Virus record (IMG/VR): IMGVR_UViG_3300026521_000003
Location: 62,001-126,000 of that record
Direction: 5' to 3' (one strand)
Length of the DNA stretch: 64,000 bases
A model generated the notes under the pieces. That model searched no databases, was not told where the DNA came from, and saw only the letters and a list, made by a program, of their open reading frames with translations. The translations under genes and the position numbers were made by a program. Below are positions 1-64,000 of this stretch, piece after piece. The stretch's first letter is position 1; each line of letters begins with the position of its first letter.

Positions 1-190
1 TTAATGTATTAAAGCTATTTTTAATTAAATATAATTTTCGATAAAATGGCAGATCCCATAATATATGATGGAATTCATAAATATCCTGATCACTACCTAA
101 TAATTTTAAAAATAATTCAGGTTTACTCGTTTTTAAAACTTGCATTATTATTTCAAATTGACTTATAGCGGGAATTTCTTGAAGTTTCAT
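1..190 (-). CDS. Hypothetical protein, runs off the window edge (MKLQEIPAISQFEIIMQVLKTSKPELFLKLL...)
   Basis: Not in the ORF track. ATG at 190-188 overlaps the TGA of the upstream ORF (ATGA coupling), and the frame stays open to position 1. Confidence 0.6.
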   Translation of the reverse strand, partial: MKLQEIPAISQFEIIMQVLKTSKPELFLKLLGSDQDIYEFHHILWDLPFYRKLYLIKNSFNTL

Positions 191-522
191 GAAAAAATCA
201 CTTTACCAGTTATACTTTTATTACTGATATTATTAATATTTCTCCATCGTTTGAGTTTTTCAAATTCATTAGGTATAACATTAACAATAGTTTCCATAAC
301 CCTTGTCGATGTACCAAACATAGCTTTCTCCTTTTTTGGATTCGCTCTAGGTATTTTTGACATATTGAGATCATTTAATCCTATTTTTTGTCGCATTAAA
401 TCATATGATCTAACAGATTCAAAATAATTAAGGATTGACTGCGCATATAATAATTCTTTCTTTAAATATTTAATCCTTTGCTGATACCATATCCATTGTT
501 TTATTCTTTTAATATCAACCAT
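187..522 (-). CDS. Hypothetical protein (111 aa)
   Basis: Part of a tightly packed minus-strand run of small genes; no recognisable motif. Confidence 0.6.
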   Translation of the reverse strand: MVDIKRIKQWIWYQQRIKYLKKELLYAQSILNYFESVRSYDLMRQKIGLNDLNMSKIPRANPKKEKAMFGTSTRVMETIVNVIPNEFEKLKRWRNINNISNKSITGKVIFS

Positions 523-794
523 TTTTTAAACCCACCCCTTTTTTTAAGCTTATTAATCCTTGCAGACTCTATTTCATCTCTATAAATACCTTGAAATTCA
601 GCCATAGCATATATAATCTCAATAACATCAGCATACTCTTCAATATCATTAAAAGCTGTTTCGGAAAGCTCTTCTAATTCTTCATATATTTTATCTTTCA
701 AAAAAATAAATTTTTCTGAAATATCTTCAGCAATATATAGTCGATTAGTATCGATAATAGATTCGTATTTATCTCTAATTAATTTACTCATCAT
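501..794 (-). CDS. MazG-like / phosphoribosyl-ATP pyrophosphohydrolase-like nucleoside triphosphate pyrophosphohydrolase
   Basis: KLIRDK N-terminus, acidic EELEEL and EEYADVIEII helices (ExxE...ExxD), and C-terminal R..K...RGGF are typical of this small all-alpha NTP-PPase family. Confidence 0.8.
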   Translation of the reverse strand: MMSKLIRDKYESIIDTNRLYIAEDISEKFIFLKDKIYEELEELSETAFNDIEEYADVIEIIYAMAEFQGIYRDEIESARINKLKKRGGFKKWLILKE

Positions 795-984
795 TCACCC
801 TTATAAATTTTTGTTGAAATTCTTCAATAGTCCTAATATATGGATTATGAGTTTTCACAAACATTTCAATATAACCACCTGCTGGAACCCATATATTATC
901 AACTTAAATCGAACAAAAAAATTGAGGCTTATACTTTTTTTTATTTTTATAATGCATATAAGGTATGTTTAGTTCTATATTCAA
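784..984 (-). pseudogene. DUF1653-like small gene interrupted by one in-frame TAA
   Basis: TTG at 984-982 behind GGGGAG. Reads MNIELNIPYMHYKNKKKYKPQFFCSI*VDNIWVPAGGYIEMFVKTHNPYIRTIEEFQQKFIRVNDE*, with the internal TAA at 906-904. It exactly fills the gap and overlaps both neighbours. Confidence 0.55.
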
Positions 985-1238
985 AGTTGCTCCCCTGTCA
1001 TATCAGCAACATATATAAGTAGATTTAACGTAGATTTACCACTTATAGGATTTACATCAGTAGAAATTTTTAATGTATCAACAATATCAATTGCTAACCA
1101 TTTATTTTTCTTATCTTTCTCAGATAATGTATTTCGTACTTCCGAACTAATAACTTGTTCTAAATCATCTAACATATCTATATCTATTGATACGTTTATA
1201 GCTTTCCATTTTCTATTTTTCCTATACATAGTCACCAT
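981..1238 (-). CDS. Hypothetical protein (85 aa), possible ribbon-helix-helix N-terminus
   Basis: AGGGT RBS. KAINVSIDIDMLDDLEQVI weakly resembles an RHH strand-helix. Confidence 0.55.
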   Translation of the reverse strand: MVTMYRKNRKWKAINVSIDIDMLDDLEQVISSEVRNTLSEKDKKNKWLAIDIVDTLKISTDVNPISGKSTLNLLIYVADMTGEQL

Positions 1239-1247
1239 ACTATAACC

Positions 1248-1478
1248 CTATTCTTGAATTAATAGATGATCAATTTGTATTTTTAAATCTTCCATCTTTT
1301 TCATAGTTAATTCTTTAGTTTTAGAATCCCATACACCCCATAAATGCGACGGTGATGATTTGACTATCCGATCTGATGTTTTAAATACATACTTATAAAC
1401 TCTTTCTTCTGGTTTAAATTCAATATCTAATATTGGTAGGGTCTTAAAGATTCTACCATCATCTAATTTAGTAATCAT
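1248..1478 (-). CDS. Small stand-alone Hint/intein-like fragment (76 aa)
   Basis: VYKYVFKTSDRIVKSSPSHLWGVWD...TMKKMEDLKIQIDHLL resembles intein block B and the following LkvGD strand. There is no block A Cys/Ser and no C-terminal His-Asn. Confidence 0.45.
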   Translation of the reverse strand: MITKLDDGRIFKTLPILDIEFKPEERVYKYVFKTSDRIVKSSPSHLWGVWDSKTKELTMKKMEDLKIQIDHLLIQE

Positions 1479-1903
1479 AATACACTTTCAATGAATGAAG
1501 GACAATCAATACTTATTTTTTTATATAAATCATCGTGTATATTTAAAATATCATTCATTTTCTTAATAATGTCATCCGACACATATAAAAAATATTTTTC
1601 AGCATCATCACGAGTTTTAAAAAATTTAATACCTTTTGAATTTGCTTCCCATCTAGATAATTTAGTTCCATCTTTCATTATAAGTGTTAAACGTGTTATA
1701 GAATCATCACCATGCCAATATCTTCGATCGCCTATTTCGATAGAAACTTCTTGAGGTTCAATATAATCAACATCCACATGTTGTTTTTCATCACCTGCAT
1801 ATTTCTCGATTCTTATCCCAGAAACCCAAAACCGCTTATTCTCTTTTTTCATAGCTGAACGCAAAACAGTTTTTGGAGAAACTTGTGTGATTACTCTTGA
1901 CAT
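1475..1903 (-). CDS. Hypothetical protein (142 aa)
   Basis: Overlaps the next gene by 4 nt; no motif recognised. Confidence 0.65.
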   Translation of the reverse strand: MSRVITQVSPKTVLRSAMKKENKRFWVSGIRIEKYAGDEKQHVDVDYIEPQEVSIEIGDRRYWHGDDSITRLTLIMKDGTKLSRWEANSKGIKFFKTRDDAEKYFLYVSDDIIKKMNDILNIHDDLYKKISIDCPSFIESVL

Positions 1904-1905
1904 TA

Positions 1906-2115
1906 TTAATTACCGTTATTATAATCATATAATTTTTTTGCACCATAAGCTAAAGCCACAGAAATACCACCATCAAATATCCCTGCTATTAGCATAGCTG
2001 CTCCACCTGCACCAAGCCAATAAGTTTCTTCTTGTTTTAATGCACTTTTAAAATCAATTTTTGAACTTTTTGATTTATTTTTCATTCTTTCATACGCATT
2101 TGTTCGTTTTTTCAT
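1906..2115 (-). CDS. Small membrane protein (69 aa)
   Basis: Basic N-terminus followed by the hydrophobic Gly/Ala-rich segment WLGAGGAAMLIAGIFDGGISVALAYGA. Confidence 0.6.
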   Translation of the reverse strand: MKKRTNAYERMKNKSKSSKIDFKSALKQEETYWLGAGGAAMLIAGIFDGGISVALAYGAKKLYDYNNGN

Positions 2116-2172
2116 ATTTAGACCTTTTTGAAATTATTTCTAAATTATATATTGATTTATCTTAGAATAATC

Positions 2173-2358
2173 TTAATTCTTCCAACCAGATATTTTTGAT
2201 TTACCATCCAAAACATTAATAACATCTTCGACCTTCTGTGCTATTTTTATAATATCTCTTTTTTCAATCACTTTCTTTGATAATGTTCTGTCGACTAACT
2301 TAGATGTAAATTCAATCCATGCTTCTAATTGTTTTTTTAATATCTCTTCCTGATTCAT
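2173..2358 (-). CDS. Hypothetical protein (61 aa)
   Basis: GAGG RBS upstream; first gene of the small-gene run. Confidence 0.55.
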   Translation of the reverse strand: MNQEEILKKQLEAWIEFTSKLVDRTLSKKVIEKRDIIKIAQKVEDVINVLDGKSKISGWKN

Positions 2359-2565
2359 TTATCGATACCTCTTAAAATTTTTCCTAAGATCACATTTATT
2401 TTAAACATTTCATTTCGGAGATATTCTTTATTTTGAACAATATTAATTTGGGAAAAGTCAATAGATTTTAAGTTTTGTAAGATTTTTTGGAGGTTAATTT
2501 TTATATTCTGTTGGTCCATATAAAATAATCCCTTTTTTTAGAGATTATTTTACATTTTTTTATTT

Positions 2566-4836
2566 TTAGTAACCTTGAATTACATATCTTATTTGTTCAG
2601 CATCGCCACTAGCTAACGAAATTTTTACAGTATTAACATCAATAACTTCCGTTACTACTAGATCGAATCTCCATACCGATTCAGATGCATCATATACTTG
2701 TACTGAAACATCAACAAATTCAGTATTTAAATTATGAGCGACAGTATAAGTGTCTGCCGCATCTTCTTCTGCTACTTCACCTTTAACATAACGATTTTCA
2801 ATATCATTGATTTTAGTATTTACTAAAGATGCAATATTATCAAGTGTATTCTTTAGTGTATCGGCATTTAATTCGATTGTTGGATTAACTATATTTGTAT
2901 CAGATTCTGTATATCCATCATACCCAACATAATTTGTACCATTACCAGAAGTTGTAGCAATCAAATTATCATAATTTGTTTTAATAGCACTATCTAAAAT
3001 ATTATCCGAATCATACAATGAAGTAGCTGATGTTATATATGTTGCATTGGAATTTGATGTATAAGTATCATCCGATATTCCTGCAGCGATATTAATATTG
3101 TCAATTCTTGTAGATAAAGCGTCGTCATTGTTAAATCTAGTAGTACTTTCATCATCAATAGCAGTCTGTAAATTTGTTTCTGCAGTAGTTGCTCTTGTTA
3201 CTTCACTATTTAAATTAGCATCAACTTCATTAATAGCATTTACTAATGTATCTTGTGCATCAGTTGTTAGATCTGATAAATCACCTATTTTACCATCAAC
3301 TTGAGATTCGATATTAGTAACTCGTATATCGATAGACGATATTGAATCCTCATTAGTTTTAATTGAGGTATCTAATAATACTGTAGCATTATGTACACTT
3401 GTTGCTGATGAAATATAATTTGTCAACGCTTCAACAACATACGTACCATCATCATTTAAACCTGCACCAGTTTCAACTCTATCAATTTCCGATTGTATTG
3501 CTGAATCAGCATTAATTCGGTTGGATACTTCACCATCTATATTAGAATCAACTTCATTAATAGCATTTACTAATGTATCTTGTGCATCAGTTGTTAGATC
3601 TGATAAATCACCTATTTTACTATCGATTTGAGTTTCTAAGTCCGTAATACGAGAATCTAATGATGCATCTGCATCACTTCTTGTTGTGGCTTCAGTATCA
3701 ATATTAGACTGCAAATTATCATCAGCATTAGTTCTATTTGTAATTTCTGTTGATAGATCCGATGATATAGTGTCTATGTCTGCACGTAATATATTATCAG
3801 CGGTATCAACATAATCCTCAGTTGCTACTTTTTTAAGGCTACCATCTGATTGAATTTCAACTTGATCAAGAGTTTCATTCCATTGTAATATTGTTGTTAA
3901 TCCTTCATTTCCTCTATCAACTTCAATACCTGCATTTTCAGTTGGATCCACATCACCAATACCATCATTTAATGTTATAATGTTATCAGCAACTTTTAAT
4001 GTTTCTGTTTCAATAGTGGTAGTTGTTCCACTTACTGTAAGATCACCCTGTATTATTAAATTATTAGAAAATGTTGTTTCTGCTGTTACAACTTGGGAGT
4101 CTGAAGATGTTTTATTTAAATAATTAGTTGATAAATCATCTACTATGTTTGAAATAGCAGTTGTATTAATATCTGTATTTGCATCTACTTCATTAATTGC
4201 AGCAACTAAGTTGGTCGTATCATCGGTAGTAAGTGCCGATATATCGCCTTCTACTGATGTTGCTCTAGACATTTCCGTATTAATACTTGCTGTATTAATA
4301 TCTGTATTTGCATCTACTTCATTAATTGCAGTAACTAAATTTGTTTTATCAGTTGTAGTTAATGTCGCTAAATCACCTTCTACTGATATTGCTCTAGATA
4401 TTTCAGTATTAATACTTGCTGTATTAATATCTGTATTTGCATCTACTTCATTAATTGCAGTAACTAAGTTGGTCGTATCATCCGTAGTAAGTGCTGATAT
4501 ATCCCCTTCTGTTGCTGTTGCTCTAGATATTTCAGAATCAATATTTGTTTGTAATGTTGTATCTGCAGAAGTTCTATCTACTATTTCTTGTTCTATAGCT
4601 TCAGTATTTGCTTCTACATCAGCACTATTATCGATACCGATAGGTTTAATTTCAACGTTTGTTCCATCAGCATCTAAAAAACCACCTTTAAATGTTTTAT
4701 CCGTATTATTAAACCATAAACGACCAACAGATTCAACACCATTTAATGTTGGATCTGATGTTAAACTTTCAAGTACTAAATTTGAAAATTTACTATTTTT
4801 AGCTAGTTCAGGATTATGTAATTTTATTTTAGCCAT
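2566..4836 (-). CDS. Tail fibre/whisker-like virion protein with internal LTT..NLVxAINEV repeats (756 aa)
   Basis: GGAG RBS. GRLWFN head, GDLTVSG..DNIITLN..NAGIEVDRG segment, five AINEVD repeats and a HNLNT C-terminal module. Paralogue of 53304-54626. Confidence 0.7.
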   Translation of the reverse strand: MAKIKLHNPELAKNSKFSNLVLESLTSDPTLNGVESVGRLWFNNTDKTFKGGFLDADGTNVEIKPIGIDNSADVEANTEAIEQEIVDRTSADTTLQTNIDSEISRATATEGDISALTTDDTTNLVTAINEVDANTDINTASINTEISRAISVEGDLATLTTTDKTNLVTAINEVDANTDINTASINTEMSRATSVEGDISALTTDDTTNLVAAINEVDANTDINTTAISNIVDDLSTNYLNKTSSDSQVVTAETTFSNNLIIQGDLTVSGTTTTIETETLKVADNIITLNDGIGDVDPTENAGIEVDRGNEGLTTILQWNETLDQVEIQSDGSLKKVATEDYVDTADNILRADIDTISSDLSTEITNRTNADDNLQSNIDTEATTRSDADASLDSRITDLETQIDSKIGDLSDLTTDAQDTLVNAINEVDSNIDGEVSNRINADSAIQSEIDRVETGAGLNDDGTYVVEALTNYISSATSVHNATVLLDTSIKTNEDSISSIDIRVTNIESQVDGKIGDLSDLTTDAQDTLVNAINEVDANLNSEVTRATTAETNLQTAIDDESTTRFNNDDALSTRIDNINIAAGISDDTYTSNSNATYITSATSLYDSDNILDSAIKTNYDNLIATTSGNGTNYVGYDGYTESDTNIVNPTIELNADTLKNTLDNIASLVNTKINDIENRYVKGEVAEEDAADTYTVAHNLNTEFVDVSVQVYDASESVWRFDLVVTEVIDVNTVKISLASGDAEQIRYVIQGY
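3220..3620. repeat. 74-bp identical direct repeat pair (3220-3293 and 3547-3620) within the fibre gene
   Basis: Both copies encode KIGDLSDLTTDAQDTLVNAINEVD; offset 327 bp, in frame. Confidence 0.9.
4162..4536. repeat. Three tandem 129-bp (43-aa) repeats within the fibre gene
   Basis: tgtattaatatctgtatttgcatctacttcattaattgcag recurs at 4162, 4291 and 4420. Confidence 0.9.
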
Positions 4837-4864
4837 TTTTAAATTTCTCCATTATAATTTATTA

Positions 4865-5311
4865 TTATTTATTAAGATGAAGAAATTTATCAATATTATA
4901 ATTTAATACTTCTACTGGTGTCATTTCCATTTTTATAGATTCAATCACATTATCATTACTATCAACAATAAAAAAAGCTGGAGTACCTTTTATATCATAA
5001 TTTGATGATAAATAGTCAAACATAGAAATATTTTTATTCCATACGTCCGAAATATCTTTATTCCAATCAATTTCAATATTATTTAAAGGTTGCCCAGATA
5101 ATAATTGATAGTATGCATTTAATGGATTTTTTGATTTAAATATTACTTGTATTGCTAATTCATCCATAGGACTAAATGGCGCCAATAGCAACTTACGAGT
5201 TAATGGAATTTTATCACAATCATTATTTTTTTGTAATTCTCTACAAACCGAACAATTCGGATTAGTTACAACTAATAATGACAAATCGGTTTTTTTATCT
5301 ATTATAATCAT
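4865..5311 (-). CDS. Thioredoxin-fold oxidoreductase (DsbC/DsbG-like pattern, no signal peptide)
   Basis: VVTNPNCSVC (CxxC) and IKGTPAFFIVD (cis-Pro loop). Start moved to ATG 5311 behind a GGGG RBS. Directly downstream of nrdA. Confidence 0.7.
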   Translation of the reverse strand: MIIIDKKTDLSLLVVTNPNCSVCRELQKNNDCDKIPLTRKLLLAPFSPMDELAIQVIFKSKNPLNAYYQLLSGQPLNNIEIDWNKDISDVWNKNISMFDYLSSNYDIKGTPAFFIVDSNDNVIESIKMEMTPVEVLNYNIDKFLHLNK

Positions 5312-5369
5312 AGTTATTCCCCCTATACTTTTCAATTATTTATAATTTCTATATAGGGAAATAGATATT

Positions 5370-7766
5370 TTATCCACTACAACTAATACATTCTTCTTTT
5401 TCAGAAACATCAGATGAATTTTTTTGGACACTTCTAATATAATAAACCGTTTTCATATCACGTTCCCACGCATACATTAATGTTTCATACATATATTTGG
5501 CATTTACTTCTGGTAAATTTAAATTAAATATCAATTCCATAGATATTCCCGTATCTGTCCATTTTTGTATTATAGAGATTATACGTACTACGTCTTTTTG
5601 TGGGATATTTTTAAATTCTTGATAAAACCACATTTTATCCTTAATAAATGGGGGCATTATTGGTACTGCACCTTTAGAATTTTTATCAACATAAAATTTA
5701 CTAAAAATTGGCAATACCGATGCCGAACACCCTTGCACCAACGATGAACTTGTATTTGGAGCAATCATATGTAGATGTGAATTTCTTATACCGTATTTCT
5801 CAAGTCTATCAAAAGTGTTCATCCATCTTTCTGGATTATCTGTATTTTCTTTATACCATTGTCTATCTCTACCTAAAATTAATCCTTTAGACCACTCCGA
5901 ACCATCATATTTTGGATATTTTCCTCTTTCTTTAGCTAAATTGATCGATGCATTAATAGTATAGTAAGCTATGTTCTCAAATAGTTTATCAACAACTTCA
6001 TCAGATTTAGTATATGCAATATTGCGTTTAGCTAAATAATCAGCTAATCCCATAGAACCAACACCAATAGTTCTATATACATTATTATGAATTTCACCTT
6101 CTTTAATAGGAACATCAGTAAAATCTATAGCATTATCCAATAATCTTACTGCTGTTTCACAAGCACTATGTAAATCAGCTTCATCTTCTATATTAGCAAG
6201 ATTAATACTATTCAAATTACAAGTATGTACTAACCCAGCTTCAGTTTCTCTTATAATTTTAAATTTACCATTTTCTTCTTCAATTTTATTCTCAATTACC
6301 TTAGATGGTCTAAAATTTGAATACGATTCTTGACATAAATTACCATTACCAATCATTCCATCATGTTTATTTGGATTAGCTCTATTCATAGCATCTTTAA
6401 AAGTTAAATAAGGCATACCCGTTTCAACTTGAGTCTTCATTATAGTTTTAAATAATTCTCTTGCTTTTGTACGTCTAACTAATTTTAATACTTTATATTC
6501 ATCCTCTCTTCCAGAAATTAAGCCTCTATAAGTAGTATCAAACTCCTCATCATATAATTCAGTTAAATCAATATTAGCCTCTTGACCAATTTTTAAAATC
6601 ATCTTTTCAATCTTTCTATAAACTTTTTCAAACGATTCACCCCAAGATTCTGCTAAATCAACATTAAGTTTTTTCTTAATTTCATAAGGATCAACCATAA
6701 ACCAATCTTGGTTCTTTTTATTTCTACGCATAAATTCATCAGGGATAACAACTTGTGGAAAAATATCAAATGCTTTTGTTCGTTGATCACCATTTTCCGT
6801 TTGAAGTTCTAAAAAATCCTCAATATCCATATGCCATATATCCAATGCAACAGTACAAGCCCCAGCTCTTTTCCCTTGTTGATTAACGGCTACAACAGTA
6901 TCATTAACATTTCTAATCCAAGGTACAACACCACCAGATGCATTTGGCATTTGTCCAATCCATGAACCTTTACAACGAATTCTGGAAACGTTTAAACCAA
7001 CTCCTCCACCATTCTTAGATATTTCAGCAATTTGATCGATAACATAATAAATGCTATCTCTTGAATCATCCATTGCTGCAATAAAACAACTCGATAAATT
7101 ACCGAATGGTTTTCTTAAATTCATAAGCATAGGTGTAGCCAGAGATAATTTTCGTTGTGCTAATTTTTCATACGTATCTTTAATTCTATCTAACCTTAAT
7201 TCTTTTGGTTGGTTTTTTTCAATTAATAATGCAGCAGTTAAAAATGCTTCTTGAGGTAATTCCCATGGTTTAGATCCCCGTGTTAATAAATATCTGTTTA
7301 TCATTAAATTTGCACCAGCATAATCAAATGACATATCATAATTAACATTAAGAAATTTACCAATAATTTTAATCTCCGATTCATCATAATAATCTAATAT
7401 TGATGACTCATACAAATTCTCTTTTATAGATTGTTTAATATGTTTTAAATAACTATCATATCCGAATGTTTCATAACCTTTTTCAAACTTCACATCTTTA
7501 TATAGATCCATAAGTTTTAGTCTTGCTGCTAAAATTCTCCAATCTGGTTCATCAATAGAAGTTAGTTGTAACGCAGTATCAATCAAATTTTCCTGTATTT
7601 CTTTAGTCGTCATATTGTTACGAAATCTCATATGGATATTCGATTCTAATTCAATAGGATTCACATTTAACCCATCAGCAGCCCATTCAATAACCTGTCT
7701 TATTTTTGTTATATCTAATGGGGTAATATCTCCATTTCTCTTTACTATTTTATAATGTTTAGCCAT
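5370..7766 (-). CDS. nrdA: Ribonucleotide reductase class I alpha subunit with N-terminal ATP cone
   Basis: IVKRNG ATP cone, LATPMLMN, LSSCF, GGGVG, NLCQE (thiyl Cys), CNLNSINL, APNTSSS, KTVYY and C-terminal CxxC. Confidence 0.97.
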   Translation of the reverse strand: MAKHYKIVKRNGDITPLDITKIRQVIEWAADGLNVNPIELESNIHMRFRNNMTTKEIQENLIDTALQLTSIDEPDWRILAARLKLMDLYKDVKFEKGYETFGYDSYLKHIKQSIKENLYESSILDYYDESEIKIIGKFLNVNYDMSFDYAGANLMINRYLLTRGSKPWELPQEAFLTAALLIEKNQPKELRLDRIKDTYEKLAQRKLSLATPMLMNLRKPFGNLSSCFIAAMDDSRDSIYYVIDQIAEISKNGGGVGLNVSRIRCKGSWIGQMPNASGGVVPWIRNVNDTVVAVNQQGKRAGACTVALDIWHMDIEDFLELQTENGDQRTKAFDIFPQVVIPDEFMRRNKKNQDWFMVDPYEIKKKLNVDLAESWGESFEKVYRKIEKMILKIGQEANIDLTELYDEEFDTTYRGLISGREDEYKVLKLVRRTKARELFKTIMKTQVETGMPYLTFKDAMNRANPNKHDGMIGNGNLCQESYSNFRPSKVIENKIEEENGKFKIIRETEAGLVHTCNLNSINLANIEDEADLHSACETAVRLLDNAIDFTDVPIKEGEIHNNVYRTIGVGSMGLADYLAKRNIAYTKSDEVVDKLFENIAYYTINASINLAKERGKYPKYDGSEWSKGLILGRDRQWYKENTDNPERWMNTFDRLEKYGIRNSHLHMIAPNTSSSLVQGCSASVLPIFSKFYVDKNSKGAVPIMPPFIKDKMWFYQEFKNIPQKDVVRIISIIQKWTDTGISMELIFNLNLPEVNAKYMYETLMYAWERDMKTVYYIRSVQKNSSDVSEKEECISCSG

Positions 7767-7929
7767 TCTTGAAATCCCTTTTAAACTTGTTATTTGTATA
7801 ATATATTGGATATATTTATAGTGTTAGTTTATACTAATTTATGAAAATTTTACAATATTTTTTTCTTTTTTAATTTATCATATTTTAGGGAATAAATAAA
7901 GAAAATATAATAAAAAAAGGATTACTTAT

Positions 7930-9396
7930 ATGGCTTATGATAGTTCTGGATTTGCAGGCGACATACACACAGCAGTAGGAAAATCTGATGTAGTAATGAT
8001 GCATTATGAATTAAAAATCGGTACTATTGACAATAAGGGTGATTTAACATTACTAGCCGATACTTATTCTTATAAAAAGGGCACGTCATTATCTGAAATA
8101 AAATGGGGGTTTGTTAATTCCGGTTCATTTGGCGATAAAACTGATGCGAATATAACATTTACTCTACATGATATTGCAGGTGAAACATTTCAAAATTTTA
8201 TGAAATTGCAAACGGGATCATATTGGATTTATTTTAAAGGTCCTGATTCAACAGGTGCTCTTTGGTCTGGTGATGCTGCGATTTACGTACCTGATAGAGA
8301 AGGTTGTTCTGTTGAATTTTCACCAACTCAAGGTTTCACATACACTTTTACAGGTAAACCTATGTTGATGCATGCTAGATCTGAATACGTTACAAATACT
8401 GAAGAAATAGAAGTTAATGGGTGGACTGAACCAGGTACAAATTTTATGCAATTTTTATCAGAACTTGAAACTGAATGGAATACTGCAGCAAAAAATCATA
8501 ATAAGTGTAATGCAAAAACAATCAAACTTAATTTTGGTAATCCAACAAATAAATTATGGTTGACTCCAATACACAGAACTGAAAAAACAGAAGAAAATGT
8601 AAGAACTATTGAACCATATAAGATTGGTGCAGGTAAAACTATATCTGATGCTATTATAGATTTTTTTAACATTATATTCTTAAATGAAAAAGGCGTAAAA
8701 AATGATAAGCCTACCATTGAAGTGAATTTTGAAAAAACTGAAGGTGATATTATTCATATCGATGTTAAAATTTGGGGCTTAGAAGATGAAAAAAGTGTAA
8801 TTAGCACAGATAAAATTTGTATTGGAACAGATGATAACTGTAACGGCTCTAGATTTAGAGGACAACTAGTTGGTATGGATTTTAAACCTCTTTTATCATT
8901 ATTAGCAACTCAAGTAATCGATAAAGAACTTGAAAATACAGGAACTGGAAAAGGTGCTGCTGAAACAACCGGACAATGTTTACCAGAAAAAAATACACCT
9001 ATTGAAGGACAAACACATACTCAAGTAACTGGAGCTAATAATCCTCATGAGTTTGCAGCTGATGGATCATGGGCAGGTATAGATACTCTTTTAAATAAAC
9101 TAAAATTTCCAAAGTTTGTAATTGAAGTTGAATTGCCATATTCATATGGTTTTACACCTATAATTCACGGAGGATTATTAAAAGATGCTATTGAGGGATC
9201 AACTGGAGGGGGAATACATATTATGCAAGGAACACAACTTGATTTCTTCTGGTATACTTCCCCAGATTGCAATAAATTAGAGCTAGTAAAAGGGATTTCA
9301 AATAAATATCGTATTTCAACAGTAACACATACAATAGGTTTAAATGGTAATTCAACTCAAATTAAATTATCACACTTATATTTTGCAAATCAGTAG
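7930..9396 (+). CDS. Putative baseplate hub protein (gp27/gpD-like)
   Basis: C-terminal KYRISTVTHTIGLNGNSTQIKL matches the hub-protein terminal strand pattern. Directly upstream of the gp5-like gene. Confidence 0.45.
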   Translation: MAYDSSGFAGDIHTAVGKSDVVMMHYELKIGTIDNKGDLTLLADTYSYKKGTSLSEIKWGFVNSGSFGDKTDANITFTLHDIAGETFQNFMKLQTGSYWIYFKGPDSTGALWSGDAAIYVPDREGCSVEFSPTQGFTYTFTGKPMLMHARSEYVTNTEEIEVNGWTEPGTNFMQFLSELETEWNTAAKNHNKCNAKTIKLNFGNPTNKLWLTPIHRTEKTEENVRTIEPYKIGAGKTISDAIIDFFNIIFLNEKGVKNDKPTIEVNFEKTEGDIIHIDVKIWGLEDEKSVISTDKICIGTDDNCNGSRFRGQLVGMDFKPLLSLLATQVIDKELENTGTGKGAAETTGQCLPEKNTPIEGQTHTQVTGANNPHEFAADGSWAGIDTLLNKLKFPKFVIEVELPYSYGFTPIIHGGLLKDAIEGSTGGGIHIMQGTQLDFFWYTSPDCNKLELVKGISNKYRISTVTHTIGLNGNSTQIKLSHLYFANQ

Positions 9397-9421
9397 AATT
9401 TTATAATAAATGGAGAAATAA

Positions 9422-11338
9422 ATGAGCACATTCGATGAAAATGGTAGAAGAGAAATAAATCGACTTAGAAATGTCGATGGGAATGGCGTTTTTGGAATTG
9501 CAAAAGTAATTGGTCGTGCTGATCATACTAATCAAGGTCGTATCAGAATTGATGTTGAGGCATTGAAAAGAAACGTTGAAGATTCAGAACAAGTACATAC
9601 TGATGCGAAAAATAAAGAGATAGAACGATATAAATGGGCTGAACTATTATCCCCAATAAGAGGTGAAGGTCATGGTGTATATTGTGTTCCAGAATATGGT
9701 GATTATGTATTTTATACATATATTAATAAATTATATATTATATTAGGCTCTATTAATAGTCCTAGTTTAAATTTTCCTGGAACTAATATTCCAGTTGAAG
9801 CTCAAAATATGCAAAATAACTCATTAGAATATAATTCATCCCATTGGCCTAATTTAACAACTCGAGGACTACATTTAGCAAAGCCAGTTTTAGGTGATGT
9901 TTTCCAACCTGCTTCTTTTTTACATAGATGGAGAAAAAATGACCATTTAATATATAATACAACAAAAATACATGATAAATGGGGATCAACAGCAAAATTA
10001 GTTGAACATAGGTCTGCCGAAAATAACTTTTTACAGATGGTAGATATAGGAAATCACAGTATTTCACCTGGTACAGCTGGAAGAAATCATAAAAAATATT
10101 CACCTGTTCGACAAACAGATTATAGAGATTTATGGGAAGGATTTAATATAAATAAAGAATTTTGGACTCAGAGAACTGATAAACCACCTTTATCACACGA
10201 GTCACAATATATTAAATTAGCAACAAATGGACATGATTATCATGAAGAACCACACCCTGATACTGGAGCTGATCTACCAGATAAAGTACGTGGAGAAATT
10301 CGGTTAGATGATAGAATGACTGATGGTACACATGAAACTTCAAAAACATATTGCCCAATTTATCAAACTTTAAAAGTGGCAAAAGGCGATGAACGATATG
10401 TGAATGATAAAATTCCAAAAGTGCCATGGATTGCTGGAGCACCATTTAGAAAAAAACTTAAAAAATGGATCGAAGATACTGGAGATAAATATGATCCAGA
10501 GAATCAGCATTTTAACGTTGGGCATTATTTAACTTTATCTAACACAATTTATAAACGAAGAGCAATGTTATCTACAAAAAAAGGACATCAATTAGTTATG
10601 TCTGATATTGATTTTGATGAAAAAGTTCTATTGAATTCATATAGAGGCAAACACATCTATATGGAAGATGGTTTACCCGATCTTTATGATGCTATGTGGT
10701 TTGCTTCACAAAAACACCATATGTTATTTGTCGATCACATGCAAACACCATATTTAATTGATGATATGGGGGAAGAAAGACATCGATTGTTGGATCCAAA
10801 TCAAATCGATTTTTCTTCATATCAGTTAATTCAAACTGAAGCATATCAAAAAATTTGGCTTGCTGATAGCCCATTATGTCCAAGGATTCATGCTCACACT
10901 ACTTCTGGTCATGAATTATTATTATTGGATCATGATCAAGGAACTATTGGACATATGCAAGCATCAAATAAAGGTAAGATACAATTAACTACAAATGATA
11001 AAATGATGCAAATCACTATGGATGTTGAAAATGGTGATATTACTATCCAGAATCACAATCTTGCAGGTAAAGGTGCTGGTGGTAAACCATTAACTGGGGA
11101 TATTAGTATCTATGCAGCAAATAATCTTTTATTACATGCTGATAATATGATTCAAATGAGAGCAAATTTAGGTTATGATATTCAATCATCAAGTGGTTCA
11201 TATAATGTAGTAGCATGCGGTATTTCACATTCTACACCTTGTGGAGCTCCAACTATACCAGAAGTAATAAGACCGTCAGTTTTAACAGATATTGATGTAA
11301 CAGAAGGTGCATTAATAAATAAATTTGATCCAAGTTAA
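9422..11338 (+). CDS. Baseplate central spike protein (gp5/VgrG-like OB fold)
   Basis: IAKVIGRADHTNQGRIRI...WAELLSP..G.GHGVYCVPEYGDYV is the gp5/gpV OB-fold signature. C-terminal GH.LL..D repeats follow. Confidence 0.75.
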   Translation: MSTFDENGRREINRLRNVDGNGVFGIAKVIGRADHTNQGRIRIDVEALKRNVEDSEQVHTDAKNKEIERYKWAELLSPIRGEGHGVYCVPEYGDYVFYTYINKLYIILGSINSPSLNFPGTNIPVEAQNMQNNSLEYNSSHWPNLTTRGLHLAKPVLGDVFQPASFLHRWRKNDHLIYNTTKIHDKWGSTAKLVEHRSAENNFLQMVDIGNHSISPGTAGRNHKKYSPVRQTDYRDLWEGFNINKEFWTQRTDKPPLSHESQYIKLATNGHDYHEEPHPDTGADLPDKVRGEIRLDDRMTDGTHETSKTYCPIYQTLKVAKGDERYVNDKIPKVPWIAGAPFRKKLKKWIEDTGDKYDPENQHFNVGHYLTLSNTIYKRRAMLSTKKGHQLVMSDIDFDEKVLLNSYRGKHIYMEDGLPDLYDAMWFASQKHHMLFVDHMQTPYLIDDMGEERHRLLDPNQIDFSSYQLIQTEAYQKIWLADSPLCPRIHAHTTSGHELLLLDHDQGTIGHMQASNKGKIQLTTNDKMMQITMDVENGDITIQNHNLAGKGAGGKPLTGDISIYAANNLLLHADNMIQMRANLGYDIQSSSGSYNVVACGISHSTPCGAPTIPEVIRPSVLTDIDVTEGALINKFDPS

Positions 11339-11352
11339 GAAAGGAGTTAAAA

Positions 11353-11775
11353 ATGGCTGCAAATCCAATCGATATGAGTCCAGCACCACCACAAGCTAAT
11401 AATAATCATAGAATTATTCAATTACCACAGGATTTTGGTGATGGTGGCGGACAAAGAACACAAATCATTACTATGCAAGGACATGAAATAATTATGCTAG
11501 ATACTCCAAGTGGTATGAGTAAAATTCAAATAACTACGAGTGATGGTTCACAACAATTAATCTTAGATGAAATGAATAAAACATTTTATATTGGTGTTGC
11601 TGATGCAGATACAAAAATAGTAATTGAAAGTGATGCTAAAATTGAAATACGTTCTAGACAAGATATTTTTGTAGATGCACCAAATATAAACTTTAATTGT
11701 GAAGACTTTGATGTTCAAAAAGACCAACAACCTTCACACCCACCAACAACACCAAAAGATATGGGCTATGAATAA
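11353..11775 (+). CDS. Spike C-terminal (beta-helix)-like protein, gp5-related (140 aa)
   Basis: QGHEIIMLDTPSGMSKIQITTSDG resembles the gp5/VgrG GH..e.DDtpg.erI motif; AAGGAG RBS. Confidence 0.55.
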   Translation: MAANPIDMSPAPPQANNNHRIIQLPQDFGDGGGQRTQIITMQGHEIIMLDTPSGMSKIQITTSDGSQQLILDEMNKTFYIGVADADTKIVIESDAKIEIRSRQDIFVDAPNINFNCEDFDVQKDQQPSHPPTTPKDMGYE

Positions 11776-12637
11776 TTTAGAAATTTTAATTACTCAATTA
11801 TTAGAAAATGATGAATTTGCTATGATACCATTTAATAAAAATATTAATAATGAACTAAAATTTTATTTTGATTTTTTTATTAATTTAAAAACAGATTTAT
11901 TATTACGTAATTTATTAAAATATCAAAATCATAATAATTTTGATAAAGCTTTAAAAATAATAATCCATTATAAAGATAAAGTTACAGATAATAATATTAT
12001 ATTAGATTTTAAAACTTTTTTAATAATTAAAGATATATTTACAAAAAATAAACAATTTGAATATGAGTGCACTTTCTATAAAGAAATAACCAATCAAGTA
12101 CTAAATAATAAAATATTATCTATTGACGATAAGTTATTAACTTTTATATATGATAACGATATTGATAGATATATAGATTTAACATTAAAATTAAATATAG
12201 ATAATGCTATAAACAAAATTTTTGAAAAAGATAATTATAAAATATTTGATTGGTTAAATAAACATCCTAATAAATTTCTCGAATTAAAAAAATTAAACCA
12301 ACCCTATTTTATTCTTACCAACATGAATACTAGATTAGATATAAATGATGAAACATTAAAATATTTCTTTGAAGTTGCTCCAACCGACTTATCTTTATAT
12401 AAAAATTTACGCCAAAATTTATCATTAGAAATCATATACAAATATAGCAAAAATAAAGTTTCAGATGAATTTATTTTTGAACTTGTTGAAACTTTCGATG
12501 ATATAATTTTTATTTTAAACTTAAATAATTTAAAACTAAATACTCTAAATTCCTTTATGAATAAGATTAAAAATGATTTCCCATACATTTATACCAATCT
12601 CAATTCTTTATTACTTATGAAAAAGGAAATTCTCTAA
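11768..12637 (+). CDS. Hypothetical protein (about 289 aa)
   Basis: Start moved to ATG 11768, which overlaps the upstream stop. Asn/Lys/Ile-rich helical protein; no motif. Confidence 0.6.
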   Translation: MNNLEILITQLLENDEFAMIPFNKNINNELKFYFDFFINLKTDLLLRNLLKYQNHNNFDKALKIIIHYKDKVTDNNIILDFKTFLIIKDIFTKNKQFEYECTFYKEITNQVLNNKILSIDDKLLTFIYDNDIDRYIDLTLKLNIDNAINKIFEKDNYKIFDWLNKHPNKFLELKKLNQPYFILTNMNTRLDINDETLKYFFEVAPTDLSLYKNLRQNLSLEIIYKYSKNKVSDEFIFELVETFDDIIFILNLNNLKLNTLNSFMNKIKNDFPYIYTNLNSLLLMKKEIL

Positions 12638-12675
12638 TAAATAAATAAAAAATATATTAGAGATGGAGAAATGAT

Positions 12676-15600
12676 ATGGGTTTAATCGTTAAACACGCAG
12701 ATGGGAGCGAATTCCTTAATATTGCGAATAAAACATATGATGATGTATCAACAAGTTTAAAATTGCCAGGTAAAGGTGTTTTAAACTGGGGTGAGGCATA
12801 TGTAAACAATTTTGTACACTTACTAGAAAATTTTGCTAGTTCAATTGAACCACAAAACCCACAAGTTGGTCAAATATGGTATAATACTGGTTCAGGTGTT
12901 TTATCAGTTTATACAATAGGACAAGAATGGGAAATAATTAATAAAGATACAGATATTGAAGCTAAATTTGATGCTTTAGTTACTGAATTACAAGAAAGTA
13001 ATGCAGGGACTATACCACCAACAGATGTGTCTATTGGTACTACTTGGTTTGATACAAATGTAAATGTATTAAAAGTTTTTAATGGTACTGAATGGGTTTC
13101 ATTTGGTTTTAATTCAATAGCATCTTTTATTCAACCTAGTGATAGTGAAGCATCAGATTTATGGTATGATAAGAATATTAATAATCTTAAAGTTTATGAT
13201 GGTTCACAATTCCAAAGATTAATCTCAACTATTGAAAGTACGAATCAACCAACTAATTCGCCGGTTGGTCAATTTTGGACAAATACCACAACAGGTCAAA
13301 TATTTATATATAAACAAGAACCATCTACTGGTGAATATTATTGGCAAGAATTAGGTGCAGAAATTGTTACTGAAGGTGATATTTTACCAACTATTGCTAA
13401 AACTGGTGCATTACATATAACCCGTACAACTTTTTCAAATATCCTATATATTAATAAAGGTACTAAAACTTCACCTGTATGGGTTGAAATTCCAGAATTT
13501 GGTGGTGCTATAAAATCTGTAAATGAACCAGTTGATGCTAAAGATGGTATGTTTTGGTTAGATGGTAATGATGTATTAAAAATTAGAAAATCTGGAGTAT
13601 GGACTGATATTGATCAGACAGCAATTTCATATATTTCTGAAACAATGCCAACTGATGCTAAAGATGGTATGGTATGGTTTGACACTTCAACTGGCTCTAT
13701 GAAAATTAAAGTTGGTAGTAATTGGGAAGCTGTACAAGATACAGGTTTAATTGAATACGGTGTAGCGCCAATTTCACCAAAAGAAGGACAATTATGGTTC
13801 GACAATACAAGATCCGAACTAAAGATTTTTAATGGTACTTCGTGGACGGTTGTTAATAATTCAAGCACTATTGTAAGTTACCAAACACCATTGGATGCTA
13901 CTGCCGGGCAATTATGGTTAGATACTACAAGTTCAGAATTAAAAGTTATGAAAGATGGGAGATGGGCATCTTTACCAGAAAATGCTAGAGCACACTTAAC
14001 AATTCCTGCTAGTCCTAAAAATGGTGACATGGCTTATGTTAATAATGCATTAAAAATCTATGATGGTTCTGATTGGAAAGATATTAATATAAATATTGAT
14101 AATAGTACAACAGGTGATGATGTATCAATTAATTATGATGAAATCTCACATGAAATAGTTATAGTTTCAGATGGTATTACAACAAGAGTACCTCTAGCAG
14201 TTAGTAGAGATGTTATTGTTGAAAATGTTGGTATAACATCTGATGTTGTTGAAGTTATACATCCAGATATAAGTGAAGGTGAAAGAAGAATTATTGATAT
14301 TCAAAAAGTTAATCTAAATAGATCATTTTTTGTTTTTAGAAATGGTAGATTTACAGATGATTATTATACAGATTCTCAAGATTTAATTCTTAATAGTGCT
14401 GCGGGTGATGATGAAATTGATATTTTACAATTTAATGGTGATATTTCTATAAATTATTTAGTTAAAAAATTCAAATCAACTATTAATGGTAATTTTACTA
14501 TTGATAACTATACTAGAACATTAGAAGAGCAAGAAGAATATGATATTGTTAAAGCCGAATATGATGCTAAGTTAGTTGAATTAATAGCACAGTATGGTGA
14601 TAATAGTTCTGAAAGTGACTTAACTGATGCTGATTGGGCTATATTGGATGAAATTGAAAGTAGATTCCCTATTAAAACATCAAATCAAATAGCAGATTTA
14701 TCTTTAGGATCTATTATAGTATTTAAAGAAGGTATTTTTATACCTACAGACGATTTAACAATCAATGAATCAAATGAAAATAAGATTATTATACCTAATA
14801 CTAATGCAGGGGAAATTTATACAATCATACAGTTAATTGCTGGTAATGATTATAAATCATCATTCTTCAGTCGAGAAAACTCTTTTACTATTGGAGCAGT
14901 TGAAGATACAACAGAATCAACTCTAAATGTTGCGGGTAAAATGATGACAGATATGCTTCAAGCTGCTTCAAAAAATACTGCTGGATATGGTGAAGTTGAT
15001 GTCGATTATATTTTTAATGATACTGAAAAAACTGTTACTTTTAGTTTAATGGATATTGATGCAGATTATCATTTCTTCGTAACAAGAAATAATCTGTTTG
15101 TTTCTCCAGTAAATTATACAGTCAATACAACTAATAATACATTAACAATGCATGCTAATTCTTTAGATGAAATACGATTTTTTCAATTCTACTTACCACA
15201 TAATTATGTTCCTATTGAATTTAATTATAAAGAGGCTTTAGCTGCAAATGAAGGTTGGATAACAATAGAGTTAAATCAAGATTTTGACTTAAATAGCCCT
15301 TTATTAGTATATAGAAATGGTATGTTACAAGAATCAGCAAACATAAATATTATTACTCAAGAAACACTTGTCGATGATAATGGTATTACATATACTGTTG
15401 ATGGATTAAGAAAAGTACAAATTTTTGGAGATGCAGAAACAAACGATGAATCTATATCTGGAGTACAAATAGGTGATATAGTAACTGTTATGCAAGTTTC
15501 ACAACCAGAATTCTATAATATTTATTTAGAAGAATTTGGTGCTACAGTTGATGGGTTTAATATTTTTACGTTCAATGAAATAGATAGTCAAAAAGATATT

Positions 15601-16671
15601 TTAGTATATAGAAATGGTATGAAACTAGACGATACTAATTTCTATATCAATGATGACGGTAAATTAGTAGTTTCAGATTGTAATGGCCCAACAATCGATG
15701 AACTTGCTATTAATCCTAATGCTAAAGGGGATATTATTATAGTTTATCAATTCTTTACTAAAGATGTAATAGCTGAAGATGATTTAACATATACTAAAGA
15801 AATAATTACAGCAACAACAGACGGCTATGAATATTTCCAATTACAAAATACCGAATTTGTAGCAGATGAATTCCTTTTAGTATTTAAAAATGGTCAATTA
15901 ATTACAAGAAAACAGCCTGAATCCGAAGATACTAATCAAACTCAAATAAATACATATAAAGTATTTGCTGAAAGAGTTTATAACAATACAGTACCGGCAT
16001 TAGATATTAATGGTGATCCAATTTATGATAGTGAAGGTAATCCAGTATTAAATGTTGATCCAGAAGATTATACAGATATTATGGCATTTAGCTTAGATAA
16101 TGTTGTAGCAGGTGAAGAGATAGTAATATATGAATTCAACAAAAAAGTTACTAATGTAAATAATTTATCTAGTGAAAATCATTATGAAATTCTTCCTAAA
16201 AATAATATTCAAAGAATTTATACGTCTAAGTTTGACCAATTATCGAACCTAACAATGGTATTTCAAGATGGTTTAATTATCGATAGAAAAGTAGATAGTA
16301 ACGGTAATGACAATGTTAGAATTGATGGAATGTTTAGAATATTAGATCAATATGCCGTAGATAATATTACAAAATCAATAATTGTTAATGATTGGAAAGT
16401 TGGTGGTAAGTTGAGAATCCAACAATTTACAGCACAATCAACTGATATAAAAACAATCACATTAAGTGTAACAATTTTAGCAGATGGAACATATGATGTA
16501 TTTTTACCGAATAATGAAACATATACTCCTAATGCTGGAGCAATTGAAGTTTATGTTGATAGACAAATTCAATGGACTGGTGAGGACTATCAAGAAGTTG
16601 CTAACAATAGAATAATGTTTACTAGACAACTTATGAAAGATCAAGTTGTAAAAATGATCATAAGAAAATAG
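12676..16671 (+). CDS. Large modular tail fibre/baseplate-attached virion protein (1331 aa)
   Basis: N-terminal GKG..NWGE..NNFVHLLENFA..P.NPQVGQIWYNT domain, about 8 P..GQ.W.DT...LK...G..W repeats, then about 8 (L/I)VxRNG beta-sandwich repeats. Confidence 0.7.
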   Translation: MGLIVKHADGSEFLNIANKTYDDVSTSLKLPGKGVLNWGEAYVNNFVHLLENFASSIEPQNPQVGQIWYNTGSGVLSVYTIGQEWEIINKDTDIEAKFDALVTELQESNAGTIPPTDVSIGTTWFDTNVNVLKVFNGTEWVSFGFNSIASFIQPSDSEASDLWYDKNINNLKVYDGSQFQRLISTIESTNQPTNSPVGQFWTNTTTGQIFIYKQEPSTGEYYWQELGAEIVTEGDILPTIAKTGALHITRTTFSNILYINKGTKTSPVWVEIPEFGGAIKSVNEPVDAKDGMFWLDGNDVLKIRKSGVWTDIDQTAISYISETMPTDAKDGMVWFDTSTGSMKIKVGSNWEAVQDTGLIEYGVAPISPKEGQLWFDNTRSELKIFNGTSWTVVNNSSTIVSYQTPLDATAGQLWLDTTSSELKVMKDGRWASLPENARAHLTIPASPKNGDMAYVNNALKIYDGSDWKDININIDNSTTGDDVSINYDEISHEIVIVSDGITTRVPLAVSRDVIVENVGITSDVVEVIHPDISEGERRIIDIQKVNLNRSFFVFRNGRFTDDYYTDSQDLILNSAAGDDEIDILQFNGDISINYLVKKFKSTINGNFTIDNYTRTLEEQEEYDIVKAEYDAKLVELIAQYGDNSSESDLTDADWAILDEIESRFPIKTSNQIADLSLGSIIVFKEGIFIPTDDLTINESNENKIIIPNTNAGEIYTIIQLIAGNDYKSSFFSRENSFTIGAVEDTTESTLNVAGKMMTDMLQAASKNTAGYGEVDVDYIFNDTEKTVTFSLMDIDADYHFFVTRNNLFVSPVNYTVNTTNNTLTMHANSLDEIRFFQFYLPHNYVPIEFNYKEALAANEGWITIELNQDFDLNSPLLVYRNGMLQESANINIITQETLVDDNGITYTVDGLRKVQIFGDAETNDESISGVQIGDIVTVMQVSQPEFYNIYLEEFGATVDGFNIFTFNEIDSQKDILVYRNGMKLDDTNFYINDDGKLVVSDCNGPTIDELAINPNAKGDIIIVYQFFTKDVIAEDDLTYTKEIITATTDGYEYFQLQNTEFVADEFLLVFKNGQLITRKQPESEDTNQTQINTYKVFAERVYNNTVPALDINGDPIYDSEGNPVLNVDPEDYTDIMAFSLDNVVAGEEIVIYEFNKKVTNVNNLSSENHYEILPKNNIQRIYTSKFDQLSNLTMVFQDGLIIDRKVDSNGNDNVRIDGMFRILDQYAVDNITKSIIVNDWKVGGKLRIQQFTAQSTDIKTITLSVTILADGTYDVFLPNNETYTPNAGAIEVYVDRQIQWTGEDYQEVANNRIMFTRQLMKDQVVKMIIRK

Positions 16672-16684
16672 CTTTTTCTTATCA

Positions 16685-16714
16685 CTCCTTTGTATAAATA
16701 ATTATATAAAGGAG
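16685..16714 (+). promoter_or_regulatory. Late promoter TATAAATA (16693-16700) inside a 13-bp hairpin that sequesters the AAGGAG RBS of the next gene
   Basis: CTCCTTTGTATAA (16685-16697) pairs with TTATATAAAGGAG (16702-16714), with one G-U pair. Confidence 0.7.
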
Positions 16715-16724
16715 GATTTATTAC

Positions 16725-17381
16725 ATGAGTAAATATTTTAATAACACAGAGTCATTATCTACTTCCATTTCAGACATTTCAGAAGAAAATAATTCGATTA
16801 TACCCACGCATATACAACAAATAGATAATGATGGAAAGGCCAATCTTCAATCAAAATTAAATAATTCACTTGATGATGAAATAAAAAAAGTTGCATCTCA
16901 ATCTGCAATTATAGATGATAGTATGGACGAACTTAAAAAGGTTACAGACTCATATGCTGAAATCGAAAATGCTTTAAAAAAATTTAAACCCTTAGAGTTA
17001 TTTGAACGCTTAAATCAAATAACGTTTTTAATGATTGAAATGAGAAACAGATTGGATGCTATTGAGAATCATTTAAGACTCGATGAAGAAAAACCTCTAA
17101 AATCACCGATTGAACAATTTAATGAGACTTCTAATAATGACGATCTTATGGATCCAAAAGTTGCTAAAGAACAATTAAACAGCATACAAAAAGGGAATAT
17201 CCCAACTATACCTAATGAGAATTATATTGAGAATGGTGTAAATTTAGAAGAAATGTTTCCTGGTAAACCAGATGAAGCATATCAAGCAGCATATAAAAGT
17301 TTAGCTGAAAATCAAGATAAATTAAATACTCAAACTGTCTCAAAATCTCCAAAAGGAGGAATTCAAGGCATTAGATTTTAA
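16725..17381 (+). CDS. Hypothetical coiled-coil protein (218 aa)
   Basis: Strong AAGGAGG RBS and own late promoter; no family recognised. Confidence 0.75.
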   Translation: MSKYFNNTESLSTSISDISEENNSIIPTHIQQIDNDGKANLQSKLNNSLDDEIKKVASQSAIIDDSMDELKKVTDSYAEIENALKKFKPLELFERLNQITFLMIEMRNRLDAIENHLRLDEEKPLKSPIEQFNETSNNDDLMDPKVAKEQLNSIQKGNIPTIPNENYIENGVNLEEMFPGKPDEAYQAAYKSLAENQDKLNTQTVSKSPKGGIQGIRF

Positions 17382-17383
17382 AT

Positions 17384-18025
17384 TTACCACCCTTGAATAG
17401 TTTGGGAACCATCATCACCCCAAGTTTTAGTCCATAATCCAGATGCAGAATTGTAACTCCAACCTGTTGGGTCTGGTGTTACTAATTTTTCCTTTTGTGA
17501 AAAACTTTCAGTACCACGAAATGACATAGGAAATATCATAATTTTATGACTGTCTAGATACGACTTCATTGTTTCTTCTATTTCATAATTAAGGGTTACT
17601 AAATAATCTATTTTTTTTAAAAAGTCTTCCTTTTTATTTAAACTAGGATAAATGGATTTAATATTTAATTTTTCTTGTTTTAATTTTTTTATATCATTAA
17701 ATTCTTCTCTAGTTGTTACATAATGAAAATCTCTAGAAGGAAATAACGGTGTCATATATTCTAATAAACGTTTATTATATGGTAAAAAAGCAAATTGGTC
17801 AGATATAGGACTATTAAATAAAACTGTTAATGTGCGTTCTATTTCTCGTTTTAATGCATATATCATATCATCTGATAATTCTAAATCATCATTAGCAATA
17901 ACCCCAATATTTAAATTATTAACTTGAACAGATTTCTTTGCAGGATTTACATCTTTATTTTTTTCTATATTTAAATTATTATCAGATCTACTAGTTATTT
18001 TGTATATTAAATCTTTATAGTTCAT
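17384..18025 (-). CDS. Hypothetical late protein (213 aa)
   Basis: AAGG RBS; TATAAATA at 18052-18045 upstream. Confidence 0.7.
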   Translation of the reverse strand: MNYKDLIYKITSRSDNNLNIEKNKDVNPAKKSVQVNNLNIGVIANDDLELSDDMIYALKREIERTLTVLFNSPISDQFAFLPYNKRLLEYMTPLFPSRDFHYVTTREEFNDIKKLKQEKLNIKSIYPSLNKKEDFLKKIDYLVTLNYEIEETMKSYLDSHKIMIFPMSFRGTESFSQKEKLVTPDPTGWSYNSASGLWTKTWGDDGSQTIQGW

Positions 18026-18044
18026 ATAGTAATCCTTTTTTCTT

Positions 18045-18052
18045 TATTTATA
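18045..18052 (-). promoter_or_regulatory. T4-type late promoter TATAAATA
   Basis: Exact consensus about 20 bp upstream of the start at 18025. Confidence 0.55.
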
Positions 18053-18126
18053 CTTTATTAATCTTTTTTTATAAAATATTTATTTTGTTGAATAAATAAG
18101 ATTAAATTAAATAGGAGTTTCGACAT

Positions 18127-18828
18127 ATGCAACTTAAAGAACTAAAAGCTATATATGAAGCTAGAGACCAAAATGAAAATAGACTCTTTAAATATTGTTC
18201 ATTTGAATGGATTTTAGATTTACTAAAAGATGGTCAAGTATATTCATATGATAAATCATTAAGAGATCAAAGAAAAGGTATTGTTGATGGTAAAAATTGG
18301 ATAGCATTAACAACTAAACGTAGTTCAACAATTAACCAATATTTAGAAGAATATGGAACTATTGAAGTAACATTTGATAAAGAGTTATTAAAAAAAAGTA
18401 ATGAAATATTTACAGTTAGATATTCTACTGAATGGTTAGATAAAAGACCAAGCATTTTATCATTTATAACAAAAGGTAAATATAAAAGTTCTAAAGATTA
18501 TTTTAGGGAAAATTATAAAAATATAAACTGGAATAATACCGATAATTTTTCATTAAAATTCTTTGACGATTATATGGATAATGGTGTACTGGATATTGAT
18601 TTAATTTTATCTGAAATGTCTGTTGCAGAAATTGAGGATTATATATATGATACCAATTATATACCTTTTGAGAATTATATAAATTCTTTAGGTACTGAGG
18701 ATGAATTAGTTATTGTAGACTCACCTTTAACCTTAGTTAATGATGCAATTTTACAAATTGTTGTTCCAAGACGTTATAAAGAAAAAATAAAAGAATACGA
18801 AATAGAATATAAAATACGGTATGAATAA
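18127..18828 (+). CDS. Hypothetical protein with possible ADP-ribosyltransferase-like fold (233 aa)
   Basis: RLFKY..FEWILDLLKDG, WIALTT, YGTIEVTFD and TEDELV follow the ART strand order. The N-terminal IYEA resembles a prohead-protease site. Confidence 0.35.
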   Translation: MQLKELKAIYEARDQNENRLFKYCSFEWILDLLKDGQVYSYDKSLRDQRKGIVDGKNWIALTTKRSSTINQYLEEYGTIEVTFDKELLKKSNEIFTVRYSTEWLDKRPSILSFITKGKYKSSKDYFRENYKNINWNNTDNFSLKFFDDYMDNGVLDIDLILSEMSVAEIEDYIYDTNYIPFENYINSLGTEDELVIVDSPLTLVNDAILQIVVPRRYKEKIKEYEIEYKIRYE

Positions 18829-18832
18829 TTTT

Positions 18833-19387
18833 TTAAACTACAGCTGATTTAACACTTGAAAAATAATCAGTTGTATTTTCATTTGATGCTGTTACTGCAG
18901 CACTAGTTAAAATGTTTGTACCACTATCTGTAGCATTTTGTCCTGTTGTTGCAGAAACAACTCCTGCTCCAAGTGATGAACTTATTATAGCTTGACCACT
19001 TGAATCTGGCTCCATTCCAAGTGCACCACCAATAGCATTTGTTGTTGCCCCTATTCCATCACCTAATGTTGATGAAATAGTTCCTATACCTTTATCTAAT
19101 CCCGATCCTATAAAATTTCCTGTTTCCGATATTGAAGGTCCAGCTAGAGACATACCCAAATCAGCAACAGCATTTAATAAGGCGTTGTTACCAGACCCAC
19201 AAGGATCATTATTAGCGTCTCCAGAACCTTGTCCACCGCCAGCACCACTAGGACAAGGTTCTGAACCTAAAAGATTACTCATAGCAGAATCAGCAGTATT
19301 ACCTAATATTCCGGTTATAGCTGAACTTGTCCCGCTTGTTAATGATACTGATGCTAAGGGGGATAAAACGTTGTCCAGATCAAACAT
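18833..19387 (-). CDS. Gly/Ser/Ala-rich hypothetical protein (184 aa)
   Basis: AAGG RBS; low-complexity glycine-rich composition like tail-associated proteins. Confidence 0.6.
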   Translation of the reverse strand: MFDLDNVLSPLASVSLTSGTSSAITGILGNTADSAMSNLLGSEPCPSGAGGGQGSGDANNDPCGSGNNALLNAVADLGMSLAGPSISETGNFIGSGLDKGIGTISSTLGDGIGATTNAIGGALGMEPDSSGQAIISSSLGAGVVSATTGQNATDSGTNILTSAAVTASNENTTDYFSSVKSAVV

Positions 19388-19426
19388 AATTATTCCTTTT
19401 TATATTTATTTATTAAAAATCTAATT

Positions 19427-21031
19427 TTATCTCCAAATAGGACTGTTCCCCTTTTTTAATACCCTAGGAGATGAACCTTGAATAACATTAAACTTTTCTA
19501 CTTTAAATACTGCTTGTACGGTATATACAGTTTCATCACCTTCATCATCTGCTGCATCAAAATCAAAACTACTTAATACCGCATTTTCAAATTTATATTC
19601 TAAATGTTTATTTGTCTCAACACTCAAATCATATATAGAGAATACAGGTATTAATATTGAATCTCTTAAAAGAAAAGTACCAGTATTACCAACTGATTTA
19701 TGATCCCATACATCACCAGCAAAATACGAATATAGGGTTGAAACTGTTTTATGATCGACATCATCCCAAAATGTAACACTAACATCACCAATGTTATATT
19801 TTACTGGATACTGTCGTTTAACATTGAATCGGATTTGTTCAATACTCTCTATATCAACTTTAGGTCTATCTATGGTTTTAACCATCCAATCTAAATCTGA
19901 TAATTTTGAGGGAAATTCACCCATATAAGCATGTTTATTTTTTGGTTGTATATGCTGTGAGATTATTTTTTCTAACTCACCATCAGTATTAGCCATTTTT
20001 GCATCAAATTTTAGATATGCCCCTTCATTTTCAGATTTTAATTTATTTGCTGAATCTCTGTAAATTTGATCCAAAATAAGATCTTCGGCGGTTTTCTTTT
20101 TTAATTCTTCTATCTTATGTGTTGTATCATATAATTGGGTGGCAGCATTTTGTTTTTCTCTAATACTTGCATTAGGATCATTAACAATTTTATTTAAATC
20201 AGCTATACGTTTCTTTTCAGCATCTATCTTTGCTTGAATAGCCGCACGTTTTTTTGCTATTTCAGCATTCTCTTTATCTTTTTCAATGTTTTCAGCATTC
20301 GTTTTTAAATTTGATTCATCTTGTTCTTTTGCAACTTCAACAGCATCTACCATATCTTTATAAATTTCCGGGAAATCTTCAGCTAATTGTTCTTTTATTT
20401 TTTCTTCATTCTTTAATGATTCTGAATAAATATCTTCACTTTTCGATACATCATTTTCAAGAGCCGACAGTTCATTTTCTGCAGTTTCAATATCTTTATC
20501 ATAATCTTCTATACCATCTTCTAAATTTCCGTTTTCCGTTGTTAAATCTCCATTTTCTGTTGTTAAATCTCCATTTTCTGTTGCTAATGTAGAATTCTCC
20601 GATTCTAATGCTTTTCTCTCCGCTACAACTTTCTCATATGCTTCATTTGCTGCCGCTACTTCTTCTGGAGATTTTGAATTATCAATAGCAACATTATATA
20701 ATTCCTCTTCTCGAACTTTTAAATCGACTATAGCTTTATTATTTGCTTCTATTTTATCATTATTTGCTTCTATTTTATCATTATTTGCTTCTATTTTATC
20801 ATTATTTGCTTCTATTTTATTTTTAGCTATCTGTTTTTTGTTTTCCAATTTGCTAATATCGTTCTTTTTTTGTTGTAAATTATTATTTGCATCCATAACA
20901 TCTTGTTTGGCTTGAGATGTTTTTTTACAAGCATCATCATATGAAGGACTTTTTGCTCTGATGGCATTTTTTGCTTTTAAGGCATTATTAGTTGGTAATG
21001 GTTTTGATGGTGCAGTTGTAATAGTACTCAT
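19427..21031 (-). CDS. Tail-tube (gp19/gp48/gp54 family) paralogue with a long N-terminal coiled coil (534 aa)
   Basis: The C-terminal 170 aa (WMVKTIDRPKV..YPVKYNIGDVSVTFWDD..YKFENAVLSSFDFD..VQAVFKVE) follow the tube-protein pattern. The N-terminus is heptad-rich. Confidence 0.6.
   Translation of the reverse strand: MSTITTAPSKPLPTNNALKAKNAIRAKSPSYDDACKKTSQAKQDVMDANNNLQQKKNDISKLENKKQIAKNKIEANNDKIEANNDKIEANNDKIEANNKAIVDLKVREEELYNVAIDNSKSPEEVAAANEAYEKVVAERKALESENSTLATENGDLTTENGDLTTENGNLEDGIEDYDKDIETAENELSALENDVSKSEDIYSESLKNEEKIKEQLAEDFPEIYKDMVDAVEVAKEQDESNLKTNAENIEKDKENAEIAKKRAAIQAKIDAEKKRIADLNKIVNDPNASIREKQNAATQLYDTTHKIEELKKKTAEDLILDQIYRDSANKLKSENEGAYLKFDAKMANTDGELEKIISQHIQPKNKHAYMGEFPSKLSDLDWMVKTIDRPKVDIESIEQIRFNVKRQYPVKYNIGDVSVTFWDDVDHKTVSTLYSYFAGDVWDHKSVGNTGTFLLRDSILIPVFSIYDLSVETNKHLEYKFENAVLSSFDFDAADDEGDETVYTVQAVFKVEKFNVIQGSSPRVLKKGNSPIWR
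20538..20583. repeat. 21-bp tandem repeat, about 2.2 copies (TTENGDL heptad)
   Basis: gttgttaaatctccattttct at 20538 and 20559, plus a partial copy. Confidence 0.85.
20739..20820. repeat. 21-bp tandem repeat, about 3.9 copies (KIEANND heptad)
   Basis: ttatttgcttctattttatca at 20739, 20760 and 20781, with a partial copy at 20802. Confidence 0.92.
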
Positions 21032-21033
21032 TT

Positions 21034-21720
21034 TTAAGAATCCTTTTTATTAAATTGATATTCATATTCATACATTCGATCAAGCATAGGGTTTTCTTCT
21101 ACAATAGGTATAAAATTATAATCAAATTGAACATCGTTTATATATCTATAATCAATTATATACTGCATTATTGCTCTCATTTCTTCTGGAGCTTGTTCAA
21201 CTATTAAATTAAAAATCTCATAATTTCTGGTCCACTTAATATTATAATATAGTTCTTTATCTAAAAATTCATTATTAAAAATTTCTTCAAATAATGAGTC
21301 TAATACAATATCATCTTCATTTTCAAGAAATATAGTGAAAATTTCTATATATTTAATATAATTTAGTTGATCAAATTTAAAAAGACCACCTAAATATTTT
21401 CTTTTATCAGTTATTATTTTATTAATATTATTTATTTTTCTTTTATAGTCATCTATTTCTTTTTTTATACGTAAATAATTCTCATCTTTTTCTAAAAGTT
21501 TATATTGAGATAAAACTATTTTATCTGGAATTATAGTTTTGTCATTTATTTTCATTTGCTCATATAAAAATAAATCATGGAAAAAATCTTTTTTAATTGT
21601 TAATACTTGATCATTCAATGTATTATATTTGAATTCTAATGTTTCTAATTCAGTAATATAGGGTGACAAAGCATCATATATATTATCTAATAGAAAATCT
21701 TCTTTATTATAAACTTGCAT
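21034..21720 (-). CDS. Hypothetical late protein (about 228 aa)
   Basis: AAGGAG RBS; TATAAATA at 21749-21742. Confidence 0.7.
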   Translation of the reverse strand: MQVYNKEDFLLDNIYDALSPYITELETLEFKYNTLNDQVLTIKKDFFHDLFLYEQMKINDKTIIPDKIVLSQYKLLEKDENYLRIKKEIDDYKRKINNINKIITDKRKYLGGLFKFDQLNYIKYIEIFTIFLENEDDIVLDSLFEEIFNNEFLDKELYYNIKWTRNYEIFNLIVEQAPEEMRAIMQYIIDYRYINDVQFDYNFIPIVEENPMLDRMYEYEYQFNKKDS

Positions 21721-21741
21721 CAATTACTCCTTATAATGATT

Positions 21742-21749
21742 TATTTATA
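21742..21749 (-). promoter_or_regulatory. T4-type late promoter TATAAATA
   Basis: Exact consensus about 20 bp upstream of the start. Confidence 0.55.
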
Positions 21750-21807
21750 CCAAATAATAAGATTATAATATGAAAAGTTAATTTTGCAGCAATATAGGGT
21801 ATGGAGT

Positions 21808-21836
21808 TTTTATAGAAGGTATAACCTTCTATAAAA
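21808..21836 (-). terminator. Probable intrinsic terminator hairpin
   Basis: TTTTATAGAAGGT / ACCTTCTATAAAA 13-bp stem just after the stop at 21867. Confidence 0.6.
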
Positions 21837-21866
21837 TAAGTTCTAGTGGATATGAATAGTTAAAAA

Positions 21867-22394
21867 TTAAGAAACAGTAATCTCTACTTGATAAGTAAAT
21901 GAAAGTGTTCTATTTTCAGTTTTAGTAATACCATCAAATGTGATATGTGTTAATTTTTTATTTGATATATCAAATAAACCTAATTCATTAAATTTAACAC
22001 CATTAGCTTCTGTTGAACTGATAGTAGCATTAACTTCAATAATTTTTGAATTTGGTTCAATTATATTATTAGCATCATCTGTAATGTCTAAAACTTTGAT
22101 ACCATTCCCAGATCCAACTACATCTTCTGAATGTGCCGCTTCAAATAATGTGTCGGTAGATACATCTGGAGTTTTTTCATTACCATCTACATCTTCTCCA
22201 CCAGATCCAAATCTGATAGTTGCTATTCTATATGCATCAGCATTAGTTACATCACCATGAACCGCTCCAAATGCTAATGTTCTAACAAAGTTATCTAATT
22301 TAATTTTATTTCTTTTTTCAACAACTAAATCTAAGCCATCAAATACTTTTAATGTACCAATTACACTCGGTGTTGACATTTCTTTCATACTCAT
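21867..22394 (-). CDS. Tail-collar/baseplate fibre-attachment-like protein (about 175 aa)
   Basis: IATIRFGSGG and FNELGLFD..LTHITF...KT..RTLSFTYQV match the gpH-N/DUF3751-like pattern. Start moved to ATG 22394 behind AAGGGG, with TATAAATA at 22440-22433. Confidence 0.6.
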   Translation of the reverse strand: MSMKEMSTPSVIGTLKVFDGLDLVVEKRNKIKLDNFVRTLAFGAVHGDVTNADAYRIATIRFGSGGEDVDGNEKTPDVSTDTLFEAAHSEDVVGSGNGIKVLDITDDANNIIEPNSKIIEVNATISSTEANGVKFNELGLFDISNKKLTHITFDGITKTENRTLSFTYQVEITVS

Positions 22395-22485
22395 TTTGGT
22401 TCCCCTTGAACAATTTTTTATTTGTTTTATTTTATTTATATTCAAATACCTTTTTTTATTTTAAAAAAGATTTTTTTATTAAGTT

Positions 22486-25400
22486 TTAAAGATATACATT
22501 AGGATTTTCAGCGTAAGTTCCTTGTATTTTATCAATAATTCCAACTTCTGTATAATCCCCAAATATCAATTCAACTATTGATGAAGTATTATCCTTAATA
22601 ACAGTCATTGATTTAGCTATAGAACCGTCAGTTTGTTCTTTATATAAATCTATTTTTGTTTTATAATCAGTATCTAAAGACATATATTCATCAAATCTAA
22701 ATAAAGCACTTGTTAATATATCATTATTTATATCTATATCTATTTTTTCATACATACGATATTTAAAAATTGATGCAATAATCTGATTAATATTTGGATC
22801 TAAAATATCTATACTTTCTAATCTATATTTATCATTATAACTAAATAGGTGATTCTTAACTAAATCATCAAATTCATAAGATAACTTCATTTGTTCAGCT
22901 CTTATTTTCGTTTGTAATTTTTTATTATCTAATATTAAATAACTAGAATTAATATTATCAAGAACATTTATATTTAATGATTCGTAAAATCCACTCATAT
23001 ATTGATAATAATCAAAACCAGAAATATCTTGTATTGATATATTTAAGGTATCTTTAAAATAATAATCAAAACCAACAATTAAATTATCATAAACACCGGT
23101 TGTAATTTGAGATAAATCATCACCTTGTTGATCATATTCAAATTCATTATATGGTATTTCGTCATGAGGAATTTGCCCAACCCAAGTCTCATAAGGAACA
23201 TTATAACCAAAAGATTCCCATTCTTTATAATCCCATATATAATCATAATAACCAACCCCATACATAAGATTATCAGAATTATTAATTGAAATAATATCTT
23301 TTGTATTTATTCTTTCTTGTTTAAGAGATATGTCTAACATATCATCAGGATATACTGTTAGTGTATCTCGGATAAAAAATTCACTTATAACATTTAAATC
23401 ATCGAATAAACCTGAGGTTACACTATTATCTATTGAATAATCATCATAATATTCCATCCCAACATCATCTTTTTCATGTATTACATTATCTACACCATAT
23501 CTGTTCACAGTCCATTTTCTAGAAATATATAATTGTTCATCTCTAAAAATAGATATATCTAATTGATCACTAAATATCATACCATATTTTAAACGTTCAT
23601 AAGTTCTTACCGATGCAATATTTCCCCGTGGATCATTTACAACACTATATTGGAATATTTCATTCATTTGAACATCAATATCTGATGGGTTATCGGCAGA
23701 TTCATCAACACTCAACCTGTTCAATACAAATCCTCTTATTTTATCTGTAAACCATTTACCCTTCCCATATGATATTTGTTCATTATCGGATTGAACAGTT
23801 AAAGAATCTGTAAAAATTTTATTATCATTTAAATATAATTTATCACTTAGAGTTACAGATACATTATCATCTAAATTTAAAGTACGGTATTCATCAATAA
23901 GAAGAGTATCTTTAATTTTAGTATTAATACTATCATCATAAAAAATATTAGTGTCATAAATTTCTACTAAACTATCCGAAAATATAATATTAGATTTTTC
24001 TTCTTCTAAATTAAATTTAGTTAGCAACCAATCTGATAAACTCACTTTAAATATTGTTTCACTTATTTTAACATCTTCAAAACCATAATCAAGATAATCA
24101 ACCATTTGAACATTCATATAATTATCTCTTAACTTGTAACCATACCATACAGTATCAAAAATTGATATGTTAGTTATAGTGTCAATATTTTCTTTTCTAA
24201 TAATACTATTATCATGATTTTGAATATATAAGTTATCTTTAAAACCAAATTCAATAATTTTTAACTCATCAGTCATTGATATATTTGTACCTATTTCATC
24301 TATTTCTATTTCTTCATCAATTAAAATTTTCTCAGTAAATGTTATCAATGCATTTGAATCGTATAATAAATTCATAGAATCAAGTCTTAAATATTCTCTA
24401 AGTTCTGCGGTTATATCGAATTCTTCAGATATACCATGGAACATATGCGGTACTTCATCATGACCAAATTTATCAAATTCTTGCCATATCCAGGGTTTTT
24501 TAACTATATTGATATAACTGGTTATTGAATCTATAATATTTACAGATATACTATCCTGAATGTTATTTGATATATCTTGCATTAAATAATCATATAAAGT
24601 AAGATAAGTATTATCATAAAATGTATCCGTCATAGTAAAAATTAAACTATCATCTAATTTTGATGTAATTGAACGTTCTATCGATTCATCAGTATATCCC
24701 ATCTGACCATATAAATCATGATATTCTGATAATCGCTTGCCATCAAATTCATAATCTAATGCAATATCTTCTAAAATAGTTTTCTCTGTTTGTGAAATAA
24801 CCAATGAATCAGTATATATTTTATTAGACAAAACATCAATAAGTTTATCGTTTAGTGATACTGTCATTCCATCTATAATAAATTTACTTTGATGCCCATA
24901 ATATAATCGATCCAATAAAGATATTTCTTGTTTTTCTAAAGCTATTTGATTAATAATATCATAATTATTTTCATTTAATAAAATATTAGTTTTTTCAATC
25001 ATATTAAAATATGTTTTAAGATTCTCTATTAACCTAGCTCTTAAATTATTATCTTTATATTTTAGTAATACAAAATTATCCTCTTCAATTTTTATTGATC
25101 TTAAATAATCTCTATCAAATTTAGTCATTCCTCTTTCTATTTTCATTTTATTTTTAGTATCAATAGATATACTATCACTAATTTCTAATTTAAATAAGTT
25201 ATCTCGCTCTGTATTTGCAGCATTAGTTCCAAAAATACTAACTATTGATATATCATTAATAATACTTGCATATTTATCTAAAGAAACTATATACTCTCTA
25301 AAGTCATATTTGATATGTCTATTAATTAATGAATCAGTAATTTTATTAGCAAAATATTCTTCAGAAATATTATCATTATCAATATGTGAATATATTTCAC

Positions 25401-28400
25401 TTCTTAAATTTTCATCAATTATATCAATAGTATAAAAATCTAATAGATTTATACGAATTATATCCTTGCTAAAAATGTGTATATCATATAATAAAGAATC
25501 TCTAACTCTTGCATTATGCATATCTGAACCAGGTTGATTAGCTCTATAAAATTTTTGTGAAATTAAATCACCGTATGGATCTATTGGTAACATTCGCATA
25601 AACCCGAAATCTACACGTATAACACCCAATGCATCGATTAATAAAGAATCTACCATATTCGCAATTCTATCTAGATCAGCAGAGTTATGATAAAATTCAT
25701 CGTATGCAAACTCATTATGTCCTGGTATAAATGTTCCATTTTCAGTTATAAATGATTCCCTTTGTCGTCCTGCCCAAATATGTATTTCTGTATGGATTGT
25801 ATCTATTGGACATATCTGAACATTTTCACTTTCCACTATATCTAATTTAGCAATAAATTTATCTTTTAATGAAATATCACTCATATCTAATATTTCCGTT
25901 TCAAACCCTTGTTCTAATAGTGAATCATAGACCATAGTACTTATATCCTGACCTAATATTGTAGGATTACTTTGATGATAATATTCATCAATAGCAAATT
26001 CGTCATGCCCAGGAATATCAAGTACATCATAAAGAATACCTATATCAGTCCAAATAGAGTCTAATATAGCTACATTTAACTGTTCATAAAACTCATGTAA
26101 AATAGTTTGATGCATTAAATCTTTCATACCGATTAATGTTGTTTGATCTTCAGGCCCAGAATATTCATCTAAACCGTATAAATCCATAGGTAGTTGTTCC
26201 ATATCATAAAAGCGAATATTAAATTCCGTATCAATATCAATCAAATAATCTTCTATAACATTTGTTTCTGCAATATCATCAATATTATTCATAATATCAA
26301 TAGTAGGTATATAATCTATAAAATGTGATTCAACAACATTATCTTGTTCAAAAATATTTTGTTTAATATGAAAATAATCATCAATATAAGTGTCGACTAC
26401 TTTCTCAAATTCATTTTCAGGTATGCATTCCCACCATAAATTTGCTAAATTAGGTGGAGTATATATAGATTCAGGTCTCTGTTTCCAAATTTCTTTATTT
26501 AGAACGTACCAATCATCATCTATACCATACGTTTCATCATCCATAGCCATTAAATCATGCCCACCAACTTTTACACTTCTATCATAATCATATGGTATTT
26601 CATCATGAGCTCCACATAGTTTTAACCCTTCAGATGGAAATATTACATCAATTCTAGATGATATTATAGAACGATCTAGTGTCTGTATTCTAATCTTTTC
26701 ACTAAATGCAGAAATAATATCTATAATATTTCTATCTTCAACTAAAACATCTGCTTCTTTAGAAACTGCTTCTGCTGATGAACTTTCCATAATTTTAATA
26801 GTAAATATAATTTTATCTAAAACAGTATGAAAAGGTAAGAATTCATCAAATAAATCTTGGACTATTTTCTCATAAATATCATAAGTCGCATCACCTTTAC
26901 TGTCTTTTATATTAATAGCCATAGACAAATCCAACATTGAAGAAGCAATTACATCTTCTGTAAATAATGCTAATATCTTAGTTATTAAATCATAACGTTT
27001 AATATTGAATAAGTAATCAAAATAATGTTCTACTGGTTGTTTAATACTATCTAAATATGTCAATTCTTCAAAATCGGTTATTTCAAGATTAATAAATGAG
27101 TTATATACTAAATTTGAATCAATTATCATTTTATAAATTTCATCTGTGTTACTACCCAAATCTGCAAGAAGAGTATGTTCTTTTATTTTATTATATTCCA
27201 CAGATAAATTCGGGTGATCAAATTGCTTTAATTCATAATATATTACATTTTTAAATTCTTCAACGGTCTTTACATCATTCATAAGAATATAATTTGGTAA
27301 AAACCTCTCAACAAACCATCGAATTATAACTAAATTAACACTTAATAAATCAAATCCCTGTTCAATAGATAATCGATTTAATACATCTAATACCTCAAAT
27401 AAATAATCTACGGGTTTATTTAGTTCATATTTAATATTATCTTCATATTCATTGTAATTATCAGAAAAACTAACATATGAATTAGTAACCATACTATAAT
27501 CTAGCAATCTATAATCTTTTTTAGAAAAAACACCATCGTCAATAATAGGGCGGATTAATAATAATGGTTCTTTCCAATCAACAGACATTTTAATAAATTC
27601 ATTTATATTTAGAATATCATATTTAAATGGTTTTTCAAAATGCACATGATTATTTTCTTGAATATCATTCCAATCTGAATAATTTATAATCGGTTTATAG
27701 GTTTCAATAGTATCTTTTTTTATCTTTTCTAATTCATCCGTAAAAATATAAAATAACCGTTCTTTGTCATATTGATTAAATGTCATCATTGAAACTTCAG
27801 ACACAATATCATTATCGGCATTTTCTTTTATAAAATCAACGATAACTTTTAAATTATTCTCTATCCACACATTATGAATTAAATAATAATCGAATTGTTC
27901 TAGTAAATAATCATCTTCAAGATATTTTCTTATATATGCTATTAATATATTGTGTATATTATTCGTATCTAATGAAAAATGCTCATAATTATTATTTTTA
28001 AAAATATCAATCAAATCATCATATGAACCAGAAATTAATTTCGTCTCCATTAGGTCCGCAACTAATTCTTTTAACGTATCAACAATATAGATTGAAGATG
28101 GTAATATAGTTGAAACTCTAGCCCATTCAGATATAAATTTATTACGTTGAACCATATAAACTGGTGAAACATTTATATCATTCGATATAGCTTTTAAATT
28201 TGACTTTAAATATGATTCTAACCCTTTTAAAGATGAAGTATTAGTTTTAAACATTAAATATGGTTCTTCTTCTAAATTTTGAGTTTTTGCATTATCAATA
28301 TCTATATCTAATTGCTCACCTAATAAATTATGCTCTTGTGTATTATTATTTTTATCTTGGCCTCTTCCTAACATATATACATTATCAGGAATCATCATCG

Positions 28401-30996
28401 ATGAATAAATATTTTCTCTTCCAAAAAATTGGCTATTAGAATTTTGAGGTAATACATTCCCAGCATAAAAAATTGAATTTGCAGTCATACCCCTATCTCT
28501 ATGAATGTAATTAACAAATTCAGTCTCTTCTATTTCTAACTCAATAGTTATCAAATTATCATATATAAAAAATAATTTTTCTTCTTTCGAATCAAAATAA
28601 ACTGAATTATTTACTTTTTTATCAATATAAAGTTCATCATTTAAATTAATATCAATATACATATCCATTATTTTTAATCGTGGAATACCAGTCAAACTAT
28701 CTACGTATATTATTTTATCATAGCCTATTACATCATCATTACTTGCTATATATAAATTTTTAATTTTAAATCTCTTTTCATTTATTTCGATTATAAAAAT
28801 CATCTCAAAACTATCAAAATAAACACTATTAAGTATAGGTTTATTAATAGTCATTGGAGAGACAGCTTCTATTTCATCATATTCTTCTGTAATTGGATTT
28901 TTTAAATAAATTTTTTTATTAGCAAAAACGAATCCTTCTTCACATAACTCCTGGCCACAATAGATAATTTTATTTTTAATATTATCAAAGTTGAGATTGT
29001 CAATATTTAGACCTCTATTTAATCCATCATTTAACGGAACTATTAATTGTCTATTACAATAATTAAATATAATCAAATTACGTTCTTGATCATAATTAAA
29101 TTTATTTAAAAAAATAAGATTCTGATAAAATGGAATTTTTTTAATATTATCAATCATTGTTAGATATGGTATAGTATTACGACTTTTATATTCGTCAAGT
29201 GTAATTTTATCAATAACCTCAATCACATTTTCATTATAAGGATTAAGAATATTTGTATAATTATAACGTTCAAAAGTTTTTTTATATACTTTACCATTAT
29301 CCATAAATACGTTTTTTCTAATATTATTATTAAAGTCATTTATCTCAAAATTAGAATAGTAATTGACTTCAAATTCATCATACATAACATCATCTATCAA
29401 TACGTATTCCATTATAGTATGAAATCTAAAATTTATACTATTATTTAAATCATTAAAAAAATCTACGTATATTTTAGGTTCATAAACATAATTATAAGTA
29501 TTAAAACCAATAATTAAGTTTTCGTTTTCAATTATTAGTTGGTGTGATGATTCATCTATACCGAATATTTCATATGTTCGAATATATCTCTCTTCTTGTT
29601 CTTCTATACCAACTTTCACTTTAAATGCAACGTTTAATTTCTCATGAAATCCAGAATTATTATACTTGTAAATTGTAAAATTATCTAGAAATCCCGTAGT
29701 TTGCATCGTTAAATTATTATGTTCTTTTTCTTCAAATATTACACCAATTATATCCGTTTCAATTCTAATATCTTCTATAATATGATTGATTGATAATCCA
29801 TTCAAATCACAAATAATATAATCGCTTACTATAATTTTATAATACATAGTTGTATCATCAAAATAATTTTTTATAGAATAACCGTATAATTCTTCACCAT
29901 CTAATGGTACTATTCTTTCATAAATACGCTCGTTGTTTATATACAATTTAAACGTCGATTCATCAACTTGTAAATTTTTATCTAAATAAAAATAAATTTC
30001 TAAATTATTATCTTCTTCATTTAAAAAATAAGTAAGGTTATCACTATCAAGATTAATAGTCTGATTAGTAAATACATCTTCTCTAATAAGTTTCGTTTGA
30101 CTTTTTTCTAATGCATATCCCATACCATTATTATCTACTAATACACCTTGATATTCTTTATATTTTTCGACTATCGATGATATTTCCAATGAAAATATAG
30201 CTATTAAATCAATTATATTATTAATTACAAAGTTCTCATAAGAGATTTTTTCTTTTCCAGAAAAAACATACTTAGCAATTTTTTTATCATATGAAATATA
30301 ATCTTCTAAATACATAACTAAAGCACTATTCGCAAAAATTATTTCGTTATCAAACGTTCTAATATTTAAAAATGAACTTAATGAACTAGCTATATTATCA
30401 ATAATCTGTTGGATAGAATAGTCATTCTGCTTAGATAATTCTGTTAAAATTATATCAAATTCATCAATTAATTGCTTGTATTTATCTACTATTATTTTAT
30501 AATGTTCATATGTACTTTTATAAACTTTCTTTTTATATATCTCTGGCGTCTCTAAATATTTTTTATAATTTTCATCATATAATTCTTTGTTTATATTATA
30601 TGTATCTTGAAATTTAAAATATAATGAACAAATAGGTTGTAAGAAATTATACTCTTCTATAGCAAAATAAAAAAATATAAAATCTTTAATATCATCAAGT
30701 GTTTGTACTAAATCTTTTTTTGAATAGCGTTCTAGTTTTATTTTTTCTTGACTATCATTCATATAAACATGAAATGCTCTAGAATCAATATTATAAGGTA
30801 TTCTAAATTGAGGTAAGAATTTATTTTTATAATATATATCTTTATTTAATAATTCACCAACAGTATATGAATTTTCATGTTCTATATTTATATCACGTAC
30901 TTTTTCAAATAATAGAGGGTTTAAGACATTATAAATAAATTTTGAATCTTCTTTTTCTAGAATTTCTCTAGGTAATGATTTTAATAGATTTGGCAT
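22486..30996 (-). CDS. Giant baseplate wedge-associated protein, gp7-like position (2836 aa)
   Basis: Uninterrupted 8.5-kb ORF directly after gp6. LFDEFLPFHTVL segment and repeated GHDE..DE motifs. Function inferred mainly from synteny. Confidence 0.55.
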   Translation of the reverse strand: MPNLLKSLPREILEKEDSKFIYNVLNPLLFEKVRDINIEHENSYTVGELLNKDIYYKNKFLPQFRIPYNIDSRAFHVYMNDSQEKIKLERYSKKDLVQTLDDIKDFIFFYFAIEEYNFLQPICSLYFKFQDTYNINKELYDENYKKYLETPEIYKKKVYKSTYEHYKIIVDKYKQLIDEFDIILTELSKQNDYSIQQIIDNIASSLSSFLNIRTFDNEIIFANSALVMYLEDYISYDKKIAKYVFSGKEKISYENFVINNIIDLIAIFSLEISSIVEKYKEYQGVLVDNNGMGYALEKSQTKLIREDVFTNQTINLDSDNLTYFLNEEDNNLEIYFYLDKNLQVDESTFKLYINNERIYERIVPLDGEELYGYSIKNYFDDTTMYYKIIVSDYIICDLNGLSINHIIEDIRIETDIIGVIFEEKEHNNLTMQTTGFLDNFTIYKYNNSGFHEKLNVAFKVKVGIEEQEERYIRTYEIFGIDESSHQLIIENENLIIGFNTYNYVYEPKIYVDFFNDLNNSINFRFHTIMEYVLIDDVMYDEFEVNYYSNFEINDFNNNIRKNVFMDNGKVYKKTFERYNYTNILNPYNENVIEVIDKITLDEYKSRNTIPYLTMIDNIKKIPFYQNLIFLNKFNYDQERNLIIFNYCNRQLIVPLNDGLNRGLNIDNLNFDNIKNKIIYCGQELCEEGFVFANKKIYLKNPITEEYDEIEAVSPMTINKPILNSVYFDSFEMIFIIEINEKRFKIKNLYIASNDDVIGYDKIIYVDSLTGIPRLKIMDMYIDINLNDELYIDKKVNNSVYFDSKEEKLFFIYDNLITIELEIEETEFVNYIHRDRGMTANSIFYAGNVLPQNSNSQFFGRENIYSSMMIPDNVYMLGRGQDKNNNTQEHNLLGEQLDIDIDNAKTQNLEEEPYLMFKTNTSSLKGLESYLKSNLKAISNDINVSPVYMVQRNKFISEWARVSTILPSSIYIVDTLKELVADLMETKLISGSYDDLIDIFKNNNYEHFSLDTNNIHNILIAYIRKYLEDDYLLEQFDYYLIHNVWIENNLKVIVDFIKENADNDIVSEVSMMTFNQYDKERLFYIFTDELEKIKKDTIETYKPIINYSDWNDIQENNHVHFEKPFKYDILNINEFIKMSVDWKEPLLLIRPIIDDGVFSKKDYRLLDYSMVTNSYVSFSDNYNEYEDNIKYELNKPVDYLFEVLDVLNRLSIEQGFDLLSVNLVIIRWFVERFLPNYILMNDVKTVEEFKNVIYYELKQFDHPNLSVEYNKIKEHTLLADLGSNTDEIYKMIIDSNLVYNSFINLEITDFEELTYLDSIKQPVEHYFDYLFNIKRYDLITKILALFTEDVIASSMLDLSMAINIKDSKGDATYDIYEKIVQDLFDEFLPFHTVLDKIIFTIKIMESSSAEAVSKEADVLVEDRNIIDIISAFSEKIRIQTLDRSIISSRIDVIFPSEGLKLCGAHDEIPYDYDRSVKVGGHDLMAMDDETYGIDDDWYVLNKEIWKQRPESIYTPPNLANLWWECIPENEFEKVVDTYIDDYFHIKQNIFEQDNVVESHFIDYIPTIDIMNNIDDIAETNVIEDYLIDIDTEFNIRFYDMEQLPMDLYGLDEYSGPEDQTTLIGMKDLMHQTILHEFYEQLNVAILDSIWTDIGILYDVLDIPGHDEFAIDEYYHQSNPTILGQDISTMVYDSLLEQGFETEILDMSDISLKDKFIAKLDIVESENVQICPIDTIHTEIHIWAGRQRESFITENGTFIPGHNEFAYDEFYHNSADLDRIANMVDSLLIDALGVIRVDFGFMRMLPIDPYGDLISQKFYRANQPGSDMHNARVRDSLLYDIHIFSKDIIRINLLDFYTIDIIDENLRSEIYSHIDNDNISEEYFANKITDSLINRHIKYDFREYIVSLDKYASIINDISIVSIFGTNAANTERDNLFKLEISDSISIDTKNKMKIERGMTKFDRDYLRSIKIEEDNFVLLKYKDNNLRARLIENLKTYFNMIEKTNILLNENNYDIINQIALEKQEISLLDRLYYGHQSKFIIDGMTVSLNDKLIDVLSNKIYTDSLVISQTEKTILEDIALDYEFDGKRLSEYHDLYGQMGYTDESIERSITSKLDDSLIFTMTDTFYDNTYLTLYDYLMQDISNNIQDSISVNIIDSITSYINIVKKPWIWQEFDKFGHDEVPHMFHGISEEFDITAELREYLRLDSMNLLYDSNALITFTEKILIDEEIEIDEIGTNISMTDELKIIEFGFKDNLYIQNHDNSIIRKENIDTITNISIFDTVWYGYKLRDNYMNVQMVDYLDYGFEDVKISETIFKVSLSDWLLTKFNLEEEKSNIIFSDSLVEIYDTNIFYDDSINTKIKDTLLIDEYRTLNLDDNVSVTLSDKLYLNDNKIFTDSLTVQSDNEQISYGKGKWFTDKIRGFVLNRLSVDESADNPSDIDVQMNEIFQYSVVNDPRGNIASVRTYERLKYGMIFSDQLDISIFRDEQLYISRKWTVNRYGVDNVIHEKDDVGMEYYDDYSIDNSVTSGLFDDLNVISEFFIRDTLTVYPDDMLDISLKQERINTKDIISINNSDNLMYGVGYYDYIWDYKEWESFGYNVPYETWVGQIPHDEIPYNEFEYDQQGDDLSQITTGVYDNLIVGFDYYFKDTLNISIQDISGFDYYQYMSGFYESLNINVLDNINSSYLILDNKKLQTKIRAEQMKLSYEFDDLVKNHLFSYNDKYRLESIDILDPNINQIIASIFKYRMYEKIDIDINNDILTSALFRFDEYMSLDTDYKTKIDLYKEQTDGSIAKSMTVIKDNTSSIVELIFGDYTEVGIIDKIQGTYAENPNVYL

Positions 30997-31005
30997 TTAT
31001 TTTCC

Positions 31006-33693
31006 TTATGAAACTATATCAATGGTTCTTGATGGTTTTCTTGTATTATTTATAATTTTATGTTTCTCAACAATTTGTGTAAAAACTATTTTATCTTTTA
31101 AAATATCTAATGTTGATGATGGGGTTATTTGTTCACCATTATCATTATCAATCATCTCTATATGTTGTACTTCCTCAACATTACTATGAATCCATTCAAT
31201 TAATCTAGATAAATAAAAGTGTTTACCTAATGGAATATTACTAATATCAAAGAAACTATCAATCACTACATCAATCTTAGACTTTAATAATTCATTTGTT
31301 ATTGAAAATGTATGAGATTTAAAAATTTTCATAGCAATTTCAATTTCAAAAATATTTGAATTATAAACTTGAACTATATCAGAAATCATTTTTCGCTGAT
31401 TGATATTATTAATCAAATTATTAATTTCAGAACTCGTTAAAGGCTCATATAAATCAATATTCTTTTTTAAATCTTTTTTTATTGCAGTAACGTATATCTC
31501 AACTATATTCGATTTACTAGGATTAATAAATATATCATCTGATTTATAATGTGTCCAAACGTATGATAAATTTATTTCTGGTAAATATATATTTTTTGTC
31601 TTATATAGTAAAGTCATTGAATATAATGTGTCAATCGATGTTAAATTAATGTCAACTATATCAATATCATCAAATAACTTATTTAATGATAATAGAATAT
31701 TAACCTTATTATCATCTAAATAGTTTTCTAAGTCATCTTTTGGCATTGCATCAAATATAAAATATAAATATTTATTTGTATTTGATTTAAATACTATATT
31801 TTTAATAGAATAATCAAACATCAAAATATTATTTAATGTATTTTCATTAATAATACTTAATATATCATTTTCATTAACTTTTTTATTAATCAATTTAATA
31901 ATAGTACCTTTGCTTTTCCTTTCCGTAAACTCAGATGGATAACGATACCAAAGATTTGCTGGAATACTATCTATATCAAAAATTTCAAAATAATATTCTT
32001 TACTATTTTCTATAAATTTAATACTATCAAATTTGTCGGCTACTGATGGTTCGGTAAAATATGCTGTTGGAGTAATTATAAAAATCTCATCATCAAAACC
32101 ATCTTCAACTAATTTAAATACAGAAATATCCATTTTCTCTATATTAAAGAATATATCTATGAATTCATTAGTCATTCTAGCACTATTTTTACCGATGTAA
32201 CTACGCAAAATAACCGTAGAATATTTAACTCTAGGATGTAACATTCCCGCAGTCTCATAGTCTGATGCTGTTACAAATCGATCTTGAATACTTCTTAACT
32301 TTCTGGCCATATATTTGATTTGTTCATCACTTTCTGCAGACATACCATCTTTAGCACTAAATCTATCCATAACATCTAAACTTAATGATGAAATTTGTGT
32401 TTGTTCAATATAACTATCATAATATTCTACATCTAAACTTATAGCTGGCATTTTTGCATTCACTACATTCATAATTTCATCACTATTATTAAAGTTTTTT
32501 CTATAAAATAATAATGTTTTTGCAGCAGGTAAAAGAATTTCAGAATTTTTGCCATCACCAAATAATAATTCTATATGTCCATCTGGAGTATTATTTACTT
32601 CATAAGCATATTTGTGAGTATGATTATTTAAATTATCTACCTCATAATAAGTTCTTAATAAATTATCTTGAGCATCATATTGACGTACTAATGTCTTATC
32701 ATTAAATATATTTTCTTCATATGAAATCATCTTAAAGTTTTTTATAGATTTTGTTACTTCTATTGGTCTAGTAAATGTACCACCTTGAATCGCAGGAATA
32801 TACATAAATACATTTTTATCTAAAATATTATAACCTTTATCATATCGCAATGTAAATTCAAATCCAACCTCATTAAATGGAGCATATAATGCGTCTTCAT
32901 TATAAGATAGTGCGTCTTCTGTATTTTCACTATTAAAATATGTAACACTATCAAATAATAAACTTTGGAGCTCAAATGGTTTATCCTGACCCATATATTC
33001 TGGATATATGTTAGTATTTGGTTTATATCTCATTTGAAATTTATCTATAAAAATTGATCTTTCAAAATATTCAAAATTATCTTCTACTATACGTTTTACT
33101 TTAATATTTTCAGTTTCTTTAAAATCAGATAACTTATCAAATATATTATCTAATGTATTCATAAAATCTTCGGCTGTTACATTTTTTAACAAATAATCTA
33201 ATTTATATTGAAAATATCTACTTACTGTAAATTCGATAGGAATAAAGGTTATGTCATTAGTCTTTGAAAGTATATCATTTACTGATCCAACATTTTTAAC
33301 CTTATTTAGAATCTGTGCTCCAGATGCACCATTTGAAAGGTCTATTTTTAATATTGAAATTGAAGGTTTAATTCTAGCATATTTGTAACCTAGCATATCT
33401 GCAATTTTAATTATATTTTTTCTTTCTTTGGCAGAAGATAGATATACTTCATTCATATTAGTATCCATACGATATGCCATCATTTCACCATAAAAAGCAA
33501 ATAATTCAATTAACATCATAACATAATCAGACCTAAAATAATCATTATAATTTGGATAAGTTTGTTCAATATAATCTTGAAGTGTTTGTCTAATAGAATG
33601 AAAATCATATTCCTCAAAATTATAATTTTCAATAAGATTAGTGAATTCCGTAGATAATTGTTTAACTTCTCTTTCAAAAGTTTTTACTGCCAT
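31006..33693 (-). CDS. gp6: Baseplate wedge subunit gp6-like
   Basis: YDFHSIRQTLQDYI..YNDYFRSD..MLIELFAFYGEMMAYRMD...EVYLSSAKERKNIIKIADMLGY and DRFVTASDYE. Start moved to ATG 33693 (GAGG RBS). Confidence 0.9.
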   Translation of the reverse strand: MAVKTFEREVKQLSTEFTNLIENYNFEEYDFHSIRQTLQDYIEQTYPNYNDYFRSDYVMMLIELFAFYGEMMAYRMDTNMNEVYLSSAKERKNIIKIADMLGYKYARIKPSISILKIDLSNGASGAQILNKVKNVGSVNDILSKTNDITFIPIEFTVSRYFQYKLDYLLKNVTAEDFMNTLDNIFDKLSDFKETENIKVKRIVEDNFEYFERSIFIDKFQMRYKPNTNIYPEYMGQDKPFELQSLLFDSVTYFNSENTEDALSYNEDALYAPFNEVGFEFTLRYDKGYNILDKNVFMYIPAIQGGTFTRPIEVTKSIKNFKMISYEENIFNDKTLVRQYDAQDNLLRTYYEVDNLNNHTHKYAYEVNNTPDGHIELLFGDGKNSEILLPAAKTLLFYRKNFNNSDEIMNVVNAKMPAISLDVEYYDSYIEQTQISSLSLDVMDRFSAKDGMSAESDEQIKYMARKLRSIQDRFVTASDYETAGMLHPRVKYSTVILRSYIGKNSARMTNEFIDIFFNIEKMDISVFKLVEDGFDDEIFIITPTAYFTEPSVADKFDSIKFIENSKEYYFEIFDIDSIPANLWYRYPSEFTERKSKGTIIKLINKKVNENDILSIINENTLNNILMFDYSIKNIVFKSNTNKYLYFIFDAMPKDDLENYLDDNKVNILLSLNKLFDDIDIVDINLTSIDTLYSMTLLYKTKNIYLPEINLSYVWTHYKSDDIFINPSKSNIVEIYVTAIKKDLKKNIDLYEPLTSSEINNLINNINQRKMISDIVQVYNSNIFEIEIAMKIFKSHTFSITNELLKSKIDVVIDSFFDISNIPLGKHFYLSRLIEWIHSNVEEVQHIEMIDNDNGEQITPSSTLDILKDKIVFTQIVEKHKIINNTRKPSRTIDIVS

Positions 33694-33812
33694 ATTAACC
33701 TCTTTTTTCCTATTTCCTTTATTTATTCTATTTTTAAACAATTTTTTATTAAAACATTAAAACCAACCATTTATTTAAATAAATAAAGAAAATATGAAAA
33801 AATGGAGATATT

Positions 33813-34268
33813 ATGTCATCAGGAAGCTGGAAACAGGGAAAATATACACCGACAAACCCAGATAAATATAAAGGGTCATTACCGATTATTTTTAGAAGTA
33901 GTTGGGAAAGAAGAGTTTTTTATTTCTTAGATCATCACCCATCTGTTATATCTTGGGGGAGCGAAAGTATAATTATACCATACATTTATCAAGTTGATAA
34001 TAAACAACATAGATATTATATAGATGTCGATTTTATAATTAATGATAAAGATGGGAATCAAAAAAGATATATAATAGAAATTAAACCACATGATCAAACA
34101 ATCCCTCCAAAACCACCAAAGAAAAAATCAGCAAAAGCAATGCAAAGATACAATCAACAAGTTTTGGCTTTTCAAAAAAATCAAGATAAATGGATGGCGG
34201 CTGAAATTTGGGCTAAAAAAAATGGATATATTTTTAGTATTTGGACAGAAAAAACATTAGGATTATAA
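33813..34268 (+). CDS. gp4: Head completion nuclease, T4 gp4-like (TnsA-type PD-(D/E)xK)
   Basis: QGKYTPTNPDKYKG, FRSSWE, WGSE..IPY, RYYID, IEIKP..QT.PPK and NQDKW.AA. Confidence 0.92.
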   Translation: MSSGSWKQGKYTPTNPDKYKGSLPIIFRSSWERRVFYFLDHHPSVISWGSESIIIPYIYQVDNKQHRYYIDVDFIINDKDGNQKRYIIEIKPHDQTIPPKPPKKKSAKAMQRYNQQVLAFQKNQDKWMAAEIWAKKNGYIFSIWTEKTLGL

Positions 34269-34281
34269 ACTTTGCGAACAT

Positions 34282-34316
34282 AAAAAAAGCCAATAATTAA
34301 AAAATAATTATTGGCT
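34282..34316 (-). terminator. Intrinsic terminator of the major capsid gene (also between convergent genes)
   Basis: 12-bp stem AGCCAATAATTA/TAATTATTGGCT followed by a U-tract on the minus strand. Confidence 0.8.
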
Positions 34317-34344
34317 ATTATATACTTAAATATTAATTTAGGAA

Positions 34345-35568
34345 TTAACCTAAATTAACACTTACTTTACCATAGTATGCATCAGCACCCATCATATTGT
34401 CGGCGATACCATATCTAGTACTTAACATTACTCTAGGCATAAATGAGTTACCATCTAAAATTGTTGGAGATACTTCTAATGGTACATATGGCATATAAAC
34501 AATACCAGTATCAGTTTCAGTATTACCTTTATAACCCATTAAAATATCATCAGTTGTTCTAATAATATCAGTAAATACTTTAAATCTACCCTCGATTGTT
34601 CCAGCTAAACCGATGTTTGTTGGATCAACATAAGAACTTGCTGTTGGAGCAAAGTTGAATGATTTAAGAGTTTGAAGAATTGTTAAAACATTAGGATTAA
34701 CGATCATCCAGTTTGCTGCACCTCTTCTAGTTCTTACAGCAATTTGATTAGAAACTTCTAATACTTTAGTGTACATAGCTTGATATTTTTCAGCCATTGA
34801 GTTTGTTCCTGAAACATTAGCATAATCATAATTTGCTGTATAACCTACTTTTGATTCGATTGTTTGTAATAATTCTCTATCAATATCATTAGCAATTGTT
34901 TGTGCAAGTGCTGTAATCATTTCTTTTTCAATATTGATACCTAATGAAGCTTGAGCATCTTGTGCTGCTTCTAATGACCATTGTGCTGCTAGTTTTCTTG
35001 TTTTAGCAGTTACAGTAGTTTGAGTGAATTTTAAAGTTGTTTCTTTAAACTCATTATAAGTTGGGTTAGCAACTGTATTAAGAGTCATTTTTTCACCATC
35101 TTCAGTAGTCATTTTACTTGCATACTGATTAACACCGGCTACATATGATACTTCTGCTCCAGCAGGGTATGTTACTTTCGTATCATCAACAGTTGCTTTT
35201 GGAGCATCTGGATCATTTTGTACTAATGCATTATATCTAGCTGCTTCAGCATTAGCTGTATTAGCATCACCTAAATCAATTACTGAATCAGATGCATAAA
35301 CATATTTAAGAGACATACAGATACCTGTTCTCTCTTTAAGTGGTTGAACACCAACTAATTGATCTGCAACAACATTTGTCATCACTCTTCTTGCCAAAGG
35401 CATAATTAATTTTGGAACTGATTTAATAGCTCCACTAAAAGTAGCTTCATTTAAAGTTTCAGCATAATTCGCTTCATTTTCTAAGATTACTCTCATAGAA
35501 TCTTTTTTGTGTTCAGCTACACCTTCTAATAATGATTCTACTAACATTTTTGGTTGTACTTGTGCCAT
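34345..35568 (-). CDS. gp23: Major capsid protein, T4 gp23-like (407 aa)
   Basis: LARRV..N.VA..LVGVQP, VTAKTRKLAAQWSLEAAQD, EIDRE-like NDIDRELL, RRGAANW and YMPYVPL...FMPRVMLSTRYG. Confidence 0.97.
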   Translation of the reverse strand: MAQVQPKMLVESLLEGVAEHKKDSMRVILENEANYAETLNEATFSGAIKSVPKLIMPLARRVMTNVVADQLVGVQPLKERTGICMSLKYVYASDSVIDLGDANTANAEAARYNALVQNDPDAPKATVDDTKVTYPAGAEVSYVAGVNQYASKMTTEDGEKMTLNTVANPTYNEFKETTLKFTQTTVTAKTRKLAAQWSLEAAQDAQASLGINIEKEMITALAQTIANDIDRELLQTIESKVGYTANYDYANVSGTNSMAEKYQAMYTKVLEVSNQIAVRTRRGAANWMIVNPNVLTILQTLKSFNFAPTASSYVDPTNIGLAGTIEGRFKVFTDIIRTTDDILMGYKGNTETDTGIVYMPYVPLEVSPTILDGNSFMPRVMLSTRYGIADNMMGADAYYGKVSVNLG

Positions 35569-35615
35569 TTTAATTTCTCCTTAAAAAGAACTTCTGTTTT
35601 TTATTATTTCATTTT

Positions 35616-35623
35616 TATTTATA
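35616..35623 (-). promoter_or_regulatory. T4-type late promoter of the major capsid gene
   Basis: TATAAATA 48 bp upstream of the ATG. Confidence 0.7.
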
Positions 35624-35681
35624 TCGATATTTTAAAAAATATCATTTTTTAAAAGATTTTAACCTTATTTTAATAAGATTT

Positions 35682-36911
35682 CTATCTAATTCCTGCCAAT
35701 GACATTAAATTTGTCAATTCATCTGATGTTTTTGTTTCTATATCACCTGAGCTTATTGAAGTTTGTACTGATTCAACAATTACTTCTTCTTCAATTTCTT
35801 GTTCAACATTTTTAATAATTTCATCTTTTGAAAAACCTGCATTAAAAGTATCTACAACTGATTCCATTAAACTATCAATTTGTGTCTCAAGTTTATCAGA
35901 CTCAATATTTTCAGCTAATTTTTCTAAAGCTTCTTTTTTATCATCAGTTAAGATTGATCCTTTCGATTCAACAATAACTTTTTTCTTTAAAGTTTCAATT
36001 TCCATTTGTGATTCTTCTAATCTCGCATGTTCTTTCTTCAACATATCTTTATATTGTTCAACTTTTGCTTCAGTTTCTTTTTTCATTTCAAGAATTTCTT
36101 CTGCTACTTCTTCATCAATATCCCAATATTGTTTAACAATACCTTTGATTGATTCTAATAATTCTCTACCTTGAACTTCTTTCATGATAGATTCTTTATC
36201 AGCTTTAACTTCAGCTAATTCTTGTTCTAAGAAAATCTCTGTTGATGTAACTAAATTTTCTTTTATAGCTTCGATTCTTTCATCAGCTTCAGCTTTCATT
36301 CTTTCTTCTGTTTCTCTTACAGCTTCTTCTACTCTATCAATAGATTCAGATTCAACTAATTCAGATTCAACTTCTTCTAAATTATTTTCTAATTCATTAA
36401 TTGTTTCAACTAATTCCTTATTTAATAATTCTGCTTCTTCTAATGATTCTTCTAATTCAGTAATAATAGATGTACTACTCTCCATAGCAATTTCAAATGT
36501 ATTATTAAATTTTTCCTTTGCTATATCAAATGCAGCCTCATATTTTGCTTCTAATTCTTCAGTTAATTTTGCTTCTGCTTCTTCTAAATCACTTTCAGAA
36601 ATATTTATAAACGGCTTCGATTCTAATTCTTCAATAGTATCTTCAAGATTTTCTATTTCTTCTTTTGCTGCTTCAGCAACACTTTTAGCTTCATCTAATT
36701 TTGTTTTATAAGATTCTTCTAATGTTTTAAAAGTTTCTTCAAATTTAGTTTTAGCAGCTTCAAAATTTTCTTTAGCTTTAGCTTCAACTTCAGCTCTTAC
36801 CGCTTCTTCTCTTGCTGCAATTGCTTCTGTTAAAGATACTTCTAAAGTTTCTTTTACTTCATCTGTTAAAACATTATTTTCTAATAATGGTTTTAGGATT
36901 TCTGTCATCAT
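35682..36911 (-). CDS. gp22: Prohead core scaffolding protein, gp22-like
   Basis: Highly acidic coiled coil with many (I/L)xE motifs, located between protease and capsid genes. Confidence 0.85.
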   Translation of the reverse strand: MMTEILKPLLENNVLTDEVKETLEVSLTEAIAAREEAVRAEVEAKAKENFEAAKTKFEETFKTLEESYKTKLDEAKSVAEAAKEEIENLEDTIEELESKPFINISESDLEEAEAKLTEELEAKYEAAFDIAKEKFNNTFEIAMESSTSIITELEESLEEAELLNKELVETINELENNLEEVESELVESESIDRVEEAVRETEERMKAEADERIEAIKENLVTSTEIFLEQELAEVKADKESIMKEVQGRELLESIKGIVKQYWDIDEEVAEEILEMKKETEAKVEQYKDMLKKEHARLEESQMEIETLKKKVIVESKGSILTDDKKEALEKLAENIESDKLETQIDSLMESVVDTFNAGFSKDEIIKNVEQEIEEEVIVESVQTSISSGDIETKTSDELTNLMSLAGIR

Positions 36912-36939
36912 AGTCTAACTCCTGTTCAAGCTTTTTCTT

Positions 36940-37578
36940 TTATTTATTTTTATTTATTACAGAATTCAAAAACTTCTGAATTTCTTTAGTAAAATATTTT
37001 TGAGCTGCTTCATCTTCAACAACAGCCTCACTCAACGAAACAATTTTTGGATCATTGTAAATTATATCTAATGATTCTTGTAAACTATTTGGAAATGCTT
37101 CAGGAGCACTCGGTGTAGCTACAATATCCACAGTAATTAAATTAAATGATTCTACTAATGTAATCCCATCTTCATGTTTTGTTGAACCAGAACCTCTAGA
37201 TGATACACCTAGTTTAATTCCTTCTTTCAATAAAGCTTTAACGATTTCACCCTTTGGTGTATCTAAAATTTTAGCTCTTCCAATTACATCATTTCCATTC
37301 CATTTAAAACTCTCAATAACATGAGATACATTATTAAGATTTACTGTAAGTGCTTCAGGGTGTTCTAATTCACCTAAAACAGTATATCCTTTTGACATTT
37401 TATCTTGAATTTTAGATACCGCCTCAGTTAAAACAGATTTAGGATAAATCCTACCATTACCATTTTTAGCTTCAGATTGCATAAAAATACCTTCCAAATA
37501 CCAATTTTTACCATCACTTTTTGATTCTTGCAAATTAGCTACATTTGGTGCTAATGACTCAATTAATAAATCAGCCAT
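36940..37578 (-). CDS. gp21: Prohead protease, T4 gp21-like
   Basis: YLEGIFMQSE.KNGNGRIYP, LGELEHP, VSHVI, GVSSRGSGS and DIVATPSAPEA. Confidence 0.96.
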   Translation of the reverse strand: MADLLIESLAPNVANLQESKSDGKNWYLEGIFMQSEAKNGNGRIYPKSVLTEAVSKIQDKMSKGYTVLGELEHPEALTVNLNNVSHVIESFKWNGNDVIGRAKILDTPKGEIVKALLKEGIKLGVSSRGSGSTKHEDGITLVESFNLITVDIVATPSAPEAFPNSLQESLDIIYNDPKIVSLSEAVVEDEAAQKYFTKEIQKFLNSVINKNK

Positions 37579-37580
37579 AA

Positions 37581-37796
37581 TTACTCCTCATTATATGAAT
37601 CTTTAGATTCATCTAATTCTTTCTTTAATTCTGCTTCTTCATCATTAGGATTTTTATATGCACTACCAAATACCTCTTCATTTGAAAGATATTTTTTTCC
37701 GGCCATATATTCAGCTAAAGATGTTTTTAATGCTTCTCTAGCACCATCAAAATCTTCACTTTCGATTGCATCAACCATTTTTCTAATATTTGACAT
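37581..37796 (-). CDS. Small prohead core protein (gp67/gp68-like position)
   Basis: MVDAIESEDFDGAREAL pattern; strong AAGGAG RBS; directly upstream of gp21. Confidence 0.55.
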   Translation of the reverse strand: MSNIRKMVDAIESEDFDGAREALKTSLAEYMAGKKYLSNEEVFGSAYKNPNDEEAELKKELDESKDSYNEE

Positions 37797-37822
37797 GTCT
37801 TAATCTCCTTACAATTTTTTAA

Positions 37823-37842
37823 AATTTTTTGCGCAAAAAATT
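37823..37842. promoter_or_regulatory. Perfect 20-bp palindrome AATTTTTTGCGCAAAAAATT in the leader of the prohead operon
   Basis: Self-complementary; lies between an AATAAATA promoter variant (37861-37854) and the RBS. Confidence 0.45.
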
Positions 37843-37973
37843 GTTTTCATTAGTATTTATTACAATTAAATCTTTTTTTATATATTTTATATAATTCACA
37901 GGAATATATTACATATCATGTTAATATTTTGATTTTGATTTTTAATAGGATTTTGTTGATGAAAATTGGGGAT

Positions 37974-37997
37974 TATCTGGAGAAAATTCTCCAGATA
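37974..37997 (-). terminator. Probable terminator after the tail tube gene
   Basis: TATCTGGAGA/TCTCCAGATA 10-bp stem 20 bp downstream of the stop. Confidence 0.65.
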
Positions 37998-38017
37998 GAA
38001 TTATTTAAGAATTATTT

Positions 38018-38707
38018 TTATTTTTGTGAGAATGCATTAGATGTAGTAGCATTTGAATCATCAGTACCATCATCCACAGCAGTACCATAACTAAATGAAG
38101 GCATCCAAGTAGTAAAGTTAGCATATCTAATACCTAAGTTTACAGATGAAAGTCCAGCATCATCTGAATAATCTAAAGTACCAAAATCACAAGTCATTAC
38201 TACACACTTGTGATAATACCATGCCATTAATGCCGTACCATCACCACTTAGCTCTTCCGCAGTCATATTGAAAAAATATGCTGCTGCAGATTTAGCATGA
38301 TAATTTGTATCAAAGTTTGCTTGTTTTTGTAATTGTGTTTGAGCTGCTCTTGAAACTGCTCCATCTAATGAGTCATCTAACTCAACTGTTGCTTGATCTT
38401 GAGTTTTTCTACCAGCAAAATAAACTTTTGAATTTAGCTTAGGTACTTCAATCTCAGCAAATGTAACATTAGGTTTTGTTATTGTTTTAACATGATGTCC
38501 TACAGCTCTAAATACACCAAATTTAACTCTAAATCTATGCATTAATTTTACTTCAACATCCTCTACATTATGGGCTCCATCACCACCAACATTAAATGCT
38601 GCTGATCCAAATTCATTTCCACCAGTAGCTTTAGAATCTGCAAATGCATCTGCTGCTGCCGCAGAAGTTGCTACTGCAGTTCCATTATCTCCATTATACC
38701 ATGCCAT
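38018..38707 (-). CDS. gp19: Tail tube protein, gp19-like
   Basis: HRFRVKF, VKTITKPNVTFAEIE, VYFAGR, TVELDDS, FGTLDYS and GIRYAN. Strong RBS and late promoter. Confidence 0.88.
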   Translation of the reverse strand: MAWYNGDNGTAVATSAAAADAFADSKATGGNEFGSAAFNVGGDGAHNVEDVEVKLMHRFRVKFGVFRAVGHHVKTITKPNVTFAEIEVPKLNSKVYFAGRKTQDQATVELDDSLDGAVSRAAQTQLQKQANFDTNYHAKSAAAYFFNMTAEELSGDGTALMAWYYHKCVVMTCDFGTLDYSDDAGLSSVNLGIRYANFTTWMPSFSYGTAVDDGTDDSNATTSNAFSQK

Positions 38708-38749
38708 AATTATATCTCCTTTATGAGTTATTTTTCTATTTCTTTTAAT

Positions 38750-38757
38750 TATTTATA
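38750..38757 (-). promoter_or_regulatory. T4-type late promoter of the tail tube gene
   Basis: TATAAATA 43 bp upstream of the ATG. Confidence 0.65.
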
Positions 38758-38791
38758 TCAAAATAATTTTTCTTTTAATTTAGAAATAGGT

Positions 38792-40273
38792 TTATTCACC
38801 ACCTTCAATTTGGGTTTGAATTTTTGACCATTTTTTAAGTTGTGTAATATTTTCTTGAACTTCTTCTTCTGACCAACCAAGTACTTTCTTTTGTAAATAT
38901 GTAGGTGCAAATTGTTCCATAGGAAAACCCGTAAAAACTGATTGTCTCTGAATCATTTTTTCTAATTCTTGATTTTCAGCAACATTAATTGACTCTCTCC
39001 ATTTCATATTTAATTGATCTGATGAAATATTAATTCCTCGTTCTTTAAGAAACTCAATAAACAATGATTTGAATGACCATAAAAATTGTTCCCTAATTTC
39101 TGTAAGCCATTTACCAAACCTCGCTTCTTCCGCTAAAGCACTTCCAACTTTACCATCATTCCAAGTAGGTTGATTTTCTAAATTGAAATATGAACTTGGA
39201 ACTCTCATACCTGCTATAAGTTTTTTATAAAAATAATTTACATCTGCTATTTCACCAAGATTCGATGCACCAGGAAGAGTTTCAACTCTCGAACCTCTAC
39301 CGTCTGCTCTTTGAGCAAAGAAATAATCTTCTTGCATTGACAACGGATTAAATGATGATGCTATACCTAATTCTTTTGATTCTTGTGATGCGGCAGTTCT
39401 TCGTCTTTTAATTTCTTCTTTAGTTTGAGTAACAACTTTTTCAGCAATTTTAGCTGGAGCTTTACCAACATCAATATAGAAAACTCTTCTTTCTGGCGCT
39501 CTAACAATTCTGTAAATAATTAATGAATCTTCTAACAATGAAACTTTTTTCCAATATGGGAATATACTTTCTAAATAACTTTCACCAAATGGAAAAAATT
39601 TAGAATTTTGCCCCTTATTCATAAATCTAACCATTGAAGATGATGGTATTATATAAAATTCTTCTCCCTCTTTAACTGCTATACCGGCAGTTTTATCTTC
39701 TGATGCTTTTGCTAAATTTTGATATTTTAAAAATTGTAAATAACTACCCATTTGTGCAGAATCAATTTTTGTTTTTGCAATATAATAATTTAATGGTTCA
39801 ATACCAACTTCATCATATTCAATAAAGTCAATATCCTTGTTTTCTATTCTTCTTAAACCTGCAATTCTATTGTCTTTATTTTTAACAACAAAATAAAATG
39901 AATCACCATATTTTAAAGATTGTCTTACTGCAAATGGTAATATTTCTTTTAATTTTAAAGTATCAGTAAATTGACTTATAGCTTTAGATAATACATTTTC
40001 TGGAACTTTATCATCAGTATCAAATAGGAATGGAGAATTAGCTATCGGTTCAAACATAAATATTTCTGTTGAAATTATATCTAATGCTAAATGAATTTCT
40101 GGGTAGCGATCCATTTCTTCATATGTTTCATATCGTTCTAAACGTTTTCCACTTTGCTCTACAAATTGAGTGAACGCTTCCATATATGACATCCACATAG
40201 GAGTTGGAGATTCATTTAACAATGTATCGTCCTCATTTAAATAATGATTTAATTGTTCATTTAATATTTCCAT
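38792..40273 (-). CDS. gp20: Portal protein, T4 gp20-like
   Basis: YEEMDRYPEI, LLEDSLIIYRIVRAPERRVFYIDVG, EDYFF..R..GRGSRVETLPG and EEARFGK. Confidence 0.97.
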   Translation of the reverse strand: MEILNEQLNHYLNEDDTLLNESPTPMWMSYMEAFTQFVEQSGKRLERYETYEEMDRYPEIHLALDIISTEIFMFEPIANSPFLFDTDDKVPENVLSKAISQFTDTLKLKEILPFAVRQSLKYGDSFYFVVKNKDNRIAGLRRIENKDIDFIEYDEVGIEPLNYYIAKTKIDSAQMGSYLQFLKYQNLAKASEDKTAGIAVKEGEEFYIIPSSSMVRFMNKGQNSKFFPFGESYLESIFPYWKKVSLLEDSLIIYRIVRAPERRVFYIDVGKAPAKIAEKVVTQTKEEIKRRRTAASQESKELGIASSFNPLSMQEDYFFAQRADGRGSRVETLPGASNLGEIADVNYFYKKLIAGMRVPSSYFNLENQPTWNDGKVGSALAEEARFGKWLTEIREQFLWSFKSLFIEFLKERGINISSDQLNMKWRESINVAENQELEKMIQRQSVFTGFPMEQFAPTYLQKKVLGWSEEEVQENITQLKKWSKIQTQIEGGE

Positions 40274-40302
40274 CTGATACCCTTTTATACTTTAATTATT
40301 CT

Positions 40303-40310
40303 TATTTATA
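40303..40310 (-). promoter_or_regulatory. T4-type late promoter of the portal gene
   Basis: TATAAATA 30 bp upstream of the ATG. Confidence 0.6.
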
Positions 40311-40339
40311 TATATTTTTTCATAAATTACAAACATTCA

Positions 40340-43300
40340 TTATCTATATTGAGCTTTACTTATATCTCTTTGACGTATATTATCACTAGAATCAACATCA
40401 CGTTTATATGATTTTTGGGCTATTTTATTCTGTTTTGTAAATTCTTTTGATGTATTATTCAGATGACCTAGTTGTTGATTTTGAACTTGTAACATTTGTT
40501 CTAATAATTTTTCAACGTTTACTAAAGTGGTTGTTTCAGCGTTTTCATTATTTATTGTTGTTGAACTACTAGAACTATTATAATTTTGAGTTGAAACATT
40601 ATTTAGTTTTGGACTTGTACTAATACCAGATGTACCAGTCCCAGATATAATTCCTGATGTTGGTTTTGATGTTTCAGATGAACTAGAATTCATTACTAAT
40701 TGATCAAATATAGATACCAATGATTCTGGTATTACTTTCTCATTAGTATGAACAATACCTGCTGCACCTTTCATACCGGTTAAAGTTTCTAATACTGGAT
40801 CTGGTGTTGATGGTGTTTTCCCTCCTTCTGCAAATCCAAAAAAATCACCGACGGATGATGCAACTGAAGAAACTGCACCTCCAATTCCACCAGATTCTCC
40901 ACCAAAAAGACTATTTGCTGCAGAAGATATACCACCCAATAATCCTCCACCAGATTCTCCACCACCTAATAGCCCTCCTAGTGCACCACTAAGACCGTCC
41001 ATAATACCACCAAAGTCAAATGAACCTAATGCATCAGTTAAACCTTCCCCCATACTTCCAGTAATACTATTAAATGTTTCAGTTATACTACCATCACCAT
41101 CAAATGCATCCATAACAGAATCCAAAGGACCACCTTCTACTGTAAATGATGTGAATGTATTAGATAGATTACTTGTTAAAGAGCTAGTTACATTTGTTAG
41201 AGCTTCACCAATACTAGTATCACCATTTAGGACTCCAGCTATGTTTGTAGATACTAAATCACCGGCACTAGATAAACTAGATGTAATCCCTCCTAACGCA
41301 TTGGTTAATGTATTAGGTAATACATTTGTTAAAGAGCTAGTTACATTTGTTAGAGCTTCACCAATACTAGTATCACCATTTAGGACTCCAGCTATGTTTG
41401 TATTTAAAGAAGTTCCTACTTCTTTAATACTTGAACCAACATTTTGTACTATATTTTGAACTGAAGTAGGTAACAATGATGTTACATTTTGTGCTAAATT
41501 TTGTAATGATTGAGATGCAGTTCCACCAATATTTGTTAATGCTTCAGTTATTGTACTCTTTCCAGTAAAAATATTAGTTATGCCATCTACAACACTTTTA
41601 CCAATATCAACTTGTCCACCAAAAAATGATGTAGCCGTCGCACCTAAACCTGTTGCCAAGACACCTAATTTATCTTTAAGTATATTTTTAACATCATCAA
41701 GACTATTCACCATAGCATTTGCTTGCTTATCATCAATACCTTCTTTTGTTGTCTTTTTAACTTGTTCATCTGCTATTTGTTTTTGTTTTGATATAATTTC
41801 TTTTTGATTATTACGTTCTTTTATTTCTGTTAATTTATTACTAGTTTCAGACGATTTATTAGGTATTATTTTATCATAAGCATTACTAACTGCACCCTTA
41901 ACAGAATCAACCGGTGTACTAATAAACCCTTTAATACTTTCTGTAATTTTACTAAAAACATTGGTCTCTGTTTTTTTAGATTCTTTTTTAGTTGTTTTTT
42001 TATTATTTGATGTTGAGAAATCCAATAATTTATAAAATGATTCAACAGTATTTGCAGGTATAACAAATTCTCCAGGACCATGTACTCCAGCAATACCATT
42101 AGGTTCTGCTGAACCGGTTGGATCTATTAATTGTGTTAATGCTTTATTTGCTGCATCACCAGTATATCCACCTTTTGCTTTTGCTTCTACTTTTATAGTT
42201 TTTGCATCCGCACCATTTTCAAGTGCTTTAATAAGTCTGTCTAACTCATCCTCATATTTACCTTCCAGTCCCGATTCAGACCGCATAGCTTTTAATTCTT
42301 TTAAACCTATTTCCCCAGAATTTAAACCCTCTTGAACTTTAGTAGTATTTAGGGTGTTATATCCATAATCATCAACCCAATATCCTTTCTTTTCAAGATC
42401 GGCAGATGATTTTTCTTCTTCAGAATCTGGACCCATACCAGGAATCATTCCAAGAAGCCAATTTATAGCATCACTTATAGGTTTTGTTACAACATCATAT
42501 AAACCACTAAATATTTTTTTACCCGCATCTACAATACCATTAAACATATTTTTAAACATATCTAAAAGACTCATATCGGGATCTGTAAAATATGCTACAA
42601 CAGCTTTAAATGGTGCAGTAACTAAATCTATAAACCCACTAAAAATATTTTTAACTCCATCTACAATACCTTGAAATGTTGCTTTTATATCAGTACCGAA
42701 AATACCATCAACATAATCAATTATAAATTTAAATGGGGCTGTTACTAAATCAGTAAAACCATTAAATAATGATATTACTCCATTTTTTACACCATCAAAT
42801 ATCTGTTTTACAGCATCTATGAATGATAAATCGCCGGAAATCCATGCAGAAATAGCCAAAAATGGAGCTTTAACTATATCAATAAATCCACCCAAAATAC
42901 CAGAAACGGCATTTACTATATTATTAAAATAACCTTTTATTGCATCTATAAATGAATTAAAAACAGCTGTAAATTTGGTTCCAAAATAATCATCAACTAA
43001 TCCAAATACCCAATCAAAAGGTTTTCGTACTAGATCAACAATTCCATTTAAAGCACCAATAATAGCATTCTTAACATTAGTAAAAATATCCTTTACCATA
43101 GTATCAAATGATATTTCACCTTTGAAAAATGACATTATCGATTTAAAAGGTGCAGTTATAAGTTCATAAAATGTACCAAAGATATTTTTAATTGCTGTAA
43201 ATGAATTTCTAAATGTACCAAGCATATCTGTACCAAAAATACTATCAACCATACCCAATACAGCTTTTAATGGTATTGTAATTATATCAAGAAATCCATC

Positions 43301-46300
43301 AAAAATTGTTTTGATACCTTCACCAATTTTACTAAAATTACCAGTAAAAATTCCAGTAATAATTTGGAAAAAACCATTAATATATTTAAATATACCTTTA
43401 AAAACATCACCAACAACACTTAATAATGGTTGTATTTTATTAAAAATCCATCCAACTACTTCACCGATTTTAGAAAAGAATGCACCTAACGCATTACCTA
43501 ATTCATTAAATGTAGCAGTAATACCCATTTCATCCATCTTTTTACCTAACCATGAGAAAGCCTCTGCTACTTTATGAGCTACTACTTGTCCATCCAACAT
43601 ACCAAATGATAATGCTTCTAGTGCTCCTCCTACAGCTGATGCGGATTTTTGAGTTAAAGAAGCTCTAGCTTCTAATTTATTACCGTATTCATCTTCCCAT
43701 TGACCATTAACAAAAACTGCTTTTCCTGTTTTTGATAATGATTCAGCATATTTTTTCCCCTCTTTGGTATTTTTTGTTAATAATTTTTTTTGAGGCTCTA
43801 AATCTTTTCCAAACCATTCGGCAGCTTTACCCCAACCTTCCATTCCACCTTGGAGTGCTTTCATTGCCGCTCCAGCAAGAAAGGCAGGACCCATCATACT
43901 TTTTAAACCACCACCTAAAGTCTTCAATCCACCAGAAACAGTTTTTTTAAACCCTGTCCATTTTTTTCCTGCTTTTTGCCAAAAATTACCATCAGGTTCT
44001 AATACTGTCGCAGCATTATTTGTGTCTTTACCCTTAGCAAATGAGGTTTTAATATTTTTAAAAGTATTACCAATACTCAACCCGACATTAGAAAAAACGT
44101 CTTTTATTTTTCCAAATCCAGCTGATAACGATTCTTTAAATCCCCCAAAAATATTTGATAATCCAGAAACAGCTCCTTTTCCTGCTTTACCAATAAACCC
44201 TATTGTTTTTTTAGTAGCACTACCTATATTTGATGCTATTGTTTTTAAAGTATTAGGGAAATTCATTAAACTTTTTGTAAATTTACCTATACCTATTGCT
44301 ATACCTTTTGTGACATTCCATCCAGCAATACCTATTAAATTGGCAGTTTTCATTATACCGGATCCAAGTTTTGATATAGTATTGTCAATTAAATCAAATG
44401 CTCCAGAACTTTTTAATAGTTTTGCTAAAAATAATCCTCCCATAACCATTGATATAGTTTCAATATTTTCAGTTAAAAATGATAATGCTTTATTTAAATA
44501 AGGGAGTACGTCATTAACTAATTCCATTGTTTTATTTTGAAATGCATATAATGCTGCTGTTGCTTTTTGTTCCACTCTATCTCTAGTATTTTCAACACCC
44601 GTACTGTTAGCTTTTATCTGATTTTGTAAATAATTTGGATCTTCAATCGTTTTTTTAACATCATTATGAGTTAAAGCACTACCGTCTTTTTTTGTTAAAC
44701 CTGACATAGTTAATTTTTTACCATCTTTAGCCAATTTGATTTGTTCTTTTATTAAATCGGCATTGGAAATTTTAAAAGCATCTCTTTGATATTCTGCATA
44801 CTTTTTAGGATCATTCTTTTTTAATTCCGCAAGTTGAGATTCACTCATCTTAGAAATAAGCATCATTTGTTTTTTGGTTTCTTCTGCATTTTGATCATTT
44901 GCTATAAGTTGGTCTAACATCTTATTATAACCATCTTTATTAGTAGCACCCATTGAAACTAATAGTTTATCTAAATCAGCAGTTGATTTTTCTCCTTTTG
45001 AACGTGCTATAAATTCTTTCGTCCCCTCTTTTTGTGCAGCTATTGTTGCAGCAACACCTTGTTGGTTTATTTTGTTTGCTACTTCAGAATCTTTAGCCCA
45101 TTCTTTACTTTGTTGTAACATTTGGAATTTCGCTTTCTCACTTGCTGTTGCTGTACCATCATTAACTTTTTTAGCTAAATCAGCATACATAACTTGTTGT
45201 GCTTGAACATTAACTTGTTGCATCTGTAAAAATAATTTTTTATCTTTTTCACTTAATCCTTCAAATCCTACAAGCGATGCTTTAGCTGCTAAATCATTTG
45301 CTTCTTTTTGATTCATACCAATAGTATCTAACCCCTGTTTTAAGAAGTCAGCACCCTTTCCACCCATTTGATTCATCATATTCATATCTTTAATAGAATC
45401 AGCAATTGCTTCTGGGTCTGCAGCAATATTAGATACCTTCTCTAAAGTAGCTTTTATGTATTCTTCTGAAAAACCAGCTTGTTTCATACCAGATGCCATA
45501 CCACCCATTGTTTTTTCTATTTCTTTAGCAATATCAGCATTCATACCTTTTGTTATTAATTTTGAATTTTCATGTATAGCTTTAATTTGTTCAAGAGCGT
45601 ACTTATTACTAACACCCATTGTTTTTGCTAAAGCCGAAGTTTGAGCAGCTAAGTCATCCATCATACCTGCTGGAGATTGACCTTCTAAGACAGTTTTTAG
45701 TGAGTTAAGAGCTTCCATCTGATTTTCAGCATACTCTTTACCCATTGTACGTTCTGATAATCTTTGTTTAACTGCAACTTTTTCCATCTCTACACGATTA
45801 TTATTTAAGGAAACATTAAATGTAGTTTGTAAGCTATCAGACAAGGCTTTTAATCCAGCTGGATCTATCAATGAATTAATATGCATATTTTGGAGATCCG
45901 ATACTAGATTACCACTACTACTACCCATCTCTCTAGATATATTTAACTGGTCATGATACATACCTATAGCTTTTGTAGCCATTGCCATTGCAGCTCCTAA
46001 TGCTGCTACAGGTGCACCAACACTACTAATCATTCTTATAAAATCATTTCCAACATTTCTAACTTCACCAAATGATTTCATTCCGTCACCAACATTATCA
46101 AATGCAGATGATAAATGTCCAGCAGCATCACTTACTTTATCTAATTGATTAGAAAAGCCTTGCGCTCCTTGAGATAAAATATCAAATTTAGATTTTGATT
46201 TTTGTACCGCTTCATCTAATTTTTTTTGAGATTTTGATTCATTTTTAGTATTTTGTTTGTCTACTTTTTTTTTAGTTTTACCTTTTATTGCAGGACCCAA

Positions 46301-47032
46301 TTCATTTATAACTTTAGCGTTTTCTTCTTGTAACTTTATAACTGTCGATAATGAATCTTGAGTTGATTTTAGATTTTCTGAAGCTTCTATAATTTCAGAT
46401 TTATCGGCTCCATCAGCAACTAAACGTTCTATTAATTTAGTTTGTCGTTTAGTTTCTAATTCCAATCTATTTTGCTCAGCTATCAAATCATCACTCAAAT
46501 CATCTATACTATCTATAAATGATGTAGTGTCACCATTAAAAGTAATATTACTACCATCTACATTATAAATATTTTCAATATTTTCTTTCAAACCATCATC
46601 AATCAAACTATCAAGTGTAAATGAATTGTCCCCTAATGATATATTATTTGTAGTTTCTGTTTTTTCTTTAGGTTTACCTAAATTTGCAACATAAGAACCC
46701 AGCATTTCTTTTGCTTCATTACTATTTGAATTTTTACGTTCTTCAGCAAGCTCTTTAATAAATTCAGCAAATTTTTCATCATCTTGATCATTTGCAAAAT
46801 CATGGGTAACTGAATTTAATTCTTTTTTTAACTCATCAGCAAAATTTTCTTCAATCTGATTCAGTCTATTAATAATTTCACTTGGATTAATATCATCATT
46901 AAGAAAATCATCTCGTAAATTTATTTTTTCGCTTGACTGCCCTGATAATTTTTCAACAAGAGTATAGAGCTTCGACATTTTCTCTGATACATTTTTATAA
47001 TCAATTATTTGACTACCTTTATTAAATTCCAT
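40340..47032 (-). CDS. Tape measure protein (2230 aa)
   Basis: Long Ala/Gly/Lys-rich helical protein with periodic F/W repeats, hydrophobic stretches and two (FA)xGG...VHxxExVIP motifs typical of tape measure C-termini. Confidence 0.88.
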   Translation of the reverse strand: MEFNKGSQIIDYKNVSEKMSKLYTLVEKLSGQSSEKINLRDDFLNDDINPSEIINRLNQIEENFADELKKELNSVTHDFANDQDDEKFAEFIKELAEERKNSNSNEAKEMLGSYVANLGKPKEKTETTNNISLGDNSFTLDSLIDDGLKENIENIYNVDGSNITFNGDTTSFIDSIDDLSDDLIAEQNRLELETKRQTKLIERLVADGADKSEIIEASENLKSTQDSLSTVIKLQEENAKVINELGPAIKGKTKKKVDKQNTKNESKSQKKLDEAVQKSKSKFDILSQGAQGFSNQLDKVSDAAGHLSSAFDNVGDGMKSFGEVRNVGNDFIRMISSVGAPVAALGAAMAMATKAIGMYHDQLNISREMGSSSGNLVSDLQNMHINSLIDPAGLKALSDSLQTTFNVSLNNNRVEMEKVAVKQRLSERTMGKEYAENQMEALNSLKTVLEGQSPAGMMDDLAAQTSALAKTMGVSNKYALEQIKAIHENSKLITKGMNADIAKEIEKTMGGMASGMKQAGFSEEYIKATLEKVSNIAADPEAIADSIKDMNMMNQMGGKGADFLKQGLDTIGMNQKEANDLAAKASLVGFEGLSEKDKKLFLQMQQVNVQAQQVMYADLAKKVNDGTATASEKAKFQMLQQSKEWAKDSEVANKINQQGVAATIAAQKEGTKEFIARSKGEKSTADLDKLLVSMGATNKDGYNKMLDQLIANDQNAEETKKQMMLISKMSESQLAELKKNDPKKYAEYQRDAFKISNADLIKEQIKLAKDGKKLTMSGLTKKDGSALTHNDVKKTIEDPNYLQNQIKANSTGVENTRDRVEQKATAALYAFQNKTMELVNDVLPYLNKALSFLTENIETISMVMGGLFLAKLLKSSGAFDLIDNTISKLGSGIMKTANLIGIAGWNVTKGIAIGIGKFTKSLMNFPNTLKTIASNIGSATKKTIGFIGKAGKGAVSGLSNIFGGFKESLSAGFGKIKDVFSNVGLSIGNTFKNIKTSFAKGKDTNNAATVLEPDGNFWQKAGKKWTGFKKTVSGGLKTLGGGLKSMMGPAFLAGAAMKALQGGMEGWGKAAEWFGKDLEPQKKLLTKNTKEGKKYAESLSKTGKAVFVNGQWEDEYGNKLEARASLTQKSASAVGGALEALSFGMLDGQVVAHKVAEAFSWLGKKMDEMGITATFNELGNALGAFFSKIGEVVGWIFNKIQPLLSVVGDVFKGIFKYINGFFQIITGIFTGNFSKIGEGIKTIFDGFLDIITIPLKAVLGMVDSIFGTDMLGTFRNSFTAIKNIFGTFYELITAPFKSIMSFFKGEISFDTMVKDIFTNVKNAIIGALNGIVDLVRKPFDWVFGLVDDYFGTKFTAVFNSFIDAIKGYFNNIVNAVSGILGGFIDIVKAPFLAISAWISGDLSFIDAVKQIFDGVKNGVISLFNGFTDLVTAPFKFIIDYVDGIFGTDIKATFQGIVDGVKNIFSGFIDLVTAPFKAVVAYFTDPDMSLLDMFKNMFNGIVDAGKKIFSGLYDVVTKPISDAINWLLGMIPGMGPDSEEEKSSADLEKKGYWVDDYGYNTLNTTKVQEGLNSGEIGLKELKAMRSESGLEGKYEDELDRLIKALENGADAKTIKVEAKAKGGYTGDAANKALTQLIDPTGSAEPNGIAGVHGPGEFVIPANTVESFYKLLDFSTSNNKKTTKKESKKTETNVFSKITESIKGFISTPVDSVKGAVSNAYDKIIPNKSSETSNKLTEIKERNNQKEIISKQKQIADEQVKKTTKEGIDDKQANAMVNSLDDVKNILKDKLGVLATGLGATATSFFGGQVDIGKSVVDGITNIFTGKSTITEALTNIGGTASQSLQNLAQNVTSLLPTSVQNIVQNVGSSIKEVGTSLNTNIAGVLNGDTSIGEALTNVTSSLTNVLPNTLTNALGGITSSLSSAGDLVSTNIAGVLNGDTSIGEALTNVTSSLTSNLSNTFTSFTVEGGPLDSVMDAFDGDGSITETFNSITGSMGEGLTDALGSFDFGGIMDGLSGALGGLLGGGESGGGLLGGISSAANSLFGGESGGIGGAVSSVASSVGDFFGFAEGGKTPSTPDPVLETLTGMKGAAGIVHTNEKVIPESLVSIFDQLVMNSSSSETSKPTSGIISGTGTSGISTSPKLNNVSTQNYNSSSSSTTINNENAETTTLVNVEKLLEQMLQVQNQQLGHLNNTSKEFTKQNKIAQKSYKRDVDSSDNIRQRDISKAQYR
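41173..41402. repeat. 77-bp identical direct repeat pair in the tape measure gene (41173-41249 and 41326-41402)
   Basis: Both encode NIAGVLNGDTSIGEALTNVTSSLT; offset 153 bp, in frame. Confidence 0.92.
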
Positions 47033-47033
47033 A

Positions 47034-47516
47034 TTATTTTAATAACTCCATTCTTAATGATTCTATGGATTCACTTATAATATCATCATCTAAATCTCGT
47101 AATGATGGATTATTTCTTAAAAGTCTTACAATATTAGCTTTATTCCATAATTTATTATTTCTTCTATTCATTCGCATATTTCTTTTTTCTGAAAATACAT
47201 CAAAAGGTATATCAATATAATTTAAAGTATCTTTATAAAATCGGACGAAAGTAAAATCAATATTACATCCTTTTGCAGCTTTTTTTTCTGCTTCATCAAG
47301 AATTTTTTTAATTTTTGAAATGTTTCGCATAAAAACATATTTAAAAAATGATCTATATGAAGTATGTCCTTTATAATAATAAATAGACATTAATTCATAT
47401 TCAATTTTGTTTAGTTTTGACTTTATTAAACATGATTTAACTTCTTTACCATATGAATCATCAGATCCATTATTTCGTTTTTTTAATAGTGATGATAAAC
47501 TTCCGAATAAACTCAT
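47034..47516 (-). CDS. Hypothetical protein (160 aa)
   Basis: AAAGGA RBS; abuts the tape measure gene. Confidence 0.65.
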   Translation of the reverse strand: MSLFGSLSSLLKKRNNGSDDSYGKEVKSCLIKSKLNKIEYELMSIYYYKGHTSYRSFFKYVFMRNISKIKKILDEAEKKAAKGCNIDFTFVRFYKDTLNYIDIPFDVFSEKRNMRMNRRNNKLWNKANIVRLLRNNPSLRDLDDDIISESIESLRMELLK

Positions 47517-47577
47517 AAAAAATCCTTTTATTTAATATAACTATTTATTCATTTTTTTTATTTTTTCTTTAAATTAA

Positions 47578-48249
47578 CTATTTTTGTAATCGGATATTAC
47601 GTTTATCAATTTCTAAATAACTTAACCATCGTTTATAAGAAACTTCTTCAATAACTTTTATTTCTTCAGCTTTATAATTTCTATACGCTAATGAAAGTTC
47701 CGGAATAATTTTTCTAACCATTTCAAATGTTAAAATTGGCATTTTTCCACTTTTTATTCGTGGACCATTAATTTTCAAAATCTGTTTAACAAAAAATTCA
47801 CGAAATACTGGTATTAAATAATGTAAATTAATAGCATTAAAATTTTGAAATTTACTATCATAGGAATTTAGAAAAATTACTAATGGAAACGGATCATGTT
47901 GATAATTTTTATATTTTATCTGGTACATTTGTCCTAATTTTATTCCTCGTACAATTTTAATATGATCGGTCTTCCAAACAGCACTATCTTTATAATCAGT
48001 AACTAGATCTAATATCGAATCTAATAATAATTTTGTATTATTTTTATATTTTCTTTTTAGTATCTCATATTCTTTTAAATCATATTTTGTTTTATATGAA
48101 AAATAATTCATGAACTGATCTCTAATATCTGGGGTCATATTTTTTAAAAATTTATAATGTAGTGGAAGAGTTTTGTCTGTAGTAGATAATAATTTATCAA
48201 ATATTTTTTTAAGTTTTCTATCAATTTTTGGTTTAATTCTTACTATCAT
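47578..48249 (-). CDS. gp2: DNA end protector protein, T4 gp2-like
   Basis: GQMYQIKY...DPFPLVIFL...FNAINLHYL and AYRNY segments; late promoter at 48275-48268. Confidence 0.75.
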   Translation of the reverse strand: MIVRIKPKIDRKLKKIFDKLLSTTDKTLPLHYKFLKNMTPDIRDQFMNYFSYKTKYDLKEYEILKRKYKNNTKLLLDSILDLVTDYKDSAVWKTDHIKIVRGIKLGQMYQIKYKNYQHDPFPLVIFLNSYDSKFQNFNAINLHYLIPVFREFFVKQILKINGPRIKSGKMPILTFEMVRKIIPELSLAYRNYKAEEIKVIEEVSYKRWLSYLEIDKRNIRLQK

Positions 48250-48292
48250 AAATATACCTTTTATTTTTATTTATAATAGTAAGAATTAAAAG

Positions 48293-48322
48293 TTAATAGG
48301 GTTAAATAAGTAACCCTATTAA
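48293..48322 (-). terminator. Probable terminator hairpin
   Basis: TTAATAGGGTTA/TAACCCTATTAA 12-bp stem 6 bp after the stop at 48328. Confidence 0.65.
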
Positions 48323-48327
48323 AAATA

Positions 48328-49359
48328 TTATTTTAGTATTTTACTACTAGCCTTCATATGTTTACCTTTGTTTCTCATATGTTTAAGAATACCAGGTATT
48401 AAAACAAATTGTAAATATTCATCTGAATATGCTTTACCAGTAGCTTGTTTATGAGCTTTTGCAGCTTTCTTAACATGCTTTCTTAATTTACCATTTAATT
48501 TATCCATAGATAAATCTTTGATATCTTCACCACCATGTAGTTTTGGATTTTTCAAATAGTATTTTTTTGCTTCTTTAGCTTTTTTCTGTGCACATTGAAT
48601 ATCACCCGGTTTACATCTAGTAAGTTTTTTCTCAATTAAAACAGTTGCTTCTTTTGCTTTTCTTAATAATTCAGCACCCGCTTCGTCTTCTGCTTCTGCT
48701 AATATTTCATCATTAACTTGTGCCATTTCTTCTAATAAATCTTCAGTATCTTCATAATCATCTAAAAATTCCATTAATGATTCACCTTCATAATCTTCAG
48801 AATCAAAGTCAATCACACCTTCATTTATAGCTTCTTCTAATTTATTAGAAATTTCTTCTACCGTTTCTACTAAATCCATAGTTTCAACAGAATCATCAAT
48901 ATCTAAATCTTTTGCAGCTTCAACAATATCAAATACCATTTCAGCTGGTAATTTTTCAACTGTTTCTTCACCTAACATCTCTGTTAATTTATTTGTTACA
49001 ATCGATAAAAGAGTTACTGATGCCGTTTCATCTTCTTCTAAAAATTCTATATCAATATTTTCAATATTTTCTAATGCTTCTTCAATTATTAATTCTGGTT
49101 TAGATGCATTTTTTCTAGCAGATTCTAAAATAATATTTAAAATTTTTGAACCATCAACTGTTTCAGATATAATTTTAGCATTTTCATCTGTTTGCGTTTC
49201 TACAAATTCAACTAAGTAATCTAAATGATGTACTATATCAAATTCTATTTCGCTCCCCTCTTCTAAAATTGTTTCAATAAGATCCAATTTAGATTCAGAT
49301 AATGTTCCTAACTTTGACTCAATGTCTTCAACGATTTCAACGATCTCAACAAACTTCAT
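48328..49359 (-). CDS. Putative prohead core / internal head protein: acidic (I/L/V)xE-rich N-terminus and basic C-terminus (343 aa)
   Basis: Dense LxE/IxE motifs over the first 240 aa, then a Lys-rich tail; late promoter TATAAATA at 49400-49393. Confidence 0.55.
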   Translation of the reverse strand: MKFVEIVEIVEDIESKLGTLSESKLDLIETILEEGSEIEFDIVHHLDYLVEFVETQTDENAKIISETVDGSKILNIILESARKNASKPELIIEEALENIENIDIEFLEEDETASVTLLSIVTNKLTEMLGEETVEKLPAEMVFDIVEAAKDLDIDDSVETMDLVETVEEISNKLEEAINEGVIDFDSEDYEGESLMEFLDDYEDTEDLLEEMAQVNDEILAEAEDEAGAELLRKAKEATVLIEKKLTRCKPGDIQCAQKKAKEAKKYYLKNPKLHGGEDIKDLSMDKLNGKLRKHVKKAAKAHKQATGKAYSDEYLQFVLIPGILKHMRNKGKHMKASSKILK

Positions 49360-49509
49360 ATTTCTTTCTCCTATTTTCGGTTAATCTATTTTTATTTATA
49401 CACTACTAACCATATTTTTTATTTATTTATTACTTTTTTTTAAAAATCGTAGTTTTTTACTAATAAATAAAATAAATCTATAAAATATAGAGAAATAAGG
49501 AGATCTTTT

Positions 49510-50292
49510 ATGAGTGCGATTAATCCACTATTGCAAAGTCAAGAACCAACGTATTATGATACGGAATTACCATCACATGGTATCCCATATGAAAATATCG
49601 ATAATATTTTTGAACCAGGAACTATCCATGATGGTATTGTTCAAGTTAGACCATTAACTACCAAAGACGAACTTATTTGGACGGATCAAAAATTAGTTGA
49701 GGATTTAAAAGCCCCAATAATTATTTTAAAGAATACAGTTTTGGGTTTAAAGAATCCAGAGTTATTAATTCGAGCTGATGTTGAAGCATTATTACTCCAA
49801 GCAAGAGTTTTAACATATGGTAAAATGACAAAAGTTAGTTGGACCTGTTCAGAGTGTTCAAATACTAATGAAATTACGGTAGACTATACAAAATTACCTA
49901 TTAAAAAATTAAATTCGTTCGATGAGCTTATGTTAAAATTTAAAAATTATGAAATATTTATGATTCCTATTATATTTAAAGAAGCAGTTGAAATACAAAA
50001 AGTTAATGATAATGATATTTCCGAGCAATTAGATAAAATCGTTAGTTGTATTCAACGAGTAAATGTGATCGATCAATCAGGTGAAAAACAAACCGTTCAA
50101 GATAAACAATTTATAGCTCAATGGGTAGAACAAGTTAATCCTAAAGATTTTAAATTTATTATAGACCATTTTACTGAAGTTAATAAAATTGGTACTGTAT
50201 TAGATTTAGATGTTAAATGTGCACATTGTGCATATAAAGAGAAAACTGATGTAGTGGTGGATATAACCAATTTTTTCTCCGAAGAGGATTGA
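49510..50292 (+). CDS. Baseplate hub assembly / tail assembly chaperone, gp26-like
   Basis: YDTELPSHG, VRPLTTKDE, D.EALLLQARVLTYG, and two CxxC pairs (CSEC, CAHC). Confidence 0.8.
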   Translation: MSAINPLLQSQEPTYYDTELPSHGIPYENIDNIFEPGTIHDGIVQVRPLTTKDELIWTDQKLVEDLKAPIIILKNTVLGLKNPELLIRADVEALLLQARVLTYGKMTKVSWTCSECSNTNEITVDYTKLPIKKLNSFDELMLKFKNYEIFMIPIIFKEAVEIQKVNDNDISEQLDKIVSCIQRVNVIDQSGEKQTVQDKQFIAQWVEQVNPKDFKFIIDHFTEVNKIGTVLDLDVKCAHCAYKEKTDVVVDITNFFSEED

Positions 50293-50327
50293 AAAATTTC
50301 ACAGAACGTGATGTTATACCAATCCTC
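50256..50327 (+). promoter_or_regulatory. Candidate -1 programmed ribosomal frameshift signal
   Basis: GGTGG at 50256-50260; slippery T_TTT_TTC at 50271-50277 in the reading frame; 8-bp stem GAGGATTG (50284-50291) / CAATCCTC (50320-50327) starting 6 nt downstream. Confidence 0.65.
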
Positions 50328-50507
50328 AAATCTTTAAAAACTCAACAAGATAATATTTTATTTGAAATTTGGGCTCTAAATTATCATATGAGTACTCAAC
50401 GTAGTGAAACTATGTTGATGACACCCGATGAACGAAAATTTTGGATTGAAGAGTTAATTAAACAACGTGAAAAAGAAAATGAAGAAATTAAAAAATCTTC
50501 TAAATAG
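50289..50507 (+). CDS. gp51-like / chaperone-extension ORF, probably expressed as a -1 frameshift fusion
   Basis: EIWALNYHM....E.M.MTPDERKFWIEELIKQ.EKE pattern. Only a TTG start with no properly spaced RBS; it is the -1 frame of the upstream ORF. Confidence 0.7.
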   Translation: MKNFTERDVIPILKSLKTQQDNILFEIWALNYHMSTQRSETMLMTPDERKFWIEELIKQREKENEEIKKSSK

Positions 50508-50509
50508 TA

Positions 50510-50535
50510 CAACCAAAGAAATTAATCTTTGGTTG
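50510..50535. terminator. Terminator hairpin between convergent genes
   Basis: CAACCAAAGA/TCTTTGGTTG 10-bp stem between stops at 50507 and 50550. Confidence 0.7.
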
Positions 50536-50549
50536 GTTTATTAATCAAT

Positions 50550-53117
50550 TTAGCTAACTGATATAGGAATTATTAGGTGTTCCATATAAGGACTTGGTTT
50601 AATTGCAACTAAAGCATTAAGTTTAGATTGTGCTAATACAATCGGAGGATTATATTCTTCTGTTACACTTGCTTCTGCTTCTGCTAAACAACTATTAACA
50701 ACATATGTATTTAAATATGATTGGAAATCACTTTGAATTCTATCCCATAATGCAGGAATACTTAAATCAAATAAGTAATTTTTACCAGCCATTGTTAAAT
50801 CTCTTACAATTTGCTCAATCATAAGCATTGTTCCTACTTTTTGCATAGGTGATGTTTTACTATAAGTTGTTTTTTGACCCATAATATGAATACCTGTTGT
50901 TAATCCTTTAGTTATCGGATTTATACCCATTCCATAAAGTCTATCTCTCATTACTTGTGATAATTTAATATCTTTAGAAACAGCTACAGCATCATAGATA
51001 ACACCTCTTACTGTTCCTGCAGGGGCATCACAAATTTTACCATTTTTCTGCGTTAATGCCATTGATTGTAATGCAGAACCACTTGGTGGTACAGCTACAA
51101 CTTTTTTAGTCATAGTATCTAATTTCATAACCCATGGGTAATAAATAGACTCAAATTTAGAATTGTGATTACCACTAGTTCTCCAATTAATAACTGCTTG
51201 TGCTGTTAAATTTGGAGTATCAATAATACAATGAAAATCTCTTCTATTTTCAGCTAATGAAACCATTTCACCACTAACAGCACCATATTGTGAAAAATAA
51301 GGACATGCTAATGCTTTATAAGCAAATTCTTCAAAGTTTTGAACAGCCCATACCCCTGTTTGATGTGCAACAGATCCAGCAATATATGGTATCAATTTTT
51401 CATCATTTTTATAATCATCTTCTGTAAACATATCAGCTCCACCCATAAGTGGCATAGGAAGTTCAGCTCCAGTATCAGGATCAATATCATTAACTGGGTA
51501 TGTTAAGCTATTTGTTGGATCAACTGGAGTAGCAATACTAATAAGTACATTTTTAAATGTTAGTTGATCAGCTTTATATGATGCTGAAACACCATTTTCA
51601 ATTTCAACTATATCTGAACCACGCTCTTCATAGATATGAATATTAACTTCATCAATAGAAACATCATAATCAACAGAAACTTGATAATTATTACCCCATT
51701 CACCTGGTGAAATAGCATCAACTCTAAATGCTTGGTTAGCTGGATCTTTCTTAATATTATTCATTTTTTCAATAATTTCAGCAAGTTTTTCAGCTGCATT
51801 AGCAAATTGTACAGTAACATTATAATTTCTACCAGTACCTTCTATTGCAGGTAATGTAGCAGGACCATCGGAAACTCGTGGACAATCTTTCTTAAATAAT
51901 TCACCTAATAAGAAAACATCTTCATCTGAATTTAAGAAATAATTGTGTGTTTCAACATCTCCACCTAAAGGCATAACATAATTTCTAATTTCACCAGCTG
52001 TAAAATCTCTTTCTACACCATCAACATCTCTTAATGTGATGATTGTTGAATCACCAAGCGCCATATTGATTATTACAGGATATGCTGTTGCGTATGCTAC
52101 AGATCCATTAGAACAATCTACATTATTATAAGTACCCCAATCTATTAATTTATCTGAATATACTACTTGCTTCATAGTATCTAATGTTAATCCTGAAAGT
52201 ACCAAAATACCATTATCACGCACATATTTTTGTATATTTAGTGGTAATTGAACATATTCATTTTTTGCCATTGTATAGTTATCTGATTCTTCTCTAAATT
52301 CTGCTCTAGCTGCATCATATTTTTTGAAACCAGCTAAATTAAATATTGGAGCCCAAGCTGATTCTATAGCATTTGATCCACCAGCAAAATTTACTGTAGC
52401 TTTTAATTTTTCAATTAAAATAGTTGATGTAAATGGTTCTCTCTCAAATATAAACATAAAGTCTTCAGTTTCATTTCCATTTACTAGTTCATTAAATTGT
52501 TTAACACATTCATCAGATACTGGATCATATAAATATTCACCAAAATGATTAACTTGGTCTGCATCATCAATAGCAGTATATACTCTTTGTGTTGCAAAAT
52601 CTACATTAAATCTATTTTTTCCTGGAACAGGAATAAATTCTGGGTATGGACTTGTTTCAGTTTCAGCCCATTCTTCAGGAGTTAATGGATTCTTCATTTC
52701 TATAAGAACCTGCATTGTAACTACACCATCAAAATTTATAGGATTTATATCTTGAAAAACAGCTCTTAATGAATTCCCAAACTCACCACTTGTTTTATAT
52801 CTAATTGTTAATAATGGCTTAGCATCTCTAGCCTTAATTGTTGTTTCAGCAAAACCTGGAGTATCAGCTCCTGCTCTAATTATCCATGCACTAGAACCTT
52901 GTTTAAAAAATTCATAAGCTGCAAACATTCCATATTGTTTTTTTGAAAGATCTGCTTCTCCAAAAATTTGTAAAGCCTCTTGAGCTGAACCACATAGATA
53001 CGGTTGATTAACCGGACCTTTACTTGCAAATGTTACGATTGTTGGAATAAATGATGAATCTCCACCAGGATATGATGGGGAATTATCAATTAATTTTGTT
53101 TCTACACCTACTAACAT
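50550..53117 (-). CDS. gp18: Tail sheath protein, gp18-like (855 aa)
   Basis: KGPVNQPYL, AISPGEWGN, ENRRDFHCIIDTP, YYPWVMKLD, VAVPPSG, APAGTVRG, LY..GINPI, GQKT and IKPSPYMEHLII. Confidence 0.95.
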   Translation of the reverse strand: MLVGVETKLIDNSPSYPGGDSSFIPTIVTFASKGPVNQPYLCGSAQEALQIFGEADLSKKQYGMFAAYEFFKQGSSAWIIRAGADTPGFAETTIKARDAKPLLTIRYKTSGEFGNSLRAVFQDINPINFDGVVTMQVLIEMKNPLTPEEWAETETSPYPEFIPVPGKNRFNVDFATQRVYTAIDDADQVNHFGEYLYDPVSDECVKQFNELVNGNETEDFMFIFEREPFTSTILIEKLKATVNFAGGSNAIESAWAPIFNLAGFKKYDAARAEFREESDNYTMAKNEYVQLPLNIQKYVRDNGILVLSGLTLDTMKQVVYSDKLIDWGTYNNVDCSNGSVAYATAYPVIINMALGDSTIITLRDVDGVERDFTAGEIRNYVMPLGGDVETHNYFLNSDEDVFLLGELFKKDCPRVSDGPATLPAIEGTGRNYNVTVQFANAAEKLAEIIEKMNNIKKDPANQAFRVDAISPGEWGNNYQVSVDYDVSIDEVNIHIYEERGSDIVEIENGVSASYKADQLTFKNVLISIATPVDPTNSLTYPVNDIDPDTGAELPMPLMGGADMFTEDDYKNDEKLIPYIAGSVAHQTGVWAVQNFEEFAYKALACPYFSQYGAVSGEMVSLAENRRDFHCIIDTPNLTAQAVINWRTSGNHNSKFESIYYPWVMKLDTMTKKVVAVPPSGSALQSMALTQKNGKICDAPAGTVRGVIYDAVAVSKDIKLSQVMRDRLYGMGINPITKGLTTGIHIMGQKTTYSKTSPMQKVGTMLMIEQIVRDLTMAGKNYLFDLSIPALWDRIQSDFQSYLNTYVVNSCLAEAEASVTEEYNPPIVLAQSKLNALVAIKPSPYMEHLIIPISVS

Positions 53118-53167
53118 ATATTTCTCCTTATTTTAAAGATTAAAATCTTTTTATTTTATTTCAATTT

Positions 53168-53175
53168 TATTTATA
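53168..53175 (-). promoter_or_regulatory. T4-type late promoter of the sheath gene
   Basis: TATAAATA about 50 bp upstream of the ATG. Confidence 0.6.
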
Positions 53176-53253
53176 TAATGTGAGGAAAAATATACCGATT
53201 TATAAATTTATTTTTTTGAGAAAAAGTTTTATGTTATAAATAGTGAGTTTGGA

Positions 53254-53291
53254 TAAAAAATCTAGATTAATTATTAAAAAATCTAGATTTT
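53254..53291. repeat. 15-bp direct repeat TAAAAAATCTAGATT x2 (21-bp period), which also forms a 12-bp hairpin; probable terminator or operator
   Basis: Copies at 53254-53268 and 53275-53289, each containing the palindrome AATCTAGATT, just after the stop at 53304. Confidence 0.5.
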
Positions 53292-53303
53292 AATTTATTT
53301 ATT

Positions 53304-54626
53304 TTATGTTATTATTAAGTCTGTTGTTTGGTCTATATCAAAACCTTCAATAGTACTAATCATATATCTTATTTTTGTAGATTCTGAGGTTTCAATCAAT
53401 ATAGTATTTTCATCAATCACTTCAATAGGTAACGTATCAAAAAACCATGAATCGTTATCTTCTCGTTGAATTCTAACATCAACATATACAGTTCCTAAAT
53501 TATGCGAAATTTGAAATGATGTTCCTGCTGTGGTTGTTTCACCAACTCTTACATTATTAACCCTATTAAAAGAATCATGATCAATTTTCTGAACAATATT
53601 ATCAACAACATTATCTAATTTTCCTGCATCTAGTTTATACGAATATTTCAATGCTTCTGTTTCTGTAACACCATCATTAATAGATATTATATAATTTATA
53701 CCCTCATAACCATCATAACCTATCCAAGATGCACCAGACTTATCTAATATTTTTCTACCTAAAGTATATGAATCTATTATTTGATGTAATTCATATGATG
53801 GTGTAGCCGATTCATAATTCCATATCGAAATATTAGCTGTTGCTTCTTTTAATGTTTCGTTGGTTGATGTATCGGTTGATTCTACCCATTTAATCAAATC
53901 AACAACACCTTCAGATCCACGATTAACAGCTATACCGGCATTCATATCAACGTCGACACCATCAACTATTGTCGATGCTAATCGTGGATCTTCTGTTGTT
54001 AAATTACTATTTAAAATAATTATATTATCAGCTATGGTCATATTTTCAGCAGCAATATCTACTTTTGTAGTTTGTCCACCCACAGTCAAGTCACCAGATA
54101 TAATCATATTACCATCAACTGACACATCACTAATAATACTAGTAGTAGCATAAGATAGGGTTAATTCATTATTTGTATGATCGGCAATAATTTTATCAAT
54201 GATACCATCATTTATTGTAAATGAATCCGTTGCAAGTATTGTTATAGTAGCAGTATTAAATTGAACATCCATACCATTATATTCAAACGACTCATTCAAT
54301 TTATCAATATTTAATAATTTTGATAAATCACTTTTTATAATCGATATACTATTTTTAAATTCTATCTTAGATATAATATTTTGAATCCTAGTATCAGTCT
54401 TTGATAAGAATTCATCAATATATATTTCACCATTATTAATATTTACAAATTTAAATACTTCATTATCTGTGTTATACCATATTCTACCAGTTTCTGGTAT
54501 AATAGGGGTAGTATTAGATGAGTCATTTATGGCTAACTCACCATTATTATCAAGTTTTTCAATAACTGCATTAGATAAAAATGAATTACTTGCTATTATT
54601 GGGTTGTGTAATTTGCTATGAATCAT
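53304..54626 (-). CDS. Fibre-like virion protein, paralogue of 2566-4836 (about 440 aa)
   Basis: Shared KLHNP..N, GRIWYN, GDLTV..DNIIILN..NAGI.V.RG, GYDGY and HNLGT..VDV modules; late promoter at 54655-54648. Confidence 0.72.
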   Translation of the reverse strand: MIHSKLHNPIIASNSFLSNAVIEKLDNNGELAINDSSNTTPIIPETGRIWYNTDNEVFKFVNINNGEIYIDEFLSKTDTRIQNIISKIEFKNSISIIKSDLSKLLNIDKLNESFEYNGMDVQFNTATITILATDSFTINDGIIDKIIADHTNNELTLSYATTSIISDVSVDGNMIISGDLTVGGQTTKVDIAAENMTIADNIIILNSNLTTEDPRLASTIVDGVDVDMNAGIAVNRGSEGVVDLIKWVESTDTSTNETLKEATANISIWNYESATPSYELHQIIDSYTLGRKILDKSGASWIGYDGYEGINYIISINDGVTETEALKYSYKLDAGKLDNVVDNIVQKIDHDSFNRVNNVRVGETTTAGTSFQISHNLGTVYVDVRIQREDNDSWFFDTLPIEVIDENTILIETSESTKIRYMISTIEGFDIDQTTDLIIT

Positions 54627-54667
54627 CAATCTAACCTCTTTTTCATTTATTTATATCTTTGAATCTA

Positions 54668-55063
54668 TTATTCAAAATAAATAAATATATAACCAGATAC
54701 AGGATCAATGAATTCCACTATTATTTCATTTTCATCTATTATAGATACCGAACTATTAATCATACTATTTAAATTACTATCAAAAATATTATAGTTGAAA
54801 AAGATAGTATCTTTATTGTGACGTATATTTATAGTATATACCTCTTCAAATGCAAATTTAAAACTATGTTGAGAAATACTTTCATCAATATATTCATTAA
54901 GACCATCTTGTAATGTTATATCGGTTAGAAAAATTTGGATTTCATTATCTCTCCAAGATTTAAATACTTTTTCAGTAGTATTATACCATACAAAACCATT
55001 TTCTTGAACTACTGGATCAAATTCTAACTGTTCTACTTTATTAATATTAAATGGGAATTTCAT
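54668..55063 (-). CDS. Minimal member of the same fibre family (131 aa)
   Basis: GFVWYNTTEKVFK head joined almost directly to the IRHNKDT..IIDENEIIVEF terminal module. Confidence 0.62.
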   Translation of the reverse strand: MKFPFNINKVEQLEFDPVVQENGFVWYNTTEKVFKSWRDNEIQIFLTDITLQDGLNEYIDESISQHSFKFAFEEVYTINIRHNKDTIFFNYNIFDSNLNSMINSSVSIIDENEIIVEFIDPVSGYIFIYFE

Positions 55064-55072
55064 CTTTACTCC

Positions 55073-56035
55073 TTAAATTATACGAACATTTATAATAGCT
55101 TTATATCGTTTATCTGCTAAAAAATTAAATTGAATATATAAATTATTTTCTTCAACAGATATAGGATTTATTAAATTATTAGTATCAATATCTATAATTT
55201 CAATAGAGGAAATTGTTTTAAAATTTTTAGGGATACGTAAATATGGTTTGGGTTTATCAATATTAATATACCAAGTAGAATAATAATCACCAATAGAACC
55301 ACCGTGCTTCCATATCGTTAATAAATCATTATTTTTAACTCTATATACTAATCCATCGATTGTTAAAATATTATTAATTATTGAAAATTCATTATTTTTT
55401 AATAATATACCATTTAAATCCACAGATAAACTATTGATATTTGTACCTTCAAGAATACTTTCAATATCAAATTGTGTTTGACCAGATGTTGTATAAATTT
55501 CATTTTTTTTATTTATTTTAGGGTTACTTATTCTATCTTTCGGATGAAATACAAATATATATAAATCAATTATATTTGATTCTTTTAAAATTATTTTTTT
55601 TGAATCAAAAGGATCTATAATAAATTTAACTTCATTCATATCTTGATCATATATCATAATATTATCAATAGTAAAATTAAAAATTGATTCATCTAAGGTA
55701 AATTCTAATTCATCTAAATTGAATTTGATAAAAACTTGTACATCAAAAGTTTTATCAAATTCTGTTTGTACCCAATTATCACCTAGCCATCGATATATCA
55801 TATGATCATTTTGATTAAACCATGTTTGTCCAATTATGGGATTTATTGGTTGATACATACCATAAAAATTTTGAACTACTCTAATATAATTTTCGTTTAA
55901 TTCATCAGCTATATCAATTAAGTTACGACCAAATAAATGTAATGAAAATTTATCATGGTCGATTGTATTAGGGTTTATCCAAGTTATATCTTCCCCATTT
56001 ATATCCGAAATTAATTGTGTGTTATTATCACCCAT
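55073..56035 (-). CDS. Virion structural protein, paralogue of the N-terminus of 12676-16671 (320 aa)
   Basis: LFGRN...LNENYIRVVQNFY...P.NPIIGQTWFN domain and one VDLNG repeat. Confidence 0.65.
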   Translation of the reverse strand: MGDNNTQLISDINGEDITWINPNTIDHDKFSLHLFGRNLIDIADELNENYIRVVQNFYGMYQPINPIIGQTWFNQNDHMIYRWLGDNWVQTEFDKTFDVQVFIKFNLDELEFTLDESIFNFTIDNIMIYDQDMNEVKFIIDPFDSKKIILKESNIIDLYIFVFHPKDRISNPKINKKNEIYTTSGQTQFDIESILEGTNINSLSVDLNGILLKNNEFSIINNILTIDGLVYRVKNNDLLTIWKHGGSIGDYYSTWYINIDKPKPYLRIPKNFKTISSIEIIDIDTNNLINPISVEENNLYIQFNFLADKRYKAIINVRII

Positions 56036-56052
56036 ATATTACCTCTACATTT

Positions 56053-57360
56053 TTACAAATATGAATATTCAATCTCAGAAATTATTTCATTTGTTTCAAT
56101 AATTTTGAACTGTCCACCCATATCTTTAAATTTATTTATCTTATTTATAGTTGATTCAATTGTTTCACTAATATTAGATTTATTAATAGGTGAATATAAT
56201 AAATATTGATTCGAGATAGAAACAATAGGCTGACCTTCAAAATTTTCCATAACTAAGACTTTATGTTTATTTGATTTTGGAATATCCAATGTCGATATAA
56301 TTTCTTTAAATAGATTATCAACAACAATCATATTCTCAATTTCTAAATTTTCAGATTTAAGATTACGTATAATTGTTTCTAAATATTTTTCTTCATTCTT
56401 AATTTCAGTTCCAAAAATTTTTGCTTGTTCTAATCTCTTTTTTGCTAAAGAGCGATATTTCATTTCAATAGGGGATAATTCAATTGCAGGTAGTTCTTCA
56501 TTAGAAATAATTTTTGTATCTAAATCATACGGTATATTATCGGTATAATCAACAAGTATTGATTTTTGTGATTCAAGTTTAAATTTAACAGCAACAACTT
56601 CAAGTTTTTTATCTATTCGTTCTTTAATAACCTCATAAGTTACTTTAATATCCGATTTATCATTAACTTCTTGTACGGCTTTTTTCAATATATCTCTGTT
56701 AAAATTAGCCCATTTTTGTAAAGATGGTTTATTAACAATATCAACATTTAAAATAGCTTTTAATATATTTATCTCTATACGTTTTTCATAAGACCCAACA
56801 TAATCTTTTAAAAGTTCATATAATAGTTTTGAATATTTCGATTTTAATCCCACTTGAATCTGTAATGAAAATTTAGTATAATAATTTTTTATATTTAAAA
56901 ACATTATTAATAATTCTGGTTCTATCCAGACTTTAACTCTTTTACTTGTAGTTTGTTTATCCTTTGACCAAGCTATTTTTCTTAGAAAATGAAATAATAT
57001 CGATTCTTGAGTTTTATTTTTATGTAATACATTTGTTAAAACTTGTATTTTGGATATTTCATGTAAATTTTTTATTATTTCATTATAATACCCATTTTTA
57101 TATTTACCCAGTACATCCGAAATCGACTGCAAATTAATTTCAAAATGATTTAGTGACGCCCATTCATAAATCTCTTCTTCTGTTAATTCTTGCTGCAACA
57201 TAATATCAGAAATAAAGAAAAACATAGTCCCAATTAAATCAACTTGAATTGGTGTTAAAACAGCAAATTCTTCTTTTATAAAATCTTTGTAATATAAAAC
57301 TTGACATAATTCTGATGGTTTTCTTAATTCTAAATTTTTTGTTACTTCTTTTTTACTCAT
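56053..57360 (-). CDS. repB: Plasmid-type replication initiator protein (Rep_3 / RepB family, tandem winged helix)
   Basis: LKSKYSKLLYELLKDY...I.INILKAILN...WANFNRDILKKAVQEVNDKSDIKVTYE is the Rep_3 WH2 signature. Start moved to ATG 57360, 8 nt behind AAGG. Confidence 0.85.
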   Translation of the reverse strand: MSKKEVTKNLELRKPSELCQVLYYKDFIKEEFAVLTPIQVDLIGTMFFFISDIMLQQELTEEEIYEWASLNHFEINLQSISDVLGKYKNGYYNEIIKNLHEISKIQVLTNVLHKNKTQESILFHFLRKIAWSKDKQTTSKRVKVWIEPELLIMFLNIKNYYTKFSLQIQVGLKSKYSKLLYELLKDYVGSYEKRIEINILKAILNVDIVNKPSLQKWANFNRDILKKAVQEVNDKSDIKVTYEVIKERIDKKLEVVAVKFKLESQKSILVDYTDNIPYDLDTKIISNEELPAIELSPIEMKYRSLAKKRLEQAKIFGTEIKNEEKYLETIIRNLKSENLEIENMIVVDNLFKEIISTLDIPKSNKHKVLVMENFEGQPIVSISNQYLLYSPINKSNISETIESTINKINKFKDMGGQFKIIETNEIISEIEYSYL

Positions 57361-57410
57361 ATGTTCAACCTTATTTTTTTTGTATTTATTAGATTTTACA
57401 ATCACAATTA

Positions 57411-57939
57411 AAATTACACAATCTAATCACAGTTTTTTATAGTTTATTTAATATTTTTAAATTTTATACCTATATTTATATGACATTTTATTTTAATTTT
57501 AAATTACACAATCTAATCACAGTTTTTTCTTTTTGGTTCTTAATATATTAAATTATATCAAAAATAACTCAAAAAATAATTCTTAGTTAAATTTAATGTA
57601 GTTTATAGCTATTTTTCAGAAGAAAAAAACTTAAAAAAAAAATCTTAGTTATGGCATTTTTTATTTTATTTATATTTTTATATAATTTATTCTTATATAT
57701 TGAACTCATTAATAGTCAATAAAATATATAATAAACTATATTTTAACTAAAAAATATTTTTTGAGTTATCTAAAAAACTAAAAATAAATACGTAAGTTAA
57801 AATTTAAAAATTTAACTAAGAATTATTTTTTGAGTTAAAAAATGGGTTTTTTGCCGCATTTTAAGACTATAAAAATAAGGTGTTTTTTTTGGTTCACAAT
57901 CTAATCACGAAAACTACACAATCTAATCACAGTTTTTTT
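57411..57939. repeat. Iteron-like family A: CACAATCTAATCAC core x4 (57417, 57507, 57895, 57917)
   Basis: Three copies extend to about 28 bp (AAA(T/C)TACACAATCTAATCACAGTTTTTT). The last pair has a 22-bp period. All are in the same orientation, upstream of rep. Confidence 0.88.
57565..57837. repeat. Family B: 25-bp TAACT-N15-AGTTA sites x5, including a perfect 30-bp inverted repeat (57565-57594 / 57808-57837)
   Basis: Copies start at 57565, 57627 (21/25 identity), 57744 (23/25, inverted), 57775 (arms only) and 57813 (perfect, inverted). Confidence 0.85.
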
Positions 57940-58157
57940 CAAGGGTCACTGGGTAACACTATATTTTCTCGTGCAAAACTAGGACTGTACAAAATACAAA
58001 TAGAATAAAGGATAGATAAATAGCCTTCGGCATGAAATAGATTGGTTGATCTAAATCATCTTTATTTAATCTGATTCATCTTTACACACTACCTATTAAA
58101 ATTCCTATTAAAATTAATTGTATAATTAAAACAAAATTATTAAATTAAAGGTAATTT

Positions 58158-59213
58158 ATGTCAAAGAAAATCACAATGAGTACAGATTGGCATTTTGGTA
58201 AATCAAATGGAAGGTTTGACAATATTATTTTAAATGGTATTATTGAACAATGTAATTATGCAAAAGATAATAATATCAAAGTTATGATTAATCTTGGTGA
58301 TACATTAGATGTAAAGCAATCAATTACTACTAGTACTATGAATTATTTAGCTAAAGCATTCCAGTTAATAAATGAAACATTCGATAAAGTTTATGTATTG
58401 GTTGGTAATCATGATATGTCCAAAAAAACTTATAATAATGATGGACATAATTTACATATCTTTTCTGGTTATAGTAATATTGAGGTTATTGACACTCCAA
58501 AAATAATTTCAATATTCGATTCAGATTTTTATTTTATGCCTTATTTCCCAAATGATTATCTCAAAAATCATACTTTTGAAAAAGCTAGATATTTGTGTGC
58601 TCATATTGAAGTACAAGGATTTATGTTAAATCAATTTGTTAAAGCTGAAGATGGTTTGAATATGCAGGCTATAACAAATATATATGACAATGTTTTTTTA
58701 GGTCATTTTCATAAGCGACAATCTAGAGGGAATGTATCATATATTGGTAATATGTGTAGATTTTTTTATGGTGAAAATGATGAAGAGCGTGGTTGGACTA
58801 TCTTAGATGTTGAAAATAATGATTATGAATTTGTTGAATACCAACACCCTAAAATGTATAAATTTAAATTATCAACATTAATGAATTTAGATGAAGATTT
58901 AAATGATATATTTGAACCAGGTGATAATCTTAAACTGGTTATTGATAAACAATTAAAATATTCTGAATTAGAGGAGTTTAAATCAAAACTAATTTTGGAT
59001 TATAAAATTAATGATTTAGTATTAGACGACCAGTTTTATGCATTTGATATTGATGAAATAGATGATGAAGATGAAATAGATGATAATGTTACAGATTTAG
59101 ACCCTAGTTATATGGATTATCTATTAACAGAAATGGGGAAGATTATCACAGACGATAATGCCATAGAAGCATTAGAATATCTTAGAGAAAAATCTAAAGA
59201 TTATCAGGAATAA
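58158..59213 (+). CDS. gp47: Recombination endonuclease subunit, gp47/Mre11/SbcD-like
   Basis: Calcineurin-like phosphoesterase motifs DWHFG, GDTLD, GNHD, HIE and GHFH. Confidence 0.95.
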   Translation: MSKKITMSTDWHFGKSNGRFDNIILNGIIEQCNYAKDNNIKVMINLGDTLDVKQSITTSTMNYLAKAFQLINETFDKVYVLVGNHDMSKKTYNNDGHNLHIFSGYSNIEVIDTPKIISIFDSDFYFMPYFPNDYLKNHTFEKARYLCAHIEVQGFMLNQFVKAEDGLNMQAITNIYDNVFLGHFHKRQSRGNVSYIGNMCRFFYGENDEERGWTILDVENNDYEFVEYQHPKMYKFKLSTLMNLDEDLNDIFEPGDNLKLVIDKQLKYSELEEFKSKLILDYKINDLVLDDQFYAFDIDEIDDEDEIDDNVTDLDPSYMDYLLTEMGKIITDDNAIEALEYLREKSKDYQE

Positions 59214-59285
59214 AAGCCTAATAAAATATGGTTTTAAAATCCTATTAATGTAAAATATGTATAAAGATAAAAAAATGGAAGATAA

Positions 59286-61127
59286 ATGAAGATTAAATTT
59301 CGTAAAATTGAAATACAAAATTTTTATAGTTATGGTGATAAACAGGAAGTAGACTTAGATCAATTTAAAAGTACAGTTGTTTTAATAGATGGTATAGATA
59401 AAGATACAGAGGGATCAAAAATTGGTTCTGGTAAATCATCATTCCTTGCAGCAATAACATATGCATTATTTGGTGAAACCGTTTCAAATGTAAAAGCTAA
59501 TGAGATAGTAAATTATATAAAAGGTAAAAATGCATTAGTTGTTTTAATATTTGAAATGAATAATACTCTTTTTAAAATTGAAAGGGGTAGAAAACCAAAT
59601 ATATTAAATATCTATCAAGAAATTGATAGAGATGAAAATGATGATATTCAATGGGAAAATATATCAAGAGCTGATATAAAAGATAATGATAAACTTATTG
59701 TTTCATTAATAAAAATCAATTTTGAAACATTTTTACAAACATCATTATTTTCTGTAGCTTCAGAGCATAATAAACCTTTTTTAAATATGACTCCATCAAA
59801 TCAAAAAAAAGTTCTTGAAAATATTTTTAATTTTGATTTATTTAATAATATGATTAATGAGATAAAAGATGATGTTCGTGACAAACAAGTTATTAGAGCT
59901 GAATTAGAATCTTCATTAAGAGAAGTTCAAATCTCAAATGAACAAATAGAATCACAAATAGAAAGACTGAAGGAATCTTCAGATAAATTTGAAAAACGTA
60001 GAAATAAACGTATTAAAGAACTTGAAGAAAGTATAGTTTTTTATAATAATATTGATATTGAAGAAGAAAAAGATAAATTTGCATTTATAGATGAGTTAAA
60101 AGAACATAAAACTAATATTACTTCAACTATTTCGGAATTGAAAATTGAGTTAAAAGATATTCAAACTGAATTATCGAGAGTTGATAGGGAAATCGAATTG
60201 TTAGTCAATGATTATCAATCAGAAGAAGATAATAATAAGAGTTTAAGAGGTAATATTTGTCCAACTTGTCATCAAGATTGGGAAGATCCAGATGCAATAA
60301 TAGCAAGTGATAATAAATTAAAAAAAATAGGTTCTGAAATAATTTCTTTTGAGAAAAGCTTAAATGAATTTGAGGTAGTTGAACAAAAAATTCTAAAAAA
60401 GATTAAAGATAAAAAAAGTATTTTGTTTGAAATTAAAGAAGCTATAGATGAAGTAGAAACACAAATTGATAAAAAAGAATTGGATAATATTGATATTATA
60501 TTATCTAATATTAAGAAAGAACTAAAAAATGAAATAAATCAAGAAAACCATTATCTTATGGAAATAGAAGCAAATAAATCACTACTTCGAGAAATAGATA
60601 CGGAAACATTAGACAAAGTTGATAGTTGGATTCAAAATATTAAAGCATTTATTAAATTATCTGAGGATCCTAAGACAAGAGGGAAATTTTTAAGAAAATT
60701 TATAAAACAATCTAATGAAATTTTACGAGGGTTTAAAAAATTAATACCGGATTATAATATTCATATTCAATTCAATCCTGACTTTACCATTAGAGTTATG
60801 AAGTTAGGTAAAGAAGTTAATCCTGCATCTTTATCAAATGGTGAAAAGAGGATTGGAAATATAATGATAATGATGGCATTAATGAAAGTATTTAAACTTA
60901 AAAATAACGTTGAATTTAATGCTATTTTTATGGATGAAGTACTTGATAGTGGTATTAATGGTGCCTTATTAGAAAGTGTTTACACTTTTATAAAAAATGT
61001 AGCAAAAGAAGAACAAATGAGAGTTTATTTAATTTCACATAGAGAGGAAATTAAAGAAAAAGTTAAAGAAGTTATAATGGTTACAAAATCAAGAGGCATA
61101 TCAACTATTGAAATAAATCCTATGTGA
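59286..61127 (+). CDS. gp46: Recombination ATPase subunit, gp46/Rad50/SbcC-like
   Basis: Walker A GSGKSS, coiled coil with CPTC zinc hook, signature LSNGEKR, Walker B IFMDE and ISH. Confidence 0.96.
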   Translation: MKIKFRKIEIQNFYSYGDKQEVDLDQFKSTVVLIDGIDKDTEGSKIGSGKSSFLAAITYALFGETVSNVKANEIVNYIKGKNALVVLIFEMNNTLFKIERGRKPNILNIYQEIDRDENDDIQWENISRADIKDNDKLIVSLIKINFETFLQTSLFSVASEHNKPFLNMTPSNQKKVLENIFNFDLFNNMINEIKDDVRDKQVIRAELESSLREVQISNEQIESQIERLKESSDKFEKRRNKRIKELEESIVFYNNIDIEEEKDKFAFIDELKEHKTNITSTISELKIELKDIQTELSRVDREIELLVNDYQSEEDNNKSLRGNICPTCHQDWEDPDAIIASDNKLKKIGSEIISFEKSLNEFEVVEQKILKKIKDKKSILFEIKEAIDEVETQIDKKELDNIDIILSNIKKELKNEINQENHYLMEIEANKSLLREIDTETLDKVDSWIQNIKAFIKLSEDPKTRGKFLRKFIKQSNEILRGFKKLIPDYNIHIQFNPDFTIRVMKLGKEVNPASLSNGEKRIGNIMIMMALMKVFKLKNNVEFNAIFMDEVLDSGINGALLESVYTFIKNVAKEEQMRVYLISHREEIKEKVKEVIMVTKSRGISTIEINPM

Positions 61128-61160
61128 TTTATTGTAAAATAAGTATGAGAAGGATATAAA

Positions 61161-61811
61161 ATGAAATTTTCAGATCTAGATTTAGATATACCTTCTAAAT
61201 TGTCAAATGATATTAGGTATAAATTTATAAGAGCATCGGTTAAAAATAATGGGAATTATCAACCTCATCCAGCAGGTATATATCTATATAAGAATATTCC
61301 TCAATTTAATAAAATTGCTGTAAATGATTATAAATTTATGGAAGATAATAATTATCAAAAAATTGATATTTTGAATAATACATTTTTAGATAATATTACA
61401 AATGATGAAATGGACAAATTTATAGATTTAATTGAAATGGAAGAAATTGATTGGAAAAAGCTTTATACATATGATGAACCTTATCAACTTAGTAAATATC
61501 CATCAATATTAAAAGAATTTCAAGTTTCATCAGTATTTGATATTGCAATGGTTTTATCTATAATAAGACCTGGATCAATTAAAAAATATGATGCTTTAAA
61601 AAAAGCTATGAAAACAAAAAAAAAGATTAGTAAAGATATAAAGTATTATGATATTTTAAAAGACACGTATGGAGTTCCAATTTTTAATGAACAATATAAA
61701 GAGATAGGTATTGATGATGGTGTGTATAGATATAAAAAACCACACGCTATCGGTTATGCCTATGTATTGTTGATTGATTTTTTAAAAAAAAGTCATAAAA
61801 TTAAGGAATAA
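61161..61811 (+). CDS. dnaE: Minimal DNA polymerase III alpha (DnaE) catalytic-core protein (216 aa)
   Basis: SDLDLD, HPAGI, KIDILN, YQL, IIRPG, LKDTYGV..FNEQ and YKKPHAIGYA occur in DnaE order. Confidence 0.78.
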   Translation: MKFSDLDLDIPSKLSNDIRYKFIRASVKNNGNYQPHPAGIYLYKNIPQFNKIAVNDYKFMEDNNYQKIDILNNTFLDNITNDEMDKFIDLIEMEEIDWKKLYTYDEPYQLSKYPSILKEFQVSSVFDIAMVLSIIRPGSIKKYDALKKAMKTKKKISKDIKYYDILKDTYGVPIFNEQYKEIGIDDGVYRYKKPHAIGYAYVLLIDFLKKSHKIKE

Positions 61812-61845
61812 TTATAGAAAAAAAGATTTTTTGGGTCTTTTTACA

Positions 61846-61853
61846 TATAAATA
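61846..61853 (+). promoter_or_regulatory. T4-type late promoter TATAAATA upstream of HU
   Basis: Exact consensus 60 bp upstream of the ATG at 61913. Confidence 0.45.
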
Positions 61854-61912
61854 AAAATGAATTATAAAAATAAGATTATTATCTTATTTAAATCAAAAAA
61901 AAGGAAGTTAAT

Positions 61913-62197
61913 ATGACAAAAGCAGATATGGTAGTTCAACTACAAGAAATTATTGGTGAAGAAAAAGTTTCAAAAGCAGAATGTGAAAGAATCTGGAATG
62001 GTTTAATCGAAATTATTGCAGAAGAGGTAAAAGATGGTGGTGAAGTAAAATTTGGTTCACTATTTAAAGTTTATAAAAAACATAAAAATGCTAGAAAAGT
62101 AAGAAATCCGAGAACTGGCGAAACTTTCATGAAAGAAGCTAGAGATGAACTAGGATGTAAAGTTATGAGAGAAGGTAAATACCTTATTCAAGACTAG
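61913..62197 (+). CDS. hup: HU/IHF-family DNA-binding protein
   Basis: MTKADMV, EVKFGSLFKV and ARKVRNPRTGE arm motif. Confidence 0.92.
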   Translation: MTKADMVVQLQEIIGEEKVSKAECERIWNGLIEIIAEEVKDGGEVKFGSLFKVYKKHKNARKVRNPRTGETFMKEARDELGCKVMREGKYLIQD

Positions 62198-62205
62198 GAA
62201 TTAAC

Positions 62206-62547
62206 ATGAATGTTAAAGTTGGTGGACCAAATTCGGAAATAGAAGCTGAAGCCAAAAAAAAACTTATTACTGAGAAAAGGATTAAAGAAATCCTTTCTCA
62301 AAATCCTTCAAAACACGATTTAGAATCACTTAAAGTTAAAATACGGGAATTACTACAATTCTATGAACGTATAATTAAATCTATCAATCAAACTATACGT
62401 ATGGTAAAATCAAAAACGCAGATGTCTTATTTAGAACAAAAGAATTATATTCAATCACAAGAGAAAGAATTATCACAGGCTAAACGTGAAAAAAGTAGAT
62501 TAAGAAAATATTTAAAAATATTGAATGAAAAGTTAGATTTAATATAA
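62206..62547 (+). CDS. Hypothetical basic coiled-coil protein (113 aa)
   Basis: AGGA RBS; no motif. Confidence 0.6.
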   Translation: MNVKVGGPNSEIEAEAKKKLITEKRIKEILSQNPSKHDLESLKVKIRELLQFYERIIKSINQTIRMVKSKTQMSYLEQKNYIQSQEKELSQAKREKSRLRKYLKILNEKLDLI

Positions 62548-62550
62548 ATA
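62543..62550 (+). promoter_or_regulatory. T4-type late promoter for the neck gene cluster
   Basis: TATAAATA 20 bp upstream of the ATG at 62571. Confidence 0.6.
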
Positions 62551-62570
62551 AAAAGAAAAAGGAATTTTTT

Positions 62571-62918
62571 ATGGCATATGAATATACAAGTATAACACCA
62601 GGGATATTTAGTTTCACTATCCCTGGTGAAAATAAAACAGTAAAATTATTTACAGGTGATAAAATTATTGTTAAAAAACAACTCACAGGTACATACCTCA
62701 AAATGTTTATTTTTAATGGAGAAGTTCCAGATGCTGATGAAGTAAAATCTAAAAAAACTAATCCGAAAGCAAAAGTAGCAGATAAAATAACATCTGTTGT
62801 TGAAACTGAAGAAATTCAATCAAATGATAATATAGATATTGAACTTAGTGATAATATTAAAGATGTTGAAGAAAAACCAACTCCTAAAAGAAGAGGGAGA
62901 AAGAAAAAAGAATCATAG
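62571..62918 (+). CDS. Hypothetical protein upstream of the neck gene (115 aa)
   Basis: AAGGA RBS; basic PKRRGRKKK tail. Confidence 0.7.
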   Translation: MAYEYTSITPGIFSFTIPGENKTVKLFTGDKIIVKKQLTGTYLKMFIFNGEVPDADEVKSKKTNPKAKVADKITSVVETEEIQSNDNIDIELSDNIKDVEEKPTPKRRGRKKKES

Positions 62919-62939
62919 TGGCTCTTTATTAAAAATATT

Positions 62940-63614
62940 ATGACAAAAGATTTCTTAAAACAATATATATTATCTATGTTAGGAGCATCACAAACTGATG
63001 TTGAATTATCTGATGAAGATTTAGATATGTCGATATATCATGCTATAAATTATTATGGACATAATTCATCTGAGGCATGGAATGAAGAATGGGTAGTTAT
63101 ACCACTAAAAGCGGGTGAAAATTATCATGAAATAGATGATTCAATAGATTTCATTATAAGTATGAATGCTATGGCTGGACAACAAGGAGTATCATTAATC
63201 CCAGAAACTGTCGGTAAGGCTTATGAAAATGCTATGTTAGCTATGAATAATCAAGATAACGATTTACAACGAGTAATTAATCCTGTATCCACAAGGATAT
63301 TATACAGAGATAATAAAAGATTTATACAAACAGATTTTGCCCCGACATCGGATTTGAATGTAGCTGCAAAAGTTATGAGATATAAAGATTTAGCACCAAT
63401 ATATTCTGATCCTTGGGTACAAAAATATGCTTTAGCTCAAGCAAAATTTACACTAGGCAATATTCGTAGTAAATATTCTAGTGTATCTGCACCTCAGGAT
63501 ATGTCAATGAATGGTTCAGATTTAATTTCACAAGCTCAAACAGAAATTGAAAAATTAGAGCAAGAGTTATTTGATAAATCAGTTATTATGAATGGTGGTA
63601 TTTATATCGGCTAG
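62940..63614 (+). CDS. gp13: Neck protein, gp13-like
   Basis: LKQYILSMLGA...VELSDEDL, WVQKYALAQAKFTLG.IRSKY...P....NG.DL..QAQTEIEKLEQEL. Confidence 0.9.
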   Translation: MTKDFLKQYILSMLGASQTDVELSDEDLDMSIYHAINYYGHNSSEAWNEEWVVIPLKAGENYHEIDDSIDFIISMNAMAGQQGVSLIPETVGKAYENAMLAMNNQDNDLQRVINPVSTRILYRDNKRFIQTDFAPTSDLNVAAKVMRYKDLAPIYSDPWVQKYALAQAKFTLGNIRSKYSSVSAPQDMSMNGSDLISQAQTEIEKLEQELFDKSVIMNGGIYIG

Positions 63615-63669
63615 TTTATAAATTTATTGAATAATGAATAAATATATATGAAATAATGGAGATAAATTT

Positions 63670-64000
63670 ATGACTAGAACTGATTTTTTAAATGAAATAT
63701 TACCTACATCATATACTATAAAAGGTTCATTATCTGAATCGGGACCAAATTCTAGAAAGGTATATAATAATAAACCTAAAGATGTATCTTTTATTAAACG
63801 TATTGCAAGAGAAAAAATACATCTTGATGGTGCACCGATCTTATATTTTCCAATTGACCCAACTTCAAATGATTTATTACAGTCTTTAGATTTCGATAAT
63901 AGTTTAAAAGATCATACTCATCTAACATTAGGAAAACCATTAGAAATGGTTGCAACATGGACACCACAAGAATACCAAAACGATTTATCTAAATGGGGAG
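63670..64000 (+). CDS. Neck/head-closure protein gp14-like, runs off the window edge
   Basis: Not in the ORF track. GGAG RBS; open frame MTRTDFLNEILP...REKIHLDGAPILYFP...DLSKWG directly after gp13. Confidence 0.65.
   Translation, partial: MTRTDFLNEILPTSYTIKGSLSESGPNSRKVYNNKPKDVSFIKRIAREKIHLDGAPILYFPIDPTSNDLLQSLDFDNSLKDHTHLTLGKPLEMVATWTPQEYQNDLSKWG

What the first reader, a model, noticed from the sequence alone, without database searches (positions are those of the whole stretch)
61161..61811. 216-aa stripped-down DnaE that keeps the catalytic triad
Seen: DnaE motifs in the right order (SDLDLD, HPAG, KIDIL, IRPG, TYGV..FNEQ, KKPHA..YA) within only 216 aa. It has its own RBS and stop, and I see no adjacent fragments. 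Known: E. coli Pol III alpha is 1160 aa with catalytic D401/D403/D555; the PHP, most of the fingers, clamp-binding and OB domains are absent here. Inferred: this is a non-processive nucleotidyltransferase (primer synthesis or extension, gap fill, end processing or DNA modification) working with the neighbouring gp46/gp47 or Rep, not the replicase. I recall similar short DnaE-like genes from other large phages, so the family may be known, but its activity is unclear to me.
Basis: partly seen in the sequence, partly recalled or inferred. Interest (0 to 1): 0.65.

Follow-up and report, generated by a model that had tools for sequence, protein, structure and literature searches.

The report
C-terminal half of split mini-DnaE
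The 216-aa gene is real and DnaE-like, but it is only the C-terminal half of a two-gene, stripped-down DNA polymerase III alpha core already described by sequence analysis in T4-like jumbo phages; its nucleotide-binding half lies 19 kb downstream, outside the window.

Summary
The ORF at 61161-61811 (+) exists as described, and its DnaE motifs are real. They are invariant in 32 aligned relatives and map onto E. coli Pol III alpha D401/D403/D405, K553/D555, R639-P-G, TYG..EQ and NKSH. The AlphaFold model superposes on Pol III alpha 398-780 (Z 11-12).

It is not a self-contained enzyme. The other half of the palm (GS nucleotide-binding motif, E. coli 281-394) is a separate 168-aa ORF 19 kb downstream (genome 142544-143050). 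Nothing is lost at the break. A complex prediction scores 0.88 against 0.01 for controls. A single-chain 375-aa version exists in a metagenome. Four distant cultured jumbo phages carry the same two genes split at the same point.

This is the "minimal split DNA polymerase III alpha" that Iyer et al. 2021 described in group 2.2 jumbo phages (PHROGs 11778 and 11127). No biochemistry was found. PHP, thumb, clamp-binding and OB parts are truly absent.

A family-B polymerase is present but fractured by a split intein. The gp46/gp47 adjacency is specific to this clade.

The parts
61161..61811 (+). C-terminal half of the split minimal Pol III alpha (216 aa). It holds the Mg-binding Asp strand D5/D7/D9, the K67-x-D69 strand and condensed fingers (RPG, TYG..EQ, KKxH..GYA).
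   Evidence: VIA-align gives Z 11.5, rmsd 5.3 A over 205 residues to E. coli alpha 398-780, and Z 11.8, rmsd 4.6 A over 194 residues to Taq alpha 463-838. Motif map.
61147..61154 (+). Shine-Dalgarno-like GAGAAGGA, 6 nt before the ATG. The gene starts only 33 nt after the gp46 stop, so it is probably co-transcribed with gp47-gp46.
   Evidence: Read directly from the sequence. The M-K-[FL]-S-D-L-D start is conserved in relatives.
58158..59213 (+). gp47/SbcD-like nuclease subunit (351 aa). An upstream neighbour in this clade only.
   Evidence: phrog_100 E 3e-57 and PF00149. Synteny in a relative at 61% identity.
59286..61127 (+). gp46/SbcC-like ATPase subunit (613 aa), immediately upstream.
   Evidence: phrog_77 E 6e-86, AAA_23 and SMC_N.
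61913..62197 (+). HU-like DNA-binding protein (94 aa), immediately downstream. It is preceded by a T4-type late-promoter box TATAAATA at 61846-61853.
   Evidence: PF00216 E 8e-16. TATAAATA position and enrichment upstream of starts.
56053..57405 (-). Rep3-family replication initiator (450 aa), transcribed divergently from the gp47-gp46-C-half block.
   Evidence: PF01051 Rep3_N E 1.7e-10 and PF21205 Rep3_C E 4.8e-9. phrog_4402.
57383..57938 (.). Probable iteron-type origin. It has four direct copies of ACACAATCTAATCAC and 30-nt perfect inverted repeats.
   Evidence: 4 matches against 0 expected in 100 shuffles. Repeat families D1 and I1.

Best explanation
The 216-aa ORF is the C-terminal subunit of a two-gene, minimal C-family (Pol III alpha-like) polymerase.

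Shown:
- It carries the metal-binding aspartates (D5, D7, D69; also D9) and a condensed fingers module.
- The N-terminal half of the same Pol-beta-like palm (helices plus the M-R-G-S-G triphosphate-binding loop) is a separate 168-aa protein. It is encoded 19 kb downstream at genome 142544-143050, outside the window.
- The cut falls between E. coli residues about 394 and 398, and nothing is lost.

Inferred with good support: the two proteins co-fold into a heterodimer of about 384 aa. The DxDxD strand of the C-half pairs with the strand that precedes the GS loop of the N-half. Neither half can be active alone.

Inferred from family knowledge: the heterodimer is a template-directed DNA polymerase. 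It has no thumb, no PHP/proofreading module and no clamp-binding or OB tail, so it would be distributive. It acts as an accessory polymerase beside the phage's T4-type family-B replicase. Likely jobs are short-patch synthesis at forks, primer or invading-3'-end extension during origin- or recombination-dependent initiation, or gap filling. The exact job is unknown.

My confidence is about 0.9 for the identity and split architecture, about 0.75 for an obligate heterodimer, about 0.5 for a template-directed DNA polymerase with an accessory replication or repair role, and at most 0.2 for any one specific task.
For: Identity:
- PF17657 and phrog_11778 for the C-half. PF07733, above its cut-off, and phrog_11127 for the N-half.
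- The top 14 Foldseek hits for the C-half are all Pol III alpha, at probability 1.0.
- VIA-align gives Z 11-12 to the Taq and E. coli alpha chains, and Z 7.5 to PolC.
- N-half residues 75-168 match E. coli alpha 281-394 (Z 7.3-7.5, rmsd 2.7-2.8 A, about 91 residues) and M. tuberculosis DnaE1 (Z 8.6, rmsd 2.7 A, 89 residues). The next unrelated hit is Z 3.4.
- Residue map.

One enzyme in two pieces:
- GS-to-DxD spacing is 37 aa across the break, 39 aa in E. coli and 42 aa in a natural single-chain 375-aa homologue, P0236. That gene is complete inside its contig.
- Complex prediction: ipSAE 0.88 (three runs, 0.87-0.88) against a best control of 0.01. That mark was reached by 58 of 80 solved complexes and 2 of 110 mismatched pairs. 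Runs agree in at least 94% of contacts and partner pLDDT is at least 91. There are about 160 contacts, and C-half residues 8-11 touch N-half 132-134.

Conservation:
- Catalytic and GS residues are invariant.
- 266 clusters at 50% identity match, mostly proteins of 183-219 aa.
- Both halves are separate genes ending at the same break point in Paride/PA5oct-like, fHe-Yen9-04, Phosso and SCTP-2, 35-224 kb apart.
- Three IMG/VR relatives have the halves 17-23 kb apart.

Context:
- The genes sit in replication and recombination modules.
- Neither half has a T4-type late promoter box.
- A metatranscriptome contig covers 61262-61732.

Prior description: Iyer et al. 2021, PMC7824862.
Against: - No biochemical or genetic data exist for any member. 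Three literature searches returned only the 2021 computational paper on this enzyme.
- The complex score is a model's own confidence. It may partly reflect memory of intact Pol III alpha structures.
- Loss of the thumb and about 130 residues of distal fingers could abolish ordinary primer-template binding. DNA-templated synthesis is therefore assumed, not shown.
- Residues 1-74 of the N-half form an extra alpha/beta domain with no recognisable relative. Its role is unknown.
- The RNA-library contig does not prove transcription, because DNA carry-over is possible.
- The N-terminal (exonuclease and motif A) part of the family-B polymerase was not found in this 87%-complete record. The claim that a complete other replicase exists here is therefore incomplete.
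Confidence: 0.8

Rival explanations
1. One reading: a self-sufficient 216-aa nucleotidyltransferase that works alone, or only with gp46/gp47 or Rep.
For: It has its own RBS and stop, no flanking DnaE pieces, and an intact Asp triad. In this clade it follows gp47-gp46 and lies near a Rep3 initiator and iterons.
Against: It lacks the GS triphosphate-binding loop and the helices that form half of the palm fold, and its catalytic strand begins at residue 5. When modelled alone, only the best of five AlphaFold models is confident (mean pLDDT 80.0; the others 57-73), and residues 1-6 are below pLDDT 50. A perfectly complementary partner gene co-occurs in every sufficiently complete relative. The partner docks with score 0.88 against 0.01 for controls. 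A fused natural form exists. The gp46/47 adjacency is absent in distant members.
Confidence: 0.04
2. Decayed remnants: the two ORFs are non-functional leftovers of a once full-length dnaE broken by rearrangement.
For: The gene is in pieces, most DnaE domains are missing, and large phage genomes do accumulate fractured genes (the PolB in this genome).
Against: Lengths are constant (212-229 aa and 166-174 aa) and the break point is identical. Catalytic and GS residues stay invariant across sequences down to about 25% identity, in phages of Pseudomonas, Yersinia, Sinorhizobium and Salicola and in vent metagenomes. That pattern requires long-term purifying selection.
Confidence: 0.03
3. It is the phage's main replicase: the mini Pol III alpha heterodimer, recruited to the clamp by other factors, copies the genome, and the family-B enzyme is secondary.
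For: The family-B polymerase needs protein trans-splicing, and its N-terminal part was not located in this record. The N-half gene lies next to gp55 and a probable gp45 clamp here, and 2-3 genes from the clamp loader in other phages. The C-half lies near primase and helicase in others.
Against: It has no thumb, no clamp-binding motif, no OB/tau-binding tail and no fused proofreader. According to Iyer et al., every phage that carries it also keeps a T4-type family-B polymerase. The record is only 87% complete, so the missing PolB part may lie off the contig.
Confidence: 0.07
4. The heterodimer has a non-replicative chemistry: template-independent tailing, RNA or primer synthesis, or synthesis of a nucleotide signal, as in other Pol-beta-fold nucleotidyltransferases.
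For: The Pol-beta superfamily is functionally versatile. Loss of the thumb argues against ordinary duplex tracking. No activity has been measured for any member.
Against: The conserved motifs outside the palm (RPG, TYG..EQ, KKxH..GYA) are the fingers motifs shared with cellular DnaE, which Iyer et al. class as the DNA-template-binding subdomain. Gene neighbourhoods are replication and recombination modules, not RNA-repair or defence modules.
Confidence: 0.1

Closest known systems
Minimal split DNA polymerase III alpha of 'group 2.2' (T4-related) jumbo phages (Iyer, Anantharaman, Krishnan, Burroughs and Aravind 2021, Viruses 13:63, PMC7824862). PHROG 11778 is the C-half and PHROG 11127 the N-half.
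   Same: Two standalone proteins encoded by distant genes: an N-terminal NTP-binding unit and a C-terminal Mg- and template-binding unit. No other Pol III domains are present. It co-occurs with a family-B polymerase and T4-like core genes (gp13, gp15, gp46, gp47, gp55). Homologues occur in PA5oct-like, RaK2/Eneladus-like, XacN1, Atu_ph07 and SCTP-2 phages.
   Different: This copy is only 24-33% identical to the cultured-phage members and comes from a 27% GC phage of hydrothermal-vent and epibiont communities. Here the C-half follows gp47-gp46, near a Rep3/iteron origin, instead of lying between UvsW and primase/helicase.
Bacterial replicative Pol III alpha (DnaE; E. coli 1160 aa, PDB 2HNH; Taq 2HPI/3E0D/4IQJ; M. 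tuberculosis DnaE1 5LEW)
   Same: The same Pol-beta-like palm with D401/D403/D555, K553 and the RGSG loop. The same fingers motifs (RPG at 639, TYG..EQ at 680, NKSH at 757). Structural match at Z 11-12.
   Different: 384 aa in two chains against about 1160 aa in one. There is no PHP domain, no thumb (DxD-to-HxGG is 31 aa against 110 aa), about 54 aa is deleted between TYG and NKSH, and nothing follows E. coli residue 780. There is no beta-clamp motif, HhH, OB or tau-binding domain.
Natural single-chain mini Pol III alpha (P0236, 375 aa, metagenomic contig L025)
   Same: The same minimal domain content and motif spacing, and the same C-terminal end about 15 aa after KKTH. Its N-terminal 180 residues match the N-half profile.
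   Different: One polypeptide, with a linker of about 10 residues where the phage enzyme is cut. It is known from a single 2.4-kb contig of unknown origin.
Cyanobacterial split-intein DnaE (dnaE-n / dnaE-c)
   Same: A C-family polymerase encoded by two distant genes.
   Different: From established knowledge, the cyanobacterial halves carry a split intein, are spliced into a full-length roughly 1200-aa protein, and are cut in the distal fingers. Here neither half has any intein sequence or room for one. The cut lies inside the palm between the GS loop and DxD, so assembly must be non-covalent.
Fractured phage genes joined by naturally split inteins, seen here in the same genome's family-B polymerase
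   Same: An essential replication enzyme scattered over the genome.
   Different: The PolB pieces carry N- and C-intein halves that would restore motif C, DTD|S. The mini Pol III alpha halves do not.

Membership tests
C-family DNA polymerase catalytic core (Pol III alpha / DnaE, Pfam PF07733 + PF17657) | Pol-beta-like palm with three catalytic acidic residues (E. coli D401, D403, D555) and K553 | tested here: met
   D5, D7, D69 and K67 align by motif and by structure and are invariant in 32 relatives.
C-family DNA polymerase catalytic core (Pol III alpha / DnaE, Pfam PF07733 + PF17657) | GS (R-G-S-G) triphosphate-binding loop in the N-terminal palm | tested here: not met
   Absent from the 216-aa ORF itself. 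It is supplied in trans by the 168-aa ORF at genome 142544-143050 (M135-R-G-S-G, invariant; PF07733 25.5 bits against a cut-off of 23.9)..
C-family DNA polymerase catalytic core (Pol III alpha / DnaE, Pfam PF07733 + PF17657) | Fingers motifs (RPG, TYG..QEQ, NKSH..AYA) | tested here: met
   PF17657 E 2.4e-8, 33.9 bits against a cut-off of 22. hhalign places residues 116-182 on E. coli 619-693. KKPH at 192 corresponds to NKSH at 757.
Full-length replicative DnaE | N-terminal PHP domain | tested here: not met
   PF02811 has no match at E <= 10 anywhere in the 289,880-bp record, while the control rings in 14 of 14 genomes.
Full-length replicative DnaE | Thumb domain (E. coli 433-510) | tested here: not met
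   DxD-to-HxGG spacing is 31 aa against 110 aa in E. coli.
Full-length replicative DnaE | C-terminal HhH/beta-binding, OB and tau-binding modules | tested here: not met
   The protein ends 24 aa after KKPH. PF14579 has no match in the genome. The OB-fold profile was not searched separately.
Minimal split Pol III alpha of group 2.2 jumbo phages (Iyer et al. 2021) | Two standalone proteins, an N-terminal NTP-binding unit and a C-terminal Mg/template-binding unit, encoded by distant genes | tested here: met
   168-aa and 216-aa ORFs 19 kb apart. The same arrangement holds in 4 cultured phages and 3 IMG/VR relatives.
Minimal split Pol III alpha of group 2.2 jumbo phages (Iyer et al. 2021) | Sequence membership in the phage-specific families | tested here: met
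   phrog_11778 E 1.2e-19 over profile positions 7-187 of 197. phrog_11127 E 2.8e-10 over positions 24-170 of 171. tblastn hits in 46 phage records.
Minimal split Pol III alpha of group 2.2 jumbo phages (Iyer et al. 2021) | Accompanied by a T4-type family-B polymerase and T4-like replication and late-transcription core | tested here: inconclusive
   PolB motif B, motif C and thumb are present in two intein-bearing pieces. Homologues of gp46, gp47, gp55, gp13 and gp15 are present. The PolB exonuclease and motif A part was not found in this 87%-complete record.
Minimal split Pol III alpha of group 2.2 jumbo phages (Iyer et al. 2021) | The two units reconstitute one active enzyme | not testable with these tools
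   Only predicted: ipSAE 0.88 against a best control of 0.01, a mark reached by 58 of 80 solved complexes and 2 of 110 mismatched pairs. A natural fused form exists. No biochemistry is available.
Split-intein DnaE (cyanobacterial type) | Intein halves at the junction that ligate the two exteins | tested here: not met
   Neither half has an Intein or Hint match in Pfam. The N-half ends at FWNN and the C-half starts at MKFSDLD, flush with the DnaE sequence.

The most novel reading that the evidence does not exclude
The two-gene mini Pol III alpha is an obligate heterodimeric, thumb-less DNA polymerase with a dedicated step in T4-like jumbo-phage replication that the family-B holoenzyme cannot do. 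One example is extending RNA primers or invading 3' ends at the origin or at recombination intermediates before hand-off to the replicase. It would then be the smallest natural C-family catalytic core (about 384 aa). That would make it a tractable model for how this polymerase family arose, and a second, unrecognised polymerase at phage forks.
Probability: 0.3. Interest if true: 0.7.

Novelty: new member of a known kind. Interest (0 to 1): 0.4.

Why it matters
The family is widespread: 266 clusters at 50% identity, found in phages of Pseudomonas, Erwinia, Yersinia, Salmonella, Xanthomonas, Agrobacterium and Sinorhizobium and in vent communities. It is under strong purifying selection, and as far as I could find it has never been assayed.

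It pairs a bacterial-type polymerase core with an otherwise T4/archaeo-eukaryotic-type replisome. It also shows that the Pol-beta-like palm of C-family polymerases can be cut between the nucleotide-binding and metal-binding halves and still be kept for long evolutionary times.

For annotation, the practical lesson is that the 216-aa and 168-aa genes should be named as two subunits of one enzyme, not as 'DNA polymerase' fragments or hypothetical proteins. The existence of a natural fused 375-aa form gives an easy construct for biochemistry.

Tried and rejected
- Single-sequence phmmer of either half against PDB sequences found nothing useful. The family profiles gave only weak fingers matches (E 0.0024) and nothing for the N-half. 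Structure comparison was needed.
- Six-frame search with the full-length phage DnaE profile phrog_405 found nothing, although hmmscan of the ORF does hit it (E 1.5e-5).
- Foldseek with the isolated N-half gave no significant hit. VIA-align on the same candidates did.
- I looked for the missing PolB motif A and exonuclease part. PF03104 gave none. A regex hit 'DVASMYPS' at genome about 239.5 kb lies in a small paralogous ORF with no PolB profile support, so I rejected it as chance.
- tblastn with the fHe-Yen9-04 'exonuclease subunit', a DnaQ-like protein, gave nothing.
- Sigma-70 promoter and terminator scanning is uninformative in this 27% GC DNA: 37 sites found against 44 expected.
- I considered whether the conserved C-terminal 'LLIDFLKN' could be a T4-type clamp-binding tail. 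I rejected this because it aligns with the DnaE helix 'YQTLWLKA' that follows NKSH..AYA and contacts the N-half in the model.
- The ESM-Atlas feature search on N-half residues 1-78 returned only noise-level scores (0.84).
- The PA5oct omics paper and a 2026 jumbo-phage review say nothing about this enzyme.
- No alternative genetic code was needed: table 11 gives 95.5% coding.
- No reads-tool refusals occurred.
Full report
**1. The observation**

The window is bases 62001-126000 of a 289,880-bp IMG/VR phage record. CheckV rates it 87% complete. It is 27.4% GC, and the standard code gives 95.5% coding.

The ORF at 61161-61811 (+) encodes 216 aa. It has a GAGAAGGA ribosome-binding site and an in-frame TGA 15 nt upstream. 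It matches Pfam DNA_pol3_finger (PF17657, E 2.4e-8, above the curated cut-off) over residues 115-182. It matches PHROG 11778, 'DNA polymerase', a 197-position profile, over its full length (E 1.2e-19).

In 32 aligned relatives (47-94% identity, 203-229 aa) these residues are invariant: S4, D5, D7, D9, K67, D69, R136, P137, G138, G171, K192, K193 and H195. Independent metagenome assemblies from other studies bridge the gp46/ORF junction without differences.

**2. What the 216 aa correspond to**

Comparison with E. coli DnaE (fetched as L008) gives this map:

| Phage C-half | E. coli Pol III alpha |
|---|---|
| FSDLDLDI (3-10) | MPDFDVDF (399-406) |
| HPAG (36) | HAGG (511) |
| QKIDIL (66-71) | VKFDFL (552-557) |
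| RPG (136) | RPG (639) |
| TYG..EQ (169) | TYG..EQ (680) |
| YRYKKPHAIGYAY (189-201) | YGFNKSHSAAYAL (754-766) |

The AlphaFold2 model has mean pLDDT 80. All 14 of its top Foldseek hits are Pol III alpha, at probability 1.0.

VIA-align results are:
- Taq alpha 463-838: Z 11.8, rmsd 4.6 A, 194 residues.
- E. coli alpha 398-780: Z 11.5, rmsd 5.3 A, 205 residues.
- PolC: Z 7.5, rmsd 4.8 A, 195 residues.

Spacing shows what is missing. DxD to HxGG is 31 aa against 110 aa, so the thumb (E. coli 433-510) is gone. TYG to NKSH is 23 aa against 77 aa. The protein stops 24 aa after KKPH, where E. coli has 400 more residues. The ORF is therefore the second half of the palm plus a condensed fingers module. 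It starts five residues before the first catalytic Asp.

**3. The partner**

A six-frame search of the whole record with PF07733 found one more DnaE piece at genome 142811-143047. It lies in a 168-aa ORF at 142544-143050 (+), 19 kb downstream and outside the window. It matches PF07733 at 25.5 bits (cut-off 23.9) and PHROG 11127, 'DNA polymerase'.

Its C-terminal part, LMRGSGVASFIFYLIGLNKVNPIKFGLDYKNFWN (134-167), aligns with E. coli 361-393, [33 protein letters not shown]. Its model has pLDDT 87.6. Residues 75-168 superpose on:
- E. coli alpha 281-394: Z 7.3-7.5, rmsd 2.7-2.8 A, about 91 residues.
- M. tuberculosis DnaE1 310-414: Z 8.6, rmsd 2.7 A, 89 residues.

All nine top rows are C-family polymerases, and the next row has Z 3.4. 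The cut therefore falls between E. coli residues about 394 and 398. GS-to-DxD spacing is 37 aa across the break against 39 aa in E. coli. Neither half carries intein sequence. Residues 1-74 of the N-half form an extra alpha/beta domain with no recognisable relative.

**4. Evidence that the two are one enzyme**

(a) The complex prediction scored ipSAE 0.88 in three runs (0.87-0.88), against a best control of 0.01.
- That mark was reached by 58 of 80 solved complexes and 2 of 110 mismatched pairs.
- Runs agree in at least 94% of contacts, and partner pLDDT is at least 91.
- There are about 160 contacts, and the DxDxD strand (C-half 8-11) lies against N-half 132-134, just before the GS loop.
- This supports binding but does not show it. 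Memory of intact Pol III alpha structures may contribute.

(b) An exhaustive profile search of 1.84 billion representatives gave 266 clusters at E <= 1e-3.
- I ran it because the claim about fused forms rests on absence.
- Most hits are standalone proteins of 183-219 aa, and there are some full-length DnaE of 800-1100 aa.
- One hit, P0236 (375 aa), is a single-chain form of the same minimal enzyme. Its residues 90-180 match the N-half profile, a linker of about 10 residues follows, and then come DFDID, HGVG, KIDLL, RPG and KKTH at the same spacing.
- The gene lies wholly inside its contig.

(c) Both halves co-occur.
- All four cultured phages tested carry the N-half as a separate 169-182-aa frame that ends at the same profile position. 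These are Paride (PA5oct-like), fHe-Yen9-04, Phosso and SCTP-2, and the halves lie 35-224 kb apart.
- Three IMG/VR relatives have it 17-23 kb from the C-half. The misses are small fragments, or the C-half is at the contig edge.

**5. Already known**

Iyer et al. 2021 (Viruses 13:63, PMC7824862) describe this enzyme in 'group 2.2' jumbo phages. [quoted passage not shown] It is split into an N-terminal NTP-binding protein and a C-terminal Mg- and template-binding protein, encoded by distant genes, and it accompanies a family-B polymerase. They suggest it may synthesise one strand or act in repair, and may resemble an ancestral state.

Some GenBank records annotate the genes as 'DNA polymerase' or 'DnaE-like DNA polymerase III alpha'. 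My literature searches found no other paper on it and no experiment. The library does not hold all journals.

**6. Context**

In this clade the order is: Rep3-family initiator (-), a 750-bp gap, gp47, gp46, C-half, a TATAAATA box, HU, then gp13- and gp15-like virion genes. The gap holds four iteron-like repeats and 30-nt inverted repeats.

The N-half is preceded by a UvrD-type helicase. It is followed, with an ATGA overlap, by a gp55-like late sigma factor and then by a 243-aa protein that may be the gp45 clamp. The clamp assignment rests on an Atlas feature match only.

In distant members the C-half lies between a UvsW-type helicase and primase plus gp41/DnaB helicase. The N-half lies two or three genes upstream of the clamp loader. 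The constant theme is the replisome module. The gp46/gp47 adjacency is clade-specific.

TATAAATA, the T4 late-promoter box, is enriched just upstream of starts: 40 of 127 copies lie within 60 nt of a start. It precedes HU but neither polymerase half, which suggests pre-late expression.

A biofilm metatranscriptome has a 472-nt contig inside the gene (61262-61732). It has no substitutions and one extra A in an A-run. This is suggestive only, because DNA carry-over cannot be excluded. The phage occurs in hydrothermal-vent, epibiont and biofilm metagenomes from six studies.

**7. Other polymerases**

No family-A polymerase was found. A family-B polymerase is present, but fractured:
- Genome 4449-5252 (267 aa) holds motif B (NSVYG) and ...ISDTD. 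An N-intein follows, with block A SVTKDATIET and block B TEDH (PF14890, E 2.4e-6).
- Genome 25479-26633 (384 aa) starts with a C-intein, ...NNILVHN|SCYF, and continues into the palm and thumb.
- Trans-splicing would rebuild motif C, DTDS.

The exonuclease and motif A part was not found in this 87%-complete record. A DnaQ-like DEDDh exonuclease ORF (292 aa) lies at genome 285202-286080.

**8. Mechanism**

- **Shown:** sequence and fold homology, the complementary split, conservation and co-occurrence.
- **Inferred:** a non-covalent heterodimer rebuilds the Pol-beta-like active site. The N-half supplies the GS loop and the K/R163 region that bind the triphosphate. The C-half supplies the aspartates, K67 and the fingers.
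- **Inferred from family knowledge:** it performs templated dNTP addition. It would be distributive, because it has no thumb or clamp motif, and non-proofreading. It would serve as an accessory polymerase beside PolB, in gap filling, primer or D-loop extension, or origin firing. No specific task can be chosen from the data.

**9. Verdict**

This is a new, divergent member of a known kind that has been described only computationally. Interest is moderate. What this analysis adds:
- the residue-level map onto E. coli Pol III alpha;
- the predicted interleaved interface between the two halves;
- the conserved break point;
- the natural fused form;
- the clade-specific synteny.

Noticed in passing
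Outside the window: genome (G000:C1) 4449-5252 (+) and 25479-26633 (+) = L003:1372-2175 and L006:1357-2511: The phage's family-B DNA polymerase is a fractured gene joined by a naturally split intein. Piece 1 ends ...ISDTD and is followed by an N-intein (block A SVTKDATIET, block B TEDH). Piece 2, 21 kb away, begins with a C-intein ...NNILVHN|SCYF. Splicing would restore catalytic motif C, DTDS. The exonuclease and motif A part was not found in the record.
   Followed up: partly
window 57383-57938: A probable iteron-type replication origin lies between the Rep3-family initiator gene (56053-57405, -) and gp47. It has four direct copies of ACACAATCTAATCAC (0 expected by chance). It also has 30-nt perfect inverted repeats at 57565-57594 and 57808-57837.
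   Followed up: partly
window 61846-61853 and genome-wide: The T4 late-promoter box TATAAATA is enriched just upstream of gene starts: 40 of 127 copies lie within 60 nt of a start, although only about 5% of the genome is non-coding. One copy precedes the HU gene. A gp55-like late sigma factor is encoded at genome 143050-143667.
   Followed up: partly
L025:1066-2193 (protein P0236) and L026:35-1186 (protein P0232): Natural single-chain minimal Pol III alpha proteins occur in metagenomes. P0236 (375 aa) is the fused equivalent of the two phage halves. P0232 (383 aa) is closer to cellular DnaE, also lacks the thumb and everything after the NKSH helix, and sits beside REase-, Metallophos- and HD-domain genes. 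Its 5' end is 35 nt from the contig edge, so it may be truncated.
   Followed up: partly
Outside the window: genome 285202-286080 (+) (L024:1087-1965) and 13089-13220: Two DnaQ/RNase T-type DEDDh exonuclease matches. The first is a 292-aa ORF with a complete exonuclease domain in its C-terminal half. A similar standalone 'DNA polymerase exonuclease subunit' lies a few genes from the C-half in Yersinia phage fHe-Yen9-04. It could be a proofreader acting in trans for either polymerase.
   Followed up: no
Outside the window: genome about 236.7-243.6 kb (L021:2768-9631): A run of paralogous ORFs of unknown function share C-terminal tails: ...KDIFIF, RDLFIF, ASIFIF or KDIFVF in one set, and ...HPEWLI, YPERFI or YPELLV in another. 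They have no Pfam or PHROG family. One carries a chance-level DVASMYPS match to PolB motif A.
   Followed up: no
Outside the window: genome 143739-144470 (+) (L001:2429-3157): A 243-aa protein directly after the gp55-like sigma factor resembles, by language-model features (0.95), viral clusters of which some members carry the gp45 sliding-clamp C-terminal domain. The N-half of the mini polymerase would then sit beside the late sigma factor and the clamp.
   Followed up: partly
N-half residues 1-74 (genome 142544-142765): A confidently predicted small alpha/beta domain (pLDDT above 90) precedes the palm half. It has no structural or sequence relative, and it contacts the C-half beta-sheet in the complex model. 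A region of similar length precedes the palm in distant phage N-halves and in the fused form.
   Followed up: partly
whole window: Near-identical DNA occurs in hydrothermal-vent, epibiont and biofilm metagenomes from six studies, so the phage is recurrent in vent-associated communities. The host was not determined.
   Followed up: no
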